Source of the DNA: an uncultured Phycisphaeraceae bacterium | Lineage (GTDB): Bacteria; Planctomycetota; Phycisphaerae; UBA1845 | Assembly: GCA_964424105.1 (NCBI GenBank) | Contig: CAYRHJ010000028.1 | Coordinates: 12,679 to 76,678, forward strand | Length of the DNA stretch: 64,000 nucleotides | Direction of reading: 5' to 3' | Translations under genes and position numbers: made by a program | In this document: positions 1 to 64,000 of the stretch, piece by piece | Layout of the letters: every line of letters begins with the position of its first letter | Position numbering within the stretch: position 1 is the first letter of the stretch | Notes under the pieces: generated by a model | Told to the model about the DNA's origin: nothing | Seen by the model: the letters and a program-made list of their open reading frames with translations, nothing else | The model's database searches: none

Positions 1-154
1 TCGCCGGACTGGCTGACCCGTTTGCGGAGGTGACGCAGGGGATTCCCGGTGTGCCGCCCCAGACAGCGCGTCAAAAATCCTGATGTTGCGGTCGCCCGTC
101 CGATCGAGGACAGATCGGCCACCATTTATTCACGCGAGTTGAAGGAAGCGCAAG

Positions 155-1354
155 ATGATCATCCCCATTCGCACAGAGATGACCTTTCGGCACACGCCCG
201 TGGTCAACTACGCGATCTTGGGGCTGAATATCGTTGCGTTCGCGGCGTTCAATCTTTCGGGGATCGCGGTTTTCGACGTCTGGCGGATTGATTATCTGGT
301 CTTGCAGTCTGATTGGCCCTCGATTCATCAGTTTTTTACGTATCAGTTTCTTCATGCGGACGGCTGGCATTTGGCCGGCAACATGCTGTTCCTGTGGGTG
401 TTCGGTAACAGCGTAAACGCCAAGCTGGGCGACATCGGTTACGCGCTGTTCTATCTCGCGGGCGGCGTTTTTGCAGCCATCGTCTTCGTGGTGGGGCATA
501 CGGAGCGATTGCTGGGCGCGTCGGGAGCGATCGCGGCGGTGACGACGGCCTATCTGGTTTTGTTTCCGCGCAGTCACGTCACGGTGCTGTTCATTTTTTT
601 CTTCATCACCGCTTTCGAAGTTCCGGCGCTGATCCTGATCGGTATCAAGATCGTGCTGTGGGACAACGTCATCGCCCCCGGGATTCACGGTCAGGGGAAC
701 ATCGCCATCAGCGCCCATCTGGGTGGTTATCTGTTTGGTTTCGCAGCGGCCAGCACCATGCTGCTGGTCCGCGTGATTCCGCGGGACCATTTCGATCTAT
801 TGGCCTTGATGGACCGATGGAACCGCCGTCGGGCCTATCGAACCGCGTTGAACGATCCGCAGGCCCGTCGGGTGGCGGAGTTCGGCACGGTGGCTCGCCC
901 CGTGCAGATGTCGGAGGCGGAACGTAAAGCGGAGGAGGATCGCCACGAACGCATTATTGAACTCCGCTCGCGCATTCATGAATGTGTGGGGCTTGGCGAC
1001 ATCGGTGCGGCTGCTGCACTGGTCGAGGAACTGATGACGGTGGATCCGCATCAGTGTCTTTCCGCGAACGATCAGATGGCGGTGGCACGGGAATTTTATG
1101 CGACGGGGCGCCTTGCGCAGGCAGCCAGGGCGTACGAGAACTATCTGGCCGCCTATCGTACGGGATTTGACGCGGAGGAAATCCGCCTGTTGCTGGGAAT
1201 TATTTATGCGCGGGACCTGAAGCAATACGACGCAGCCGAGGTTCACCTGATGGATTGCGCGAATCGGCTGAAAGACGCGGGACGGCGGCAACAGTGTCAG
1301 CAATGGCTCGAACAGGTGCGCCGGGCGCTGGGAAAGCCGGTGGCGGATGCCTGA
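155..1354 (+). CDS. Rhomboid family intramembrane serine protease with C-terminal TPR-like helical domain
   Basis: Multiple TM helices; HLAGNMLFLWVFG motif; catalytic GASG Ser and AHLGG His; soluble helical C-terminus with TPR-like pattern (AARAYENYL..., LLLGIIYARDL). Confidence 0.9.
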   Translation: MIIPIRTEMTFRHTPVVNYAILGLNIVAFAAFNLSGIAVFDVWRIDYLVLQSDWPSIHQFFTYQFLHADGWHLAGNMLFLWVFGNSVNAKLGDIGYALFYLAGGVFAAIVFVVGHTERLLGASGAIAAVTTAYLVLFPRSHVTVLFIFFFITAFEVPALILIGIKIVLWDNVIAPGIHGQGNIAISAHLGGYLFGFAAASTMLLVRVIPRDHFDLLALMDRWNRRRAYRTALNDPQARRVAEFGTVARPVQMSEAERKAEEDRHERIIELRSRIHECVGLGDIGAAAALVEELMTVDPHQCLSANDQMAVAREFYATGRLAQAARAYENYLAAYRTGFDAEEIRLLLGIIYARDLKQYDAAEVHLMDCANRLKDAGRRQQCQQWLEQVRRALGKPVADA

Positions 1355-2219
1355 AGTCGCGTATGTCAACGGACGTTTTTGCCCCCCGTCTGAGGCGATG
1401 ATCTCAATCGAAGATCGTGGGTTTCAGTTCGCGGACGGGGTCTATGAAGTGGTCGTCGCCCATGCGGGTCGCGTTTTTCGCTTGGAACAACATCTACAGC
1501 GACTGCGTCGCAGTCTGGAATTGATCGATTTTTCGCATGATTTAGCCGCGTTGGATCTTCCGGGCGCGATCCAGCGCGGGTTGGAACAATCTGCATTTGA
1601 CCCTGCCATGGTCTACATTCAGATCACGCGCGGCGTCCAACCGCGTTCACATTTGTATTCGACCGAAATCAAGCCGACGGTCGTCATGACGTTCAAAGCC
1701 AAGCCGGAAGTCGCCCCGTCCAAGCGCGAACAGGGCGTGGCGGTGGTCACGGTTTCTGATGACCGCTGGCTGCACTGCGAGATCAAATCCATCGCCTTGT
1801 TGGCCAACATCCTGGCCAAGAACCGTGCGGTGCGTGCGGGTTTTGAAGACGCGATATTCATCGGATCGGCGGATCTGGTTCGCGAAGGGACGTCGAGTAA
1901 TGTTTTTGTGATTCGTGACGGCGTGCTGATGACTCCCGAAGCCGACGCGTCCATCCTGCACGGTGTCACCCGGATTTATGTCTGTGAATGTGCCCAGAAG
2001 TTGGGAGTTGCGGTTCGAGAATGTGTTATTTCGACGCGAGACCTCGAATCGGCGGATGAAGTATTTCTTTCCAGCACGGTTTTGGATATTCTCCCGGTGA
2101 CGCGGGTGAATGAGTCGGTCATCGGTTCGGGATTGCCGGGACAATTGACTCGAAATTTGTACCGGACGTTTCTGGACGGTTTGTCCGAAGAATCACGATA
2201 CGCTCCATCCATCCGGTGA
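1347..2219 (+). CDS. Class IV PLP-dependent aminotransferase (D-amino acid aminotransferase-like)
   Basis: DRGFQFADGVYEV, HLQRLRRSL, YIQITRG, IKSIALL (PLP Lys) and EGTSSNVF motifs; overlaps the rhomboid stop by 8 nt. Confidence 0.9.
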   Translation: MPEVAYVNGRFCPPSEAMISIEDRGFQFADGVYEVVVAHAGRVFRLEQHLQRLRRSLELIDFSHDLAALDLPGAIQRGLEQSAFDPAMVYIQITRGVQPRSHLYSTEIKPTVVMTFKAKPEVAPSKREQGVAVVTVSDDRWLHCEIKSIALLANILAKNRAVRAGFEDAIFIGSADLVREGTSSNVFVIRDGVLMTPEADASILHGVTRIYVCECAQKLGVAVRECVISTRDLESADEVFLSSTVLDILPVTRVNESVIGSGLPGQLTRNLYRTFLDGLSEESRYAPSIR

Positions 2220-2240
2220 AGTAAAATAGGAGCGAACGAT

Positions 2241-2654
2241 TTGCTTGAAAAAATGTTCCAACTTCAGGCCACGTTGAACGAACGAATCGGCGCGGATACG
2301 CAGTCCTTGCGATCCCATTTCGATGCCAAAAAGGCCGGCAAGTGGTTGAATGATTACATCATGGCCGCCAGTAATGAATTGGAGGAGCTTCGCGATTGCA
2401 CGTTTTGGAAGCATTGGTGCGCCGAGGCCAAGGAGGGCAAACGATTCGAGCTGCACGACTTGCAGAACGCCCGCGTGGAGGTGATTGACCTGCTGTTTTT
2501 CTGGATCAGCATGGCCCAATGCGTGGGGCTTGACGCCGACGACGTGTACAAGCTGTATCTGCAAAAACTGGACGTCAATCACCGACGGCAAGAAAACAAC
2601 TACGCGATGGCCAACAAAGACGAGTCGGACAACAAGAACATTCGGCTCGACTAG
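2241..2654 (+). CDS. Dimeric all-alpha dUTPase (dUTPase_2 / MazG-like superfamily)
   Basis: ELEELRD..WKHW, EVIDLLFFWIS and KLDVNHRRQ motifs; AGGAG RBS before a TTG start. Confidence 0.8.
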   Translation: MLEKMFQLQATLNERIGADTQSLRSHFDAKKAGKWLNDYIMAASNELEELRDCTFWKHWCAEAKEGKRFELHDLQNARVEVIDLLFFWISMAQCVGLDADDVYKLYLQKLDVNHRRQENNYAMANKDESDNKNIRLD

Positions 2655-2669
2655 GCAGTGCGACGGGTT

Positions 2670-4493
2670 TTAGGGCGTTGTACGTTCAGAAAGGCCTGCC
2701 CCTTTTTCCAACCGAATCGACCGATTCGCGTCGAAATTCGTAAACGTTTCCACGTCTCCGTTGGGCCAGTGCACGGTCATCCGATCGATGCGCGACGCTG
2801 TACCCAATCCGAAGTGGGCTACGGGCGGTCCGCTGCACAGGTAGCTGAATCCGCGGTTGATATCGCGACGCTGCTGCACCGCGCCGATCGAAACGACGAT
2901 TTGAGCACCGATCGCGTCCCGACCGATCAAGGGATCGACGGCTCGCACCGTGAGCCAATGGCTCGATGGGCTGTCGTTGCGAAACAACCGCGCCGGGCCC
3001 CCGCCGTTGGTCACCAATAGATCGACATCGCCATCGGCGTCCATGTCAGCCGCGACCAATCCGCGACTGACCTCCGCTTGGGAACACAGGGAACCGGCCT
3101 GGGCACTCACGTCCTTGAATCGGCCGCCGCCGTCATTGGCGAACAGCAGGTTCGGCTCGGCATAGGGTTTCCAATGGTCGGAAACGGTGGCTGCGGAAAT
3201 TGACACGTTCCGCCGCACACGCCCGTTCACGACGACCAAATCCAGATCCATGTCATGGTCGTAATCGAAAAACGTAGTGCCGAACCCGGTAAACGCCATG
3301 CTCGGGGCGCTGAGACCGGCAGCCACGGTCACGTCCGCGAAGGCCAAGGCACCGCCCGCGGCGGATGAAATGCTGTCATTGCGGTACAGCGTGTTGTGTT
3401 CCAGAACCAGATGGGTCATGAACAGATCCAAATCACCGTCGTTTTCCACGTCGCCCAGGGTCACGCCCATGCTGGCCTCCGATTCACCGAAGGCGTTGAC
3501 GGCGCACCCCGCCACCATGGCCACGTCTTCAAACATGCCGTCCGCATTGTTGATCCATAGCTGATTGGGTTCGGCGTCGTTAGCGATGTACACGTCCGGG
3601 CGGCCGTCCTGGTTGAAATCGGCGATGCCCAAGCCCAGTCCTCGACGGGGAACGTCGTGAAGACCGACTTGGCGACTGGCGTCCGTAAACGTTCCGTCAC
3701 CGTTGTTTCGAAAGAGCACGTCCGCCACGCCGCGAAACGTCAGCGGTCCGGGGTATTCAGGCCTGCCGCCGTGATCCCGCGCGTTGATTTTGAGATCGAG
3801 TTCCAGATAGTTGACGACGAAAATGTCCAGATGACCATCGGCGTCGAAGTCGAAAAAGTCGGCGGAGGAAGCCCACGCGGCATTGCGGATGCCGGCTGAT
3901 TCGGTGACGTCGGTGAACGTTCCATCGGCGTTGTTCCGGTACAGCGCATCGGGACCGTAATTCGTAACATAAACGTCGTCATCCCCGTCGTTGTCGATGT
4001 CGCCGACCGCTACCCCCATGCCATATCCGGAATCGCCCAGACCGCTGGATGCCGTCACGTTGACGAATCGCGGTGACGTCGGTCCGCCGTCGTTTCTGTA
4101 TAGCTGGTTGCGGATCGGCTCGTTTCCCGCGTCGGATTCCGCCAGCCACGCGCCGTTGATGAAATAGACGTCGTAATCGCCGTCGTTGTCCATGTCGAAG
4201 ATGGCTGCCCCGGGCGACATGCTTTCGGGCATGAAATACCGCGAGCCGCCGGCCCCGAAACCGGGATGATGTACAAAATCCAAGCCGGCCTGTTCGGTGA
4301 TTTCGGTGAACAGCGGGGCTGTTGTAGAACGGGGACCGGATGGTGCCTGTTGATCAGACTGCCGCCGGCACCCCGCCGTGGCGTGCAGTAAAATAGTCGC
4401 TGACACGATGAAATGGGTGGTGCTAAGTCGATGAACTCGTCCGACTCGACTCGAACAGGTGAGCGAGGCGTCCGTAGGCGGGAAGGCGTACAT
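2670..4493 (-). CDS. CRTAC1 family protein (FG-GAP/VCBS repeats plus C-terminal ASPIC/UnbV domain), probable lipoprotein
   Basis: Repeated DxDxDGxxD motifs (DMDNDGDYD, DIDNDGDDD, DFDADGHLD, DFNQDGRPD); C-terminal DAIGAQIVV...AHFGLG...VHWPNG; N-terminal hydrophobic stretch ending AGC. Start uncertain. Confidence 0.9.
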   Translation of the reverse strand: MYAFPPTDASLTCSSRVGRVHRLSTTHFIVSATILLHATAGCRRQSDQQAPSGPRSTTAPLFTEITEQAGLDFVHHPGFGAGGSRYFMPESMSPGAAIFDMDNDGDYDVYFINGAWLAESDAGNEPIRNQLYRNDGGPTSPRFVNVTASSGLGDSGYGMGVAVGDIDNDGDDDVYVTNYGPDALYRNNADGTFTDVTESAGIRNAAWASSADFFDFDADGHLDIFVVNYLELDLKINARDHGGRPEYPGPLTFRGVADVLFRNNGDGTFTDASRQVGLHDVPRRGLGLGIADFNQDGRPDVYIANDAEPNQLWINNADGMFEDVAMVAGCAVNAFGESEASMGVTLGDVENDGDLDLFMTHLVLEHNTLYRNDSISSAAGGALAFADVTVAAGLSAPSMAFTGFGTTFFDYDHDMDLDLVVVNGRVRRNVSISAATVSDHWKPYAEPNLLFANDGGGRFKDVSAQAGSLCSQAEVSRGLVAADMDADGDVDLLVTNGGGPARLFRNDSPSSHWLTVRAVDPLIGRDAIGAQIVVSIGAVQQRRDINRGFSYLCSGPPVAHFGLGTASRIDRMTVHWPNGDVETFTNFDANRSIRLEKGAGLSERTTP

Positions 4494-4506
4494 GACTGAG
4501 CACCCC

Positions 4507-6330
4507 CTAGGACGTTGCGGGCGGCCTTTTCAGATGAATTCCCGTCGCCCGCTGGTAGGCGTGGGCCAGCCCCAGCAACTCCGTCTCGCCGAAGAGTCGG
4601 CCAACAAACGTGATGCTCGTCGGCGTGCCGTCCTCGCTGCGGAACCCGTTCGGAAGGACGACGCAGGGGTGGCCCGTCAGATTGGTCAGTAACAGGTTGT
4701 CACCGCCGAACGACGGACAAACGTACACGTCAATATCCGACATGACCCGTTGCATTTCACGCATCAGAAGCGTACGAATTCGGTTGGCTCGTAAATACTC
4801 GACCGCCGGGATGAGCTGTCCCTGACGCAAGACGTTGGGCCAGGCGTTCTTGATTTGTCGAACGAGCAAATCGTCTTTTCCGCTGCGCGTCAGTTCGTCG
4901 AACGCGGTGGATGCTTCCGCCGTCAAGATGAGCGAGAGCGGTTTCACCGGCAGCGAGTCGGGCAGTTTGATGCGGATCAGTTCGATTCCCGCGTCTTTCA
5001 AAACGCTCAGCGTCGCCAGGTCGAACTTCCGCTGTTCGCGGACGCGGGCCGCGGCGCTTTCATCTTCCCCACCCGAAGCGGTGTCTTGTTCGAACAGGTC
5101 CTGCACGTAACCTACGCGAAGCGAGCGAACGTCACGGCGCATGGGCCAATGAAACGGAGCGTCCACCGCCGACGCGTCGAGATGGTCCGCGCCGTGAATC
5201 GCGCCGAAAACGAGCGCACAATCTTCGACCGTGCGGGCGATCGATCCGATCTTGTCCATGGACCACGACAGCGCCATCGTGCCAAATCGGCTGACCCTTC
5301 CGAACGTTGGTCGTAACCCGGTGGCGCCGCATCGAGAACATGGAGATACAATGCTGCCCCAGGTTTCCGTGCCGATGGCGAACGCGACCAGCCCAGCCGC
5401 CGTGGCCGAAGCGGAGCCGGCCGACGACCCGCTGGATCCCTGTTCGACCTTCCAGGGGTTCTTGGTCGTACCGCCATACCAAACATCTCCCCAAGCCAAC
5501 GCCCCCACGGACATCTTAGCCAGCAGAACGGCGCCGGCTTTTTCCAGGCGGGCGATCACGGTGGCCTTTTCGGGACGGACCTGATCCTGATACGGCTTGG
5601 CGCCCCAGGTGGTCTTGGCGGCGGGATGGGCCAGAATGTCCTTCGCTCCCCAGGGAATGCCATGCAACGGTCCCCGGTAATGTCCCGCAGCCAACTCGCG
5701 ATCGGCCTGCGCAGCCTGCGCCAACGCGGAGTCTTTCATGAACGAAATCACGCATTCCAGCGCAGGATTATGTTTTTCCAAACGGTCCAGATAATTGCGT
5801 GTCAATTCAACGGACGATAACTCGCGACGACGGATCCAGATGGCCAGTTCGCTCACCGATGCAAACGCGACGTCGGTTGCGGAATTGGGCTGGGCCACCG
5901 CATCATCGTCATCCAGCCGGACCACGGAGTGCTCGACGGATTTTGGTATCGACGCGAGCGGAGCGGGGTCGAAAGACAACGCCGGCGGGATGGAATTGTC
6001 GAGCGCCACCGCCCGCAGTTCATCATAGCCGGCCAACGCGTCTTTCAGATCGTCCAGCATCAGTTGACGATCAGCCTCGGTCAGTTCCAAACCGGAAATC
6101 CATTCGGCTTGACGAATCATCTCGGCGGTGACGCGAGATTGGCCCTCGACTTGGGCGGCCACCGCACGCTGCAACACGGCTGATCCGACGCCCAGAACAG
6201 CCAGGGACTTCAACACTTCCCGGCGATGCAGCGGGGCGGAATCTCGAGCGGAATTGTCAGTCGTTTTGTTGTTCAACCTTGGCGACAATTGATTTACCAG
6301 CATGGGCCATTCATTACCAGTCTGGGACAT
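4507..6330 (-). CDS. Amidase signature family enzyme (GatA-like) with Tat-type signal peptide
   Basis: GIPWGAKD Lys, GSSGSSAGSA and GTETWGSI amidase-signature motifs; N-terminal HRREVLKSLAVLGVG twin-arginine signal. Confidence 0.88.
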   Translation of the reverse strand: MSQTGNEWPMLVNQLSPRLNNKTTDNSARDSAPLHRREVLKSLAVLGVGSAVLQRAVAAQVEGQSRVTAEMIRQAEWISGLELTEADRQLMLDDLKDALAGYDELRAVALDNSIPPALSFDPAPLASIPKSVEHSVVRLDDDDAVAQPNSATDVAFASVSELAIWIRRRELSSVELTRNYLDRLEKHNPALECVISFMKDSALAQAAQADRELAAGHYRGPLHGIPWGAKDILAHPAAKTTWGAKPYQDQVRPEKATVIARLEKAGAVLLAKMSVGALAWGDVWYGGTTKNPWKVEQGSSGSSAGSASATAAGLVAFAIGTETWGSIVSPCSRCGATGLRPTFGRVSRFGTMALSWSMDKIGSIARTVEDCALVFGAIHGADHLDASAVDAPFHWPMRRDVRSLRVGYVQDLFEQDTASGGEDESAAARVREQRKFDLATLSVLKDAGIELIRIKLPDSLPVKPLSLILTAEASTAFDELTRSGKDDLLVRQIKNAWPNVLRQGQLIPAVEYLRANRIRTLLMREMQRVMSDIDVYVCPSFGGDNLLLTNLTGHPCVVLPNGFRSEDGTPTSITFVGRLFGETELLGLAHAYQRATGIHLKRPPATS

Positions 6331-6411
6331 CGAAACGCAGACCGCTCCAAGACGTTTCCGCTGGTCAGGTCAGTCATCCTGTTGACATCGTGACCGCACC
6401 GCGCCGGTCTC

Positions 6412-6915
6412 CTACCGCGCCGCGCCTTTGATTTCCCTCCTGCCGAAAGGTAGCAAGGTGGACAGAAGTGCCTCAGCATCTGAAGCCGACATCGCCTTTG
6501 CCTCGTTCATGACCTCGCTGGGTACCCACGCCGGAAACGCCTGCCGCCTCGCCCGGTGAGCGCCAGTTGCCGTGTGCACATTCCAGACTTTCGCCAATTG
6601 CTCCCTCCGGAAGCGCGCCGCGAGCTTTACCAAAGCTGGCCACAACCGGCGGTGGACGTAGGTGACCTTACCGTCAACCAGCTTGCAGGCCAGGACGTTG
6701 TCGCTGTCAGAAATAAGCTCCATTGCACGGAAGATTTCGTGGCCCTTCGGGTGCCCCCACCAACTTCCCCGAATGGGGCCACCCGCGATAGCCTCGGCGA
6801 GACTTGGCAGCGGCCCTCGTGCAGCTTGGAGTATCACACCGTAATGCTCGATGAAAGCCACCGCTTCCTCGGGAATCACCTTGAAGACTGACCTCGCGTC
6901 ACCAGAAACGTTCAT
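6412..6915 (-). CDS. Conserved hypothetical protein, AlkZ-related winged-helix family (tentative)
   Basis: SLAEAIAGGPIRGSWWGHPKG and KLVDGKVTYVHRRLWPAL resemble short AlkZ-related proteins; family recognised from memory, not searched. Confidence 0.6.
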   Translation of the reverse strand: MNVSGDARSVFKVIPEEAVAFIEHYGVILQAARGPLPSLAEAIAGGPIRGSWWGHPKGHEIFRAMELISDSDNVLACKLVDGKVTYVHRRLWPALVKLAARFRREQLAKVWNVHTATGAHRARRQAFPAWVPSEVMNEAKAMSASDAEALLSTLLPFGRREIKGAAR

Positions 6916-7096
6916 ACGCCTTCATTTCGTGTTTCCCGCCGAACACTCGCCATCGGCGGCGACCCGCGAAGCCCCGCCCGCCTGTGCGTGTACGCACGCA
7001 GACAGGCCAGGAAGCGGTGGGCGTATCCGGCCTAGACCCGCCCCCTCACGGTCGCGGCTCGGTTCAGACAAGTGTTTCCGATTCTGATACACCACA

Positions 7097-9187
7097 CTAG
7101 GAATCAGCAGGGTCCTTCTCGGCGTCATCGCCCGAAAAATCGATTCCGTAGTCGAGTTCATAGGGCGGAGGATCGCCGCCGGGGCCTTTCAGGTAGTGTT
7201 CCATCCAGCGCATCATTCGCAAGTTGTAATCGAGACGGGCCGCCGCCTTCTGATTGCCGTGTCCCTCCCCAGGGTACAAGACGAGTCGGACCGGTGTCTG
7301 GCCGATCACCTTCAGGTAACGATGCAGTTGCAGCGATTGGCTGGGGTGAACTCGCGGATCGTCCTTACCATGCAGGATGAGGATGGGCGTCCTGGCTTTT
7401 TGAGCGTGGTGAATCGGGCTTCGCTGGCGGAAAAAGTCCCAATCCTCCCAGGGCCACTTCCGCGCATGCACCAGGTTCATTTCATGCGGAATGTCCGTGG
7501 TGCCCGCCTTGGCCACGTGATCGCCGATGCCCACGAACATCACGCTGGCAGCGAAATGTTCCGTCAGCGCGGTCGCACACCATGCTGAAGCGTAACCGCC
7601 GTAGGAGCCGCCCGTCACCCCGACCCGCTTCTTGTCGACCAAGCCAACCTCCACCAGATGGTCTACGCCGTCAACCAGATCGTTGAATTCCGCGCCGGCA
7701 TAATCAGCCTGACCCAGTTTTGAAAACGCCACGCCTCGGCCTGTGCTGCCTCGATAATTGGGATAGAAGACGGCGAATCCTTTGGCCGCGGCCACCTGTC
7801 CCGGATCGGAATATCGCGTGATCCAGCCATGGGAAAAGTGGGCCTCGGGCCCGCCGTGCACGGTCACAATGAGCGGATAGCGCTGGCCCTCGACTTCATC
7901 AAGCGGTCGAATGAGCAGCCCCTCCACTTTCAATCCGTCACGCGCGTAGTACTCGACGACCTCTTGCTTGGCGAAGCGCATTTGGTCGAAGAACGGGTTG
8001 CTGAACGTCAGGCGGCGTGGCTGATTCTCGCCGTGCGCCATGGCGAAAACTTCGCGGGGATAGGTGGGATGGTCCACGGCGAAGGCGGCCAACTTGCCGT
8101 CTTTGGTCAACGATAGGTTGCGAAAGATGGGGCCGCCGGTTGGAACGACCGTTTTGCGTTCATTGCCGTCGATGCTGATTCGGGCGAACGTTGTATGAAC
8201 GCCTTCGGAGGCGACGTACATGATTGTGTCGCGGTCCTGCCAGGCAACGGAATCAATCTGACCTTCGTAACCGGGCAATAGATCGCGCAGCGAGCCGTCC
8301 TGCGACGTCCCCGCCACCGTCAACCGACCTTCGGACGGATCATGCAAATCCGCAGCCGAAATCACAGCCACGTGTTCGCTATCCGGTGACCAGACCACGC
8401 TCCCCAGCTTTCCGGGGTTGTCGATTTTCGCCTGAACGCTGCCCGTTTCGGCGTCGACAATGAACAGTTTCCGACGCATGTAATGGTCGTCGATCAGCGA
8501 AGTCGGTGCCAACGCCACGGCCAATCGCCCCCCGTCCGGGCTGAAATGTAGCTCCGAAGCCGATCCATCGAGGTCCAATGGTTTCGGTTGCGGTTTTTCA
8601 TCATCGATGGTCACCAGCCACACCTTCGTTGGTTCCCATTGTTCCTCGTAGATTTCAGCGTTGAAACCCTTATCCTCCTGCTTCTTTATATCCTTGTCCT
8701 TCTTGGGCTTGGCCAGGAACGCGACACGCTTGCCGTCCGGCGCGAACGTGTAGCCGGAAATGGATTCGTCATGCGCTGCAACGGCGCGAGCTTCACCACC
8801 GTTGACGGGAATGACGTAAAGTTTCTTCTTCTTGTCGTCCCCGCGCTTGGCCAGAAAGCAAATCCCCCGGCCATCGGGCGTCCAGTCGATTTCGCCGACG
8901 TTCACCTCACCGGTCACAAATGGCCGCGAATATCCCTGTTGATCGACGACGTGCAGTTCGACCCAGGGCGGCCCATCCTTGTCCTTGCCGGGTGTTCTGG
9001 AAACATAAATCGTGTACGCGATGTATTGACCATCCGGCGATATCTTGACTTCCGAGACGGATTTGGTTTTGGCAATATGCTGTGGGGTGAACACGTCGGC
9101 TGCTTGTGCCCGCGGATGGGTGACCACCGCGAGAACAAACGTGACAGTCAGGATGCGCCATCCCGCGACACGCTGCCGCGACCGCAC
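7097..9187 (-). CDS. S9 family (prolyl oligopeptidase / acylaminoacyl) peptidase, exported
   Basis: PD40-like beta-propeller repeats (ISPDG, WTPDG, FAPDG); HGGPE, NYRGSTG, nucleophile GGSYGG, HGKDDPRV (Asp) and GEGH (His). The open frame extends to 9376; GTG at 9187 with AAGGA RBS and a following signal peptide is the preferred start. Confidence 0.92.
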   Translation of the reverse strand: MRSRQRVAGWRILTVTFVLAVVTHPRAQAADVFTPQHIAKTKSVSEVKISPDGQYIAYTIYVSRTPGKDKDGPPWVELHVVDQQGYSRPFVTGEVNVGEIDWTPDGRGICFLAKRGDDKKKKLYVIPVNGGEARAVAAHDESISGYTFAPDGKRVAFLAKPKKDKDIKKQEDKGFNAEIYEEQWEPTKVWLVTIDDEKPQPKPLDLDGSASELHFSPDGGRLAVALAPTSLIDDHYMRRKLFIVDAETGSVQAKIDNPGKLGSVVWSPDSEHVAVISAADLHDPSEGRLTVAGTSQDGSLRDLLPGYEGQIDSVAWQDRDTIMYVASEGVHTTFARISIDGNERKTVVPTGGPIFRNLSLTKDGKLAAFAVDHPTYPREVFAMAHGENQPRRLTFSNPFFDQMRFAKQEVVEYYARDGLKVEGLLIRPLDEVEGQRYPLIVTVHGGPEAHFSHGWITRYSDPGQVAAAKGFAVFYPNYRGSTGRGVAFSKLGQADYAGAEFNDLVDGVDHLVEVGLVDKKRVGVTGGSYGGYASAWCATALTEHFAASVMFVGIGDHVAKAGTTDIPHEMNLVHARKWPWEDWDFFRQRSPIHHAQKARTPILILHGKDDPRVHPSQSLQLHRYLKVIGQTPVRLVLYPGEGHGNQKAAARLDYNLRMMRWMEHYLKGPGGDPPPYELDYGIDFSGDDAEKDPADS

Positions 9188-9385
9188 ACGATCGGAATCC
9201 TTCGACGAGTCGGGTGGGTTGGTTCGTACACCAAAGCAGGCAAGCTGCGAACGAAAAATCTCTGTGCAACGACGTTTCATGTCTTCAAATCTCCCATCAT
9301 AAGCGTCACCTCGAACCAGCCCGCCGACACGCCCCATGCAAACCCGAACCGTCGGCGCGTCACGCGGCGGGGTCAATCGAATCGA

Positions 9386-9913
9386 TCAGTTCTGGCTGGC
9401 GATCAGCAGTTTCGTGCGACGATTCAATGCGGACGCCCCGCCGTAACCAAACTCTGCAACCAATACCTTGCCTTCCCGATCTATCCAGAATGTTTGCGGA
9501 ACGCCACTCAATTCGAAATCGTCGGTGAACAATGACTGGCCGTTGAGCAACACAGTATGTCGCAGTTTCAAGTCCTTGACAAACGATTCCACGGCTTCCT
9601 TGCTCTCGTCCCAGGCGTTGATGGAAAGGACAACCAGTCCATCATCTTTGTACCTGTCTGCCAGACGGGTCAGGTGCGGAGACTCCGCACGACAAGGCGG
9701 TCACGTCGAGCCGAAGAACGACAGGACCACCGGCCGACCTCGCAACCCGCGGAGCGTGACCTCCTCGCCGTCCATCGACAGAAGTGCGAAATCCGGCGCA
9801 CGTCGCCCTTTCCACTTCTGTTCCAACTGCCGGCTCATCGCGAACGTACACCCGACGGTGGTCAGCAAGCCGGCCGCGCACAAAGCTGACAAAATTGATC
9901 GGTATCGGTTCAT
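9386..9913 (-). CDS. TlpA/peroxiredoxin-like thioredoxin-fold protein with in-frame UGA (probable selenocysteine, UxxC)
   Basis: ORFs 9701..9913 and 9386..9592 are in one frame, separated only by TGA at 9701-9703. Read-through gives APDFALLSMDGEEVTLRGLRGRPVVLSFFGST-U-PPCRAESPHL...GVPQTFWIDREGKV (175 aa), a complete TlpA-like fold. Confidence 0.85.
9674..9703 (-). promoter_or_regulatory. Putative bacterial SECIS element directly 3' of the UGA codon
   Basis: Minus strand reads TGA ccgccttgtc GTGCGGA gtc TCCGCAC: a perfect 7-bp stem with a G-first apical loop 17 nt after the UGA. Confidence 0.7.
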
Positions 9914-10009
9914 CTTCCGCCCTTCAACATGGAAATTCCCGCCCGTCGTCTGGCGTTCAAGAGCGTAACAGAATCCGCGGGAATAGGAAAGTTCGCGTCC
10001 CCGGGCGAA

Positions 10010-11635
10010 TCACATCAGCTTGGCCGCGATCATGGTAATGTCGTCGGACTGCGGCGCATCGCGGCAGAATGACGTGATGGCCTTTCGCATCCGACGAAGG
10101 ACCGCGCCGGGGGCTTCCTCTGCACACTCCAATAGAATGGCCTCCATGCGCGATTCGCCAAACTGGTTCCCCTGCATATCCATTGCTTCGATAACGCCGT
10201 CCGTGTACACGAAGATCAAGCACGGGGCCTGATCAAACTCGAATTCCGTCGCCGTGTAATGCACGCCGGGCGCAATGCCCAGGGGATATTCCGGCTCCGA
10301 CTGTTGCGGGATCGCTCGGACGTTGCCTCCACTGACGATGTGCGGCAAATGATGCCCCGCGGACACGTAGATGAGCCGACGCGCCCGCGGATCGATGATG
10401 CCCGCCAAACACGTCACAAACTTGGATACGTCCGTATTGGAATACATCAACTCGTTCCATCGGCCCACCACCACGCCCAAGTCCTCGCACGTCGGCAAGG
10501 TCATTCGCACCGCCGCCTGCAAATTGGACATCAAGAGCGAGGCAGCCACGCCCTTGCCCGAAACGTCGGCAATCAGAAACGCGATTCGCCCATCCGGTCG
10601 ATGAATGATGTCGTAGTAGTCGCCGCTGACGGTTCGACCCGGCTCATTGATGGCGGCCAGGTTAATCCCATTCGATTCGGGCAATTCTCGTGGAAAAAGC
10701 TGCTGCTGAATCTCTCGCGCCACGGCGAGTTCAGCCTCCATGGCCAATCGCTCCTTTTGTGATTCCAGGAGTCGGGCGTTGATCAAACCGATGGCCACCT
10801 GCCGAGCGATGCCCGCGAAAAAATCAACGTCTTCCTTGGAATAAGTCGTCCCACGAGAGACCTGATCCCCGTAGATCACGCCTAGGATTTCCTCCTCCGA
10901 CTTCATCGGCACGCACATGGCCGATCGTATTCCGTGCTGAACCATGCTCACCGTGGGGTCGATCGGGCCTCCGCTGTCGGCGATGATGGCCCGTTCACCG
11001 TGATCCAGCGCCCGGCCCAGGATCGTTCGGCTGATGGTGAGTTCACCGCTCGTTCCCCGCAGATTGCGTACGACGGGCCAATCGATCCCCCGACTGCCTT
11101 GCTTGCGGACCCCGATGCACCCGCGCTCGAAACGAAGCGTTTCAAAACAAATGTCCAAGGCGTCTTCAAGCAGAACATGCTGGTCGCGAAGAGACGTCAG
11201 ACGCTCGCTGAGGTCGTACAACATCTGCAATCGCCGCTCGGTAAGCACCAACGATTCACTTCGCGACGTGTAATGGGTCGTGTCCTCCCGGCCTCTTCCG
11301 TCCTCAACGACCACCGTGCTGGGACGCTGCAACGTGTCACCGTGAAACTGCGCTTCCACCGAACCGATCAGTATCACGTCCTGATGATTCAGTTTCGCGC
11401 TTTGAACAGCCTGGTTATTGACCAGCGTCCCGTTCTTGCTGCCCAAGTCCTCGATGTAGAAAAGTCCGTTCTCGCAATGAAGTCGAACGTGACGACGAGA
11501 CGCACTGGAGTCGTCCAGAACCAGGTCGCAACTGGGGTCGCGGCCAACAAGATATGATCCGGCTCCCAACTCAAATGTTTGAGTTCTGCCGTCGGTTAAT
11601 GTGACGATTAATTGTGCCATCGATCTCGGAACCAA
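10010..11635 (-). CDS. FHA-GAF-PP2C (SpoIIE-type) Ser/Thr phosphatase
   Basis: FHA (VGRDPSCD..SRRH..DLGSKNGT), central GAF, and C-terminal SGDYYD, DVSGKG, YTDGVIE, DDIT motifs. Confidence 0.92.
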   Translation of the reverse strand: MVPRSMAQLIVTLTDGRTQTFELGAGSYLVGRDPSCDLVLDDSSASRRHVRLHCENGLFYIEDLGSKNGTLVNNQAVQSAKLNHQDVILIGSVEAQFHGDTLQRPSTVVVEDGRGREDTTHYTSRSESLVLTERRLQMLYDLSERLTSLRDQHVLLEDALDICFETLRFERGCIGVRKQGSRGIDWPVVRNLRGTSGELTISRTILGRALDHGERAIIADSGGPIDPTVSMVQHGIRSAMCVPMKSEEEILGVIYGDQVSRGTTYSKEDVDFFAGIARQVAIGLINARLLESQKERLAMEAELAVAREIQQQLFPRELPESNGINLAAINEPGRTVSGDYYDIIHRPDGRIAFLIADVSGKGVAASLLMSNLQAAVRMTLPTCEDLGVVVGRWNELMYSNTDVSKFVTCLAGIIDPRARRLIYVSAGHHLPHIVSGGNVRAIPQQSEPEYPLGIAPGVHYTATEFEFDQAPCLIFVYTDGVIEAMDMQGNQFGESRMEAILLECAEEAPGAVLRRMRKAITSFCRDAPQSDDITMIAAKLM

Positions 11636-11759
11636 GAACGCCTAACAATTTCAGAGCCGCGACTGTCAGGGAGCGGTCTTCCGATCTATTCGGAGGGCCG
11701 TTCGACCACTTTGTCAGACTCTCTAATCCAAACGCCGGAAAGACCGCTCGGTGGCCATG

Positions 11760-12074
11760 TCAGGTGTTCACCCTGTTCGAGAGCGTTTTACTGTCGCAAG
11801 CGCACACCAATCGACCGCAACCCGGACAGCCGGATCCGAATTTCTCGGTCGCCGCATCGGTCAGATCCACGCCTTCCACGTTTGCCAAGGTCACCAACCA
11901 GGCTAACACATCCGCGAATTCGCCCGATTTTTCCTCGTGCGTACCCTCGGCGATGGCTTGGGCCAGTTCACCCACCTCCTCAACAAACCATAGAAACGTC
12001 CCCGCCGATCCCCGGGCGCGGTCCTTCGCGGAATACATCGTTTCAATCAATTGCTGAAAATCACGGATTTCCAA
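11760..12074 (-). CDS. MazG-like nucleotide pyrophosphohydrolase with C-terminal Cys cluster
   Basis: WFVEEVGELAQAI and EFADVLAWL motifs; CPGCGRLVCAC tail. TTG at 12074 with GAGGA RBS is preferred over the 12320 ORF start. Confidence 0.88.
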   Translation of the reverse strand: MEIRDFQQLIETMYSAKDRARGSAGTFLWFVEEVGELAQAIAEGTHEEKSGEFADVLAWLVTLANVEGVDLTDAATEKFGSGCPGCGRLVCACDSKTLSNRVNT

Positions 12075-12400
12075 CGCCCATCCTCGCCAATGACCACCCG
12101 CCTCGCCGACCAATGTCAATGAACCAGTATACCGAACTGTTGCGAAGGCTGCACGCATCGCCCATTCCCTAATGGCCGTCCACGATTGTCGAACGCCAAC
12201 GGCGCCGAAACGGGCATCATCAAGTGTATCAAATTGTCGAGCCATGGATTTTCCTGGATCGAAGCGCAGACGTGATTTTCGCCGGTCGGTACAATCAACG
12301 GCACACTCGGGCGCCGACAACGCTGATCTGACATGATGAACGGCTGGCGAGGGTCCGCCGGTTCGAAATTCTGGGCATCAGAAAAAGGAGCTAGTTTCAT

Positions 12401-12880
12401 ATGGCAGTCAAACCAATCCCCGATGGATTCCACACCGTCACCCCACACCTGGTAATCAAGGACGCAGCAGCCGCGATCGACTTCTACAAGAAAGCGTTCG
12501 GCGCCGAGGAAATCGCCAGGATGCCAGGCCCCGGTGGACAGGGCGTCATGCACGCCGAAATCAAAATCGGCGACTCCATGATCATGATGTGCGACGAGTT
12601 TCCCGGCATGGACAATCCCAAGTCACCGAAATCGCTCAACGGAACCACCATCACATTGATGTTATACGTCAAAGACGTAGACAGTGCGTTTCAACGCGCC
12701 GTCGGTGCGGGCGCCACCGTGAGCATGCCCGTGACTGACATGTTCTGGGGAGACCGTTACGGAAAGGTCAGCGATCCGTTCGGCCACGAGTGGGCCATCG
12801 CCACCCACAAAGAAGACCTGACACTCGAGGAAATCGGCAAGCGGGCAGCCGAATTTTTCAGTCACGGCGCCGGTTGTTAA
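12401..12880 (+). CDS. VOC/glyoxalase family protein (PhnB-like)
   Basis: VTPHLVIKDAAAAIDFYKKAFGA, MHAEIKIGDS, DMFWGDRYGKVSDPFGHEW; AAGGAG RBS. Confidence 0.92.
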   Translation: MAVKPIPDGFHTVTPHLVIKDAAAAIDFYKKAFGAEEIARMPGPGGQGVMHAEIKIGDSMIMMCDEFPGMDNPKSPKSLNGTTITLMLYVKDVDSAFQRAVGAGATVSMPVTDMFWGDRYGKVSDPFGHEWAIATHKEDLTLEEIGKRAAEFFSHGAGC

Positions 12881-12915
12881 ACCTGATGCAGTTAATCATG
12901 CTGCTTGCATCTTGA

Positions 12916-13145
12916 CAGAGGGAGCGGTCTCCTGATCTGTTCGTACAATTTCAGATCCGCGACCAAGTCTTTTACGAGCCGCGAGCGCAAAGCGAGCGGT
13001 CTAACAATTTCAGAGCCGCGTCGGGTGGCCCACCTCCTTGGGAGGTGGGGGACCCGATGACCATAGCGTGTGCCCAAATGTCGCGCGCCTTGTAAACGGC
13101 CGGGTGGCCCACCTCCTTTGGAGGTGGGGGACCCGAGATGACAAT
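12916..13145. repeat. Composite cluster of REP-like palindromes (BIME-like)
   Basis: Contains gagccgcgagcgcaaagcgagcggtc (12976), two aatttcaga(t/g)ccgcg copies and two cccacctcc-tt(t/g)-ggaggtggg palindromes (about 13022 and 13102); the latter recurs at about 61060. Confidence 0.75.
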
Positions 13146-13202
13146 TGGGTTGGGCGCTTTAGCTCGCACAACATGGAAAAGACGATGATCCGACGCGGTA
13201 GG

Positions 13203-13832
13203 TTACTGAATAGCGTTGTATTCGTCGGGCGTGTTGATGTTTCGAATGACCGCCGGCGATCGGCACGACACCGTTTCGATCATGTCGCTGTGACGTTCCA
13301 ACAAACCTTGCAGCCCCCGGTCGCAGGCGATGGAATGAACGAACGTCGACAGGCACTTCGGAAAGATCATCGGGTGTCCGCGCCGGCCCAGGTGTGACGC
13401 GACGATGATACGGTTGGGATCGCGGCGAAATGTGGCCAGGCAAGCTTCAAAATCGTCGGGGCTGATGCCGGGCTGGTCGGCGGGCAATATCAAAAAACCG
13501 TCGGCGGCTCGCAGCGAGACATGTTCGCCCCACGACAGCAGGCCAAGCCGAACCGAGTCGATCATCTCCGTGGCTGCGTCGTTATTGAAACAGATGATAA
13601 GGTCGCGTCGATTGGACAGATCGAGCGACCGGGCAATCTGATCATGGGTCACCACGACGATCCCATTGATGCTCGTCGTCGCCAAGCCATCCAATACAGC
13701 CGACAACATGGGCTTGGCGTTGAATTCGAGCAGTTGTTTCGATCGACCCATCCGTCGCGACCGACCCGCGGCCGGCACGATGCCATACACACGTGGCGCT
13801 GATTCGCGTGGGTCAGGGTTGGTTGACGGCAT
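13203..13832 (-). CDS. mocA: Molybdenum cofactor cytidylyltransferase (MocA/YgfJ-like nucleotidyltransferase)
   Basis: GIVPAAGRSRRMGRSKQLL, LPADQPGI, GHPMIF and NINTPDEY motifs; sits in a molybdoenzyme cluster. Confidence 0.82.
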   Translation of the reverse strand: MPSTNPDPRESAPRVYGIVPAAGRSRRMGRSKQLLEFNAKPMLSAVLDGLATTSINGIVVVTHDQIARSLDLSNRRDLIICFNNDAATEMIDSVRLGLLSWGEHVSLRAADGFLILPADQPGISPDDFEACLATFRRDPNRIIVASHLGRRGHPMIFPKCLSTFVHSIACDRGLQGLLERHSDMIETVSCRSPAVIRNINTPDEYNAIQ

Positions 13833-15822
13833 GTAACGACGCATTGATTTGATTGACCCGGCCCATGTCCAGAACGCCGGACAGGAGATGGCGCAAGGTA
13901 TGATAAACGAGCATGTTCACGCGGTGCGCGCCGATCCCGTCCGACAAGTTCGTAACTGAATGGACGCGGTGCTCGACGCGGGTCAGCGTGACCTCGACCA
14001 CGCCATCTGCGAAGACATACACACCCTGTCGATGCGCCAGGCGATATTCCCGCCCCAGAATCCGGCCTCGGATCCACGGGTCATCGCCATCATACCCTAC
14101 AATAAATCCGTCGCGCGGCGCGGCCCGTTCCCAGGATTCCACCGAACCGAAAAAGCTGGGCTTTTTTATGTATGGCCCACCGTATTCAGGGCAAAACGTG
14201 TCGCAATTCCCGCATTCATTGCAAAAATCGGCGTAACACGCGATTTGCATGTTCTCCTTGATTTCAAATGTTCTAGCCTCGGCATATCCATGTTGGCCCG
14301 ATGGTTCTATCAGCAGATCCCTACATTCCAGCGATATAACCGGTGTGGGGTACGTGAAATTGGCGCCGTTCGGACAAACCGGAATGCATTTATCGCAGGT
14401 GATGCAATCGAACGTATTCAATGTAGATTCAATTCGTTTCGGAATTCGAATATTTTGTTCCGCCCGATAACGTGGGTCCTCGCGAACCTGCCGAGCAACA
14501 ATCGACGTATTTTCCAGCCCGATTTGCTGCACGTCATTTTCATTGGTGTCGATTTTTGACGTTCGCGACGCGGCGAAACGCTTGAAAATGAACTCCGTCC
14601 ACGATTTGGCCGCCACGTTTTCCATGGCCGCGGTTAAACGTGCCAGATAGGACGAAATTCGCCCGTAGCCGCCCGGTCGAAGCCAATCGGTGCTGACGGT
14701 GATGGGGACAAAACCGCAAGCGACAGCGTCAGCGAAATTTTTGGCATCGACACCGGCGCTGAACGAAATTGGCACTTCCGCGCCGACGGCGCGACGAAAT
14801 TCGTCCGTCAACGCCATGGTTATGACGTGAAGCGGCTGGCCTGACAAATACATGATTTCGTTATCGGACGTGAAGAATTCTCGGTGGTTGGTGACCTCCA
14901 AAGTGTTGCTGAATTTGAACCCGACATGCCTGCTGTGCCGCCGGCTGAATCGAGTCAGGCGGTCGCATAGCTGAATCGATTCATCCATCGGCATGACGGC
15001 GTCGTAGGCTTTGGGGTTCACGCGAATGGAATGATATCCCAAGACGTCATGCAGCAGGTGTTCGAGACGTTCTTTTCCAAGCGTCGGCGGGTTCATCTTC
15101 ACTATGACATGGACGTCGTGTTCGGCGATCAGAAATTCGCAGATGCGCTCGATTTCGTCGGCGGGGCATCCGTGAAAGGTGGACAGGGTAATGCTGTCGG
15201 AAATGTTCGTGGTGTAGTCCATGTCCCGCGCGGATGCGAACGCACGGGGAATTTCGCTTCGCAGCTTGTCCACCAGACGGGCGGCGTCTTTCATTCCGTG
15301 GATGAATCTGCGGACCTTGTCGCCCTTGATGCCGGCGAAATCGTAGCCCACGCTCATGTCATAGATCACGTCGCCGGCGAGGCCGGCCGTCGCGTGGGAC
15401 GCGTATTCGGGGTGCGATCGAAACATTTTGATCAACATGGATCCGGCGACGTATTCACGCAGCGAATCATCGATAGCAAGCTCCTGTGACCATTCGACGT
15501 TGTATCCCACGTTGGTCATGTCGATGCAGGGGCGGGGAATGACCAGTTGGTCATTGACCTGAACGGTTTTCAGTTCCAGGATACGGGCGCCGCCCACGTA
15601 GCTGAGCAGCAGATTTTGGGCCATCTGGGTGTGCGGTCCGGCTGCGGGACCGAGCGGATTGCCCGCCGGCTGGTCGTGAAAGGTCACGGAAAGATCGGGG
15701 GCTGATGGATCGCGGGCGTGCCAGTTTCGTCGGGGCAGGTCAAAAACCGTTCCCTGGATGGCCGGTTCACGGTACAGACGAGTCACCAGATCAGCGAAAG
15801 GTGCGGGGATGAGTTCCGCCAT
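13813..15822 (-). CDS. ygfK: YgfK-like oxidoreductase (short form: TIM-barrel plus 4Fe-4S dicluster)
   Basis: GPAAGPHTQMAQN, ELKTVQ, TLSTFHGCP and YLSGQPL motifs typical of YgfK; CITCDKCIPVCP and CNECGNCDTFCP ferredoxin motifs; 669 aa. Confidence 0.75.
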   Translation of the reverse strand: MAELIPAPFADLVTRLYREPAIQGTVFDLPRRNWHARDPSAPDLSVTFHDQPAGNPLGPAAGPHTQMAQNLLLSYVGGARILELKTVQVNDQLVIPRPCIDMTNVGYNVEWSQELAIDDSLREYVAGSMLIKMFRSHPEYASHATAGLAGDVIYDMSVGYDFAGIKGDKVRRFIHGMKDAARLVDKLRSEIPRAFASARDMDYTTNISDSITLSTFHGCPADEIERICEFLIAEHDVHVIVKMNPPTLGKERLEHLLHDVLGYHSIRVNPKAYDAVMPMDESIQLCDRLTRFSRRHSRHVGFKFSNTLEVTNHREFFTSDNEIMYLSGQPLHVITMALTDEFRRAVGAEVPISFSAGVDAKNFADAVACGFVPITVSTDWLRPGGYGRISSYLARLTAAMENVAAKSWTEFIFKRFAASRTSKIDTNENDVQQIGLENTSIVARQVREDPRYRAEQNIRIPKRIESTLNTFDCITCDKCIPVCPNGANFTYPTPVISLECRDLLIEPSGQHGYAEARTFEIKENMQIACYADFCNECGNCDTFCPEYGGPYIKKPSFFGSVESWERAAPRDGFIVGYDGDDPWIRGRILGREYRLAHRQGVYVFADGVVEVTLTRVEHRVHSVTNLSDGIGAHRVNMLVYHTLRHLLSGVLDMGRVNQINASLHAVNQP

Positions 15823-15965
15823 GGGTTATGGCCTCTTGAATTCTATGACGGGACTTTCGCTCCGCAACGCAGCGGGTCAGACTCGCGGGATTGTTTTTTC
15901 ATCGTTTTTTGGCTGCGTTGGCGATACGATATAGTGTTTTCGACGAATCGTAAATCGGGCGTTTA

Positions 15966-18668
15966 ATGAGCATCAAGCCAAAAACCACGAACGCATCCAC
16001 GACCGCGGCCACGGTTTCATTCACGCTGAACGGTCAATCGACGCTGGTCACGCCCGCGGCCGGTCAGTCTTTGCTGGACGTCTTGCGTGATGACCTGGAT
16101 GTCATTTCTCCCAAGAACGGATGTCAACCGCAGGCCCAATGCGGATGCTGCACGGTTCTGGTGGATGGCAAGGCGCGGCTGGCGTGCGTCATGACGCCGC
16201 AACAGGCGGCGGACAAGCGCGTGGTCACGCTGGAGGGATTGCCGGTCGAAACTCGATCGGACATCGCGGAATGTTTTGTCCGGGCGGGGGGCGTGCAGTG
16301 CGGATTTTGCATTCCGGGCATCGCGATGCGTGCCCACGCCCTGCTCGACCGCCATCCGAACCCCACGCGAAATGAAATCGCGCACGACCTTCGCGCCCAT
16401 CTGTGCCGTTGCACCGGTTATACGAAAATCCTCGACGCGATTGAATTGTTGGCCAAGGTTCGCCGCGGCGAGGCCATGCCAAAACCGCAGATCAGCGGCC
16501 AAGTGGGCACGCGGCTGGATCGATATCGTGGACAGGAATTCGTCCTGGGTGATTTTGCCTACGTGGATGACATCAAAATAGAAGGCGGGTGTTACGCGGC
16601 GATGCGGTTCAGCGATCATCCGCGGGCCACGGTGCGGCGCATCGATTCGACGTCGGCGTTGAATCTGCCCGGCGTGGAGCGCGTGATCACCGCGGCGGAC
16701 GTGCCCGGCCAGCGATACGTCGGGCTGATCAAGTCTGATTGGCCGGTGTTGGTGGCGATCGGCGAGGAGACGCGTTGCGTCGGCGATATCATCGCCATCA
16801 CTGTCGCGGTCACACAGCGAATCGCCCGCGAGGCGGCTGCTCGAATCAGCGTTGACTACGACGTTCTGACGCCGATCACGACACCTGAAGACGGGCTGAA
16901 ATCCGGCGCTGCCAAGATTCACCCCGGCGGGAATCTATTGTCCCGATCCGCCATCGCGCGCGGTGACGTCGAATCCGCGTTGGCGGCATCCGCCCACGTG
17001 GTGGAAGACACCTATTCGACCCAGATGATCGAGCACATGTTTCTGGAGCCGGAATCGTGCATCGCCTTGCCCATCGAGCGAACCAACGGCCACGACGATG
17101 GCCATGATAGCAATGGCAGCATGCGGCTTCGCGTGTTGAGTCAAGGCCAGGGTGTGTTCGACGATCAGCGACAGATCGCATCGGTTCTGGGTTGGGAACG
17201 TGACCGCGTGCATGTCGAGTTGGTGTCCAATGGCGGCGCTTTCGGCGGCAAGGAGGACATGAGCATTCAGGGGCAGGTGGCGTTGGCGGCGGCCCTTTGC
17301 AACCGGCCCGTCAAGAGTACGTTGACCCGCGAGGAGAGTTTTCGACTGCATCCCAAACGTCATCCGGTGACGATCGCTATCAAGGTGGGCTGCGATGATC
17401 GGGGTTGTATTTCCGCGGTTCGGGCCCGGATCATCGGGGACAAGGGCGCCTACGCATCGGTGGGGGCCAAGGTGCTGGAACGGGCTGCGGGTCACGCGTG
17501 CGGGCCATACCGCGTTCCCAATGTCGATGTCGAATCGCTGGCTGTCTACACGAACAATCCGCCTTGTGGGGCCATGCGCGGTTTCGGCGCGAATCAAGCC
17601 GCGTTTGCCATTGAAGGATGTTTGGACAAGCTAGCGAAGAAGGTGGGGATTGACGGGTGGGAGATTCGCTGGCGAAACGTGCTTGAGCAGGGTGATGCAT
17701 TTTGCACGGGTCAGCGCCTGACCAAACCGTTTGGCCTCAAGAAGACGCTGGAGGCGGTCAAGGATGTTTATCGCGGTGCGAAGTATGCGGGCATTGCCTG
17801 TGGAATCAAGAACGTGGGCATCGGAAACGGGATGCCGGACATTGGAAAGGCCCTGTTGAAGGTTGAATCCGCCGGCCGCGTGACCATTCGCACCGGGTTT
17901 ACGGAAATGGGGCAGGGTTATTTTACGGTTTGCATTCAGGCTGCGTGCGAAGAGACCGGATTGCCGCCCGACGTGTTCGAACCGCTGACCGATACGTTGG
18001 CCGACGTGGATTGCGGACAGACGACTGCCAGCCGGGCGACGGTGCTGGGCGGGCTGGCGATTCAGGAGGCAGCCCGTGCGCTGAAGCAGGACCTTGATGC
18101 GGGGCGGTCGTTGGTTGATCTGGTGGGGCGGGAATATCGCGGGGAGTATGCTTGCACGTACACCAGCAAGCCGGGCGCGGACGTCCCAGACCCGAAGACC
18201 CACCTGACCTATGGATTTGCCACGCAGGTGGTCATCCTGGACGACGATGGTCGGGTCAGCAAGGTGGTGGCGGCGCACGACGTCGGACGGGTCATCAATC
18301 CGACGCTGCTGGAAGGGCAAATGGAAGGGTCCATCCACATGGGGTTGGGGTACGCGCTGACGGAGGACTTCGTCGTGGAGGGTGGCCTGGTACAAAGCAA
18401 GGACATCAAGTCGCTGGGGGTGTTGCGAGCGCATCACATGCCGGAAATCGAATTGATATTTGTGGAGGAACCGGATCCAGAGACAGCCTACGGGGCGCGG
18501 GGGGTCGGTGAAATCGGCCTGGTGCCGACTGCGCCCGCGGTGGCGGGGGCGTTGGCGTCGTTCGACGGCATCCATCGCACGCGACTGCCAATGAAAGATT
18601 CGCCGGCGGCCCAAGCCATATTGAATCCGCGATGGAAGCCGTCCAACGGGCGGCAGACGAGTTATTGA
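15966..18668 (+). CDS. xdh: Selenium-dependent xanthine dehydrogenase-type molybdoenzyme (fused 2x[2Fe-2S] and Mo domain)
   Basis: CGCCTV, CGFCIPG and CRCTGY FeS motifs; GGAFGGKEDMSIQ, AMRGFG, GIACGIKNVGIGNG and GVGEIG. Single-chain layout without an FAD domain matches the Se-dependent XDH family as I recall it. Confidence 0.8.
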   Translation: MSIKPKTTNASTTAATVSFTLNGQSTLVTPAAGQSLLDVLRDDLDVISPKNGCQPQAQCGCCTVLVDGKARLACVMTPQQAADKRVVTLEGLPVETRSDIAECFVRAGGVQCGFCIPGIAMRAHALLDRHPNPTRNEIAHDLRAHLCRCTGYTKILDAIELLAKVRRGEAMPKPQISGQVGTRLDRYRGQEFVLGDFAYVDDIKIEGGCYAAMRFSDHPRATVRRIDSTSALNLPGVERVITAADVPGQRYVGLIKSDWPVLVAIGEETRCVGDIIAITVAVTQRIAREAAARISVDYDVLTPITTPEDGLKSGAAKIHPGGNLLSRSAIARGDVESALAASAHVVEDTYSTQMIEHMFLEPESCIALPIERTNGHDDGHDSNGSMRLRVLSQGQGVFDDQRQIASVLGWERDRVHVELVSNGGAFGGKEDMSIQGQVALAAALCNRPVKSTLTREESFRLHPKRHPVTIAIKVGCDDRGCISAVRARIIGDKGAYASVGAKVLERAAGHACGPYRVPNVDVESLAVYTNNPPCGAMRGFGANQAAFAIEGCLDKLAKKVGIDGWEIRWRNVLEQGDAFCTGQRLTKPFGLKKTLEAVKDVYRGAKYAGIACGIKNVGIGNGMPDIGKALLKVESAGRVTIRTGFTEMGQGYFTVCIQAACEETGLPPDVFEPLTDTLADVDCGQTTASRATVLGGLAIQEAARALKQDLDAGRSLVDLVGREYRGEYACTYTSKPGADVPDPKTHLTYGFATQVVILDDDGRVSKVVAAHDVGRVINPTLLEGQMEGSIHMGLGYALTEDFVVEGGLVQSKDIKSLGVLRAHHMPEIELIFVEEPDPETAYGARGVGEIGLVPTAPAVAGALASFDGIHRTRLPMKDSPAAQAILNPRWKPSNGRQTSY

Positions 18669-18734
18669 ACTTTGAATGGTTAATTGAACGATGATGGTCG
18701 TTTCCGCGAAGGCGTGGAGTTGCAAGAAGATTTC

Positions 18735-18862
18735 CTGGACCCCGGCTTTCGCCGGGGTGACGCATGCGGGCGGAACGCATTATCTAGATTCCGGCGTTGG
18801 CCGGGGTGACGCATGCGGGCGGAACGCATTATCTAGATTCCGGCGTTGGCCGGGGTGACGCG
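18735..18862. repeat. 49-bp tandem repeat grown from a REP-like palindrome
   Basis: gccggggtgacgcatgcgggcggaacgcattatctagattccggcgttg starts at 18751 and 18800, with a partial third copy at 18849; preceded by ccccggctttcgccgggg. Confidence 0.85.
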
Positions 18863-18881
18863 TTGGGGGGGGTGACGGTTC

Positions 18882-19826
18882 ATGAGTGAACTTCGATCGG
18901 TCATCGAGGAAGTTGCGCGGTTGTCCCAGGACGGTCAGCCGGCGGCTTTGTGCACCATCGTCAAGACCAAGGGATCGACGCCGCAATCGTCCGGGGCGAC
19001 GATGTTGTTGCGCGGCGATTTCAGCACGATGGGCACGTTGGGAGGCGGCTGCGTTGAAGCGGAGGTCCGCAAGCGGGCGTTTGAGATGTTGCAGCGAGGC
19101 GAGTCAGCCGTTCTGGATTTCGTGCTGGATCATGATTATGGATGGGACGATGGGTTGATTTGCGGCGGGCGCATGGACGTGGCCGTTATGACGGTCGATC
19201 CGGCGCGTGATGGGACGGCGTTTCGCCGGGCGCTATCAGAAGCGAATTCCCGTCAACCGACGCACGTATCACTTCTCGTTCGCGAAAATGGCGAGCTGGT
19301 CGAATACCGCGTGCACGTGGAAGTTCCGCCCAAGCTGCTCATCGTGGGGGCTGGGCACGTCGGGCACGCCCTCGCCCGGTTGGCGGCGGATTTGGAATTT
19401 GACATCAAGGTGTTCGACGACCGAGCCGACTACGCCACGTCCGATCGGTTTGGCAGCCACGTCGAGTTGATCGTCGATGACATCGCCGCGGCGTTGCAAC
19501 GCTTTCCGATCGATTCCAGTTGTTATGTTGTGATTGTGACGCGCGGGCATCAACACGATCAGCAGGCTTTGCAAGCGGTCGTGCGGGGGAATGCGGGTTA
19601 CATCGGTCTGATCGGTAGTCGGCGCAAAGCCAAGCTGATCTATAGCGATCTTCGCGAAGGCGGCGTATCGGAGGAGCAGCTCGCCCGCGTGCGCACGCCG
19701 ATCGGATTGCCCATCGGGGCGTTGTTGGTACCGGAGATCGCGGTCAGTATCGCGGCGGAGTTGATCCAGGTGCGGCGGGCGGTCACGCCCCGGCGCGTCG
19801 AGGGGCCAATCGCCGTGGGCGGATGA
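18882..19826 (+). CDS. xdhC: XdhC/CoxI family molybdoenzyme maturation factor
   Basis: TKGSTPQ, GTLGGGCVE, ICGGRMDV, VGAGHVG, VTRGHQHD, IGSRRK and PIGLPIGA..PEIAVSIAAEL motifs. Confidence 0.92.
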   Translation: MSELRSVIEEVARLSQDGQPAALCTIVKTKGSTPQSSGATMLLRGDFSTMGTLGGGCVEAEVRKRAFEMLQRGESAVLDFVLDHDYGWDDGLICGGRMDVAVMTVDPARDGTAFRRALSEANSRQPTHVSLLVRENGELVEYRVHVEVPPKLLIVGAGHVGHALARLAADLEFDIKVFDDRADYATSDRFGSHVELIVDDIAAALQRFPIDSSCYVVIVTRGHQHDQQALQAVVRGNAGYIGLIGSRRKAKLIYSDLREGGVSEEQLARVRTPIGLPIGALLVPEIAVSIAAELIQVRRAVTPRRVEGPIAVGG

Positions 19827-19949
19827 ACGTCATCGTCACGTCAAGAATCGTGGAATCCTTGTTGAAGCGTGTTTCACGCCGCGACGGTGAATCGGCGGAC
19901 GCATAGGCCGGTGGTAGACGCGCGAGTTCCGATCGCGCCCGATAATCCA

Positions 19950-20183
19950 GCCACAGAGGTCACAGAGAAACCCGACAGAATCGCCCTGACCTCCTGGGTC
20001 AGTTCAACGTCGCTCAAACACCCGAACCTCCTGTGTACGTTAGGCACGTTTCCTTGCAAACCGACCCGTAACTTCAACACCAGATGAGCTTTAGCGTTCG
20101 CATTTGCCCGATGGCGCTAGGTTGGGTCCCCTTCACCGCCGGAATTTACCCCAAGGTGTGCGCCTCTCTGTGGCCTCTGTGGC
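19950..20183. repeat. About 234-bp segment bounded by 20-bp imperfect inverted repeats (MITE-like)
   Basis: gccacagaggtcacagagaa (19950-19969) vs ctctctgtggcctctgtggc (20164-20183): 18/20 reverse-complement match; no target-site duplication seen. Confidence 0.55.
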
Positions 20184-20246
20184 CCTGCTCCGCACGTTTG
20201 GCGATGGCGTCCGTTGTCGACGTCCGTAGATGTCGGAAAACAGCGG

Positions 20247-21086
20247 CTAATCCGTGATGCCGCGGATCAGACGCCAATAAAGCAGACGACTGAGAACAGC
20301 CGACCGATACTCGGCGGTGGAACGAATGTCGGAGATGGGAGCGATGTCCCGCCGGATCACGTCGAGCACGTCGCGTGGCGAATTGAATGATTGCGCATCC
20401 TGCATCGCTTGTTCAAACAGGTGACATCGGCAGACGTAGGGCGCGACACTGTTGGCCACCACGCGCCATCCTTTTGCGTCATGAACCACAGCCGCCCCAA
20501 CCTTGGTGATGGTCTGGGCCGATCTTGCCCCCACTTTGTGAAACCACTGCAACGGCCTGGGGCGCCGAGGGATTCGAATGGCGGTGATGAGTTGATTCGG
20601 TTTGCGAACGGTCTGCTTGTAGCCGGTGTAGTATTGATGGACGGGCACTTCGGTGGGGCCATCGATCGATTGCAAGACGACGAGGGCGTCGTAGGCCATC
20701 AGAACGGGGACACCGTCCGCGGCGGGCGAGGCGTTGCCGATATTACCCGCCCACGTGCCACGCGTTTGAATCTGGATGGCACCGACTTGTTTAGCCGCCT
20801 GAATCAACAGCGGAAACTCGTTGGCGATGGGTTGGAAGGCGATTATGTCCCAATAGGTCGTCAGCGCGCCCAATTCCAGAAAATCGTCACCAAGTTGATA
20901 CGCCCGCAATTCCCGCACACCCGACAGGTCCATCAAGACGAGGTCATCCTTGAGCGCATGGTGCCACGAGACCATCAAATCCGTGCCGCCCGCGAACGGC
21001 GTCACGCGTCGTCCGTTGGCCATCATCCGCAACGCGGCCTGGAGATTGGCAGGTCGGAGCAGTTCCACGCTAATTCCTCGTCCCAT
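20247..21086 (-). CDS. Xanthine dehydrogenase family FAD-binding subunit (CoxM/XdhB-like)
   Basis: AGGTDLMV, QIQTRGTWAGNIGNASPAAD and PISDIRSTAEYR motifs. Confidence 0.92.
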   Translation of the reverse strand: MGRGISVELLRPANLQAALRMMANGRRVTPFAGGTDLMVSWHHALKDDLVLMDLSGVRELRAYQLGDDFLELGALTTYWDIIAFQPIANEFPLLIQAAKQVGAIQIQTRGTWAGNIGNASPAADGVPVLMAYDALVVLQSIDGPTEVPVHQYYTGYKQTVRKPNQLITAIRIPRRPRPLQWFHKVGARSAQTITKVGAAVVHDAKGWRVVANSVAPYVCRCHLFEQAMQDAQSFNSPRDVLDVIRRDIAPISDIRSTAEYRSAVLSRLLYWRLIRGITD

Positions 21087-21184
21087 CGACGTTGGAACGT
21101 TGCATGATCGCCACGTCGCGATGATTCAATCGCCGGCCGGCCATATTGGAAGAAAGCCCAGCACGTACAACATTATCGAATGGA

Positions 21185-21658
21185 TCAGTCACCGTTCGAC
21201 GCTCCATCGTGCGCTTGCATCGCCCGTTCGACACCGTCGATGATCCCATCGTACCCGGTGCAGCGGCAGAGATTGCCGGCCATGTAAGTTCGAATGGAAT
21301 AATGCTGCGCGACGTCCGGATGTTTCAACAGCCAAGCCGCGGCCATGACCACGCCCGGCGTGCACGCTCCGCATTGTGACGCGCCGGTGGCGTTCAACGT
21401 TTGGCACAGGTCTTGCGGGATGGATTCAACGGTTCGAATATCCCGACCGGACACCTGAAACGCGGGAACCAGGCAGGAATTGACCGGCAGATCATCCAGA
21501 AGCACGGTGCACGCGCCGCACTCGCCTTCGCCGCAGCCTTCCTTGGTCCCCGGATGCTTGCAATCGTAGCGCAGCAGGTCCAGCAACCGTGCGTCGATCC
21601 GAACGTTGCGCGTGATCGGTTGGCCGTTCAACTGAAACGTCACGTCAATCCGCTGCAT
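21185..21658 (-). CDS. Xanthine dehydrogenase family [2Fe-2S] subunit (CoxS-like)
   Basis: GTKEGCGEGECGACTVLLD..NSC, QCGACTPG and GNLCRCTGY. Confidence 0.93.
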   Translation of the reverse strand: MQRIDVTFQLNGQPITRNVRIDARLLDLLRYDCKHPGTKEGCGEGECGACTVLLDDLPVNSCLVPAFQVSGRDIRTVESIPQDLCQTLNATGASQCGACTPGVVMAAAWLLKHPDVAQHYSIRTYMAGNLCRCTGYDGIIDGVERAMQAHDGASNGD

Positions 21659-23867
21659 GGGACTGGTGCTCCAGGTGTGCAAACAACAGTTCGGGCGTGA
21701 CAGGAATGGTCGTCATGTTGGTTTCCAAAGCCTCACAAATCGCGTTGACCACGGCTGGGGCGGGTCCATCCATGGGCAATTCGCCGATTCCCTTGGCTCC
21801 GCCCGGACCGAATTTCGACGGGCGCTCTTCGAAATAAACACGGATGGGCGGCAGGTCGCTGCTGGCGGGAATGACATAGTTCGTCATCTGGTTGTTGGCC
21901 ATGGCCCCCTCGCGGGACACGACTTCCTCGATCAGCGCCCAGCCGATGCCCTGGGCCACACCGCCCTGAATCTGCCCCCGCGCCAGGACGGGATTGATCA
22001 CCTTGCCGACCTCTTGCAACGCCACGAAATCCGTCACCCTCGTCGCATAGGTGCGAAGATCGACCTCGACGTCCGCGACGTACGCCCCCCAGGAATAGCA
22101 AGCGTAGGCATCGCCGCGATAGGCGGTTTCGTCCCAGTGGATATCCGCGGGCGTTTCGTATCGTGCGGTGCCCAGCAGGTCATCACCGGGATGGGTCCGA
22201 TGCCAGTCTTGAATCGCCACTTGCACGTCGGCCTCTGCTATCGATTCGCCGTTGGACAGTTTGACGACCAATGCCCGGCAAGCCTTGGCAACAAGCGATC
22301 CGACGACCATAGCCGTTCGGCTCGCGACCGTCGGGCCGCTGTTTGGAACACGTGATGTATCAGGAGTGGCTACGATGACCTGGTCCGTCGGCAGGGCCAG
22401 ACTGTCGGCGGCGATCTGCGTCAAAATCGTCACCGTACCCTGACCCATGTCCGTGTTGGCGGTCAGGATTTCGATCCGCCCGTCCGGCAGACCTCGAACC
22501 CACACTTCCGACGCCAATCGCGTTTCACCGCTCCCCGTAAATCCCGCGCCATGATAAAAAGTCGCAAGACCGATTCCCCGCCGCAAATAGGGATGCGATG
22601 CGTTATGTCGCCTGTGCTCCATCCGCTTGTCGCGGTACGCACTCAATTCCAATGCCCGATCCAACAGCGCCGGCATATCTACGTGGTCCTTGACGATTTG
22701 TCCGGTGGCCGTCGTCGCACCGTCGACCAGCAAATTCCTGCGCCGCAGTTCGACGGGTTCGATATCCAGTTGATGGGCGATGACGTTCATGTGACGTTCC
22801 ACCGCGAACAGCGTCTGCGGCGCACCGAATCCCCGAAATGCACCATTGGGTGGCGTATTGGTCAATCTGACTTCACCGCGAATCGCGACGTTGTCACACG
22901 CATACGGGCCGGCGGCGTGAATGACGCCTCGACTCAGCACGACGGCTGACAACGTCGCGTAGGCGCCACCGTCCAAAATGACTTCGATTTCCATGGCCAA
23001 CAGTCTGCCGTCACCATCAAGCGCCGTTCGATGGCGAACCCGGCTGGGGTGGCGCTTGGTCGTGCAGGCCATGTCTTCTTGCCGATCGTAGATGATCTTG
23101 ACCGGCCCGCCGGCTTTTTCCGCCAGCAAGGCGGCGTGAATGGCCAGTATGGACGGATAGTCCTCCTTGCCACCGAAACCCCCACCCACCGGCGTTTGAA
23201 CGACGCGAAACCGTTCCGCGCTTCGGGCAAACAAATGCGTCAGCGCGTCCAAAACGTAAAAGGGGCACTGCATGCTGCCCATCACGACCATCGCACCGTC
23301 TTCCGGATAGGCCAACATCCCCTGGTTTTCAAGATAGACGTGCTCTTGTGAACCCGTCTCGTAGATGCCCGTCACCACGTGCGGAGCCAAGCCCCAGACA
23401 TTTTCAACATTCCCCTTGTTGATCGAAATGCGTTTGAAAACATTGTCCGCGCCGAATTGAACAGCCTCCGGTAACGGAACCGACCACGCATCGCTGACCG
23501 CGGGCAACGGTTCCACGTCGACGTGAATCGCCCGAACCGCACGACGCAATGCCGACGGCGATCGATGGGCAATCAGCAAGATCGGCTCGTGTGGGTGCCT
23601 GATTTCCGAATCCACCAGCGCGGGCTGGTCGGTCTCGATCAATTTCACCTCGTTGGGGCCCGGTATGTCCCGATGATCGACGATGACGAATTCCTTCCAG
23701 GCGATGGATTCGTCAAACCGGATGGCCTTGATGCGGCCACGGGGAACTCGGCTCCGCACCGTCGCGCCGTGATAGACCCCGTCAATGGCGACGTCGTCCA
23801 CGTACGCCGTCCGGCCTTGAAGCTTGTCAAGCCCGTCGATGCGCTGAATGTCGTCGCCGATGGCCAC
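21645..23867 (-). CDS. Xanthine dehydrogenase family molybdopterin-binding subunit (CoxL/XdhA-like)
   Basis: QEHVYLE, GGGFGGKE, AFRGFGAPQ, QIQGGVAQGIG and GAKGIGE (catalytic Glu). GTG at 23867 with GGAG RBS preferred; the frame is open to 23963. Confidence 0.92.
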   Translation of the reverse strand: MAIGDDIQRIDGLDKLQGRTAYVDDVAIDGVYHGATVRSRVPRGRIKAIRFDESIAWKEFVIVDHRDIPGPNEVKLIETDQPALVDSEIRHPHEPILLIAHRSPSALRRAVRAIHVDVEPLPAVSDAWSVPLPEAVQFGADNVFKRISINKGNVENVWGLAPHVVTGIYETGSQEHVYLENQGMLAYPEDGAMVVMGSMQCPFYVLDALTHLFARSAERFRVVQTPVGGGFGGKEDYPSILAIHAALLAEKAGGPVKIIYDRQEDMACTTKRHPSRVRHRTALDGDGRLLAMEIEVILDGGAYATLSAVVLSRGVIHAAGPYACDNVAIRGEVRLTNTPPNGAFRGFGAPQTLFAVERHMNVIAHQLDIEPVELRRRNLLVDGATTATGQIVKDHVDMPALLDRALELSAYRDKRMEHRRHNASHPYLRRGIGLATFYHGAGFTGSGETRLASEVWVRGLPDGRIEILTANTDMGQGTVTILTQIAADSLALPTDQVIVATPDTSRVPNSGPTVASRTAMVVGSLVAKACRALVVKLSNGESIAEADVQVAIQDWHRTHPGDDLLGTARYETPADIHWDETAYRGDAYACYSWGAYVADVEVDLRTYATRVTDFVALQEVGKVINPVLARGQIQGGVAQGIGWALIEEVVSREGAMANNQMTNYVIPASSDLPPIRVYFEERPSKFGPGGAKGIGELPMDGPAPAVVNAICEALETNMTTIPVTPELLFAHLEHQSHAAD

Positions 23868-24041
23868 CGGGGGCTTGCTCCATTCGACAGTGATCGTTTG
23901 CCAGGGGCGCGTCGATCGCGACCACGATAAAAAATTCGATGTCCGACAGGCGGCCCGGTTCATTACCGAGGCTGCGTGCTTTCTAGTTCCATGATATATT
24001 GCGGGTCAGGACTCGCAAGAAAACTTCCGCGGGACAGGTGA

Positions 24042-25778
24042 ATGAACAAATCGGATTTGAAACATCGGATTGATGCGGCGGCTGGACGCGTGCCCGCCGA
24101 CCTGGTCCTGCGGAACGGCAGAATCATCAACGTGTATTCCTGCGACATTCACGAGGGCGACGTAGCCATCGTCGGAAATCGAATCGTCGGGATCGGGTCC
24201 TACGAGGGCCTCGAAACCATCGATCTGGACGGTCGATTCGTCAGTCCGGGCTTCATCGACGGTCACGTTCACATCGAATCATCGATGTTGAATGTTCCTG
24301 AATACGCCCGGACGGTGGCCGTTCGGGGAACGGTTTGCGTCATCGCCGATCCCCACGAGATCGCCAACGTCATGGGCGCGGAAGGAATCCGCTACATGCT
24401 GGCGTCAGCCAAGCGCTGCCCCATCCACGTGTACATGATGGCGAGTTCCTGTGTTCCCGCGTCCCAGTTTGAAAGTTCCGGCGCGGAGCTGTCCGCCCTC
24501 GACCTGCAATCGCTGCTGGGCAACAAGTGGGTCATCGGGCTGGCGGAGATGATGAACTACCCCGGCGTCATCGCCGCGAACGAGGATTGTCTGCAAAAAA
24601 TACGCGTGGCCGGTCAGCGACCCATCGATGGCCACGCGCCCGGCGTCACCGGTCGAGATTTGTGCGCCTATGCGACGGCTGGTATTGAAAGCGATCACGA
24701 ATGCACCACGCTCGACGAAGCCAAGGAAAAACTGCGGCAAGGCTTCTACATCATGATTCGCCAGGGCAGCGCCGCCCGAAACCTCGACGCCCTGCTGCCG
24801 TTGGTCCGCCCGGACACCCTGGATCGATTCATCTTCGTCACGGACGACAAGGACATCGGCGATTTGAAAACCGAAGGCCACATGGATCACATGATCCGTC
24901 GGGCCATCGAGTTCGGCATCAAGCCGGTTCACGCCATCAAGATGGCGTCGCTCAACACAGCCCGTTATTTCGGTCTCAAGCGGCTGGGCGGCATCGCCCC
25001 GGGTCGGTTCGCGTCCTTCGCGATCCTGAACGATCTCGAAAAATGCACCGTTTCCAGCGTCTATCATCTTGGCAAACGGGTGGCCCACGAAGGACAGATG
25101 ACGCTTCCTGCGGCCAGCAAAGACCAGCCGCAGATCATTCGCAGTTCCATCAACGTGCAATGGATCGAACCGGAGCATTTCGCCGTGCCCGTGAATTCGG
25201 GCGAGCCCCGTTCGGTGCACGTGATCGAAGTTCGCGAAGCCCGAATCGACACCGAGCGATCGACGGAACGTCTGCCCGTCGTCGACGGCTGCCTGCATGC
25301 CGACCCAAGTCGCGACGTGTGCAAAATTGCCGTGATCGAACGGCATCAAGCCAGCGGGCGAATCGCCGTGGGCTTCGTTCGTGGGTTCGGTTTTTCATCG
25401 GGAGCTATCGCCTCCACCGTCAGCCATGATGCCCACAACCTTGTCGTCGCCGGCACGAACGATCGCGACATGTACGAAGCCGCCATCCATCTGGTCAAAA
25501 TTCGCGGCGGGCAGTGCGCCGTCGATCAGGGGAGGGTGATGGCATCGGTTCCGCTTCCCATCGCCGGGCTGATGACCGACGTGGATGCCGACACGCTGGA
25601 TGCTCAGCTTTCCCGGCTCCACGAAGCGACCGCCACATTGAACGGCAAACTCCGCCGACCGTTCATGGCCTTGTCATTCCTGTGTTTGTCGGTGATCGGC
25701 AAACTGAAGATCACGGATCGTGGCCTGGTCGACGCGGACAAATTCGAGCTGATCGACCTGATGTGTGAATCGACGTAG
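24042..25778 (+). CDS. ade: Adenine deaminase
   Basis: PGFIDGHVHIESS, DPHEIANVMG, GLAEMMN, DGHAP, DHEC, TDD and STVSHDAHN motifs. Confidence 0.95.
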   Translation: MNKSDLKHRIDAAAGRVPADLVLRNGRIINVYSCDIHEGDVAIVGNRIVGIGSYEGLETIDLDGRFVSPGFIDGHVHIESSMLNVPEYARTVAVRGTVCVIADPHEIANVMGAEGIRYMLASAKRCPIHVYMMASSCVPASQFESSGAELSALDLQSLLGNKWVIGLAEMMNYPGVIAANEDCLQKIRVAGQRPIDGHAPGVTGRDLCAYATAGIESDHECTTLDEAKEKLRQGFYIMIRQGSAARNLDALLPLVRPDTLDRFIFVTDDKDIGDLKTEGHMDHMIRRAIEFGIKPVHAIKMASLNTARYFGLKRLGGIAPGRFASFAILNDLEKCTVSSVYHLGKRVAHEGQMTLPAASKDQPQIIRSSINVQWIEPEHFAVPVNSGEPRSVHVIEVREARIDTERSTERLPVVDGCLHADPSRDVCKIAVIERHQASGRIAVGFVRGFGFSSGAIASTVSHDAHNLVVAGTNDRDMYEAAIHLVKIRGGQCAVDQGRVMASVPLPIAGLMTDVDADTLDAQLSRLHEATATLNGKLRRPFMALSFLCLSVIGKLKITDRGLVDADKFELIDLMCEST

Positions 25779-25866
25779 CCCGAGAGTTGTACAATCTGCC
25801 CGTGGAATGGAATTGGGTTTGGAATGGACCGACGCTGAACGGACATTCAAGGACCTGGGGACAGTG

Positions 25867-27165
25867 ATGAACGAGCTTTCACCACCGCGCGAAACTGATC
25901 CGCGAGCGTCGAACCATCTCGACGCCCTCTCCGCGGGCGTTCCGCCGTCCGCGGCGCCGGTCACCGCTGCCGAACGCATCAACAGCATCGATGTGCTCCG
26001 CGGGGTCGCATTGTCGGGCGTTCTGCTGATGAACATGCAGGCCTTCGCCATGCCCTTCTGCGCCTACATGAACCCCAAATCGTATCGCAACGATGACCCG
26101 CTCAACTTTCCCTTGTGGTGCATCAATCACGTGCTCGCCGACGGAAAATTCATCACCATCTTTTCCATGCTGTTCGGTGCGGGCATCGTCTTGATGACCT
26201 CGCGGGCGAAAGCACGAACGGGTCGATCGTTGTCCGTGCACTATCGGCGAATGTTCTGGATGGCCATCTTCGGCTGCATGCATGGGATATTCATCTGGCA
26301 CGGCGACATCGTGTTGACCTACGCAGTCTGCGGATTGTTCGCCTACTGGTTTCGCAACCGATCGCCGCGGCTCCTCATCATTGTCAGCTTGGCATTGATG
26401 GGTGTGACAGCGCTGTTGATGGCCAACTTCGACAAAATGATGGATGGCATGTCGCCGGATGAGCTTCAAAAAATGTCCGACATGTGGTCTCCCTCGGCTG
26501 AAAAGATCGCCCTATACGAAGCCACCTACCGGGGCGGTTATCTGACCCATCTGTCGAAACGATTCGACGAGTGGCAGGAGATGATGGGCTTCCTGATGAT
26601 TTTCGGCGGGCGAGTGCTGGGCGTCATGTTGCTCGGCATGGCCCTGTTCAAGAGCGACGTCTTGTCGGCAGCAAGGTCGAACAAGTTCTACGCGACGTTG
26701 ATGGTCATCGGGTTCGGCGCGGGGCTGCCCCTCGCAGCCTACGGCATCTACAACCAGGATGTTCATGGATGGACGATGGAGCACAGCTTCGGACGCGGTT
26801 CGCTTTTCAATTATGCCGGCAGCCTCTTTTCCGCGTTCGGGTGGATCGGCGTGGTCATGTGGATGTGCCGCTCCGACCGCTGGCCGGGGTTGAAAAAAAG
26901 ATTCGCCGCCGTGGGGCAAATGGCTTTCACCAATTACATCATGCACTCGGTCATCTGCACAACCATCTTCTATGGACACGGATTGGGATATTTTGGTCGG
27001 GTGGGCCGTGTGGGACAGCTTTTGCTCGTACTGGCCATCGTCATGGTGCAGTTGTGGTATTCGCCGATTTGGCTGAAACTATTTCGATTCGGTCCGTTGG
27101 AATGGGCCTGGCGAAGTCTAACGTATTGGAAACGACAGCCGTTTCATTGCCCGCGACCCGCGTGA
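25867..27165 (+). CDS. DUF418 (YeiB-like) membrane protein
   Basis: ERINSIDVLRGVALSG..MN, KFITIFSMLFGAG, GQMAFTNYI and FRFGPLEWAWRSLTY; many TM helices. Confidence 0.9.
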   Translation: MNELSPPRETDPRASNHLDALSAGVPPSAAPVTAAERINSIDVLRGVALSGVLLMNMQAFAMPFCAYMNPKSYRNDDPLNFPLWCINHVLADGKFITIFSMLFGAGIVLMTSRAKARTGRSLSVHYRRMFWMAIFGCMHGIFIWHGDIVLTYAVCGLFAYWFRNRSPRLLIIVSLALMGVTALLMANFDKMMDGMSPDELQKMSDMWSPSAEKIALYEATYRGGYLTHLSKRFDEWQEMMGFLMIFGGRVLGVMLLGMALFKSDVLSAARSNKFYATLMVIGFGAGLPLAAYGIYNQDVHGWTMEHSFGRGSLFNYAGSLFSAFGWIGVVMWMCRSDRWPGLKKRFAAVGQMAFTNYIMHSVICTTIFYGHGLGYFGRVGRVGQLLLVLAIVMVQLWYSPIWLKLFRFGPLEWAWRSLTYWKRQPFHCPRPA

Positions 27166-27207
27166 AGCTGAACGAATCGGCCCTGATCAACGAAAGGAGC
27201 GTCAACG

Positions 27208-27333
27208 ATGCCTGAAGGCTGTAATCCTGAGCCGTCCAGCGCGCTGGGCGAACAGCACAAGAAATTCGAATCGTTCGTCGGAACGTTCAAAGCCAACGTC
27301 AAAATGTGGATGGGTTCGGGCGTGATATTCTGA
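27208..27333 (+). pseudogene. Truncated N-terminal fragment of a DUF1579-like protein
   Basis: AAGGAG RBS then MPEGCNPEPSSALGEQHKKFESFVGTFKANVKMWMGSG-VIF*; resembles the DUF1579 N-terminus (recalled) but stops after 41 aa. Confidence 0.55.
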
Positions 27334-27524
27334 TTGGGCTGCCGCCGTGGTCGATTGATCTGGCCGCTACGGTAATCGCCATGCGAATTCGCGCCGGCAC
27401 TGTCATCACGCGGAGATTGGCCGATGAAACGCAACGACCCGGCAGGGCTGTTGCGGGGATAGGGGGAACCTCCCCATATGAACCGTGCGACGGGTCGTCA
27501 TCGCATCCGACCGCCCGGCGCACC

Positions 27525-27606
27525 TGCGCGAGGGGAGACTCGAACTCCCACGGGTTTCCCCACAGGAACCTAAATCCTGCGCGTCTGCCAATTCCGCCAC
27601 TCGCGC
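27525..27606 (-). tRNA. tRNA-Leu (anticodon TAG)
   Basis: Minus strand GCGCGAGTGGCGGAATTGGCAGACGCGCAGGATTTAGGTTCCTGTGGGGAAACCCGTGGGAGTTCGAGTCTCCCCTCGCGCA: acceptor stem, D-arm, TAG loop, long variable arm and TTCGA T-loop; CCA not encoded. Confidence 0.95.
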
Positions 27607-27728
27607 GAATGATCGGCAGCCTACGACAAAGACCCCATCCGCGAAAGGCCCCCGGCGGCGCAGTCAAGGTCTTTCAGTTTTGGGCATTTCGCCATGGTAT
27701 TGCGAGCAGGATCGTGCCGATCGTCACT

Positions 27729-27787
27729 CCGGCGCAAGCCGGAGTCCAGGCAGCGTTCTTCTGGATTCCGGCGTTCGCCGGAATGAC
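27729..27787. repeat. dRS3/CIR-like palindrome family (gtcattccggcg...gccggaatcca)
   Basis: ctggattccggcgttcgccggaatgacg at about 27760; related copies at about 18735, 44077-44130 and 60845-60892. Confidence 0.75.
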
Positions 27788-27805
27788 GGATGCGGGGCGT
27801 ACGCA

Positions 27806-28050
27806 GTCGTCGAGACGTTGCAGGCCCCATACGCCGTCGTCGAGACGTTGCAGGCCCCGGCGGGGCCATCGAGAATAGCCCGGCGATTTATCGCCGGGGT
27901 GGCGTTCGTTCAGTGAGGTGAACGAGTCCCGTAGGAACGACTGACCCACGGCAGGAGTTTCAGCCGTCCCTCCGGGACTTCTCTTCGGCGGATCGATGGG
28001 GTTCCCGGCGATGAATCGCCGGGCTACTTTCGCACCGTCCCGCCGGGACG
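27806..28050. repeat. REPIN/MITE-like non-autonomous element, copy 1
   Basis: Inner inverted palindromes tagcccggcgatttatcgccggg ... cccggcgatgaatcgccgggcta and gtcccgtagg..cgactga / tcagccgtccc..gggac; about 140 bp nearly identical to 52364-52503; starts with a 23-bp direct duplication (27806 and 27836). Confidence 0.8.
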
Positions 28051-28171
28051 CGGAACGTACGTACCACCAGCCGCCGATTGTGTCACGCACCCTCAGTGAA
28101 ACACCGCCCAGCTCGGCGATTGACACAAGCATTCGCCTCTCAACTGCGAGCATCCTGTCGATGCGTCACCA

Positions 28172-30982
28172 TTACGGGCAGGGCGACGGCCCGCCATAGG
28201 TCGCACCCTGTAGCGCGTTCAAGATGACGAAAAGATCGGGCAAACTGATCGTTCCGTTGGGATCGAACGGATCCAGATCAGCCTGATAGAAACTGCACGT
28301 CGAAAAATTGTCGACCAGTGTGTTCAACACACAGAACAGGTCGGGCAGACTGACCGTGGTGTTCTCGTCGGAATCAGCGTGGACGCTCGTCGTAATCGAG
28401 ACGGCGGAGCTTAATGCCGGCGTACCCGGACTGCCGAAATCCGACTGGACCAGGTACGTCTGGTCCGGCACAACTTCAAAACCGGTCGCGTACACCGTGC
28501 CGCCCCATTCCCCGGACGTCAGAAACGCCGCACAATTGGGGTCCATTTGCAGTTTCGCTATGTTGCGCGCACCGGGCGCGCCCAGATACTTCGCCGTCGA
28601 TCCCGGACAATCGGGTGTCACGAGGATGGCGAACGGTTCGGGGCTTGGCGTCGGCGTGATGGCCAAATACCGCGGCCCCTCCCCATCCGCCGAGGGTGCG
28701 GGTGGTACGATTTTCAGCACCTGACCACTGCTTCCAATGGGAGCAAGATCATCTGAAACCAGGACGTAGACCTCGCCGTCCTCGTCTTCGCCGATCCCTT
28801 TCAGGTAATGCCCGATGAACGCCGTCCCACCGGGGGATACGGAAAACTCCCGCCGGACGAAAGCATCGGGCCCCGTTGTTTCGAAATAATACAATCGACC
28901 CGTAGGTCCGAAATCAGCGCTGAAATCTCCGAAAACGTAGCGACTGTTAAGATCAGGATATTCGGTTCCGCGATAGACGAATCCGCCGATCACCGAAATA
29001 CCGCCCGTGGCGTGGTCGTAGTCCATCACGGGATCCAGCAAGGGTTCGCCCAGCAAGCCCGTGCTCGCACAGACCGCCGGCGGCGTACCGGGATCGAAGG
29101 GATCGAAGCATTGGAATCCCTCGCGAATGGCCCAGCCATAATTGCCACCGTTCACGACGATGCTGACTTCCTCGAAAAGCGCTTGCCCGACGTCGGCGAC
29201 GTACAACGCCCCCGACCCTCCCACACCATCATCGAAGGTGAATCGATAGGGATTGCGGAAACCATAGGCATAGACTTCCGGCAGGCCGTCGATGCCGTCG
29301 GCAAACGGGTTGTCCAGCGGGATGGCGTAGGGTGATCCCGTATCCACGTCGATGCGCAACATCGACCCCAACGCCGTCTGCGGATTCAGGCCATTGCCGT
29401 CAGGTCCGTGCGGCAACGAGGGAAGATGGAGACCGTCATTGGCCCCACCACCGTCACCCAGCGAAAAATAAAGGAATCCGTCAGGACCGAAATCCACGTG
29501 CCCGGCGTTGTGGTTGAATTCAGGCTCGTCGACGCTGAACAAAACCGTTTCCGTCGGGTCTGCGACGTTCGGATCACCGATCGACACCGCAAACTCGGAT
29601 AGAATCTCCGAATGACATCCGCGTGACGTTCCGAAACACGGCTCGCTCGGGTCGCCCGCTCGCGGCGCGCTGTATCGAACGAAAAATCGACCGTTGGCTG
29701 CGTAGTTCGGGTGAAAGGCCAGTCCCAAGACCCCTCGCTCGTCGAATCCCGCACTCAACGCGGGAATCAATCCCGTCAGGTCCAGAAACGGCGTGGCCAA
29801 CAGTTGCCCGCCGGAATCGATGATGCGGATCGGCCCGGATTGATCGACAATGAACAGTCTTCCTGAATTGTCCCCCGCGTGGGTCAACAGGACCGGCGAA
29901 ACCAGCGGCGGCACGCCACTGCGAGACGCAGGCCCGACCGCACCAACCGGTTCCAGCGCGACGGGCAACGAAAGAAAATCACAAGTATCGGTATCTTCGT
30001 TACACGATTCATTGAAAGCGCATGGGAATCCGCCCGAAAGGCATCCGCTGACCGCATTACAGATTTCCGCGCCATTGCAAAACAGGCCGTCATCCGCGCA
30101 GTTCGCATTGTTCGGCGTAAAAACGCAATTCCCGCTGTCACATGTGTCGTCCGTACAGAACACCGCGTCGTCGCAATCGGTGTCGTCCAGGCAATTCACA
30201 CATTCGTCGCTCACTTCGTTACACGACTGACCGGGGCAGGGGTCCGATCCCGCTTGACATTGGTCCCCGACGCACTGCTCCGCCCCGTTGCAGAATACGC
30301 CATCATCGCATTGTGGGTCCCCGCTACAGGTGTTATCCGATCCGATACTGGGGTTTCCCACAAAAAAATCCGTCCCCAGCGTCAGTTCCCCCCCGCCCCC
30401 ATTCGTCCCGTCATACGCAATCGACAGCCCCTCGCCGGATTGCGGCGCATGATCCCGAACGCCCGACGTCGACCACAACGGTCCGCCGGGCCTGGTCAGG
30501 TCGGCGGCTACGTTGTGCCGCTCCTGATTGGGACTGCTGCCGGTCACGCCCCATTGAACGTATTCCACCATCCTGTTGTTAGCACCCAGTGAAGTAAAAC
30601 ATCCTGCGGCACTACAATCGTAAATCGATATGCTATCCGTTGCGTTTTCCAATTCCGTCCCACCAAAAGATGACGGAAAGGTCGGCAGGTAAATGTTGTT
30701 CGCGTCGTTGGTACCACTCATACGAAAATGCACGGTCACGATTTGCCCCGGATTCATCGTCATCGCCGGCAAACCGACGTAGACCAGATGGACGCAGAAC
30801 TGCCATCCGCTGAGACTGACCGGCGATACCCCGATGTTTTTCAGCTCCACTTTTTCAAACCCTTGGTCACTACCCGGCGGGTCATACAAGACCTCGTTGA
30901 TGACGACCTGACCATGGGCAGTGATGCCCGCCGCAAGAAAAAGGAGAACGCCCAATATCGTGCTTCCGTGTGATTTCATCAC
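28172..30982 (-). CDS. Exported multidomain PQQ-dependent sugar dehydrogenase (GSDH/Hedgehog-interacting-like) with lamin-tail, Cys-rich and dockerin/EF-hand-like domains
   Basis: Signal peptide; VVINEVLYDP..EKVELKN (LTD); CDDGVFCNGAEQC-type repeats; ERGVLGLAFHP, NHNAGHVDFGPDG and YAYGFRNPYRF propeller; two C-terminal DxDxNxTVSLPDLF-like repeats. Confidence 0.85.
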   Translation of the reverse strand: MMKSHGSTILGVLLFLAAGITAHGQVVINEVLYDPPGSDQGFEKVELKNIGVSPVSLSGWQFCVHLVYVGLPAMTMNPGQIVTVHFRMSGTNDANNIYLPTFPSSFGGTELENATDSISIYDCSAAGCFTSLGANNRMVEYVQWGVTGSSPNQERHNVAADLTRPGGPLWSTSGVRDHAPQSGEGLSIAYDGTNGGGGELTLGTDFFVGNPSIGSDNTCSGDPQCDDGVFCNGAEQCVGDQCQAGSDPCPGQSCNEVSDECVNCLDDTDCDDAVFCTDDTCDSGNCVFTPNNANCADDGLFCNGAEICNAVSGCLSGGFPCAFNESCNEDTDTCDFLSLPVALEPVGAVGPASRSGVPPLVSPVLLTHAGDNSGRLFIVDQSGPIRIIDSGGQLLATPFLDLTGLIPALSAGFDERGVLGLAFHPNYAANGRFFVRYSAPRAGDPSEPCFGTSRGCHSEILSEFAVSIGDPNVADPTETVLFSVDEPEFNHNAGHVDFGPDGFLYFSLGDGGGANDGLHLPSLPHGPDGNGLNPQTALGSMLRIDVDTGSPYAIPLDNPFADGIDGLPEVYAYGFRNPYRFTFDDGVGGSGALYVADVGQALFEEVSIVVNGGNYGWAIREGFQCFDPFDPGTPPAVCASTGLLGEPLLDPVMDYDHATGGISVIGGFVYRGTEYPDLNSRYVFGDFSADFGPTGRLYYFETTGPDAFVRREFSVSPGGTAFIGHYLKGIGEDEDGEVYVLVSDDLAPIGSSGQVLKIVPPAPSADGEGPRYLAITPTPSPEPFAILVTPDCPGSTAKYLGAPGARNIAKLQMDPNCAAFLTSGEWGGTVYATGFEVVPDQTYLVQSDFGSPGTPALSSAVSITTSVHADSDENTTVSLPDLFCVLNTLVDNFSTCSFYQADLDPFDPNGTISLPDLFVILNALQGATYGGPSPCP

Positions 30983-31254
30983 TGATCCCCTTCAAGTTAA
31001 TTTGGGTGAACCACGCAACACGGCGATTTTCCACCGGATAGCCGTTTCCGTATCAATTACGATGATCGAAAGCCGATGTCCTTCTACAACCCATTGTATA
31101 GTCTGATGTCGTAACACTCCCCGCGTATTGCATCGGCTTCGATCGTGTCCGCTTGAAAGGTCAGCCACCGCGGATCGAGTAGGGTTGAAAAGTCGGAAGT
31201 CGCCGCCCATCCCCCCCAAAATTCCCACGAAACGAAAAATGCCATCAGGAAGGG

Positions 31255-32070
31255 TCAGCCACGCGAGGGGGTTTCCGGCAGGATCAACCATTCGGAAGGA
31301 ATCTCAAATGCGTACAACAGGTCTAGAAAATGGGGTTCATCCAACGGCGTCACCTCGTACAAGGAAAGCGGGCCGACCTTTCTCGAAAACACATTCAAAT
31401 CACTATCCACAGGGAGCGAGGTGTCCGCTTCGCGATCGGAGCGGTCGATGATCACCAGCGCCCCGGCGGTTTCAATCTTGCCGGTCAGGTAAATCGTGTC
31501 TTCGCTGATGCAGTTTGCGTAATTCATGCCGGTGACCACCAGGCCTTTCGGCATGGGTTTCAGGAGTAGCCCTTGTTCAAGTCGCTGAAAAAAAGTCATG
31601 GCGAATTCGCGATCATCCTTGCAAACCCATTCGGGCGCGAAATCGCGCGCCGCCGCCATGGAATAGGCTTGATCGAATGTGACGCGCGCGTAGGTCATCG
31701 GCGCCAACGAAGATGAATCATCTTCACCGAGAAAGGCCCAGACACGCCACAGCGCAATCGTTGAAATGACCACCGAAGCCGCGATGGCCAGACGGCGCGC
31801 CCAGACGGCAGCGCTTGTCATCGCGCGCTTGGCTGGCACACTTCCAACCAAGCCGGACTGAATCCGTGTCCAACTCTGGTCCGCGGACGGGGCTTGGTGC
31901 ACTCTGCCAATGGATTCGTCCAATCGTTCTTGAAGGGCCAACGCCTCCGCGAGAATCGGATTGGACGCAAGCTCCTCCTCGAATGCGCGTTTCGCCGACG
32001 CATCAAGCAGATCGTCCAGATATTCATCCAAACGATCGAGGGCGTTCGCCATGTCTCGTTCCCCGTTCAT
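31255..32070 (-). CDS. Probable anti-sigma factor (single TM, extracytoplasmic C-domain)
   Basis: ATGA-coupled to the ECF sigma gene; N-terminal LDEYLDDLLD..RAFEEEL anti-sigma-like helix and a TM segment LAIAASVVISTIALW. Confidence 0.75.
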   Translation of the reverse strand: MNGERDMANALDRLDEYLDDLLDASAKRAFEEELASNPILAEALALQERLDESIGRVHQAPSADQSWTRIQSGLVGSVPAKRAMTSAAVWARRLAIAASVVISTIALWRVWAFLGEDDSSSLAPMTYARVTFDQAYSMAAARDFAPEWVCKDDREFAMTFFQRLEQGLLLKPMPKGLVVTGMNYANCISEDTIYLTGKIETAGALVIIDRSDREADTSLPVDSDLNVFSRKVGPLSLYEVTPLDEPHFLDLLYAFEIPSEWLILPETPSRG

Positions 32071-32672
32071 TTCAAGTCCGATCCGTGCTGATGCCGCGAC
32101 TGCCCCAGCAAACCACGCAGAAATTTCCGCGAGCGATGTACGTGACTCATAGCCGTTCCCGGCGGGATGTCCATGATTTCCGCGATGCGCGAGTAATCCA
32201 GGCCTTCGACGATTCGTAGAATGACGCACGCTCGCGCTACGTCACCCAATTGGCTCAAGCCTTCCACCACCACCTCGTCCATCAACTTTCTATGTACGTC
32301 GGATGGCGTCGAATTCGGGTGTGAATCAGGATTGGAGGGCGGGCGAAGCAGGGCCAGGCCCACCTCTTCGACGTTGGAAACTGGGCGACGTCGGCGTTCC
32401 TTCCTTGCAAGATTCAACGCCACGTACCGGACCATCTTTCCCATCCAGGCGTCGAAACTGGTGCCTCGTCTATAGGTGTCGAATTTGCCCATGGCCACGA
32501 TCGCCGCCTCTTGAACGACATCTTCCGCCAGCGCCCGCTCGCCAACAATTCCCAGCGCGATGCTCCAGAACAATCGAAATGAACGCTTGAATAGACGCGC
32601 GAAATTCTCGGCTGAATCGTCGGATGGATCCCGGCCCTCCTGGCCAGTCGAGCATGAATCGCTGAACACCAT
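32067..32672 (-). CDS. ECF RNA polymerase sigma-70 factor
   Basis: Region 2 (AEDVVQEA..FDAWMGKMVRYVALNLARK) and region 4 (LRIVEGLDYSRIAEIMDIPPGTAMSHVHRSR). Confidence 0.93.
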   Translation of the reverse strand: MVFSDSCSTGQEGRDPSDDSAENFARLFKRSFRLFWSIALGIVGERALAEDVVQEAAIVAMGKFDTYRRGTSFDAWMGKMVRYVALNLARKERRRRPVSNVEEVGLALLRPPSNPDSHPNSTPSDVHRKLMDEVVVEGLSQLGDVARACVILRIVEGLDYSRIAEIMDIPPGTAMSHVHRSRKFLRGLLGQSRHQHGSDLK

Positions 32673-33086
32673 GCCGCCATAATACACTTATATGTCTGAC
32701 AAGGACACGACCATTGCATCACGCGGACGCGCGTGATGGGACGCCTTTCGTCCGCTTAACAATCCGTCAGCGCTCGCCGGGCGATGGTCAATACCAGTAT
32801 TGGTAATGGCCAATTCCACCGCGAATTCATCCGCAGCGATCGCGAACAAATTTCGGACAGCGGAGGCGATTTCTCGCAGATTCGCGGCCTCTTGGACGAA
32901 AATCGCGACTCGTACCGTCTTTTTATGGGTCAAGAGGGTTTTCCGGGCGACAGAAACCGAATAACCTATACATATAGCCGATGACGGTCCTTATATATTA
33001 GTATAGGCCGTCGGTGGGTGTACCATGTCGGGCTTGATGGACGAATCAGAATCTGATGGGATCATCGGTATGCGAAAGGAACTGCC

Positions 33087-33974
33087 ATGAAACGTGCACT
33101 GGCTTCGATGTTGGTTTTTTCAATGGCTGCGAATGTTTTTGCTCAGGAACGCGAACTCTCGCGTTCGCCGGATTCCAGTCGAGGGGGCTTGACGTTTCGC
33201 GCTGCCAGCGACGTGCCCCTGACTGGATTTGATCGCCAGACCGTCGGATCAGCCGAGGTCTACGTCTCCAAAAAGGAGTTATTCAGCGCTAGGGATTTGA
33301 CATCGGCCGAGGCTCGGGAGCGCGGGGCCAGTTTGCAGCTTGGCGCCGATGCAGCCAGCCGACTCGCATCGTTGTCCGGCGAGGGCAAAGCCAATCGATT
33401 GGTCGTCTTCGCCGACGGTGTGCCGAGTTTCGTCGGCGTCATCGACGGACCGATCACCGGCCAATCAGTGGTCCTGTCCGGGCTGTCCACGGATCAAGTC
33501 AGTCGGCTCCTGCGGGCGACGGGTCGCCCCGATGTTGCAACGGATTTGCGGCTCGTTCCGGATCAGAGCATCGCTACGGCGGGGAATCTGATTCTTGTTG
33601 ACGTCTTCGTGCGCCCCGTCCAAAACCTGCGAGGATATCAGGTCGGATTGGTGGTCACGGGTGGCGACAGCGGCAAGCTGGAACTGAAAGACGTCGTGAT
33701 CGATGAAGGTCGCCAAGCCTACGTGTTTACGGGCATCGAGACGCTTCACGCCGTCGATGTAAAATCCAATCGAATGCTCAACGCGCTGCCGGCTGGAACG
33801 GTTCATCTCAAGGACGAATCCTATCTGGCCACTTTCGTCTACCAGGTGTCGGGTGATGCCAAGGGAACCTTTCACGTCAGCGTGAACCAAGCCGGCGAGA
33901 CGATGTTCCTTGACGAGAACGGAACGCAGGTGCTGATCGACCTGAATGCCGCAACGCAGATCACCGTTCGATGA
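33087..33974 (+). CDS. Exported hypothetical protein (SecDF P1-head-like N-domain plus cohesin-like C-domain, tentative)
   Basis: Signal peptide ending VFA-Q with AAGGA RBS; pattern-based domain resemblance only. Confidence 0.7.
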   Translation: MKRALASMLVFSMAANVFAQERELSRSPDSSRGGLTFRAASDVPLTGFDRQTVGSAEVYVSKKELFSARDLTSAEARERGASLQLGADAASRLASLSGEGKANRLVVFADGVPSFVGVIDGPITGQSVVLSGLSTDQVSRLLRATGRPDVATDLRLVPDQSIATAGNLILVDVFVRPVQNLRGYQVGLVVTGGDSGKLELKDVVIDEGRQAYVFTGIETLHAVDVKSNRMLNALPAGTVHLKDESYLATFVYQVSGDAKGTFHVSVNQAGETMFLDENGTQVLIDLNAATQITVR

Positions 33975-34062
33975 TTCGCTGACTCGATGATTCGCTGACT
34001 CGATGATTCGATGACTCGATGATTCGCTGACTCGCTGATTCGATGACGCGCTGATTCGCAGA
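33970..34062. repeat. Degenerate 8/16-bp short tandem repeat (cgatgatt/cgctgact)
   Basis: About 11 imperfect octamer units directly after the 33974 stop codon. Confidence 0.85.
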
Positions 34063-34098
34063 ATCACGGAGTCAACGCCGAACAGCATCCATGCAACC

Positions 34099-34128
34099 AA
34101 GCCGCGCCCGGCACAGCGCGGCTTTTTT
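34099..34128 (+). terminator. Rho-independent terminator
   Basis: aagccgcgc-ccggcaca-gcgcggctt 9-bp stem followed by a T-run, between convergent genes. Confidence 0.75.
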
Positions 34129-34244
34129 CATTACGGCGGTCGCGAAGTATGCCGTTGGTCGCCCACACCACATACGAGCCGCGAGCGCAAGCGCGCGGAA
34201 TTCGCGTCCATCCGAACGGCACGTCGGTCATCGCACCATGTGAT

Positions 34245-36062
34245 CTACGATGCCTCGCGGGCCAACGGCGGATCGAGGATGGGCAGCTTGTCGAGTTCCT
34301 CTTCGATCTTGGTCACTTCCAGTTCTTCAAACAAAACCGATGGCGCGATGATGGATGACGGCGGAGTCGCGCCGCCAAATCCGATCCCAATGTAGTTGTA
34401 AACAGCCTGCTCCGTCCCCGCGGCGACGATCCGCTTCAACGAACGAGCATGGATCGGCCCAAACTCCAGCCCCCGCACCAATTCCTCCCGGCCATCATCC
34501 ACGTAGACCTTGTAGGCATAAACCGGATCGCCCAATCCGTCCTGTCTCCCGCGCTGAGCGCGCATGAAGAACGCGAAAATATCCGATTGACTCGACCCCA
34601 ATCCCGGCGCTTTGATGGCCGCGACTCGCAGGCCATACTCCAACCCTTCTTCCTTGGCAGCTTCGATCAACTGTTTCTTCAGATCATCGTTGGACACACC
34701 TTCGTCGTCTGATATGAACAGGCAACCGATGGCGGCATCGATGCTCCCGCCTCCCGGTGCCCGCCGTCCATGTCCCGACGATCCCGAAAACTTCTTCGTT
34801 GGGATTCGAGACATGACCATTTTCTCCAGCGTGCCGTCCTTGACAATATCCACTCGACGCGCCTTCACGCCCTGGTCATCGATTCGGTAATGGCCGAAAA
34901 GAATCGTATCACCATGTTTCTTCATCGTGGGGTCGTCATAGACTTGGAAGGATTGCGGCAGAATTCGCTCGCCGACTTTCTTCTCCAGATTATCGGCGCC
35001 CTCGAACGTCCGGCGTTGCGTGCCCACGGGGTCCACGTCACCGGCCACGCCCGAGGCCAGCATCTTGCGAAACATCTGCGCCGCCGCCAACCCCTCAAAC
35101 AACACCGGGCCCGTGTAGGATTCAAGATACGGCGCGCTGGCAGCCTTCGTTAACCGGGCCACCATCTCGTCCGCTTCCTTGAGCAACTCGTCCAGCGGCG
35201 GCAGATCCGCCATCGAGTCGCCGGAAAACGTCACGCTGTCGGTCAGTTTCATGCCGTCCTCAGCCTGCGTCTCCGCCGAGATGACCAACAAGGCGCCGGC
35301 GTCGGATGATCGCACGCGCGACCCTTCGGAATTCACCACAAAAGCGTTGCCCGCGCCGACAAACAGGCGGGCGCTGGAATCCTGAATGTCGTCATATTTT
35401 TTGAACTGAGCGGAAATCTTCTGGAGATGCGCTTCCCAGGTTTCGCGATCAAACACCAACTCGGCGCCCGGCTCGATCACCTCAATAGGTTCGCCGGATG
35501 TAAAATCATTGGGCCGATCAACGATGGTCTTGTCCTCCATGTAGGCGCGCTTCTTGGTCAACGTCTCGACGGCCTGCTTGTAATCGTTGTCCGTCGCCCA
35601 CCAGACCGATTGACGGATGGCTAGATAATCGTCGTCAATGGGAAGCGAAGCACTCCCACCGGAACCACCACCGCCACCGAAGAAAAACCCGCCTCCTTCG
35701 CCGCCCGTGAAGTTGGTGTTGTCCAGCTCAAAAGACCCTACGCGAACCTGACTGTAGAACTGCCGAGACCGGCTCCGCTGCGAGTCCGTCAACGCGCCGT
35801 AGGAAGCCTGTAATTCGTATGTGATCGCGTCGTCCACCGAGTATTGAATAAAATACGGCTTCTCCAGGTCCTCCATCTGCAATTCCATCGATCGATTCAT
35901 CTCGTCCACCAACGCCCGCATGATCACGTCGTTGTCAGGAATTATTTCGTCCGCAAAGTTGGCCGGAACGAACCACGCGACCAGAAACATAACCGTCCTG
36001 CTGAGTGAAACCGATTGGCCTGCCACGATAGGTGCTCCTTTTTTTCGGGTTGACTTCATCAT
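34245..36062 (-). CDS. TldD/PmbA family protein, non-catalytic (PmbA/TldE-like) subunit with signal peptide
   Basis: YTGPVLFEG, DDQGVKARRVDIVKDG and SSGHGRR C-terminal motifs; no HExxH; hydrophobic N-terminus. Confidence 0.82.
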   Translation of the reverse strand: MMKSTRKKGAPIVAGQSVSLSRTVMFLVAWFVPANFADEIIPDNDVIMRALVDEMNRSMELQMEDLEKPYFIQYSVDDAITYELQASYGALTDSQRSRSRQFYSQVRVGSFELDNTNFTGGEGGGFFFGGGGGSGGSASLPIDDDYLAIRQSVWWATDNDYKQAVETLTKKRAYMEDKTIVDRPNDFTSGEPIEVIEPGAELVFDRETWEAHLQKISAQFKKYDDIQDSSARLFVGAGNAFVVNSEGSRVRSSDAGALLVISAETQAEDGMKLTDSVTFSGDSMADLPPLDELLKEADEMVARLTKAASAPYLESYTGPVLFEGLAAAQMFRKMLASGVAGDVDPVGTQRRTFEGADNLEKKVGERILPQSFQVYDDPTMKKHGDTILFGHYRIDDQGVKARRVDIVKDGTLEKMVMSRIPTKKFSGSSGHGRRAPGGGSIDAAIGCLFISDDEGVSNDDLKKQLIEAAKEEGLEYGLRVAAIKAPGLGSSQSDIFAFFMRAQRGRQDGLGDPVYAYKVYVDDGREELVRGLEFGPIHARSLKRIVAAGTEQAVYNYIGIGFGGATPPSSIIAPSVLFEELEVTKIEEELDKLPILDPPLAREAS

Positions 36063-36076
36063 TCATCCAGCCCTTC

Positions 36077-37789
36077 TTACATGCCGCGTTGGGCGATGGG
36101 CGGATCGAGAATGGGCGGTTTGTCCTGATCGCGCCTGCGTTTTTCGATTTCAATCTGTGACACCAGTATGCTGGGAGAAACCGCGGACACCGGGACCCAG
36201 CCGGACTCGGCCCCGCATGTCCCGTTGAACACGGCTGGATCGTCGCCCGTGTAGATGATCTTGGTGAACGAGGTCAACGGCGTCCCGACAATATCCACAC
36301 CCCGCACCAGCTCGTCAGGCCGACCATCCACGTAAACACGGTACACCACCACCGGCAGCACCTTGAACGATTGCGCCCCAAAACGCTGCGTGCTGGTAAA
36401 CCCGCCCGTGATGTCTTCGAACAGGTATCCGTATTCCTTACCCTGTGACTTGCACTCTTCCAGAAGCAAGTCCCGCAGCTTGTCAAAACTGACCGTCTTG
36501 TCTGACTTGACCGTCAGGTTGCCCTGCCGAGCCACGACCTTTCGACCCGGCTGCCGGCGACCATGACCGTTCGATTTCGGAAAACCCTCGACGGGCGAGC
36601 GGGACAGCAGAAACGTCTTCAAAATGCCGTTTTCCACCAGGGCGACGTTTTGCGAAGCCACACCCTCGTCGTCGAATCGGTAAAACCCGCGAAGGTCTTC
36701 GCCCTGAAACTCGGCTATCGTGGGGTTGTCGTAAACGCTCAGAAAATCGGGCAAGACTTCCTTGCCGACCTTATTGGTAAACGTCTGTCCTTCTTCGACG
36801 TCCTTTTGTCGATGCCCTTCCACGCGATGTCCGAAGATCTCGTGAAAAAACACGCCGCTGGCCCGGTTCAACAAAATCGCCGGACCCGTGTACGGCTCGA
36901 CCAACGGCGCTTCGCGCAGCGCCTCGACCTTGGCGATCACTTTCTTGAACTCGCGTTCCAAGTCAGACTGCGACGGAAGCTTCGACTCCTGCGACGTGTT
37001 GAACAGAAAGCTTTGGCTCAGGTCCATGCCGTCTTCCGCTTTCGTACTCGCGCTCACGATCACGCGCAGCAGCTTTCGCCCCGTTTGAATGCTCGTGCCC
37101 TCGCTGGTAACCATGAACCGATTCCCAGCCGACGCCGTCAGTCGAACGGACGATCCGTATATCAGCGGATGATCCAACGCGATCTTGGAAACCGCCCGCA
37201 ATCGATCCGCCCAAGCCCCACGGTCCACGTCCACCGCCACGACCGGCTCACCATGGACGTTGGCCTCCTCGCGGGAGAAGTCATCGGATTGATCCTCTTC
37301 CTCGACTTTCGTCTTCAAATTGGTTTGGACGCGCTGATACTTCTTGACGGCTGATTTGAAGGCCCGATCCGTCGCCAACCAGATGGCGTGCTTGATGGCG
37401 TCGGTATCGTCCTCCAGGGCGATCTGCGCCGCCCCGCCGAACATGTCCGAAGGATCGAATCCGAAATCACCGCGAATCTTATGGGTGTTATCCAGCCCGT
37501 GGTCACCGACCCGAACGTCGACGTCCAACAGGCGCTCCGCGTTGACGTCATCGCCCGTTAGCGCGCCCAATTCGGCGCCGATGTTCACCGATTTTTCGTC
37601 CGTAATCGTATAGGCGATGTAGTACGGCTTGACGTCGCCCGACATCGACAGCTTATCCATGCTGTACCGCAGTTCATCGCCCAACAGCTTGATCAGTGCG
37701 TGATCCGGCTTGTCCGCTGCGTCCGCATGGACAACCAGCACCGTGACCGCAACGAACACCGTCCATTTCCAAGTTGCCGTGTGACTCAT
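36077..37789 (-). CDS. tldD: TldD family metalloprotease, catalytic subunit with signal peptide
   Basis: FFHEIFGHRVEGH zinc motif, DDEGV, SNGHGRR and CGAESGWVPVS (conserved Cys); N-terminal WTVFVAVTVLVVHADA signal; GGAG RBS. Confidence 0.85.
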   Translation of the reverse strand: MSHTATWKWTVFVAVTVLVVHADAADKPDHALIKLLGDELRYSMDKLSMSGDVKPYYIAYTITDEKSVNIGAELGALTGDDVNAERLLDVDVRVGDHGLDNTHKIRGDFGFDPSDMFGGAAQIALEDDTDAIKHAIWLATDRAFKSAVKKYQRVQTNLKTKVEEEDQSDDFSREEANVHGEPVVAVDVDRGAWADRLRAVSKIALDHPLIYGSSVRLTASAGNRFMVTSEGTSIQTGRKLLRVIVSASTKAEDGMDLSQSFLFNTSQESKLPSQSDLEREFKKVIAKVEALREAPLVEPYTGPAILLNRASGVFFHEIFGHRVEGHRQKDVEEGQTFTNKVGKEVLPDFLSVYDNPTIAEFQGEDLRGFYRFDDEGVASQNVALVENGILKTFLLSRSPVEGFPKSNGHGRRQPGRKVVARQGNLTVKSDKTVSFDKLRDLLLEECKSQGKEYGYLFEDITGGFTSTQRFGAQSFKVLPVVVYRVYVDGRPDELVRGVDIVGTPLTSFTKIIYTGDDPAVFNGTCGAESGWVPVSAVSPSILVSQIEIEKRRRDQDKPPILDPPIAQRGM

Positions 37790-38011
37790 GTTACGTACTC
37801 CGATTGATGCGCCGTTCCCGTTCGTCTCCCAAGCCATCCACGGGACATGTCTTCCGTGGTCACATCCTACCACCAATTCGGATTGTGCCCAACTGCCTCG
37901 ACAAATCCAGACTTAACCGTGCCGCAAGCGGAAGGCAGCAAGTGGTCCCATGACGCGCTCGCCCGGATCGCGGGCGGGTTTTCTGAATCCAAACGCCCGA
38001 TTCCAAAAAAT

Positions 38012-38029
38012 GCTGCATAGATTTGCATA
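38012..38029 (+). promoter_or_regulatory. ARG box (ArgR operator)
   Basis: GCTGCATAGATTTGCATA resembles the TGCATA-NN-TATGCA palindrome and lies 20 nt upstream of argR. Confidence 0.65.
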
Positions 38030-38049
38030 TTATGCCGAAGGGAGCTAGG

Positions 38050-38508
38050 ATGACGCCCGCCGTGTCCAAGGAAGATCGCCATGCCAGGATTCTGCGGCTG
38101 GTTCGCGACCAACCGGTTTCGACCCAGGCGGGCCTGACGACTCGCCTGGTTCGCAGCGGCATCGACGTGGATCAGTCCACCCTCAGCCGCGACCTGGCTG
38201 AACTGGGCATCCGCAAGGTGCAGGGAGCGTATCGCGTTGCGGACCGCAACGGCGACCGGGCGGACCAACCGGCCAACTACGCGTTCGCGGTGCGGTGGTT
38301 TACGCCCTGTGGACCAAACCTGGTGGTGATCGCCACGGAGGTTGGGCAGGCCCATCCCGTGGCCCTGTTCATCGAATCGCACAATGAACCGTCGATTCTG
38401 GCGACCCTGGCGGGTGATGACACGATCTACTTGGCCACGCGTTCGCGGAAATCGCAGACCGTCGCCCTGCGACGTTTGAAACAGTGGTTCGGAGAAAAGA
38501 AACGATGA
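38050..38508 (+). CDS. argR: Arginine repressor
   Basis: STQAGL..RL..GIDVDQSTLSRDLAELG wHTH and ILATLAGDDTIYL C-terminal motif. Confidence 0.93.
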   Translation: MTPAVSKEDRHARILRLVRDQPVSTQAGLTTRLVRSGIDVDQSTLSRDLAELGIRKVQGAYRVADRNGDRADQPANYAFAVRWFTPCGPNLVVIATEVGQAHPVALFIESHNEPSILATLAGDDTIYLATRSRKSQTVALRRLKQWFGEKKR

Positions 38509-39812
38509 AATTGTCAAAATGTGTGTTGGCCTATTCCGGCGGGTTGGACACGTCGGCCATCGTTCTGTGGCTGGTCGAGATGGGATACGAAGTTCACTGC
38601 GTTCTGGTGGACGTGGGGCAGGCTGAAGACCTCCCGCAGCTCTGCGCTCAAGCCCAGAACCTGGGGGCTAAGTCAGCCGTCGTGCGCGATGCCAAGCCAG
38701 CCTTGTTGTCCTCGGTTGTTCCATTCGCCATAGGCCTGGGTGCGACCTACGAAGGCTGCTATCGATTGGGTACGTCGCTGGCCCGTCCCTTCATCGCCCT
38801 CGAACAGGTGCGCCGGGCCAGGGAACTGGGCGGGGCGACGCTGGTCCATGGCGCCACCGGCAAGGGAAACGATCAAATCCGATTCGAGTTTGCCTATCGC
38901 TCGTTGGCGCCGTCGTACCCCGTCTTGGCCCCTTGGAAGTCCTGGTCATTCGCCGGCCGCGAGGACCTGGTCAACTATCTGAATGAAAAGGGCTTCCCCA
39001 ACGCCTTCGCATTGACCAAGACTTTCAGCCTCGACGAAAATCTGTGGCATCTCAGCATTGAAGGAGGCCCCCTCGAAGACCCGCATCACGAGCTTGACGT
39101 AGCCGACGTGCTGGCACGGTTTGACGACCGCTTTTGTGGACGGAACCATTCATCATTGATTGCGAACGAACGGTCGCACGTTCGAATCGGTTTCCGCGAC
39201 GGCATCCCGGTGTCCGTCAATGGCACCGTTCAGCCATTGGAGGATATTCTCGGCACGTTGAACGCGGCCTATCGCCACGCCCATTGGGCATGGGACCTCG
39301 TCATTGAAAACCGTTTCACGGGCATCAAGTCCCGCGGCATCTACATCAATCCCGCAGCCAAGGTTCTTCATTGTGCCGTTGACGCATTGGCTCGCTGCTG
39401 CCTCAATAAGGTCGCCTACGACGAGTACGTCGCCCTGGGGCGGCGGTATGGCGAGGCGATCTATCGCGGGGAATATTTTTCAATCCAACGCGTCGCCCTT
39501 GAAGCCGCGGCCTCGGCGCTGTTGGCGCATCTGAACGGCGATGTCACCGTTTCAACAGCCGGCGGGCTTTATGCCTCGTCGATAAAAGCCGCCCACGGAC
39601 TATTCACCCGGTCGGCCGCGACATTTGACAAAAGTGCGTTCGATCACAAGCTGGCAGACGGTTTCATCGCGTTGAGTTGGCTGACCTCGATCGGTCGCCC
39701 ATGTGACGAGTTTTGCCATGAAAGCAATGTGGAATCAACAAACACCGCTGCATCCCTCGTTCGCCAAGATCAATCACTGCCTGAACGAGGATTGGTTTCT
39801 GCTGCCCCATGA
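38505..39812 (+). CDS. argG: Argininosuccinate synthase (divergent)
   Basis: LAYSGGLDTS, YRLGTSLARP, HGATGKGNDQIRFE, SLDENLWHLSIEGG and ENRFTGIKSRGIY; ATGA-coupled to argR. Confidence 0.93.
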   Translation: MKLSKCVLAYSGGLDTSAIVLWLVEMGYEVHCVLVDVGQAEDLPQLCAQAQNLGAKSAVVRDAKPALLSSVVPFAIGLGATYEGCYRLGTSLARPFIALEQVRRARELGGATLVHGATGKGNDQIRFEFAYRSLAPSYPVLAPWKSWSFAGREDLVNYLNEKGFPNAFALTKTFSLDENLWHLSIEGGPLEDPHHELDVADVLARFDDRFCGRNHSSLIANERSHVRIGFRDGIPVSVNGTVQPLEDILGTLNAAYRHAHWAWDLVIENRFTGIKSRGIYINPAAKVLHCAVDALARCCLNKVAYDEYVALGRRYGEAIYRGEYFSIQRVALEAAASALLAHLNGDVTVSTAGGLYASSIKAAHGLFTRSAATFDKSAFDHKLADGFIALSWLTSIGRPCDEFCHESNVESTNTAASLVRQDQSLPERGLVSAAP

Positions 39813-41016
39813 GATTCGCTTGCAGCGGGCCCACGTCGCCGCCCTGCGAGAAGCGGCCATCCTTAACGACGCCGAACGGTTGGCCGTCTTGGCGGCGCTG
39901 GACGACGTCGAGCGATCCTTCATCGCCCAAGATTGCCCGGAATCGTCCGCCGAGGACCTGCACACCTGGATCGAAGGCGCCGTCATCGAACGCGCCGGCG
40001 ACGCGGGACGCAAGCTGCACACCGGGCGGTCGAGAAACGATCAGATTGCGACGTTGCTGAAGTTGTACGTCATCCAATCATCCTCCCAAATCGAGGCCGC
40101 GCTTCGCGAATGGGTCTTGACCACCACCGAAAAGGCGATTCGCTGGGCAGACGTGACCGCGCCCATGCAGACCCACGCCCAATTCGCCGCACCGGGCACC
40201 ATGGGTTTTTGGATCCTTCGCTACGCCGTCAGCGCCGAACGCATCATGCGATTGTTCAGCACCGCACGAGATCAATGGGAAGAACACTGTCCATTGGGAT
40301 CCGCAGCCGTGGCCGGCACCTCCATCCCCATCGATCGCGACATTCAAGCCGCGTCACTCGGTTTCCGCCGACCCTCGCTCAACGCGCTCGATTCGACCTC
40401 CACGCGCGACGAGTGTCTTCAGTTGCTCGCCATCTTGACGCAATTGTCGCTGCATTATCAAAGCTTCGCGGCCGACCTGCTGGGCTTTTCGCAAACGCCG
40501 TTCGGATGGGTGGCCTACCCCGCCGCATTCGCATCCGGTTCCTCCATGATGCCCAACAAAGTCAATCCCGACGCCATGGAACTGCTCCGCGGTCGATGCT
40601 GTTCCGTTCAGGCCGCCTACGTGCAACTCCTGCTCATCCTGAAAGGACTCCCCAGCGGATACAATCGCGACCTGCAATGTTGCAAGCCGATCGTCCACGC
40701 AGCCGTCCAGGAGACGCTGACCCTGACCGGACTGTTGACTGCCTTCCTCGCCGATCTCGAATGGAATGAACAGGCATTGCTCGCAGCGTTGTCACAAGGG
40801 CGGATGGCCGCCACGCTGGAAATGGAACGAAAAGTCTTGCAGGGCATGCCCATGCGGATCGCTCATCACGAAGTCGCCGCGTCGGTCGATCAATGCGGAA
40901 ACGAAGCCCAGCCCAACGACGTCCGCAAGTACCGGTCGGCGGGAAGTGCCCATCCTGACGAAACCCGGCGCATCGCCAACGAAATCCGACGACGACTGCT
41001 CGCTACAGACGCTTGA
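39718..41016 (+). CDS. argH: Argininosuccinate lyase (divergent)
   Basis: EDLHTWIE, LHTGRSRNDQ, THAQ, CPLGSAAVAG, GSSMMPNKVNPDAMELLRG and LPSGYNRDLQ motifs. Confidence 0.92.
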   Translation: MKAMWNQQTPLHPSFAKINHCLNEDWFLLPHEIRLQRAHVAALREAAILNDAERLAVLAALDDVERSFIAQDCPESSAEDLHTWIEGAVIERAGDAGRKLHTGRSRNDQIATLLKLYVIQSSSQIEAALREWVLTTTEKAIRWADVTAPMQTHAQFAAPGTMGFWILRYAVSAERIMRLFSTARDQWEEHCPLGSAAVAGTSIPIDRDIQAASLGFRRPSLNALDSTSTRDECLQLLAILTQLSLHYQSFAADLLGFSQTPFGWVAYPAAFASGSSMMPNKVNPDAMELLRGRCCSVQAAYVQLLLILKGLPSGYNRDLQCCKPIVHAAVQETLTLTGLLTAFLADLEWNEQALLAALSQGRMAATLEMERKVLQGMPMRIAHHEVAASVDQCGNEAQPNDVRKYRSAGSAHPDETRRIANEIRRRLLATDA

Positions 41017-42259
41017 CGATCACCGCCGTCACGTCGTCTCCTTGGCGCGATCCCTCTCCAAACGCCGACACGCGACGATACAGCTCGTGAATGATCCCTT
41101 CGCAACTCCGGTCGCGGGATTCGTGAATGACCTGACACATCCGATCGATGCCGAATTGCTGCCCGTCGCCGTTGGCCCATTCGAACAGCCCGTCGGTGGT
41201 CAAGACCAGCATGTCCCCCGGTTCCAATTGAAACGACTCCGGCTCCCCGCAATCGATGTCAGCCACGATTCCCAACGGGTACGTCGACGCGCCGATCTGC
41301 CGGCAGACGCCCTCCGATCGAACGTAGTGCAACAAAGGACCATGGCCCGCACTCATATAGGTCATTTCGTGTCGTTCGCAATCCAGCACGCCGAAAAACG
41401 CCGTCACAAATCGTCCACCGTCGAGGTCGTCACACAACACCACATTCGTACGGGACAAGACTTCCATCGGATGGGTTTCTGCGGACGCCAGCGCCCGAAC
41501 CAACGCTCGACATTCCGACATGATCAGCGCAGGGCCGATCCCGTGGCCCGTCACGTCAGCCAGCAAGATCCCCAATCGCGCAGGCCCCAGTCGAAGATAA
41601 TCAAAACAATCGCCTCCCGTGGCGTCGGCGGGTCGATTCCAGCCCGCGATGTCATATCCTGGCACCGTTGGATGGGTCTTGGGCAGGAGCTTCTGCTGAA
41701 TATCGCGGGCCAATGAAAGATCCCGCTCCAATTGCTGCTTGTGGGCGTATTCGTCAAGCAGAATCTGACGTTGGATGGCCACCCCCGCCAACATCCCCAG
41801 ATCAGACGCACGTTCCAGGTCCGATTGATCAAACGACCCGTGATGCTTGTTCAGCGCTTGCAGTACCCCCACAATCTTCCCGTCGTAACCCTCCATTGGA
41901 AACGTCAGGATGTTGCGAGTCCGATAGCCCGTCGCCCGATCAATAGCCCGATTGAATCGGTTGTCCGAATAGGCATCGTGAACGATGATCGTCGACCGAG
42001 TCGAAAACGCTTCACCCGCGATACCCAGCTTGGCCGAAAAACGAATCGTCTCTTCGCCCGTGGCCACCAGACTGTATAGGTCGTTTGATCCGGCGTCGTG
42101 CAGGAACACCGTGCTGCGATCGCAATTCAGCACCTGCCGAACCGCGCCCTCCACCTTTTGCAGAAGGGGCAACAACTCGGTTGTAGCCCCCAATTCGCGT
42201 GATACGTCGAGAAGGGCATTGAGATCTGCGAGTTGACGATCGGCTGCCATGTCGGCCAT
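41003..42259 (-). CDS. GAF-PP2C (SpoIIE-type) phosphatase
   Basis: N-terminal GAF (DAYSDNRFNRAID..TGYRTRNIL); GGDCFDY, DVTGHG, TTDGLFE and DDVT motifs. Confidence 0.92.
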   Translation of the reverse strand: MADMAADRQLADLNALLDVSRELGATTELLPLLQKVEGAVRQVLNCDRSTVFLHDAGSNDLYSLVATGEETIRFSAKLGIAGEAFSTRSTIIVHDAYSDNRFNRAIDRATGYRTRNILTFPMEGYDGKIVGVLQALNKHHGSFDQSDLERASDLGMLAGVAIQRQILLDEYAHKQQLERDLSLARDIQQKLLPKTHPTVPGYDIAGWNRPADATGGDCFDYLRLGPARLGILLADVTGHGIGPALIMSECRALVRALASAETHPMEVLSRTNVVLCDDLDGGRFVTAFFGVLDCERHEMTYMSAGHGPLLHYVRSEGVCRQIGASTYPLGIVADIDCGEPESFQLEPGDMLVLTTDGLFEWANGDGQQFGIDRMCQVIHESRDRSCEGIIHELYRRVSAFGEGSRQGDDVTAVIVKRL

Positions 42260-42400
42260 CGATGTAATACTTTCGCAGAAAAAGCGAATGAATTCAAGTC
42301 ATGCCATCCTTCATGCTGCGCCCTCGGTGTGTGCAAGGGGGTCGATATTCCAGTCCAACGAGGGCCGCCCAACCGAAGAAAATTCGGTCATCGGTGCCGC

Positions 42401-42470
42401 GCGACCGACCATCCTTTACGAGCCGCGACCGACCATCCTTTACGAGCCGCGAGCGCGAAGCGAGCGGTCC
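42401..42470 (+). repeat. 24-bp tandem duplication ending in a REP-like unit
   Basis: gcgaccgaccatcctttacgagcc at 42401 and 42425, followed by gcgagcgcgaagcgagcggtc. Confidence 0.8.
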
Positions 42471-42674
42471 CCCAGAAAGCGCACTCACTTCTCACCCCCG
42501 ACCCTGCACGCGACCAATGAGGGAGCGTGCAGCATGGCAAGCGGACGGGGCAGTCCATGGCACGCGGATCGCGCCACTACCTCTAGAAACCAACCGTTCA
42601 GGGAGCGGTCTTCCGAACGGTCGAGCCGGGACGATCGTATCGGATTGACGCGAAGAATGGGGTGCGTCGAACCA

Positions 42675-43295
42675 CTAGCTCTTCTTGGAAGGTTCGGGCA
42701 TCCGCTCGAGGATCTTGTCCGCAAGTCCATAGTCAAGGGACTGCTGCGCGTCAAGCCATTTGTTCCGATCGCAGTCCTTCTCGATCACCTCGATGGGCTT
42801 GCCGCTCCGCGTATGAATGATCTCGTACAGGCGCTTGCGCAATCGGAGCATTTCCTCCGCCTCGATCGCCAAATCCGTGGCCGCACCCGACAGCCCGCCG
42901 CCCAGCAAGGGCTGATGAAGCAGCATCCGCGAATTGGGAAGAATGTACCGCTTGCCCTTCGTCCCACCGCACATCAAGATCGCGCCCATGCTCGCGGCCA
43001 TACCCACGCAGTAGGTGGCCACGTCGCAACGCAAAAACTGCATCGTGTCGTAGATGGCCAGACCCGCCGTGACCGACCCACCGGGCGAGTTGATATAAAA
43101 CGAGATGTTTCCGTTGGGCTCCTCGTTGGATAGAAACAGCATCTGAGCCACGATGAGATTCGCGATTTCATCGTCAATGCCGCCGCCCAGAAACACGATC
43201 CGGTCCTTGAGCAGACGCGAGTAAATATCATACGCCCGCTCACCACGACCCGTAGTCTCAATGACGAATGGAATATTGTAATTGCCGGTCACCAT
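42675..43295 (-). CDS. clpP: ATP-dependent Clp protease proteolytic subunit
   Basis: [34 protein letters not shown] (Ser), LLHQP (His) and DRNKW (Asp). Confidence 0.97.
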
Positions 43296-43357
43296 GGGAT
43301 TGATGCGTCTCCGTTGTTAGCTTCGATTCGAACGCTCCGCGACCTGCCATCAGCCGA

Positions 43358-43999
43358 TCACGTCTTACCCGCTTCCTTGTCCTTGTCCTTGGCTTTGGAC
43401 CTCTCGGGAGAAAGAACTTCGTCCACGATCCCGTAGGCCAGCGCCTCTTCGCCGGTCATATAACGATCGCGCTCGATGTCTTCCTCCACCTGCTCCACGC
43501 TCTTGCCGGTGTGAAACGAAATAATCTCGTTCAGCCGGCGCTTATCACGGAGTATCTGCTCAGCCTGTATGCGAACGTCCTCCGCCTGCCCGCCTATGCC
43601 CCCGGACGGCTGATGCAGCATCACCTTCGCGTTGGGGAGAATGAACCGCCGCCCCTTCGCGCCGGCCATCAACAAGATCGCCCCGCCGCTGGCCGCCTGA
43701 CCGATGCAGTAGGTCGCCATGGGCGCGCCCATCGATTGCATCGTGTCGTAAATAGCCAACGTCTCCACGACGTAGCCGCCCGGCGAATTGATATACAGAC
43801 TGACTTCCTGATCGCGCTTGGAAGACTGTAGGTACAACAATTCCTCGATGACCTTTTTTGCCACCGGCGGCACGATCGGTTCGCCCAAAAAGATAATACG
43901 GTTTTCCAACAGCAACTGATCGATGGTCATCTCCCGCGTGCGGGCGATGTTGCCATACTGCTGCATGGTAGATTCGAACGGGTGATTCCAATGCGTCAT
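43358..43999 (-). CDS. clpP: ATP-dependent Clp protease proteolytic subunit (second paralog)
   Basis: ENRIIFLG, YINSPGGYV, GQAASGG, MLHQP and ERDRYM. ATG at 43999 with AAGGA RBS; the longer 44269 start runs through repeats. Confidence 0.95.
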   Translation of the reverse strand: MTHWNHPFESTMQQYGNIARTREMTIDQLLLENRIIFLGEPIVPPVAKKVIEELLYLQSSKRDQEVSLYINSPGGYVVETLAIYDTMQSMGAPMATYCIGQAASGGAILLMAGAKGRRFILPNAKVMLHQPSGGIGGQAEDVRIQAEQILRDKRRLNEIISFHTGKSVEQVEEDIERDRYMTGEEALAYGIVDEVLSPERSKAKDKDKEAGKT

Positions 44000-44076
44000 C
44001 AATATTTTCCTTGCGTTGGCCTGACCAATAAGACTGCCCAATCGCCAAGTTACCGAGCCACAACCCCCTGCACACG

Positions 44077-44243
44077 TCATTCCTGCAAACGCCGGAATCC
44101 AGACCGCCATGTCCGTCATTCCGGCGAACGCCTCTTTACGAGCCGCGAGCGCAAAGCGAGCGGTCCCCCGCGCCGCCCGCTGACCGTCACTCCCGCGCAA
44201 GTCCGCCTCTTTACGAGCCGCGAGCGCAAAGCGAGCGGTCCCC
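44077..44243. repeat. Composite REP cluster between tig and clpP
   Basis: A dRS3-like gtcattcc..gccggaatcca unit plus two ctctttacgagccgcgagcgcaaagcgagcggtcccc copies (about 44133 and 44207). Confidence 0.8.
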
Positions 44244-44312
44244 CTTCCAACCCGCGACCTTCCGCCCATGATCGCGCTCTAATCTGCCATCGGCTGCCTG
44301 ACCCGACTCCTC

Positions 44313-45995
44313 CTATTTCTTTGCCCGGCGCCTTGGTTTTGTGGACTTTTCCGATTTGGCCACGTTCTTCGTCGACGTGTTTTTCGCGGCCGTTCTTTTC
44401 TTGGCCGCAGGTGCTTTTGAACCGCCGCGCTCCCGACTCGAAACCTTGGCTGACCCACCCGTCGATTTTGGCTTGGCCGACGACTTCGGTTTGGAAACCG
44501 CTGTCGCGTGGTGCACAGCCTTAGCCGTTTTCGACGACGACTTTTTCGGACCTTCCACTTCCTTGACCTCCGCGTTGCCCAATAACACGTCGAGAATCTT
44601 GTCGTCACGCAACCGCAAATACAACGCCGTCAACCCGTCGCCCTTGGCCAGTTCGTCCCGCACGCGGTCGAACCGCTTACCGGACTGTTGGGCGATTCGG
44701 GCGATCTCCCCGTTCATTTCATCGTCTTGGACATCGATCTCCATTTCCTCGGCGATCTTCTCCATGATGAAAAACAACTTCAGATCGTTCGCGACTTCCG
44801 CGCTCACCGTCGACCGCAGCTCGTCAACCTGCTTTTCAATGGTCTGTTCAGCCTGACCCTGCTGGTACATTTCAATCATGCGCCGCGCCACCAACCGATC
44901 GGTCTGCCGCTGCGACAACCCAGCCGGGACGTCCAGCGTCGTGTTCTCGAGAAGGTACCTACCAACTTGTCCGCGCATGCCCCGCTGCACGATCGACTTC
45001 AATCGCCGCTGCATGCTCGACAAGACGGAACTCCGCAGATCCTCCTCGCTGTCGAAACCGATGGACGTCAGAAATTCTTCGTCCAGCGACGGCAACTCCA
45101 GCCGCTTGACATCCTGCACCAGGACCTCAAACGTGGCCTGCTTTCCGCGGAACCGCATTTCCTCGTGTTCGTCACCGACCTCCGCTTTCGCCGTCACCCG
45201 GTCTTGACTCTTGCGCCCGATCAACTGCTCGCCCAGGTCGTCCAGGTTGATGCCTTCGACGCGTTGGGCACGGGCCGACAACGTCACGTTCCGCTCCTCC
45301 TTGACCACCTCGCCGTCGATGGTCAGCTTGACGTCCGCAACGACCATGTCGTCAGCTCGAATCTTGTCGTCAACCGGCACAAATCGGCCCCGCATCGATA
45401 GCAGACGGTCAATCTCCGATTGCACGTCTTCGTCGGAAAACTCAACTTTGGGTTTTTGAATCGTAATGCCCTCGAGCTTGGGCAACTCGAACTCCGGACG
45501 TATTTCGACTTCGCAGCAATACGTCATTTCCCCGTCCGCGGGCAACTCCATAAACTCGATCGCCTGCTCCACCGAAAGCAGTTTCTGTGTCCGCTCCTGA
45601 CTCTTCTTACCAGCGCCTGAATCCACCGGCGCGTCCACCCAGATCAGCGGGTCGCCCAACGTCTTCAATCCGGTCTTGTCGACCGCAGCCATAAAACTGC
45701 CGCCCACCAGTTTCGATACCAGTTGGTCACCCACCTCCGCCCCGAAGCGCTTTTCGATCAGCCGCAACGGCGCTCGGCCCTTCCGAAAACCCGGAACAAT
45801 CGACTCCCGCTTGATTTCAGCGAATTGATCGTGGCGGCGTTCGTCCAGGAAATCACGCGGAATCGTCACCGTCAGTTTCTTGCGAAGCGTGCCTATGTCC
45901 TCGGTCTGAACGTCGATAGCCTCCTTCAGCTTCTCAGCTTCGTCCTTTTCATTCACCTGTTCTTCCACGTCTACCGCGTGTTCTTCGCCTGCCAT
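44313..45995 (-). CDS. tig: Trigger factor with long basic C-terminal tail
   Basis: Ribosome-binding PGFRKGRAP signature, FKBP-like middle domain and C-terminal helical domain; start MAGEE at 45995. Confidence 0.93.
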   Translation of the reverse strand: MAGEEHAVDVEEQVNEKDEAEKLKEAIDVQTEDIGTLRKKLTVTIPRDFLDERRHDQFAEIKRESIVPGFRKGRAPLRLIEKRFGAEVGDQLVSKLVGGSFMAAVDKTGLKTLGDPLIWVDAPVDSGAGKKSQERTQKLLSVEQAIEFMELPADGEMTYCCEVEIRPEFELPKLEGITIQKPKVEFSDEDVQSEIDRLLSMRGRFVPVDDKIRADDMVVADVKLTIDGEVVKEERNVTLSARAQRVEGINLDDLGEQLIGRKSQDRVTAKAEVGDEHEEMRFRGKQATFEVLVQDVKRLELPSLDEEFLTSIGFDSEEDLRSSVLSSMQRRLKSIVQRGMRGQVGRYLLENTTLDVPAGLSQRQTDRLVARRMIEMYQQGQAEQTIEKQVDELRSTVSAEVANDLKLFFIMEKIAEEMEIDVQDDEMNGEIARIAQQSGKRFDRVRDELAKGDGLTALYLRLRDDKILDVLLGNAEVKEVEGPKKSSSKTAKAVHHATAVSKPKSSAKPKSTGGSAKVSSRERGGSKAPAAKKRTAAKNTSTKNVAKSEKSTKPRRRAKK

Positions 45996-46412
45996 CTGCC
46001 ACACTCCAAAACTTGAATCCCGTCCCCGAAAAACAACCCGCCGCAGGATCGAGTCCTTGACGCCCGCCGAAGGGACGGTCAAAAGCCCAGACCCCGCGGA
46101 CTCCGCAGCCCGCAGTTCCCGGAAAAGCCCTTCTACTAACCTTAACTACCCGTATCGCGCATCCCAAGCCCTACCCGGAACCGCACCAGCCTACCCGACG
46201 CCCAAAATGCTGGCAATGCGGGAACTCGTTCCGCCCAAACCGGGCAACGTGCAGGCCGAACGGGAACTGAATCGTTAAAATGCCGATGGAATCTGCAACA
46301 AATTGACGTTTGCTGGCGAATTCGTAATCTGCTGTAATACAATTGTGGTTGTCCAAATCGACGTCGAGCCGGCGAATCGTCGAGATTGTCTTTCTTAATT
46401 AGGAACCTGAAA

Positions 46413-47462
46413 ATGGCCACTTTCGCGGACCTGCTCGGTGCGGATGCAAAAAACCTGCTCTCTTACCAATGCCAAGGGATCGATAGAAAGCTGTTGCATT
46501 TGCCCGGGCCGGACTTCGTCGATCGGATCATGGCATCGACCGACCGATCCAACTCCGTCCTTCGCAACATGCAGTCCATCTTCAACACCGGTAGGTTGGC
46601 CGGCACGGGCTATCTATCGATTCTCCCGGTGGACCAGGGTATCGAGCACTCCGCCGGGGCCTCGTTTGCCCCCAATCCGATTTACTTCGACCCCGAAAAC
46701 ATCGTAAAACTAGCCATCGAGGGTGGCTGCAATGCCGTCGCTTCCACCCTCGGCGTCCTCGGATCCGTTTCCCGAAAATACGCCCACAAAATCCCTTTTC
46801 TGGTCAAAATTAACCACAACGAGCTACTGACCTATCCCAACAAGTTCGATCAGATCCTTTTCGCACACGTGGAACAAGCCGCCGACATGGGAGCAGCCGC
46901 CGTAGGGGCGACGATTTATTTCGGTTCTGACGAATCAAGCCGCCAGATTCAGGAGGTCACCGACGCCTTCGCCCGGGCACACGAGTTGGGTATGGTCACC
47001 GTCCTGTGGTGCTATCTGCGCAATTCCGCCTTCAAAAAAGACGGCACCGACTACCATGCAGCCGCCGATTTGACCAGCCAAGCCAATCACCTCGGCGTGA
47101 CCATCCAAGCCGACATCATCAAGCAGAAGCAAGCGGAAAACAACGGTGGATTCACCGCCGTGAATTTCGGCAAGACCAGCAAGCTCGTTTACGAAAAGCT
47201 CGTCCCGGATCACCCCATCGAGCTGACTCGATATCAAGTGGCCGGCTGCTACATGGGCCGATCAGGCTTGATCAATTCCGGAGGTGCGTCCGGGGACAAC
47301 GATTTCGCCGACGCCGCCCGCACGTCCGTCATCAACAAACGCGCCGGCGGGATGGGTCTGATTTCAGGCCGAAAAGCCTTCCAGCGCCCCATGAAGGATG
47401 GGGTGAAATTACTCAACACGATACAAGGCGTCTATTTGGACGCGAGCATTACCGTGGCGTAG
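46413..47462 (+). CDS. fbaB: Class I fructose-bisphosphate aldolase (FbaB/DhnA)
   Basis: [38 protein letters not shown] and [10 protein letters not shown]. Confidence 0.96.
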
Positions 47463-47636
47463 TTGGGTCATTCTACACAACTACTTGAAAACAATATAGT
47501 TATATTCCTGTATCACCGAATTGCCAATTTTGTACTAAATTGTTCAGATTTAGTATGACGGGTTTGACGCGATACATCGGCCTTGTTATACTAATTCTTA
47601 GAAAAATAGTACAAAATCAGTACTTGGCCAATTCTG

Positions 47637-49028
47637 ATGTTGCGTATTCCGCAAAAACCCCCTTCATTGACAGAACTCGTCAAGAATGCACTCGAGTCCA
47701 ACCGAATCAAGGAGATTCTGGACTTCTCGATGAGTCAGGAGAACGCTTCGCGGTACCATCACTGGGACAAGATACGACGTCTTGGATTACCTGACGGGCT
47801 GTTGAATCATCGTGAATGGTGGCTCGCGATCAAACTCCGACGGCAACCCCTAATCAAGACCGTCCCCCTGACGGACCAAAGAAAGAGGCCGTTCATCTAT
47901 GTCCCCACCGACCCCATTCCGCAACGCCTGCACAACATCGATCTTTTCGGCGGACAGGTGCCGGGGCTTCCTGAGCCGATCACGAATCGCGATACGAAAG
48001 ATCGTTACATCATCAACTCGTTGATCGAGGAAGCCATTACGTCAAGTCAATTGGAGGGTGCGGCTACGACTCGACAGGTGGCACGTGAGATGATTCGTAC
48101 GGGCCGGCGTCCCGTTGATCGATCCGAGCGAATGATTTTCAACAACTTCAAAACGATGCAACGCATCGGCAGCCTTCGGAAAGAGCAGCTCACGAAAGAA
48201 GTCATTTGCGAACTGCATCGAATCGTTACGACCGACACGTTGGACGATCCTGAGGTGGCCGGTGTAGTCCGCAGCACTGACCAGAAGATTGACGTCGGCG
48301 ACGATTTTGGGCAGGTCTTTCACGAGCCTCCTCCCGCCACGGAGTTAGAGGAGCGGATGGAATCGCTGTGCACGTTTGCCAACAACTTATCAACGGACGA
48401 ATTCATTCATCCGGTCATTCGCTCCATCATCGTACACTTCTGGCTTGCCTACGATCACCCCTTCGTGGACGGCAACGGTCGCACTGCTCGGGCGCTGTTT
48501 TACTGGTCGATGCTTCACCATGATGCCTATTGGCTTTTCGAGTTCATTTCAATTTCAGAGATCATCCTTAAGGGGCCGTCCAAGTACGCCCGGGCGTTTC
48601 TTCATACCGAGACGGACGACAATGATTTAACGTATTTCATACTTTACCACCTCGACGTCATTCAGCGGGCGTTTGAACAGCTTTGGAATTATGTCACGCG
48701 AAAGACGGACGAGCTGCGGCAACTCGAGCAGCGCCTGCGCAGCATGCAATTTCTCAATCATCGACAGCAGGCGCTCGTGGGTCACGCTTTGCGTCATAGC
48801 AACGCCGATTACACAATCGAGTCACACCGTGCGAGTCACGGAGTGGTATATGAAACCGCGCGAAGTGATCTGATGGACCTCCAAAACCTCGGACTTCTGG
48901 AATCCTTCAAAGTGGGGCGAGAGTGGCACTTCCGCAGGTCCGCGGATTTGGAGCAACGCTTAGCCAATCCCACCGAACAAGCGAGGAGACCTGGCAAATC
49001 CGTTGCGAAACGAGATTTCAAGGAATAG
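47637..49028 (+). CDS. Fic family protein with C-terminal winged helix
   Basis: Complete Fic motif HPFVDGNGRTAR; SSQLEGA; C-terminal YETARSDLMDL..GLL wHTH; AT-rich upstream region. Confidence 0.92.
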   Translation: MLRIPQKPPSLTELVKNALESNRIKEILDFSMSQENASRYHHWDKIRRLGLPDGLLNHREWWLAIKLRRQPLIKTVPLTDQRKRPFIYVPTDPIPQRLHNIDLFGGQVPGLPEPITNRDTKDRYIINSLIEEAITSSQLEGAATTRQVAREMIRTGRRPVDRSERMIFNNFKTMQRIGSLRKEQLTKEVICELHRIVTTDTLDDPEVAGVVRSTDQKIDVGDDFGQVFHEPPPATELEERMESLCTFANNLSTDEFIHPVIRSIIVHFWLAYDHPFVDGNGRTARALFYWSMLHHDAYWLFEFISISEIILKGPSKYARAFLHTETDDNDLTYFILYHLDVIQRAFEQLWNYVTRKTDELRQLEQRLRSMQFLNHRQQALVGHALRHSNADYTIESHRASHGVVYETARSDLMDLQNLGLLESFKVGREWHFRRSADLEQRLANPTEQARRPGKSVAKRDFKE

Positions 49029-49078
49029 GGACGCGGCTTTCCATCAACGCATCTGACTTCAAAACCGATAAATGATGA

Positions 49079-50044
49079 ATGAACGTCGACGGGCGCTCCT
49101 CAACCGCCAACACCCGATACACCGGTTCGGATGCCCACCCGTCCATCGTCTTCACCGTCGACGTCGAAGATTGGGGCCAATCGGTGTTCGACCGATCGCT
49201 GCCCATCAGTCGCTATTGCGCCGACAACGTTCGACGACTGCTCGACATTCTCGCAACCGATCCCGGCGCGCGGGGCACGTTCTTCGTGCTCGGCAAGTTC
49301 GCCCAAAAGCACCCCCAGGTCGTCCGCGATCTACAGGCCACCGGTCACGAGATCGCCAGCCACGGCTTCGGGCATGAACCCGTACATCACCAGACGCCCG
49401 CTGAATTTCGCGACGATTTACGTCGCGCCGCCGACATCATCAGCCACATCACCGCCCAAACGGTCGTGGGCTATCGAGCGCCCGTGTTTTCCATCGGGCA
49501 ACAAAACCTGTGGGCGCTCGAGGTTCTGGCCGACGAAGGCTACGAATACGATTCAAGCATTTTTCCGATCGCCGGACGGCGCTACGGCATTCCGCATTGG
49601 CCCCGCGAGCCGGCCACCGTTCGTCTGGGGCACGACCGTCGAATCATCGAATTCCCCTTGACCGCCGTTCGCATCGCCGGGCGAAACTATCCCGTTTCAG
49701 GCGGCGGATATGCCCGTTTGATTCCAAGCCCCCTCCTCATTCGCGCTTTTCAACGTGAAGCCCACCTCCGTCGCACAAGTTGGCCGGTTTTCTACTGTCA
49801 CCCCTACGAATTAGACGTTCGCGAGTTCCAACGCCAAGACCCCACCCCACCATGGGGCGATCGACACCTGCCATTGGCCCTGCAATGGCATCAGGGCCTT
49901 GGCCGAGGTGCGTTCGAGCGAAAACTCCGCGCCCTGATGCATCATTTTCAATTTCGTTCATTCGCCCAAGCGCGTCGCTCGTTGGCCCAACCGCCTGAAA
50001 TGTCGATCCGCGTCGATGAACCCGTCGCGATTCCCGTCGTTTGA
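49079..50044 (+). CDS. Polysaccharide deacetylase family protein (PEP-CTERM/exosortase-locus type, DUF3473)
   Basis: FTVDVEDW, TFFVLG, HEIASHGFGH, GYRAPVFS, YDSSIFP, GGGYARL and FYCHPYELD motifs. Confidence 0.9.
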   Translation: MNVDGRSSTANTRYTGSDAHPSIVFTVDVEDWGQSVFDRSLPISRYCADNVRRLLDILATDPGARGTFFVLGKFAQKHPQVVRDLQATGHEIASHGFGHEPVHHQTPAEFRDDLRRAADIISHITAQTVVGYRAPVFSIGQQNLWALEVLADEGYEYDSSIFPIAGRRYGIPHWPREPATVRLGHDRRIIEFPLTAVRIAGRNYPVSGGGYARLIPSPLLIRAFQREAHLRRTSWPVFYCHPYELDVREFQRQDPTPPWGDRHLPLALQWHQGLGRGAFERKLRALMHHFQFRSFAQARRSLAQPPEMSIRVDEPVAIPVV

Positions 50045-50070
50045 AATTCGATGGGAACGGACGGTGCAAA

Positions 50071-50304
50071 ACGAGCGGTCCTCACAACCCCCGAGCGCGT
50101 CTTCACGAGCCGCGAGCGCGAAGCGAGCGGTCTTTCCGACCCCAGACCGCGTCTTTACGAGCCGCGAGCGCGAAGCGAGCGGTCTTTCCGACCCCAGACC
50201 GCGTCTTCACGAGCCGCGAGCGCGAAGCGAGCGGTCCCCACAACCCCCGAGCGCGTCTTCACGAGCCGCGAGCGCAAAGCGAGCGGTCCTCACAACCCGC
50301 GTCC
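50071..50304 (+). repeat. 52-bp-period tandem array of REP-like units
   Basis: ctt(c/t)acgagccgcgagcgc(g/a)aagcgagcggtc at 50101, 50153, 50205 and 50257, separated by 20-nt linkers of only two types. Confidence 0.9.
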
Positions 50305-50349
50305 GTCTGCGTGCGTTTTCTATGGTCGCGACAATTCAGACGATCGACA

Positions 50350-50835
50350 CTACGGCCGATCATCATCAAATCGAAGCCAAGGCCGGAATCGTTCAACGGT
50401 CTTGGGGCCAATGCCGCGCACCGCCTCCAGATCCTCCGGCCCACGGAACGCGACGCGTCCGTCAATAGAATCCAGATTCTCCCCACCCGCGCGCATGTGA
50501 AAGTCGATGGCCCTCTCCTCCGCATCCTCGTCCGATTCATGGATCGCCGTGACGTACTCCTCACGAAAATCAACGATGGCCTGCGCCTTCGCGGGGCCAA
50601 TTCCCGGCAACGAAGCCAACTCCGCGACCGACGCGGTGTTGGGGTCAATGCCGCGGACGATCAGCCCTTGATTCGCGGGGCGTTCACCAAGCGGCTGGAA
50701 AGGCGCCGCATCAAAATGGGCCAACAGGCAAACGATGGCTGCAACCGTCGAACAACACACCAGCATCGTAGATCGTTGAATCGACTCAATGTTTGCGAAT
50801 TCGTCGCCGCCAACTCGATAATCAACGGGCGGCAT
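50350..50835 (-). CDS. comEA: ComEA-like helix-hairpin-helix DNA-binding protein
   Basis: IDPNTASVAELASLPGIGPAKAQAIV and DLEAVRGIGPKTVERFRPWL HhH motifs; N-terminal hydrophobic anchor. Confidence 0.82.
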   Translation of the reverse strand: MPPVDYRVGGDEFANIESIQRSTMLVCCSTVAAIVCLLAHFDAAPFQPLGERPANQGLIVRGIDPNTASVAELASLPGIGPAKAQAIVDFREEYVTAIHESDEDAEERAIDFHMRAGGENLDSIDGRVAFRGPEDLEAVRGIGPKTVERFRPWLRFDDDRP

Positions 50836-52297
50836 GAGGAATCACCTCGTCTCGAAATGCCTTCAACGCCTCGAACGCGGGCTTGGGCGTGAAATCGGCA
50901 CGAAGCAGTCCGCAACCGGCCGCCCCTTTCCGCGCCGGATCGACCAGGCTCTTCCAGCAGATCGTTTCGACCAGCGGCTTGCTCAGCGCGATGGTGCAAA
51001 ACGCTCGCAACCACCGTGCCTGAACGTCATCGCTCCAGGAACCGCGCCAGGTTCCGGCATCGGAAGTCTTGTTCGACGGAACCTCGACGGCGGTGATATG
51101 GATCGGCTTGCCGAACGTACCGAATCGATCGAGAAGCGCGGAGATTTGAAACATGTCGCGGGCGTACATGCCTTCGGTCTGCGTGCCCAGGCAAAACTGG
51201 AGACCCAATGCGTCGAATTGAATGCCGCTTTGCACCGCCATCTCGGCATAGAGCAGCGGCGGAATGCTTCGCTGGTTTCGCGCGTAATATTCACCCCACG
51301 GTGCGACCAGATCCAGAATGGTCAGGCTCCGCGGCGCCACCTGCTTGGTCACCGCCGCAGCCACCCGCGTCAACTCGATCAACTGCTCGAAGTTGAAGCT
51401 GAAGCTCTGGTTGGCATGGATGCCACTGATCACGTCCCAGACCTGAATGTGTTGGCCATAACGACCGACCACCCGACGGATATGCTCGGTCGTCAATTCG
51501 CGCACCGTCTCGAAGTCGTGTTCCCAAATATAAAGCCAATCCGGCACGCAATCTTGTTGAAAACAAACCAGCGGAGACCCCTTAGCCGGCACACGAATAC
51601 GACGCAGGAAATCGACCCACAAGTCGATCGCTTTCCAGCGGAACTGCTGCTCCTTGGGTTCGATCTGATTCCAAGGCATCGGTACGGTGACAAAGTCGAA
51701 CGTGCCCGACAGCAACGCCGCCAGCGAGTCCTGGGGCGGGCCACCGGGCACCGTGCATCCGAACACCCGCCGCCCCATTCCCGCCGTCTCCAGACGACGC
51801 TTCAGAAGCAATTGAGCATGAAAACTCGCCATTCGTTCGGCGATGTCCACACCGGAAATCAAGGCCCGCTCCGCCGTTTGGGCCGCCGCTTGCGGGTCGT
51901 CTTGCTTGATGGCTTCGATGAGCAGTTCCCGAGCCTGCGCCATATCATCATTCAATGACTTCGCCTCTTGGCAATCGAACAGGCCCCAATCCTCGCACTT
52001 GTGCTGAACGCGCATCATCTGCGCCCGGGCCAATTCCAACGGCAAATTGAAATCCGCGGCCCGCTCCTGCACGCGCACCGTTTCCATCAGAAGCGTTCCC
52101 ATCGTCTCCATCGGCCAAAGCAACGCCAGACCCGCCGGACCCGTCGCCCGTTTCTGACAAATCAAACCGGAATCCTTGACCTCAATCTCGGCCCGAAGTG
52201 GAACGCCGTCGCTCCCGAACAGGTAGGCCGAACCCTGGTCGATGGGTGTTGATTTTGGGTTGCGGCGATGAGTCTGAAAACGAATCACCAATTCCAT
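50822..52297 (-). CDS. GH10-like TIM-barrel protein lacking the canonical catalytic glutamates
   Basis: PMPWNQIEP, WDVISG (canonical WDVVNE), DALGLQ, KPIHITAVEV (canonical ITELD) and GLLRADFTPKPAF; start uncertain. Confidence 0.75.
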   Translation of the reverse strand: MELVIRFQTHRRNPKSTPIDQGSAYLFGSDGVPLRAEIEVKDSGLICQKRATGPAGLALLWPMETMGTLLMETVRVQERAADFNLPLELARAQMMRVQHKCEDWGLFDCQEAKSLNDDMAQARELLIEAIKQDDPQAAAQTAERALISGVDIAERMASFHAQLLLKRRLETAGMGRRVFGCTVPGGPPQDSLAALLSGTFDFVTVPMPWNQIEPKEQQFRWKAIDLWVDFLRRIRVPAKGSPLVCFQQDCVPDWLYIWEHDFETVRELTTEHIRRVVGRYGQHIQVWDVISGIHANQSFSFNFEQLIELTRVAAAVTKQVAPRSLTILDLVAPWGEYYARNQRSIPPLLYAEMAVQSGIQFDALGLQFCLGTQTEGMYARDMFQISALLDRFGTFGKPIHITAVEVPSNKTSDAGTWRGSWSDDVQARWLRAFCTIALSKPLVETICWKSLVDPARKGAAGCGLLRADFTPKPAFEALKAFRDEVIPHAAR

Positions 52298-52363
52298 CCA
52301 CGATTGCGATCGGTCACGTCCTACATCCCAGACGTCGCTCATTATGCGCTGCCGGGCAATCAA

Positions 52364-52503
52364 CGTCGAGACGTTGCAGGCCCCGGCGGGGCCATCGATA
52401 GTAGCCCGGCGATTTATCGCCGGGTGTTCGTCCGGCGAGGTGAACGAGTCCCGTAGGGACGACTGACCCACGGCCAAAGTTTCAGCCGTCCTTGCGGGAC
52501 TTC
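52364..52503. repeat. REPIN/MITE-like element, copy 2 (partial)
   Basis: cgtcgagacgttgcaggccccggcggggccatcga..tagcccggcgatttatcgccggg..gaggtgaacgagtcccgtag..cgactgacccacggc..tttcagccgtcc..gggactt matches 27838-27980. Confidence 0.8.
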
Positions 52504-52649
52504 GCGGCCGCTTCATCCGCCCCTGCCGAGGCGGGATCAGTTTATCGGGTCAGGTTTCCACGGGTTTCGCCATGTGCCCGATCACGCTACATTTCCACCC
52601 GAGGCTGACGTCCCACGGTTCGAAGCCTGAATTTGCGGAAAGACGAATC

Positions 52650-53561
52650 ATGACCTTCGACGTTTCCAGTGCCCTCGTTTCCACCCAACTCGCCGGGCTG
52701 CCTCGGCGGCAGGGCAAGGTCCGCGACGTCTATGACCTGGGAGACCAGGTGCTGCTGGTCGCCACCGATCGAATCAGCGCCTACGACGTCGTGTTGCCCA
52801 CCCCCATCCCCGGCAAGGGTCGCCTTCTGACGCAAATATCGAAATTCTGGTTCGACTTCCTGGCCGAGACGACCAAACATCATCTCCTCGAGGTGCTTGA
52901 TGACCGCATGCCCGCGGGCCTGGAAAAGTATCGCGAGCAGCTCCGTGGCCGAACCATGCGTTGCTTGAAGGCTGAAGTCGTACCCATTGAGTGCGTGGTC
53001 CGCGGATATCTGGCTGGGTCGGGCTGGAAAGACTACGTCGAGACGGGTTCGGTGTGCGGGATTCGCCTGCCCGCGGGGCTGCGCCAATGTGAGCGACTTA
53101 GCGAACCGATTTTTACCCCTGCGACGAAAGTGGATCATGGGCATGACCAGAATATATCATTCGACCAGGCATGTGAAAGCGTAGGAAGCGACGTCATGCG
53201 GACGCTGCGTGCTCGCAGCATGGAGATCTACCAACGGGCAGCCGACTTCGCCCGCCGGCGAGGGATCATCATCGCGGACACCAAGTTTGAATGGGGCCGC
53301 ATTGGCAATGACCTCGTCTTGATCGACGAAGCATTGACCCCCGATTCGTCGCGGTTTTGGCCCGCGGACCGCTATCAGATAGGCCGCGACCAGGAAAGCT
53401 TCGACAAGCAATTCGTCCGCAATTACCTGACGACGCTCGTAGAAGCCGGACAATGGAACAAGCTGCCGCCCGGTCCGGAACTGCCCGAAGACACCGTTCG
53501 TCAAACCGCAGCCAAGTACCGCGAAGCCTACGAATTCCTATGTCGGGATATTCATCGTTGA
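52650..53561 (+). CDS. purC: Phosphoribosylaminoimidazole-succinocarboxamide synthase
   Basis: GKVRDVY, ATDRISAYD, PIECVVRGYLAGSGW, ADTKFEWG, DEALTPDSSRFW and SFDKQFVR. Confidence 0.97.
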   Translation: MTFDVSSALVSTQLAGLPRRQGKVRDVYDLGDQVLLVATDRISAYDVVLPTPIPGKGRLLTQISKFWFDFLAETTKHHLLEVLDDRMPAGLEKYREQLRGRTMRCLKAEVVPIECVVRGYLAGSGWKDYVETGSVCGIRLPAGLRQCERLSEPIFTPATKVDHGHDQNISFDQACESVGSDVMRTLRARSMEIYQRAADFARRRGIIIADTKFEWGRIGNDLVLIDEALTPDSSRFWPADRYQIGRDQESFDKQFVRNYLTTLVEAGQWNKLPPGPELPEDTVRQTAAKYREAYEFLCRDIHR

Positions 53562-53707
53562 CATTTGAACCGTTGACCTAACGACCCCTTGTCATTGGCC
53601 AAGACGGCGTGGCTTCCTTTGCCGCGCGCCGGCAGTCGTTTGAATCCGGCCCTTTCAAATGCTCGGATGGCGTTGCGAGGTGAGACACTAGGAAGCCGCG
53701 CGCTCAT
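53552..53707 (-). pseudogene. hicA: HicA-type toxin, C-terminally truncated (51 aa)
   Basis: MSARLPSVSPRNAIRAFERAGF...GKGSH HicA N-terminus with catalytic His; GGAGG RBS and ATGA overlap with the upstream gene; ends inside the purC 3' end without the VPxH helix region. Confidence 0.7.
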
Positions 53708-54129
53708 TGTTCCGCCTCCGCTTTCTGTGTTCGAAGCTCCCATCTCTTGTTGGCGGCCTCAAGCAACTCCACAAATGGGCGAATATCGAACGAGTTCGGA
53801 CCGTTAACTCCCTCGCGATTTCGCTGCGGAGTGATTCCGAGCAAGCCGATATCTCGCAACTGATAAGCCCATTTGCGAAGGGTATCCGATCGGACTCCAA
53901 GTCCTGACGCGATGTCCTTCCAATGGGCGCGAATCGGCTCGTCGCCGAACTTCCGGCAAGCAAGCGCGATGATGAGCATCAAGTGCCGAGGTTGAACCTC
54001 GCGACCAATTCGTCCGTCGTAACGCCCAAGGAACGCGAACATCTTGGGGAGCTTAAGGAATCGCTTTTCCTCAAGCGTTCCCCAAACGTTGGTTGACACT
54101 CTTGATGTAACTGCACTTTCGTCTCTCAT
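53704..54129 (-). CDS. Winged helix-turn-helix protein (phage/plasmid replication-initiator-like, tentative)
   Basis: HLMLIIALAC..WKDIASGLGVRSDTLRKWAYQLRDIGLL..N.FD wHTH pattern; frame open to 54186. Confidence 0.65.
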   Translation of the reverse strand: MRDESAVTSRVSTNVWGTLEEKRFLKLPKMFAFLGRYDGRIGREVQPRHLMLIIALACRKFGDEPIRAHWKDIASGLGVRSDTLRKWAYQLRDIGLLGITPQRNREGVNGPNSFDIRPFVELLEAANKRWELRTQKAEAEQ

Positions 54130-54215
54130 TGAATGCATTATCGACCTATATTGATACGTATCAATAAGCTGGTCGAAAAAAGCCATGCAAGAGACTGGCT
54201 ATCACGTTTCTTAAA

Positions 54216-54425
54216 CTATACCACGCAGATTTCGGCGTCTTGCGGGTCGTCGGGGACTTCGCGGCCTAGGGATTGGGCTGCGTCGATCCAGGCTGCGATG
54301 GCGTCCCGGACGTTTTCCAGGGCCTCCGCCTTGGTGTCGCCCTGCGTGACGCACCCTGGCAGGCTCGGGACCTCGCAGACCCACCCGCCGTCATCCAAGT
54401 CGCGATATATCAAGACTTGCCTCAT
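54216..54425 (-). CDS. hicB: HicB-type antitoxin (short form)
   Basis: DGGWVCEVPSLPGCVTQGDTKAEALENVRDAI HicB signature; 69 aa, no DNA-binding domain. Confidence 0.9.
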   Translation of the reverse strand: MRQVLIYRDLDDGGWVCEVPSLPGCVTQGDTKAEALENVRDAIAAWIDAAQSLGREVPDDPQDAEICVV

Positions 54426-54625
54426 GCCGACTATCTTACGCAAAGGCGGCTGACAACAAAAGAGTACATCATCGATTTGGCAAAGATTTGTCGCCACGCA
54501 AGCCAGGATTCGATGGCCAATCCGCCGGGGTGCCCCATCCATAGCGCAGCGATGGGCGGGGCCCCGCTGATCGGCGTTCGGAGAATTTCGAACACGCCAG
54601 CCACCTCCGTGTTCATCATCGCCCC

Positions 54626-56527
54626 CTACTGCGTCGATGGCTGGTAATTGTTCCGATCCCGGATTCGCACCGGGTCAAGCCATTGGCCAATCGCCTTGGC
54701 TACGAGTCCGTCGTTAAGCTCCCGCACGATGCGTCCCCGCTCCTGTTTGAATCGTTCTTCGTCCAAAGGGCGCCGCTCGGTGAATTCAACGATGGCCACG
54801 ATGGCTTTGTCGTCCATCGGAATGACTCGCACCTTCTGACCGCTTGATTCCATCGCAAAACATTTTTCGACGAAATCCGGCGTAACCACCCCCAGTCCGC
54901 GCACGAAGATATTCTCCGTCATGGACGTGGTCGGGATCGACCGATTCACGCGGCGAGCTAATGGATCGGGCGTGAAATAGCCCGGCGCCGGATCGGGCAG
55001 GCTCGAAACGCTGGGGCTGTTTTGCCAGGTGGCAAACAATCCGTCATCCGTGATCAAATAGGCGAAGTCCTCCGCCAAGGTCAGAACCTGCTCGTAACCA
55101 CGTTGCATGCGAATGTCGTCGATGACCTTCTCCCGCACCTCCTCGAGCGATTCCCCAGGACCCGGCGGTATCACTTCCAACACACGATAGATGTACGTTT
55201 CGTTGTCGGTGTTGGCGTACCAGATGGACGAGGACTGACCCAACGCCAGATACGTCGCCGTATCGACCGCGGTGTCCAACGGCATGGACTCGACGCCCTG
55301 CACGTGAAAAACGACGTTTCGAAACGTTCGCCGATCGGTGCCGATCTGCGGACGGCTCGCTCCGATGCCCGGCAATTGAAACGCCTCCTCCTTCGTGAAG
55401 TGCTTCGTCGTTCCAATCGTGACAGCCCCGCCGAAACGCAGGTTGGCAGGAAGACGATCCAATACCTTCGAATAGTAGTCTTCGCCAAGCAGTTCTGCCG
55501 GCGGCACGGGATACCCGTCGTCACCCACCGGCAATCCAAACCAAGGCTCGCTCAACTCCTTGACCAGCCAACTCGCGATCTTAGCCACCTCGTCGATGCC
55601 CATGACTCGGCGAACTTCCCGCACCGCCACGGCTTGTGCCTCTTCAAACGTCGCAAAATACGGCGATGGGTCTTCATCTTCGCCCGCCGTCGGCGGCGTC
55701 GTAGGGTTGGGACGAGCGAACATCGCGTTGTTTCGATTCGCCCGCCAATAATCCTCCGCCTTTCTCAGCAGCGTGTTTTCGCGGACGATCAGGTTCTTCG
55801 CGATGACCGCCGGGTCGATCTTGAAGTATTGAATCTTGACCTTGGCCGGCTGGTAATAGCCGAACAGAACCCCGCCCCCCGGCACCGATTCACGATAGGT
55901 CTCAAAATGCTCCTGAATTTCAGCTTCCTCGATCACTTCGTTTCGGTCTACCAACGACCGCGCATCCAACTTCACCAGATTAATCTGAACCGTTTCCAAC
56001 TGATCGCGAGCCGCAACCCGAATCTCCGCCTCGCTGGCCGTCTCCGCCCCGACCGTGAATCGGAGCATCTGAAAAACCGACATGAAATTACCAAGCGAGT
56101 GATAAATAAAATCAGATTTTATGTTTCGTCGAGCGGCGAGTACTTCTACAGTTTCAAGTGTCAGTCCCAAATTCGTCACGAAGGCTTCCACCTCGACCTG
56201 CCGAGGCTTCATTCCCAAACCATTCGCTTCGCGTGTCAGCAGAATCCACTCCATGATCCCCAGCGGCTGGGCTTGGGCACGCAGGCCGGAAAATGGCCAC
56301 GGATTTCGCCAATCCAAGCCGACCAGCTCAAGCATCTCCGTTTCCAATCTCGCCACGATCTGGTCGTCGGCGAGAATGTCTCCCAATTGACTTTTCGCGA
56401 TTAGTTGGTCCCGGAGGGTCGGGTCTACCAGCGACATCAATGCCGAGCCACCCAGCCAGACAATGAGCAACCCGGCCATGAATACCGCCAGCAGCTTGCG
56501 ATTGTGTTTTCGAAAAAACTTCATCAT
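54626..56527 (-). CDS. PpiD/SurA-N-like membrane-anchored periplasmic chaperone
   Basis: MKFFRKHNRKLLAVFMAGLLIVW N-terminal anchor, V.I..V...A and EIQEHFE..R..Y..P.KVKIQY patterns typical of PpiD; no clear parvulin motif. Confidence 0.7.
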   Translation of the reverse strand: MMKFFRKHNRKLLAVFMAGLLIVWLGGSALMSLVDPTLRDQLIAKSQLGDILADDQIVARLETEMLELVGLDWRNPWPFSGLRAQAQPLGIMEWILLTREANGLGMKPRQVEVEAFVTNLGLTLETVEVLAARRNIKSDFIYHSLGNFMSVFQMLRFTVGAETASEAEIRVAARDQLETVQINLVKLDARSLVDRNEVIEEAEIQEHFETYRESVPGGGVLFGYYQPAKVKIQYFKIDPAVIAKNLIVRENTLLRKAEDYWRANRNNAMFARPNPTTPPTAGEDEDPSPYFATFEEAQAVAVREVRRVMGIDEVAKIASWLVKELSEPWFGLPVGDDGYPVPPAELLGEDYYSKVLDRLPANLRFGGAVTIGTTKHFTKEEAFQLPGIGASRPQIGTDRRTFRNVVFHVQGVESMPLDTAVDTATYLALGQSSSIWYANTDNETYIYRVLEVIPPGPGESLEEVREKVIDDIRMQRGYEQVLTLAEDFAYLITDDGLFATWQNSPSVSSLPDPAPGYFTPDPLARRVNRSIPTTSMTENIFVRGLGVVTPDFVEKCFAMESSGQKVRVIPMDDKAIVAIVEFTERRPLDEERFKQERGRIVRELNDGLVAKAIGQWLDPVRIRDRNNYQPSTQ

Positions 56528-56801
56528 GATGACTATAACTCCAGTGTTACAATAAGGTTACAAATTGCAGCGCCCGCGCCGGTATCAAAACCGATTTCAA
56601 CACCATTCCGATCGATCCAGGCCCATCGCCGTAACCTTTTACCTGGCCTATGGTTTGACAGACCGAACGGCGTCTGCTAGTTGACGCGCCCCCGGATAAA
56701 CTTGGGCGTTCGTTGACCAGGCGTCTAGAATCCCACGGCCTTTGTCGATAACGGCTGAATGATAAGGGAACCTGATGTAGTACACCAGTGCCCGCGGGCA
56801 T

Positions 56802-59800
56802 ATGCAACGGCGCAAGATGAAGAAATCGCAACCTAATGGTAAATCACTAGTTATCGTCGAATCCCCGGCGAAGGCGAAGACGATCAATCGTTACCTGGGA
56901 TCGGATTTCATCGTCAAGGCCTCCATGGGGCACGTGCGCGACCTGCCAAGTCGGAGCCTGGGGATCGACCTACAGAACGACTTCGCCCCGACCTACGAAA
57001 TCGTCCTGGGCCGCAAAAAAATTGTCAGCGAACTCGCCAAGGCCGCAGAAAAAACGTCCGCAGTGTATTTGGCCACGGACCTTGATCGGGAAGGCGAAGC
57101 CATCGCCTGGCACCTGATGGAGGCCCTGGAACTGGACAAGAGCCGCGTCAAGCGCGTGGTCTTCAACGAGATTACCAAGTCCGCCATCACCGCAGCATTC
57201 AAAGCGCCGCGCGACATTGACATGGACAAGGTCAATGCCCAGCAAGCCCGGCGAACGCTGGACCGCATCGTCGGATACCAACTCAGTCCGCTGCTATGGC
57301 GGAAGATCGCCAAGGGCTTGTCGGCTGGTCGAGTCCAATCGGTGGCGGTCAGACTGATCGTTGAGCGAGAATGGGAAATCCGCGCCTTCGCGCCGGAAGA
57401 ATCCTGGCGGATATCGGCTGTGTTCACCCCTGATGCAGCATCGCGTCACGCATTAGCGAAGCGTTGGACTGCCTTTCTGGCAAAAGGCGAAGGCCCCGAC
57501 GGCGGACGGACACAGAAGGAGCGCATCGAATGGCTGAGCGAGAACGGTTGCCTGGCGGCGGAAGTCGTTCGGCTGGACGGACTACCCTTCAAGCCCACGT
57601 CGCACGAGGCGGCCTTGCGGTTGGCTGAACATCTCGGTTTCGTCTGCGAGAAGATCGACCAGCAGGATTGGTCCGAATACGCCGCCCAGAATCTGAAGAA
57701 AATTGAACTGATTGGCATGACGAGTCCGTCACCGAAGTGCGAATTCAAGGTGACCGACGTTCAATCTCGCCAGACGTCGTCTAAACCGCCGCCGCCGTTC
57801 ACGACCGCCTCCTTGCAACAGGCCGCGTCGACCCAGTTGAGCTTTTCCGCCTCGCGCACCATGCGCGTCGCGCAGGGGCTGTACGAAGGTATTGATATCG
57901 GAAGCGGCGACGGGACGGTAGGTTTGATCACCTACATGCGAACCGATTCGACCGTGCTCAGCAAAGATTCGGTCGCAGCCATTCGTGAGCTGATCACCAC
58001 CGAATACGGCCAAAAGTACCTCCCTTCCAAACCGCGCACGTTCGCACAGTCCAAACGTGCCCAGGAGGCACACGAAGCCGTCCGGCCGACCGACGTCAAG
58101 CTGACGCCCGCGTCGTTGAAGGATCGTCTGCCCAAGGAACAATGGCGTCTGTACGATCTGATCTGGCGGCGGGCTGTTGCGTGTCAGATGGAAGCCGCCG
58201 AATGGTTGAGCACCACGATGCTCATTTCAGCCGCGACCGCTGACGGCACGGCTGAATTCAAAGCCACAGGCCGGCAGCTCGTGTTTGACGGCTATCAGAA
58301 GGTGGCCGGCGTGCGAAGCTCCGGCGATTTGATCCTTCCGAAGCTGGACGTGGGCACCGCATTGGCTGCCATGGAGATTGACCCGGAGCAGCAGTTTACG
58401 TCACCCCCGCCGCGGTACACCGAAGCCTCGCTGGTCAAATCGATGGAGTCCGAAGGAATAGGCCGACCGAGCACCTACGCCGCGATCATTCAGACCATTC
58501 AGGACCGCGGCTACGTGGAACAGGTGGACCGCAAGTTCCGATCGACGGACAAAGGGGAAATCGTTACGGAAAAACTCATCGAGCACTTCCCCAACATCAT
58601 GAACGTCAAGTTCACGTCGTTCATGGAGGAAGAGCTCGACAAGATTGAAGAGGCCCACCTCGATTGGGTCAGCGTCTTGCGGGAGTTCTACGAGCCGTTT
58701 CAAGCCGCGCTGGCCACCGCCTCCAGCGAGATGACTCCCGCTCGATCAGAACCCAGCGAGTTTCGCTGTCCCAAGTGTGACCTGGAGATGGTCTACCGTT
58801 GGGCGAAGACGGGGCGATTCCTGTCCTGCACCGGCTATCCGGAGTGCGACGGCGCCTACAACGTCGATTCCAAGGGTCAGCCCATCAAGCCGGTCAAGAG
58901 CGACATCAAGTGCGACAAATGCGGCAATGAAATGGTGATGCGGCAGTCGCGGCACGGTTTCTTTCTCGGTTGTGCCGGATACCCCGAATGCAGCAACATC
59001 GTCCCCTGCAATGAACGTGGTGAGCCGCATGCGCTGGTCAAGGAGGAGTCGCTGGAAAAGCCCTGCGAGGTCTGCGGCCAAGGGACCATGAAAGTCAAGC
59101 GCTCCGGTTTCAGGTCGTTCCTGGGTTGCGATCAATATCCCAAATGCAAGAACACCACGCCCCTGCCGGAAGGGGTGCGCTTGGAGCGAAAGGAAAGGCC
59201 GGTCATCGAGGCCGGTTTCCCCTGTGATCGATGCGGGCGGCCCATGCACGTCAAAGCCGGTCGTCGCGGTGAGTTCATCGCCTGTAGCGGATTCCCCAAG
59301 TGTCGCAATACGTATCCGATCGAAAAGCTCGACGATCTGCAAAAGATGTCGGCGGAAGGTAAGTTGAACGCCCCGCCTCCGCCGGCGGACACCAACGGAA
59401 ACGGTAGCGCGGGCAAGTCGCCCAAAAAGGCCGCGCGCCGACCCATTACCAAAACCAGCGCGGGAAAGATCGATCTGGAGGCGATGGGGCCGCCGCCGCC
59501 GGGTTTCGCCTGGACGCGGACCGGTCGGCCCGTGGTCGAAACCATGCCCGAGGACGATCTCAAATGTCCCGAATGCGGCCACGATATGCTGCTCAAGAGC
59601 GGGCGCTTCGGGCCTTTTTTCAGTTGCACGAATTTCCCCAAATGCAAGTGCTCGGTCAATCTACGCGGCGAAGCGAAAAAGCAGGCGGAAAAGGAAATGC
59701 CCGCCCCCGTCCGTCCCAAGCCCATCCCCACGGAAGTGATATGCGATGAGTGCGGCAGCAAGATGGTGATCCGCACCAGCCGCAACGGGCCATTCCTGGG

Positions 59801-59882
59801 TTGTAGCGCCTTTCCCAAGTGCAAGACGACCAAACCCCTGCCCGATGAATTAGCCCCGTTGGCTGCGACGGCGGCGCAATAG
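56802..59882 (+). CDS. topA: DNA topoisomerase I (type IA) with six C4 zinc-ribbon repeats
   Basis: IVESPAKAKTI, ATDLDREGE, SAGRVQS, ITYMRTDS (catalytic Tyr), AQEAHEA and GIGRPSTY; six Cx2C..Cx2(Y/F)PxC repeats. Confidence 0.97.
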   Translation: MQRRKMKKSQPNGKSLVIVESPAKAKTINRYLGSDFIVKASMGHVRDLPSRSLGIDLQNDFAPTYEIVLGRKKIVSELAKAAEKTSAVYLATDLDREGEAIAWHLMEALELDKSRVKRVVFNEITKSAITAAFKAPRDIDMDKVNAQQARRTLDRIVGYQLSPLLWRKIAKGLSAGRVQSVAVRLIVEREWEIRAFAPEESWRISAVFTPDAASRHALAKRWTAFLAKGEGPDGGRTQKERIEWLSENGCLAAEVVRLDGLPFKPTSHEAALRLAEHLGFVCEKIDQQDWSEYAAQNLKKIELIGMTSPSPKCEFKVTDVQSRQTSSKPPPPFTTASLQQAASTQLSFSASRTMRVAQGLYEGIDIGSGDGTVGLITYMRTDSTVLSKDSVAAIRELITTEYGQKYLPSKPRTFAQSKRAQEAHEAVRPTDVKLTPASLKDRLPKEQWRLYDLIWRRAVACQMEAAEWLSTTMLISAATADGTAEFKATGRQLVFDGYQKVAGVRSSGDLILPKLDVGTALAAMEIDPEQQFTSPPPRYTEASLVKSMESEGIGRPSTYAAIIQTIQDRGYVEQVDRKFRSTDKGEIVTEKLIEHFPNIMNVKFTSFMEEELDKIEEAHLDWVSVLREFYEPFQAALATASSEMTPARSEPSEFRCPKCDLEMVYRWAKTGRFLSCTGYPECDGAYNVDSKGQPIKPVKSDIKCDKCGNEMVMRQSRHGFFLGCAGYPECSNIVPCNERGEPHALVKEESLEKPCEVCGQGTMKVKRSGFRSFLGCDQYPKCKNTTPLPEGVRLERKERPVIEAGFPCDRCGRPMHVKAGRRGEFIACSGFPKCRNTYPIEKLDDLQKMSAEGKLNAPPPPADTNGNGSAGKSPKKAARRPITKTSAGKIDLEAMGPPPPGFAWTRTGRPVVETMPEDDLKCPECGHDMLLKSGRFGPFFSCTNFPKCKCSVNLRGEAKKQAEKEMPAPVRPKPIPTEVICDECGSKMVIRTSRNGPFLGCSAFPKCKTTKPLPDELAPLAATAAQ

Positions 59883-59958
59883 CCCGGTACCGCAGTGTGG
59901 TGCAGCAGCACGATGGCCCAGGGCGATGCAGGAGTCCATGCCTCGGGGGCATGGTGGA

Positions 59959-60420
59959 TTAAGGGATAGCCCCGGCGTATTCAGCCGGGGTGGCAGGCTT
60001 GATGCCGTCTGGCTCGTAGCGAGTGAAGTCCGTCTTATTGAGCGTGATAAGATCGCTAAGCGAATGGGTGAGCATGTGGGCAACGGTGCGAGCGTCGTGG
60101 ACCTGGACGCCACGAACCCCGTGTTTGTGGACAAGGCTCTTCCACATCTCAGGTGTGACTGGTGTCTCGGTAAGAACTCGCACGCCGCGTTCGATTCGCC
60201 GGAGCCTTCGCGAAGCCTCCTCAAGCGAGAGGTCGAAGCCGCCGCGGTCGCCCGGCGGGCGCGTGCTGACGTTCCAGAACTCCGCGTACTGCTGGAGGCC
60301 AGTAAAGATGGGCGTCCGTTGGCCGATAAGGGCCCGAATGGCCGAGCGTACTTCGGCGTAGAATGGGTCGGAGCGGTGTAACGCTCGAAGCAAGATGCCG
60401 GTATCGACGAAGACGGCCAT
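59959..60420 (-). CDS. vapC: VapC-type PIN domain toxin
   Basis: VFVDTGILL, QYAEFWNVSTR, VHDARTVA and LITLNKTDF acidic PIN motifs. Confidence 0.9.
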   Translation of the reverse strand: MAVFVDTGILLRALHRSDPFYAEVRSAIRALIGQRTPIFTGLQQYAEFWNVSTRPPGDRGGFDLSLEEASRRLRRIERGVRVLTETPVTPEMWKSLVHKHGVRGVQVHDARTVAHMLTHSLSDLITLNKTDFTRYEPDGIKPATPAEYAGAIP

Positions 60421-60656
60421 CAATCATGGTCCACATAGATGTCTTTCGTCGAGAAGTCACGGGGGAGCGGCGGAAGGTCGAGTCCTTCAGCGAGATCGTC
60501 AAGCCACCGGTCAGCATCGTCGATGGTTTGCGGGCCGTTGGTGCCGGCAAAGTGACGCTTGAGGTACTCCTCGACGGTGAGGCCGAGGGCGGCGGCGTAG
60601 TCGGCAAGCGCCTTGGCCGTTTGCTCGTCGAGTTGGATCGTTGTCGCTGGCGTCAT
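60420..60656 (-). CDS. Probable VapB-type antitoxin (ribbon-helix-helix-like)
   Basis: TIQLDEQTAKALADYAAALGLTVEEYL followed by an acidic C-terminus; TGATG overlap with vapC; GAGG RBS. Confidence 0.8.
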   Translation of the reverse strand: MTPATTIQLDEQTAKALADYAAALGLTVEEYLKRHFAGTNGPQTIDDADRWLDDLAEGLDLPPLPRDFSTKDIYVDHD

Positions 60657-60810
60657 GTATCGGAACCTCATGAATGCGTTAGACCCGCAACCCTGAAAGG
60701 TCGGCGGGCACCGCGTTGCCTATCCCAATGATACCATGCCTCGGGCGAGGAATCACGCGGCTTGGGGGCGATATCAGGGTCGTTCAATTTTCGGAATCCC
60801 CCACAACAGT

Positions 60811-61095
60811 TCCGCGAGCGCGAAGCGAGCGGTCCCCCGCGCTCCGTCATTCCGGCGCGCTCCGTCATTCCGGCGAAGGCCGGAATCCAGTCCGTCGTCC
60901 GTGTTTCGCCCACCCCTTAATGAGCCGCGAGCGCGAAGCGAGCGGTCTTCTATTCCAACAATAACACAGCCGCGACCGCCTGCCTGTGCGTGTAACGCAC
61001 GCAGACAGGTCAGGCAGCGGTCTTCTCGTCCCACCTAATCCGATCCTTGATCCTGTCGGGTGGCCCACCTCCTTTGGAGGTGGGGGAGCCGATGA
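60811..61095. repeat. Composite cluster of four palindromic repeat families
   Basis: Two gcgagcgcgaagcgagcggtc units (60812 and 60921), dRS3-like gtcattccggcg units, cctgtgcgtgtaacgcacgcagacagg (also at about 6980) and cccacctcctttggaggtggg. Confidence 0.8.
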
Positions 61096-61415
61096 CTAGA
61101 CCGCGTGACCGAATGTCGCGGATTTTGCAAACGTGCGGACCGCCGACCGGTCCGCATTCATCCTGTCAATCTTGTAAATCCTGTCCAATCTTCCCGCGTG
61201 GCCCGGCGGCGATGATAAACCCGCAGTTGACTTGCATGCCCGAAATTCTCCGAACGCCGATCATCATGACCCCATCCGTCTCCGCGCGATAAATCGAATA
61301 AATCGTTTGAAGGCTCGTTGATCGAGGATTTTCCACCGATAATTTCAGAACGCCCACCGTGGGCCGCGGGCATCGATTCCCCAGAAGATTTCAATCGCGA
61401 ATCAGGTGACGATCG

Positions 61416-63050
61416 TTGGCCAACAGTCATTCATCCAGGGTCGCGGTGGCCCTCGCCACCACCGGGCGAATTCATCATGCCTGCATGGATTCCGTCCGGG
61501 CCATGATCCGTTCCACTTGCACCGCGGAGCACGTGGCGCTCTGGTGGGACGTGGATCAGCCGCACGATCGCTGTCGAAACGCCCTGCTTCGTCGATTCCT
61601 AACCGATCGCACGTGGACGCACATTTTTTTCGTCGATTCGGACGAGGTCGTCGAGCCGGACACGCTCGACCGTCTGCTGGCACACGATGAAGCGCTGGTC
61701 TGCGGGCCTGTGCCGACTCTGCACCAGCGTTATGGCCCACCCACCGAGCAGAAGGGCGTGACCATCGGCACGAATATCATGGTTCACGACAAGGTGGCCC
61801 TTCGCGGATCGATGGTACCCGTTGACGCGCCGGACATGGGCTATCGCCGAATGGATCCCGATCAGTTTCCCGGCCACCCGTTTTACTGTGACGCCAGCGG
61901 ATTGGGTTTGTGCCTGATTCGGCGAGACGTGATCGAGCACATGGAACCGCCCTGGTGCGCATTCGTTGGGCACGAGACCGCCGGGATCGGTGAAGATGTC
62001 TACTTTTTTCGCAAGGCTCGCGCCGCCGGCTTTCGACTTCTGGTCGATCCGACCGTGATGGCCGACCACTACAAGGTCATCGACCTGACACACCTGGACC
62101 TGCTGTATACCGAAAAGCTTCCCATTTCACCCTGGCCCAGGATGGCGCGACGATTCGTTCAACCGGCAGCCGGCGAATCTTCAAACGTCAGTGTCGAGTA
62201 TTCACCGGACGTGTCGCTAGCCGCCTTGCATCAGCCATCCGAGCACAACGGACATCGACCTGTCTTGGCAGATCGAATGGACAACCATTCGTTGGACCAC
62301 AATGGGCACCAGGCCATGAATGAACCAGTTGTGCACGTTCTGGTGGCACTGATGGTCCCATCGACGGGGTGGCTGCACGCGAGGACAATGGACACATTAC
62401 ACCATTGGGAAAAACAGTGGGGTGGCCGAATCTGCGTGCGGACGTTCCATGCCGATACCTTGCGCGGGGGCATGCTCGCCTTGGCAGACCAACTAGCAGG
62501 CGCGGATGCGGGTTTCACACACGTGCTCCTGGTACGCGATGACGTCGTTCCGCATCCCGACGTTCTGGGACTTCTCGTTGGTATCGATTCACCGATTGTA
62601 GGTGCGCTTTCGCGGCGATTGATTGATGGCCGAATCTGCTGGGCCTATTGGAACCGGGAACCCGCCACCGGTGCCTTCGTCGCACCGCAGAACATTCGCC
62701 TACCCGAAATAGAAGCCCCATTTCCGGTTGACGCCGTCGACCCTGCCTGTGCCCTGATTCGACGCGAAGCCTTGAAATGCGTCCCGGAGGCTGTTCAGGC
62801 TACGTCGGTCGCCCACGATGCGGACGATCAGTTCATCCGTCACTGGTGCGGGCTTGTTAGCGATAGAACCGGTGCAAAACCGTTGGTCGCGCCTGTAACC
62901 GTCGAACGCCGATCCGAGGTGGGTCTTCGCGGGTTTCTAGACATTAAGATGAAACTGAAGCAAAGCTTTATAAACGCCACATCCACAAACAATCCCGCAC
63001 AAACGATCGTTCGGGGTGTTGATTCACGCCACGCAACACCATCGACGTGA
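61416..63050 (+). CDS. Tandem GT-A fold glycosyltransferase-like protein (second domain degenerate)
   Basis: Domain 1: RCRNAL..THIFFVDSD (DxD), GLGLCLIRRDV, GEDVYF..A..GF..D. Domain 2: THVLLVRDDVV, CALIRREAL, DDQF. Confidence 0.75.
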   Translation: MANSHSSRVAVALATTGRIHHACMDSVRAMIRSTCTAEHVALWWDVDQPHDRCRNALLRRFLTDRTWTHIFFVDSDEVVEPDTLDRLLAHDEALVCGPVPTLHQRYGPPTEQKGVTIGTNIMVHDKVALRGSMVPVDAPDMGYRRMDPDQFPGHPFYCDASGLGLCLIRRDVIEHMEPPWCAFVGHETAGIGEDVYFFRKARAAGFRLLVDPTVMADHYKVIDLTHLDLLYTEKLPISPWPRMARRFVQPAAGESSNVSVEYSPDVSLAALHQPSEHNGHRPVLADRMDNHSLDHNGHQAMNEPVVHVLVALMVPSTGWLHARTMDTLHHWEKQWGGRICVRTFHADTLRGGMLALADQLAGADAGFTHVLLVRDDVVPHPDVLGLLVGIDSPIVGALSRRLIDGRICWAYWNREPATGAFVAPQNIRLPEIEAPFPVDAVDPACALIRREALKCVPEAVQATSVAHDADDQFIRHWCGLVSDRTGAKPLVAPVTVERRSEVGLRGFLDIKMKLKQSFINATSTNNPAQTIVRGVDSRHATPST

Positions 63051-63339
63051 TTTTATACGGCATTAGTGCAACCCCGCCCGATTCACGGCCGGTTGGATGG
63101 ACGCTCCGCATGCTTCCGGACGCAAAATGCTTGATGATAGTCCGATAACATCGCACCAGGCGCGGATACCCTACGGTAAAACACCTTCCGAAGCTTCAAA
63201 TGAGATTTCCATCGAATGCGGCGAAGACTGAGACGAATTCCGTGGCTATGATCGCACATGAGGAGGCCGGGGTGAACCCGTGAGGGGCGGGGCAGCGGTC
63301 GCCTTCTGTTGTTAATCGGTAACACACCTGGGTTAGCTT

Positions 63340-63744
63340 ATGAAAACGAGTTCGATTGTTCTAATTGGCTTGCTATCGCTAAGCTTTTGCCTCACAGGAT
63401 GTTTCGGCAATCTGGAGCCCAGCGTTGGCGCCTTCGTTCCGTTTACAGGGGCCGACGATGGCACGATTGATGATGTGCTCACGCCGGCGGGTGACGGGTT
63501 AGTGGAGCCTCCGCAGGAGAATCCTATCCGTCCGATCGACGAGCCGTCGGTGGGCCAAACCGCGGATTTGAGTGGTGACGGTGTGATCGATGAATCCGAC
63601 GAGGCGATATTTCAAGCCCAGTTCGGGTTGTCGTCAGATGATGAAGGATTCGAGCCTGCTGCCGATTTTGACGGCGATGGCGAAGTGACACTTGTAGATT
63701 TTCAAATATTTTTGCGATTGCTGGCTGGCGAGGACGTGGAATAG
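63340..63744 (+). CDS. Lipoprotein with dockerin/EF-hand-like Ca-binding repeats
   Basis: Lipobox LTGC; ADLSGDGVIDESD and ADFDGDGEVTLVDF duplicated loops. Confidence 0.8.
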   Translation: MKTSSIVLIGLLSLSFCLTGCFGNLEPSVGAFVPFTGADDGTIDDVLTPAGDGLVEPPQENPIRPIDEPSVGQTADLSGDGVIDESDEAIFQAQFGLSSDDEGFEPAADFDGDGEVTLVDFQIFLRLLAGEDVE

Positions 63745-63819
63745 AACGCGGTGCCCGTCGAGTAGGCGGTATTTGGCCCGCGATGGAGTGCGGAAATGGG
63801 AGCACAGGGGTTACTACGA

Positions 63820-64000
63820 ATGCGAGTTTGCAGTCTTAGCTTGGCGGTTCTGATTGGTGGAATCGCTACCGCGCAGGCGGCCACCATCGATTTGCAACTG
63901 AGTTCGCCACAAGACGTTTATCGAATCGGCGATGCTATCGAAATCAGCGTTTCAGCCACGGTCGATGAACTTCTGGCCGGATTCGGATTTGATCTGCTGG
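63820..64000 (+). CDS. 5' partial exported protein (cohesin-like / PEP-CTERM-type N-terminus, tentative)
   Basis: Open frame to the window end: MRVCSLSLAVLIGGIATAQAA signal peptide then TIDLQLSSPQDVYRIGDAIEISVSA..GFGFDL. Confidence 0.6.
   Translation, partial: MRVCSLSLAVLIGGIATAQAATIDLQLSSPQDVYRIGDAIEISVSATVDELLAGFGFDLL

Follow-up and report, generated by a model that had tools for sequence, protein, structure and literature searches.

A gene of Phycisphaerae for a putative TlpA-like lipoprotein, interrupted by an in-frame UGA and predicted to encode a selenoprotein with a U-P-P-C active site

The minus-strand region 9913..9386 of the window, which denotes the whole 64-kb stretch of DNA that was analysed, very probably represents a single selenocysteine (Sec)-decoded gene, whose product would be an envelope lipoprotein of ~17 kDa with a U71-P-P-C74 active site. 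It has the features by which selenoprotein genes are recognized, namely an in-frame UGA at a position where homologues have Cys, flanked by conserved sequence on either side, and a SECIS-type stem-loop with a G in the apical loop just 3' of the UGA. The original prediction of a hidden, exported TlpA-like selenoprotein with a U-P-P-C site is supported by the recurrence of the TGA in other genomes, by the SECIS-type hairpin and its compensatory changes, and by the presence of selA/selB genes in two metagenome-assembled genomes (MAGs) that harbour the TGA form.

Gene structure and predicted product

Direct translation of the minus strand from 9913 to 9386 gave 175 codons with a single in-frame TGA, codon 71, at positions 9703-9701. 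The full read-through coding sequence (9386..9913) starts with ATG at 9913-9911 and finishes with TGA at 9388-9386, and a Pfam match extends across its one internal TGA. It reads MNRYRSILSALCAAGLLTTVGCTF...VVLSFFGST-(TGA)-PPCRAESPHLTRLADRYKDDGLVVLSINAWDE...GVPQTFWIDREGKV...ASQN-(TGA), the context of the internal stop being VVLSFFGST-(TGA)-PPCRAESPHL. Translation thus confirmed the initial claims that the TGA at 9701-9703 is codon 71 and that the frame stays open to 9386. In the ORF listing the read-through gene appears as two ORFs of 70 and 68 aa, and the same 70-aa/68-aa split is found in the public gene call on a contig identical to the window (L001). All features of the gene described below are on the minus strand.

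Residues 1-21 (MNRYRSILSALCAAGLLTTVG, 9851..9913) can be read directly from the sequence as a hydrophobic signal peptide, and the window N-terminus ends in TVG-C, in agreement with the signal- or lipoprotein-like segment (LLTTVG-C) noticed at the outset. Cys22 (9850-9848) would probably carry the lipid and form the N-terminus of the mature protein, as a signal peptide with a lipobox-like ...[LA][AST]G-C end starts most of the 41 orthologous TGA-form frames, with the Cys at the same place. The lipobox region of the window protein, L-T-T-V-G-C, has a Thr at position -3 and is non-canonical with respect to [LVI][ASTVI][GAS]C, whereas canonical L-A-G-C or L-T-G-C sequences are found in many orthologues. 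Judging from these signals, the product is most likely anchored in the envelope as a lipoprotein and oriented towards the periplasm.

With Cys put at codon 71, the protein matched the Pfam families AhpC-TSA (PF00578; E-value 5e-22; 78.5 bits for a cut-off of 26) and Redoxin (PF08534; 6e-21; 75.2 bits for a cut-off of 26.6), both above the curated thresholds and both across the TGA (residues 36-150/153). The best relatives of solved structure are those of ResA (4nmu and 1st9; E-values of 2e-20 to 5e-19 over residues 31-156), and the TlpA/ResA-like thioredoxin-fold domain occupies residues 36-150 (9464..9808). In the closest full-length homologues, at 42-51% identity, the codon-71 column holds the Cys of CPPC or CAPC motifs. 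Similarly, alignment with the 15 best database homologues placed the stop at the first Cys of CxxC, with P73, C74 and the cis-Pro P139 conserved, and the UGA (9701..9703), whose Sec reading would provide the first position of U-P-P-C, is aligned with Cys in all Cys homologues. The suggestion that the TGA sits at the first Cys of the TlpA motif therefore holds, and the agreement goes far beyond what chance would produce. Cys74 (9692..9694), the putative resolving cysteine of U-x-x-C, is encoded by TGC or TGT in 41/41 TGA forms. The cis-Pro139 of the thioredoxin fold (9497..9499), in the segment GVPQTFWID, is an invariant column in two alignments.

The redox motif U71-P-P-C74 and the invariant cis-Pro P139 place the product in the TlpA-like thioredoxin-fold superfamily (cd02966; Pfam AhpC-TSA/Redoxin), and the E-x-P motif of the TlpA/ResA/DsbE group is present downstream of U-P-P-C. 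The predicted product is a ResA/TlpA/DsbE-like thioredoxin-fold oxidoreductase of the lipoprotein type with a U-P-P-C site. It shares with the ResA (4nmu, 1st9), CcmG, DsbE and TlpA proteins the W/F-x-x-x-C-x-x-C-x-x-E-x-P signature, the cis-Pro loop and an N-terminal membrane anchor, but they have a nucleophilic Cys where the window protein would have Sec. It falls well short of the NCBIfam cut-offs for ResA (NF002854, 92.5 vs 170), TlpA (NF047696, 42.6 vs 230) and DsbE(CcmG) (TIGR00385, 44.7 vs 123), and it is thus a superfamily relative rather than an orthologue of these proteins. Neighbourhood clustering linked no cytochrome c maturation or Sco/Cox genes to it. NF041054 is likewise a model for TlpA/ResA-like selenoproteins whose active-site motif contains Sec, but it is 354 residues long and has a WAxxUGC motif instead of U-P-P-C; we rejected this assignment, the score being 49.7 for a cut-off of 300. 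A peroxiredoxin (PxxxTxxC/U) was rejected too, as U is preceded by F/W-A/G-x-G/T, in which no Thr is conserved at -3, and UxxC is present.

From its sequence, the protein would be exported and then face the periplasm, attached by a lipid at Cys22. If it behaves like other members of the family, the U71 selenolate would attack substrate disulfides and Cys74 would resolve the mixed selenosulfide; re-reduction would presumably be performed by a membrane electron carrier of the CcdA/DsbD type. The neighbouring genes differ in every locus and give no indication of a partner: de novo clustering of the genes within 6 kb in 41 neighbourhoods detected no family in at least 4 loci besides the gene itself. 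The original suggestion that the enzyme might act for the adjacent S9 peptidase found no support and was rejected, since that neighbour is conserved in 0/39 related loci. We similarly discarded a functional link to the FHA-GAF-PP2C neighbour, as the phosphatase is found near only two of the 39 related loci.

The codon-71 TGA and its hairpin in related genes

The GTDB species-representative genomes were scanned with the clade alignment, which yielded 80 loci, and codons were extracted after local tblastn. The codon-71 column is TGA in 39 of them, from 38 MAGs that are all Planctomycetota and mostly Phycisphaerae. With the window and a JGI metagenome contig (L002), the TGA loci number 41 in total. 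TGC or TGT is found at this column in 47 loci, 12 of which are from Planctomycetota, and all the non-Planctomycetota loci are Cys forms. The tBLASTn-type check of codon 71 recommended together with the original prediction was thus favourable to it, with no TAA or TAG at this column among the 41 TGA and 47 Cys loci.

Each of the 41 read-through frames contains exactly one internal TGA. Most frames are of ~154-210 residues, a few apparent frames are longer, and two reach 439 and 483 residues. In two deep-branching loci, L043 (U codon 337) and L080 (U codon 381), the Sec domain is at the C-terminal end of a frame of ~440-480 codons, which may represent an N-terminal fusion or a miscalled start. 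The mean pairwise identity of the TGA forms is 57% over the 36 residues that precede the TGA and 47% over the 94 that follow it. Conservation of both halves, together with the invariant P139 and the recurrent TGA, is in line with the earlier argument that a gene with two conserved halves and an intact cis-Pro loop is no pseudogene.

The same TGA was found in two further assemblies. L001, from the Logan assembly of run SRR10083321, is 100% identical to the window over 701 nt including the TGA, and its reads are possibly the same as those of the window. In a collection of 5.8 billion proteins, all matches were Cys forms except for one truncated half, P0016. This 104-aa fragment starts just after the motif, and its contig, L002, reads ...FFAYG-(TGA)-PPCRAEAPHL..., with a second TGA at the codon-71 column and the gene split by the caller like that of the window. 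That gene callers would split such genes, as had been argued, is thus illustrated by both L001 and L002.

Several loci depart from the single-copy U-P-P-C arrangement. In L050 (CAYPXR010000090.1, 9281-10283), a TGA form (TGA at 9452) is directly followed by a Cys paralogue (TGC at 9978), and this tandem could be a selenium-dependent enzyme with its selenium-independent backup. The MAG JAZDKM01 harbours two separate TGA-form paralogues (L034, 4245; L051, 5069), with the C-G variant of the hairpin described below in one and the U-A variant in the other. Two metagenome contigs, L133 and L205, have kept the TGA and the hairpin with a U-x-x-S motif (FWSEH-(TGA)-DVSRAEAPH), the resolving Cys being lost. 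Another one, L094, encodes ASW-(TGA)-PFCGAEAPH and belongs to a different TlpA subfamily.

Folding of the window sequence revealed a 17-nt SECIS-type hairpin (9674..9690) that starts after a spacer of 10 nt (9700-9691) from the UGA. It is a perfect 7-bp helix composed of a 5' arm GUGCGGA (9690-9684), a loop GUC (9683-9681) and a 3' arm UCCGCAC (9680-9674). All 41 TGA forms have GUGCGGA-GNC-UCCGCAC at this fixed distance, almost invariant in nucleotides, their usual loop being GGC. RNAalifold predicted the same 7-bp helix from the 41 sequences and nothing else, with no lower stem, and 99% of the hairpin cells are paired. One of the seven pairs varies (C-G in 35 sequences, A-U in 4 and U-A in 2), so that covariation concerns a single column and six sequences; in these, an Ala-to-Glu or Ala-to-Val change in the 5' arm is compensated by a silent change of the Pro codon in the 3' arm. 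Folding of a 96-nt region gave a stability no greater than that of shuffled sequences (z = -0.5), and the signal is thus the local 17-nt hairpin rather than a large structure.

Synonymous sites in the hairpin are frozen in the TGA forms only. Arg75 is CGT in 34/35 Arg codons of TGA forms and in 2/28 of Cys forms, which have CGG or CGC, and Ala78 is GCT in 38/39 TGA forms as opposed to 4/14 Cys forms (GCG/GCC/GCT). In the TGA forms, Glu77 is GAG and His80 is CAC in 40/41 cases each, while Cys forms use GAG or GAA for Glu. The codons that flank the hairpin vary freely in TGA forms, with 27 TGC and 14 TGT for Cys74 and six different codons for Leu81. Two Planctomycetota Cys forms, L004 and L019, have the identical peptide CPPCRAEAPHL without the hairpin. 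The median minimum free energy of the hairpin segment is -11.0 kcal/mol in TGA forms (n=41) vs -4.7 in Planctomycetota Cys forms (n=12; p = 1e-5) and -5.0 in the 35 other Cys forms (overall p 6e-13). This contrast between TGA with hairpin and Cys without hairpin is the strongest argument for the element as a recoding signal.

A search for the exact 17-mer in metagenomes returned 120 stretches. TGA is present at -13 in 36 of them, all of which are TlpA-like, and no TlpA-like stretch with a Cys codon at -13 was found among the 120. Without a TGA, the 17-mer GTGCGGAGGCTCCGCAC is also part of arrays in which GTGC-N9-GCAC hairpins follow each other at intervals of a few nt, on contigs of ~40% GC. 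Such arrays, of several conserved context classes, are present in L091, L092, L095, L097, L137, L138 and about 80 other metagenome contigs, and they match no Rfam family. We considered them unrelated to the TlpA-like gene.

The minimal SECIS of E. coli is an upper stem-loop of 17 nt, 11 nt from the UGA, with a G in the loop (PMC8659212). The window hairpin resembles the fdhF SECIS of E. coli in its 17-nt length, its spacer (10 nt instead of 11) and the G that starts the apical loop, and its GUC loop is reminiscent of G23-U24-C of fdhF. It differs by the absence of a bulged U, by a loop of 3 nt instead of 4 and by the absence of a predicted lower stem. Based on this comparative evidence, the hairpin 10 nt past UGA71 would act as a bacterial SECIS element and recruit SelB-GTP-Sec-tRNA(Sec), such that Sec is inserted and translation does not terminate. 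The end TGA of the gene (9386..9388) is read as a stop and no hairpin is found 3' of it; at this second UGA, codon 176, translation would terminate.

We also looked for further selenoprotein genes. A GC3-based scan of the window had no discriminating power, and a generic UGA + hairpin scan gave 20 matches, most of them due to chance. The strongest of these, with a TGA at 61168 on the minus strand, was rejected because it is part of a short dispersed repeat and its frame does not resemble a protein. Searching for the family-specific loop motif elsewhere in the related loci gave no convincing second gene family. In L062, from a Ca. Sulfopaludibacter MAG, an in-frame W-(TGA)-GAAAPESPE is found at about 2848 on the plus strand, with a hairpin CCGGA-GUC-UCCGG 17 nt after the TGA and 142 open codons downstream; this could be a different selenoprotein gene. 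The short dispersed repeats of the window are 23-90 nt long and 77-100% identical. Their main stretch, 60424-61415 (992 nt), consists largely of such repeats and contains no ORF of at least 150 aa. Other copies are located near 6974-7018, 12976-13136, 27761-27790, 42437-42473, 44075-44240, 50101-50291 and 54541-54626, and those of 50101-50291 form a tandem run with a period of ~52 nt.

Selenocysteine machinery and alternative explanations

In the 64-kb window, ARAGORN and Rfam identified tRNA-Leu only and no tRNA-Sec, and tblastn with SelA, SelB and SelD of E. coli and SelA and SelB of Phycisphaerales detected no selA, selB or selD. An NCBIfam scan of the window ORFs of matching sizes returned Fic, aldolase and other unrelated families, and no sel gene. 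We recovered ~7 kb past the left end of the window from Logan contigs (SRR10083321), and they contain no sel genes by Pfam label. No tRNA-Sec was found in 50 related loci and five selB-selA loci, and neither selC nor selD was seen in the examined Planctomycetota loci.

Genes for two components of the Sec machinery were found in MAGs that carry the TGA form. In L024, a Phycisphaeraceae MAG, selA is 5 kb from the TGA form on the same contig (TIGR00474, 578.6 bits vs a cut-off of 267.9). This SelA as a query returned about 8,000 homologues, the best 120 of which are 62-100% identical to it, and every one of the top matches with a source name is from Planctomycetota, Phycisphaerae or Phycisphaerales. 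We inspected six contigs with SelA matches, and all six harbour a selB-selA operon, the SelB-specific beta-barrel and winged-helix domains being present. One of these operons (JBBTCX010000159.1) and the TGA-form locus L010 (JBBTCX010000029.1) come from one MAG. The other five are on contigs of Phycisphaerae/Planctomycetota, one of which is a complete Phycisphaerales genome. One selB-selA operon is on a contig of 2,168,828 bp, which is also the length of the contig of the Cys form L033. Thus, a Cys form need not mean that the machinery has been lost.

Two other genes close to selB-selA operons deserve mention. A protein of the FG-GAP/UnbV_ASPIC family is encoded directly upstream of selB-selA in the complete Phycisphaerales genome (L085, 6194-7930; L086, 2771-4507), and the window codes for a 607-aa member of this family with no internal stop (2670-4493, minus strand). 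Among the selenoprotein candidates with split gene calls in planctomycete P1 is also an FG-GAP/UnbV_ASPIC protein (PMC4807772, S9 Table). In L088, from a Planctomycetota MAG, a gene for a 423-aa AhpC-TSA/Redoxin/Thioredoxin protein (4524-5795, minus strand) is located two genes upstream of selB-selA.

Explanations other than Sec insertion were weighed against these data. That a TGC, TGT or TGG codon has mutated or been misread as TGA, leaving a dead gene, would account for the 70-aa and 68-aa halves delivered by gene callers, and the only second assembly with the window TGA (L001) may derive from the same reads. However, 39 further genome loci and 36 metagenome contigs have the same TGA, the hairpin is found only together with TGA among the TlpA-like sequences examined, and the window copy of it is a perfect 7-bp helix. 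In addition, the frame has no other stop or frameshift and the invariant residues of both halves are kept, and we regard a pseudogene or a sequencing or assembly error as extremely unlikely. A somewhat different case is that of a selenoprotein gene left in a genome without Sec machinery, in which translation would stop at codon 71 and produce only a non-functional 70-residue lipopeptide. Repeated Sec-to-Cys conversions in the Planctomycetota clade, and the lack of sel genes and tRNA-Sec in the window and the recovered flank, would be compatible with such a relic. Nevertheless, the window is a small fraction of the genome, and the absence of sel genes there says little. Loss of the machinery should moreover have been followed by drift of the synonymous sites of the hairpin and of the downstream half, or by conversion to Cys, yet the hairpin is perfect and the 104 downstream codons keep all family-invariant residues. 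A relic is improbable on these grounds.

Finally, the UGA might be decoded without selenium, by codon reassignment or by hairpin-stimulated near-cognate read-through with Trp, Cys, Gly or Arg, given that a stable hairpin after a stop codon can generally stimulate read-through. A reassigned code is excluded, as TGA is an ordinary stop: it is the commonest one in the window, where it ends 20/43 long ORFs, and it also terminates the window gene itself and 16/41 orthologues. As for near-cognate read-through, the recoded site is the catalytic Cys column, at which only Sec or Cys would keep the chemistry, the position and size of the hairpin fit a SelB-dependent SECIS, and MAGs with the TGA form do contain selB and selA. 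Selenium-free decoding is scarcely plausible in the face of these observations. Insertion of Sec at codon 71 is consistent with the TGA recurrence, the hairpin and the sel genes alike.

Evolution, relation to known selenoproteins and significance

In a rough neighbour-joining tree, all Planctomycetota homologues form one clade, in which the TGA forms are the majority and include the deepest branches, L043 and L080. Cys forms occur here and there between them. This rough tree and the hairpin sequence common to the TGA forms suggest a single origin of the Sec form followed by repeated Sec-to-Cys conversions. A broader scenario, to which we give slightly less than even credence, is that Sec is ancestral and still dominant in this lipoprotein across Phycisphaerae and neighbouring Planctomycetota. 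One 17-nt SECIS element would have been inherited almost unchanged across the entire radiation and would have fixed the R-A-E-A-P-H peptide, the Cys forms having arisen by repeated conversion. If so, the periplasmic thiol-disulfide chemistry of a major environmental lineage would be selenium-dependent, and the element would represent a very compact natural SECIS for work on SelB recognition.

TlpA-like UxxC selenoproteins are an already listed predicted family (PMC13188914). Proteins of that family have a TlpA-like/AhpC-TSA thioredoxin fold with Sec first in UxxC, and Cys homologues are far commoner, as is the case here. Compared by description only, the present clade differs in being specific to Planctomycetota/Phycisphaerae, apparently of the lipoprotein type and endowed with a nearly invariant SECIS-type element of 17 nt. 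For Planctomycetes, both Sec-insertion genes and selenoprotein candidates of the thioredoxin fold with split gene calls are on record (PMC4807772). Those of planctomycete P1 from Porphyra (S9 Table), a member of the same phylum, include a 'thiol-disulfide isomerase-like thioredoxin', a 'peroxiredoxin' and 'AhpC/TSA'. Like the window gene, they are calls split at an in-frame UGA with Cys in the closest homologues, and Sec-insertion genes are present. Again by description only, the Porphyra planctomycetes are outside Phycisphaerae, with P2 being a Rhodopirellula and P1 and P3 belonging to undescribed genera, and no SECIS element was reported for the two 'thiol-disulfide isomerase-like' candidates. 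Our literature search retrieved no paper on selenoproteins in Phycisphaerae and none that describes the TGA-form clade. As TlpA-like UxxC selenoproteins are an established predicted family, the gene is very probably a genuine but not a surprising selenoprotein gene, of an already known kind, and what is new is a well-populated clade.

The finding reveals no new mechanism and no new protein class. Its interest lies in part in the hairpin: the coexistence of TGA with hairpin and Cys without hairpin in a single clade of proteins amounts to a clean natural experiment on how a SECIS element constrains coding sequence, and a 17-nt element with three pair variants (C-G, A-U and U-A) is a convenient substrate for studies of SelB-SECIS recognition. 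Given the split calls in L001 and L002, and the presence of only Cys forms and P0016 in the 5.8-billion-protein collection, most annotations probably lack an envelope redox enzyme that is abundant in Phycisphaerae. Selenium supply would affect envelope redox homeostasis in this lineage, which is common in soils, sediments and groundwater.
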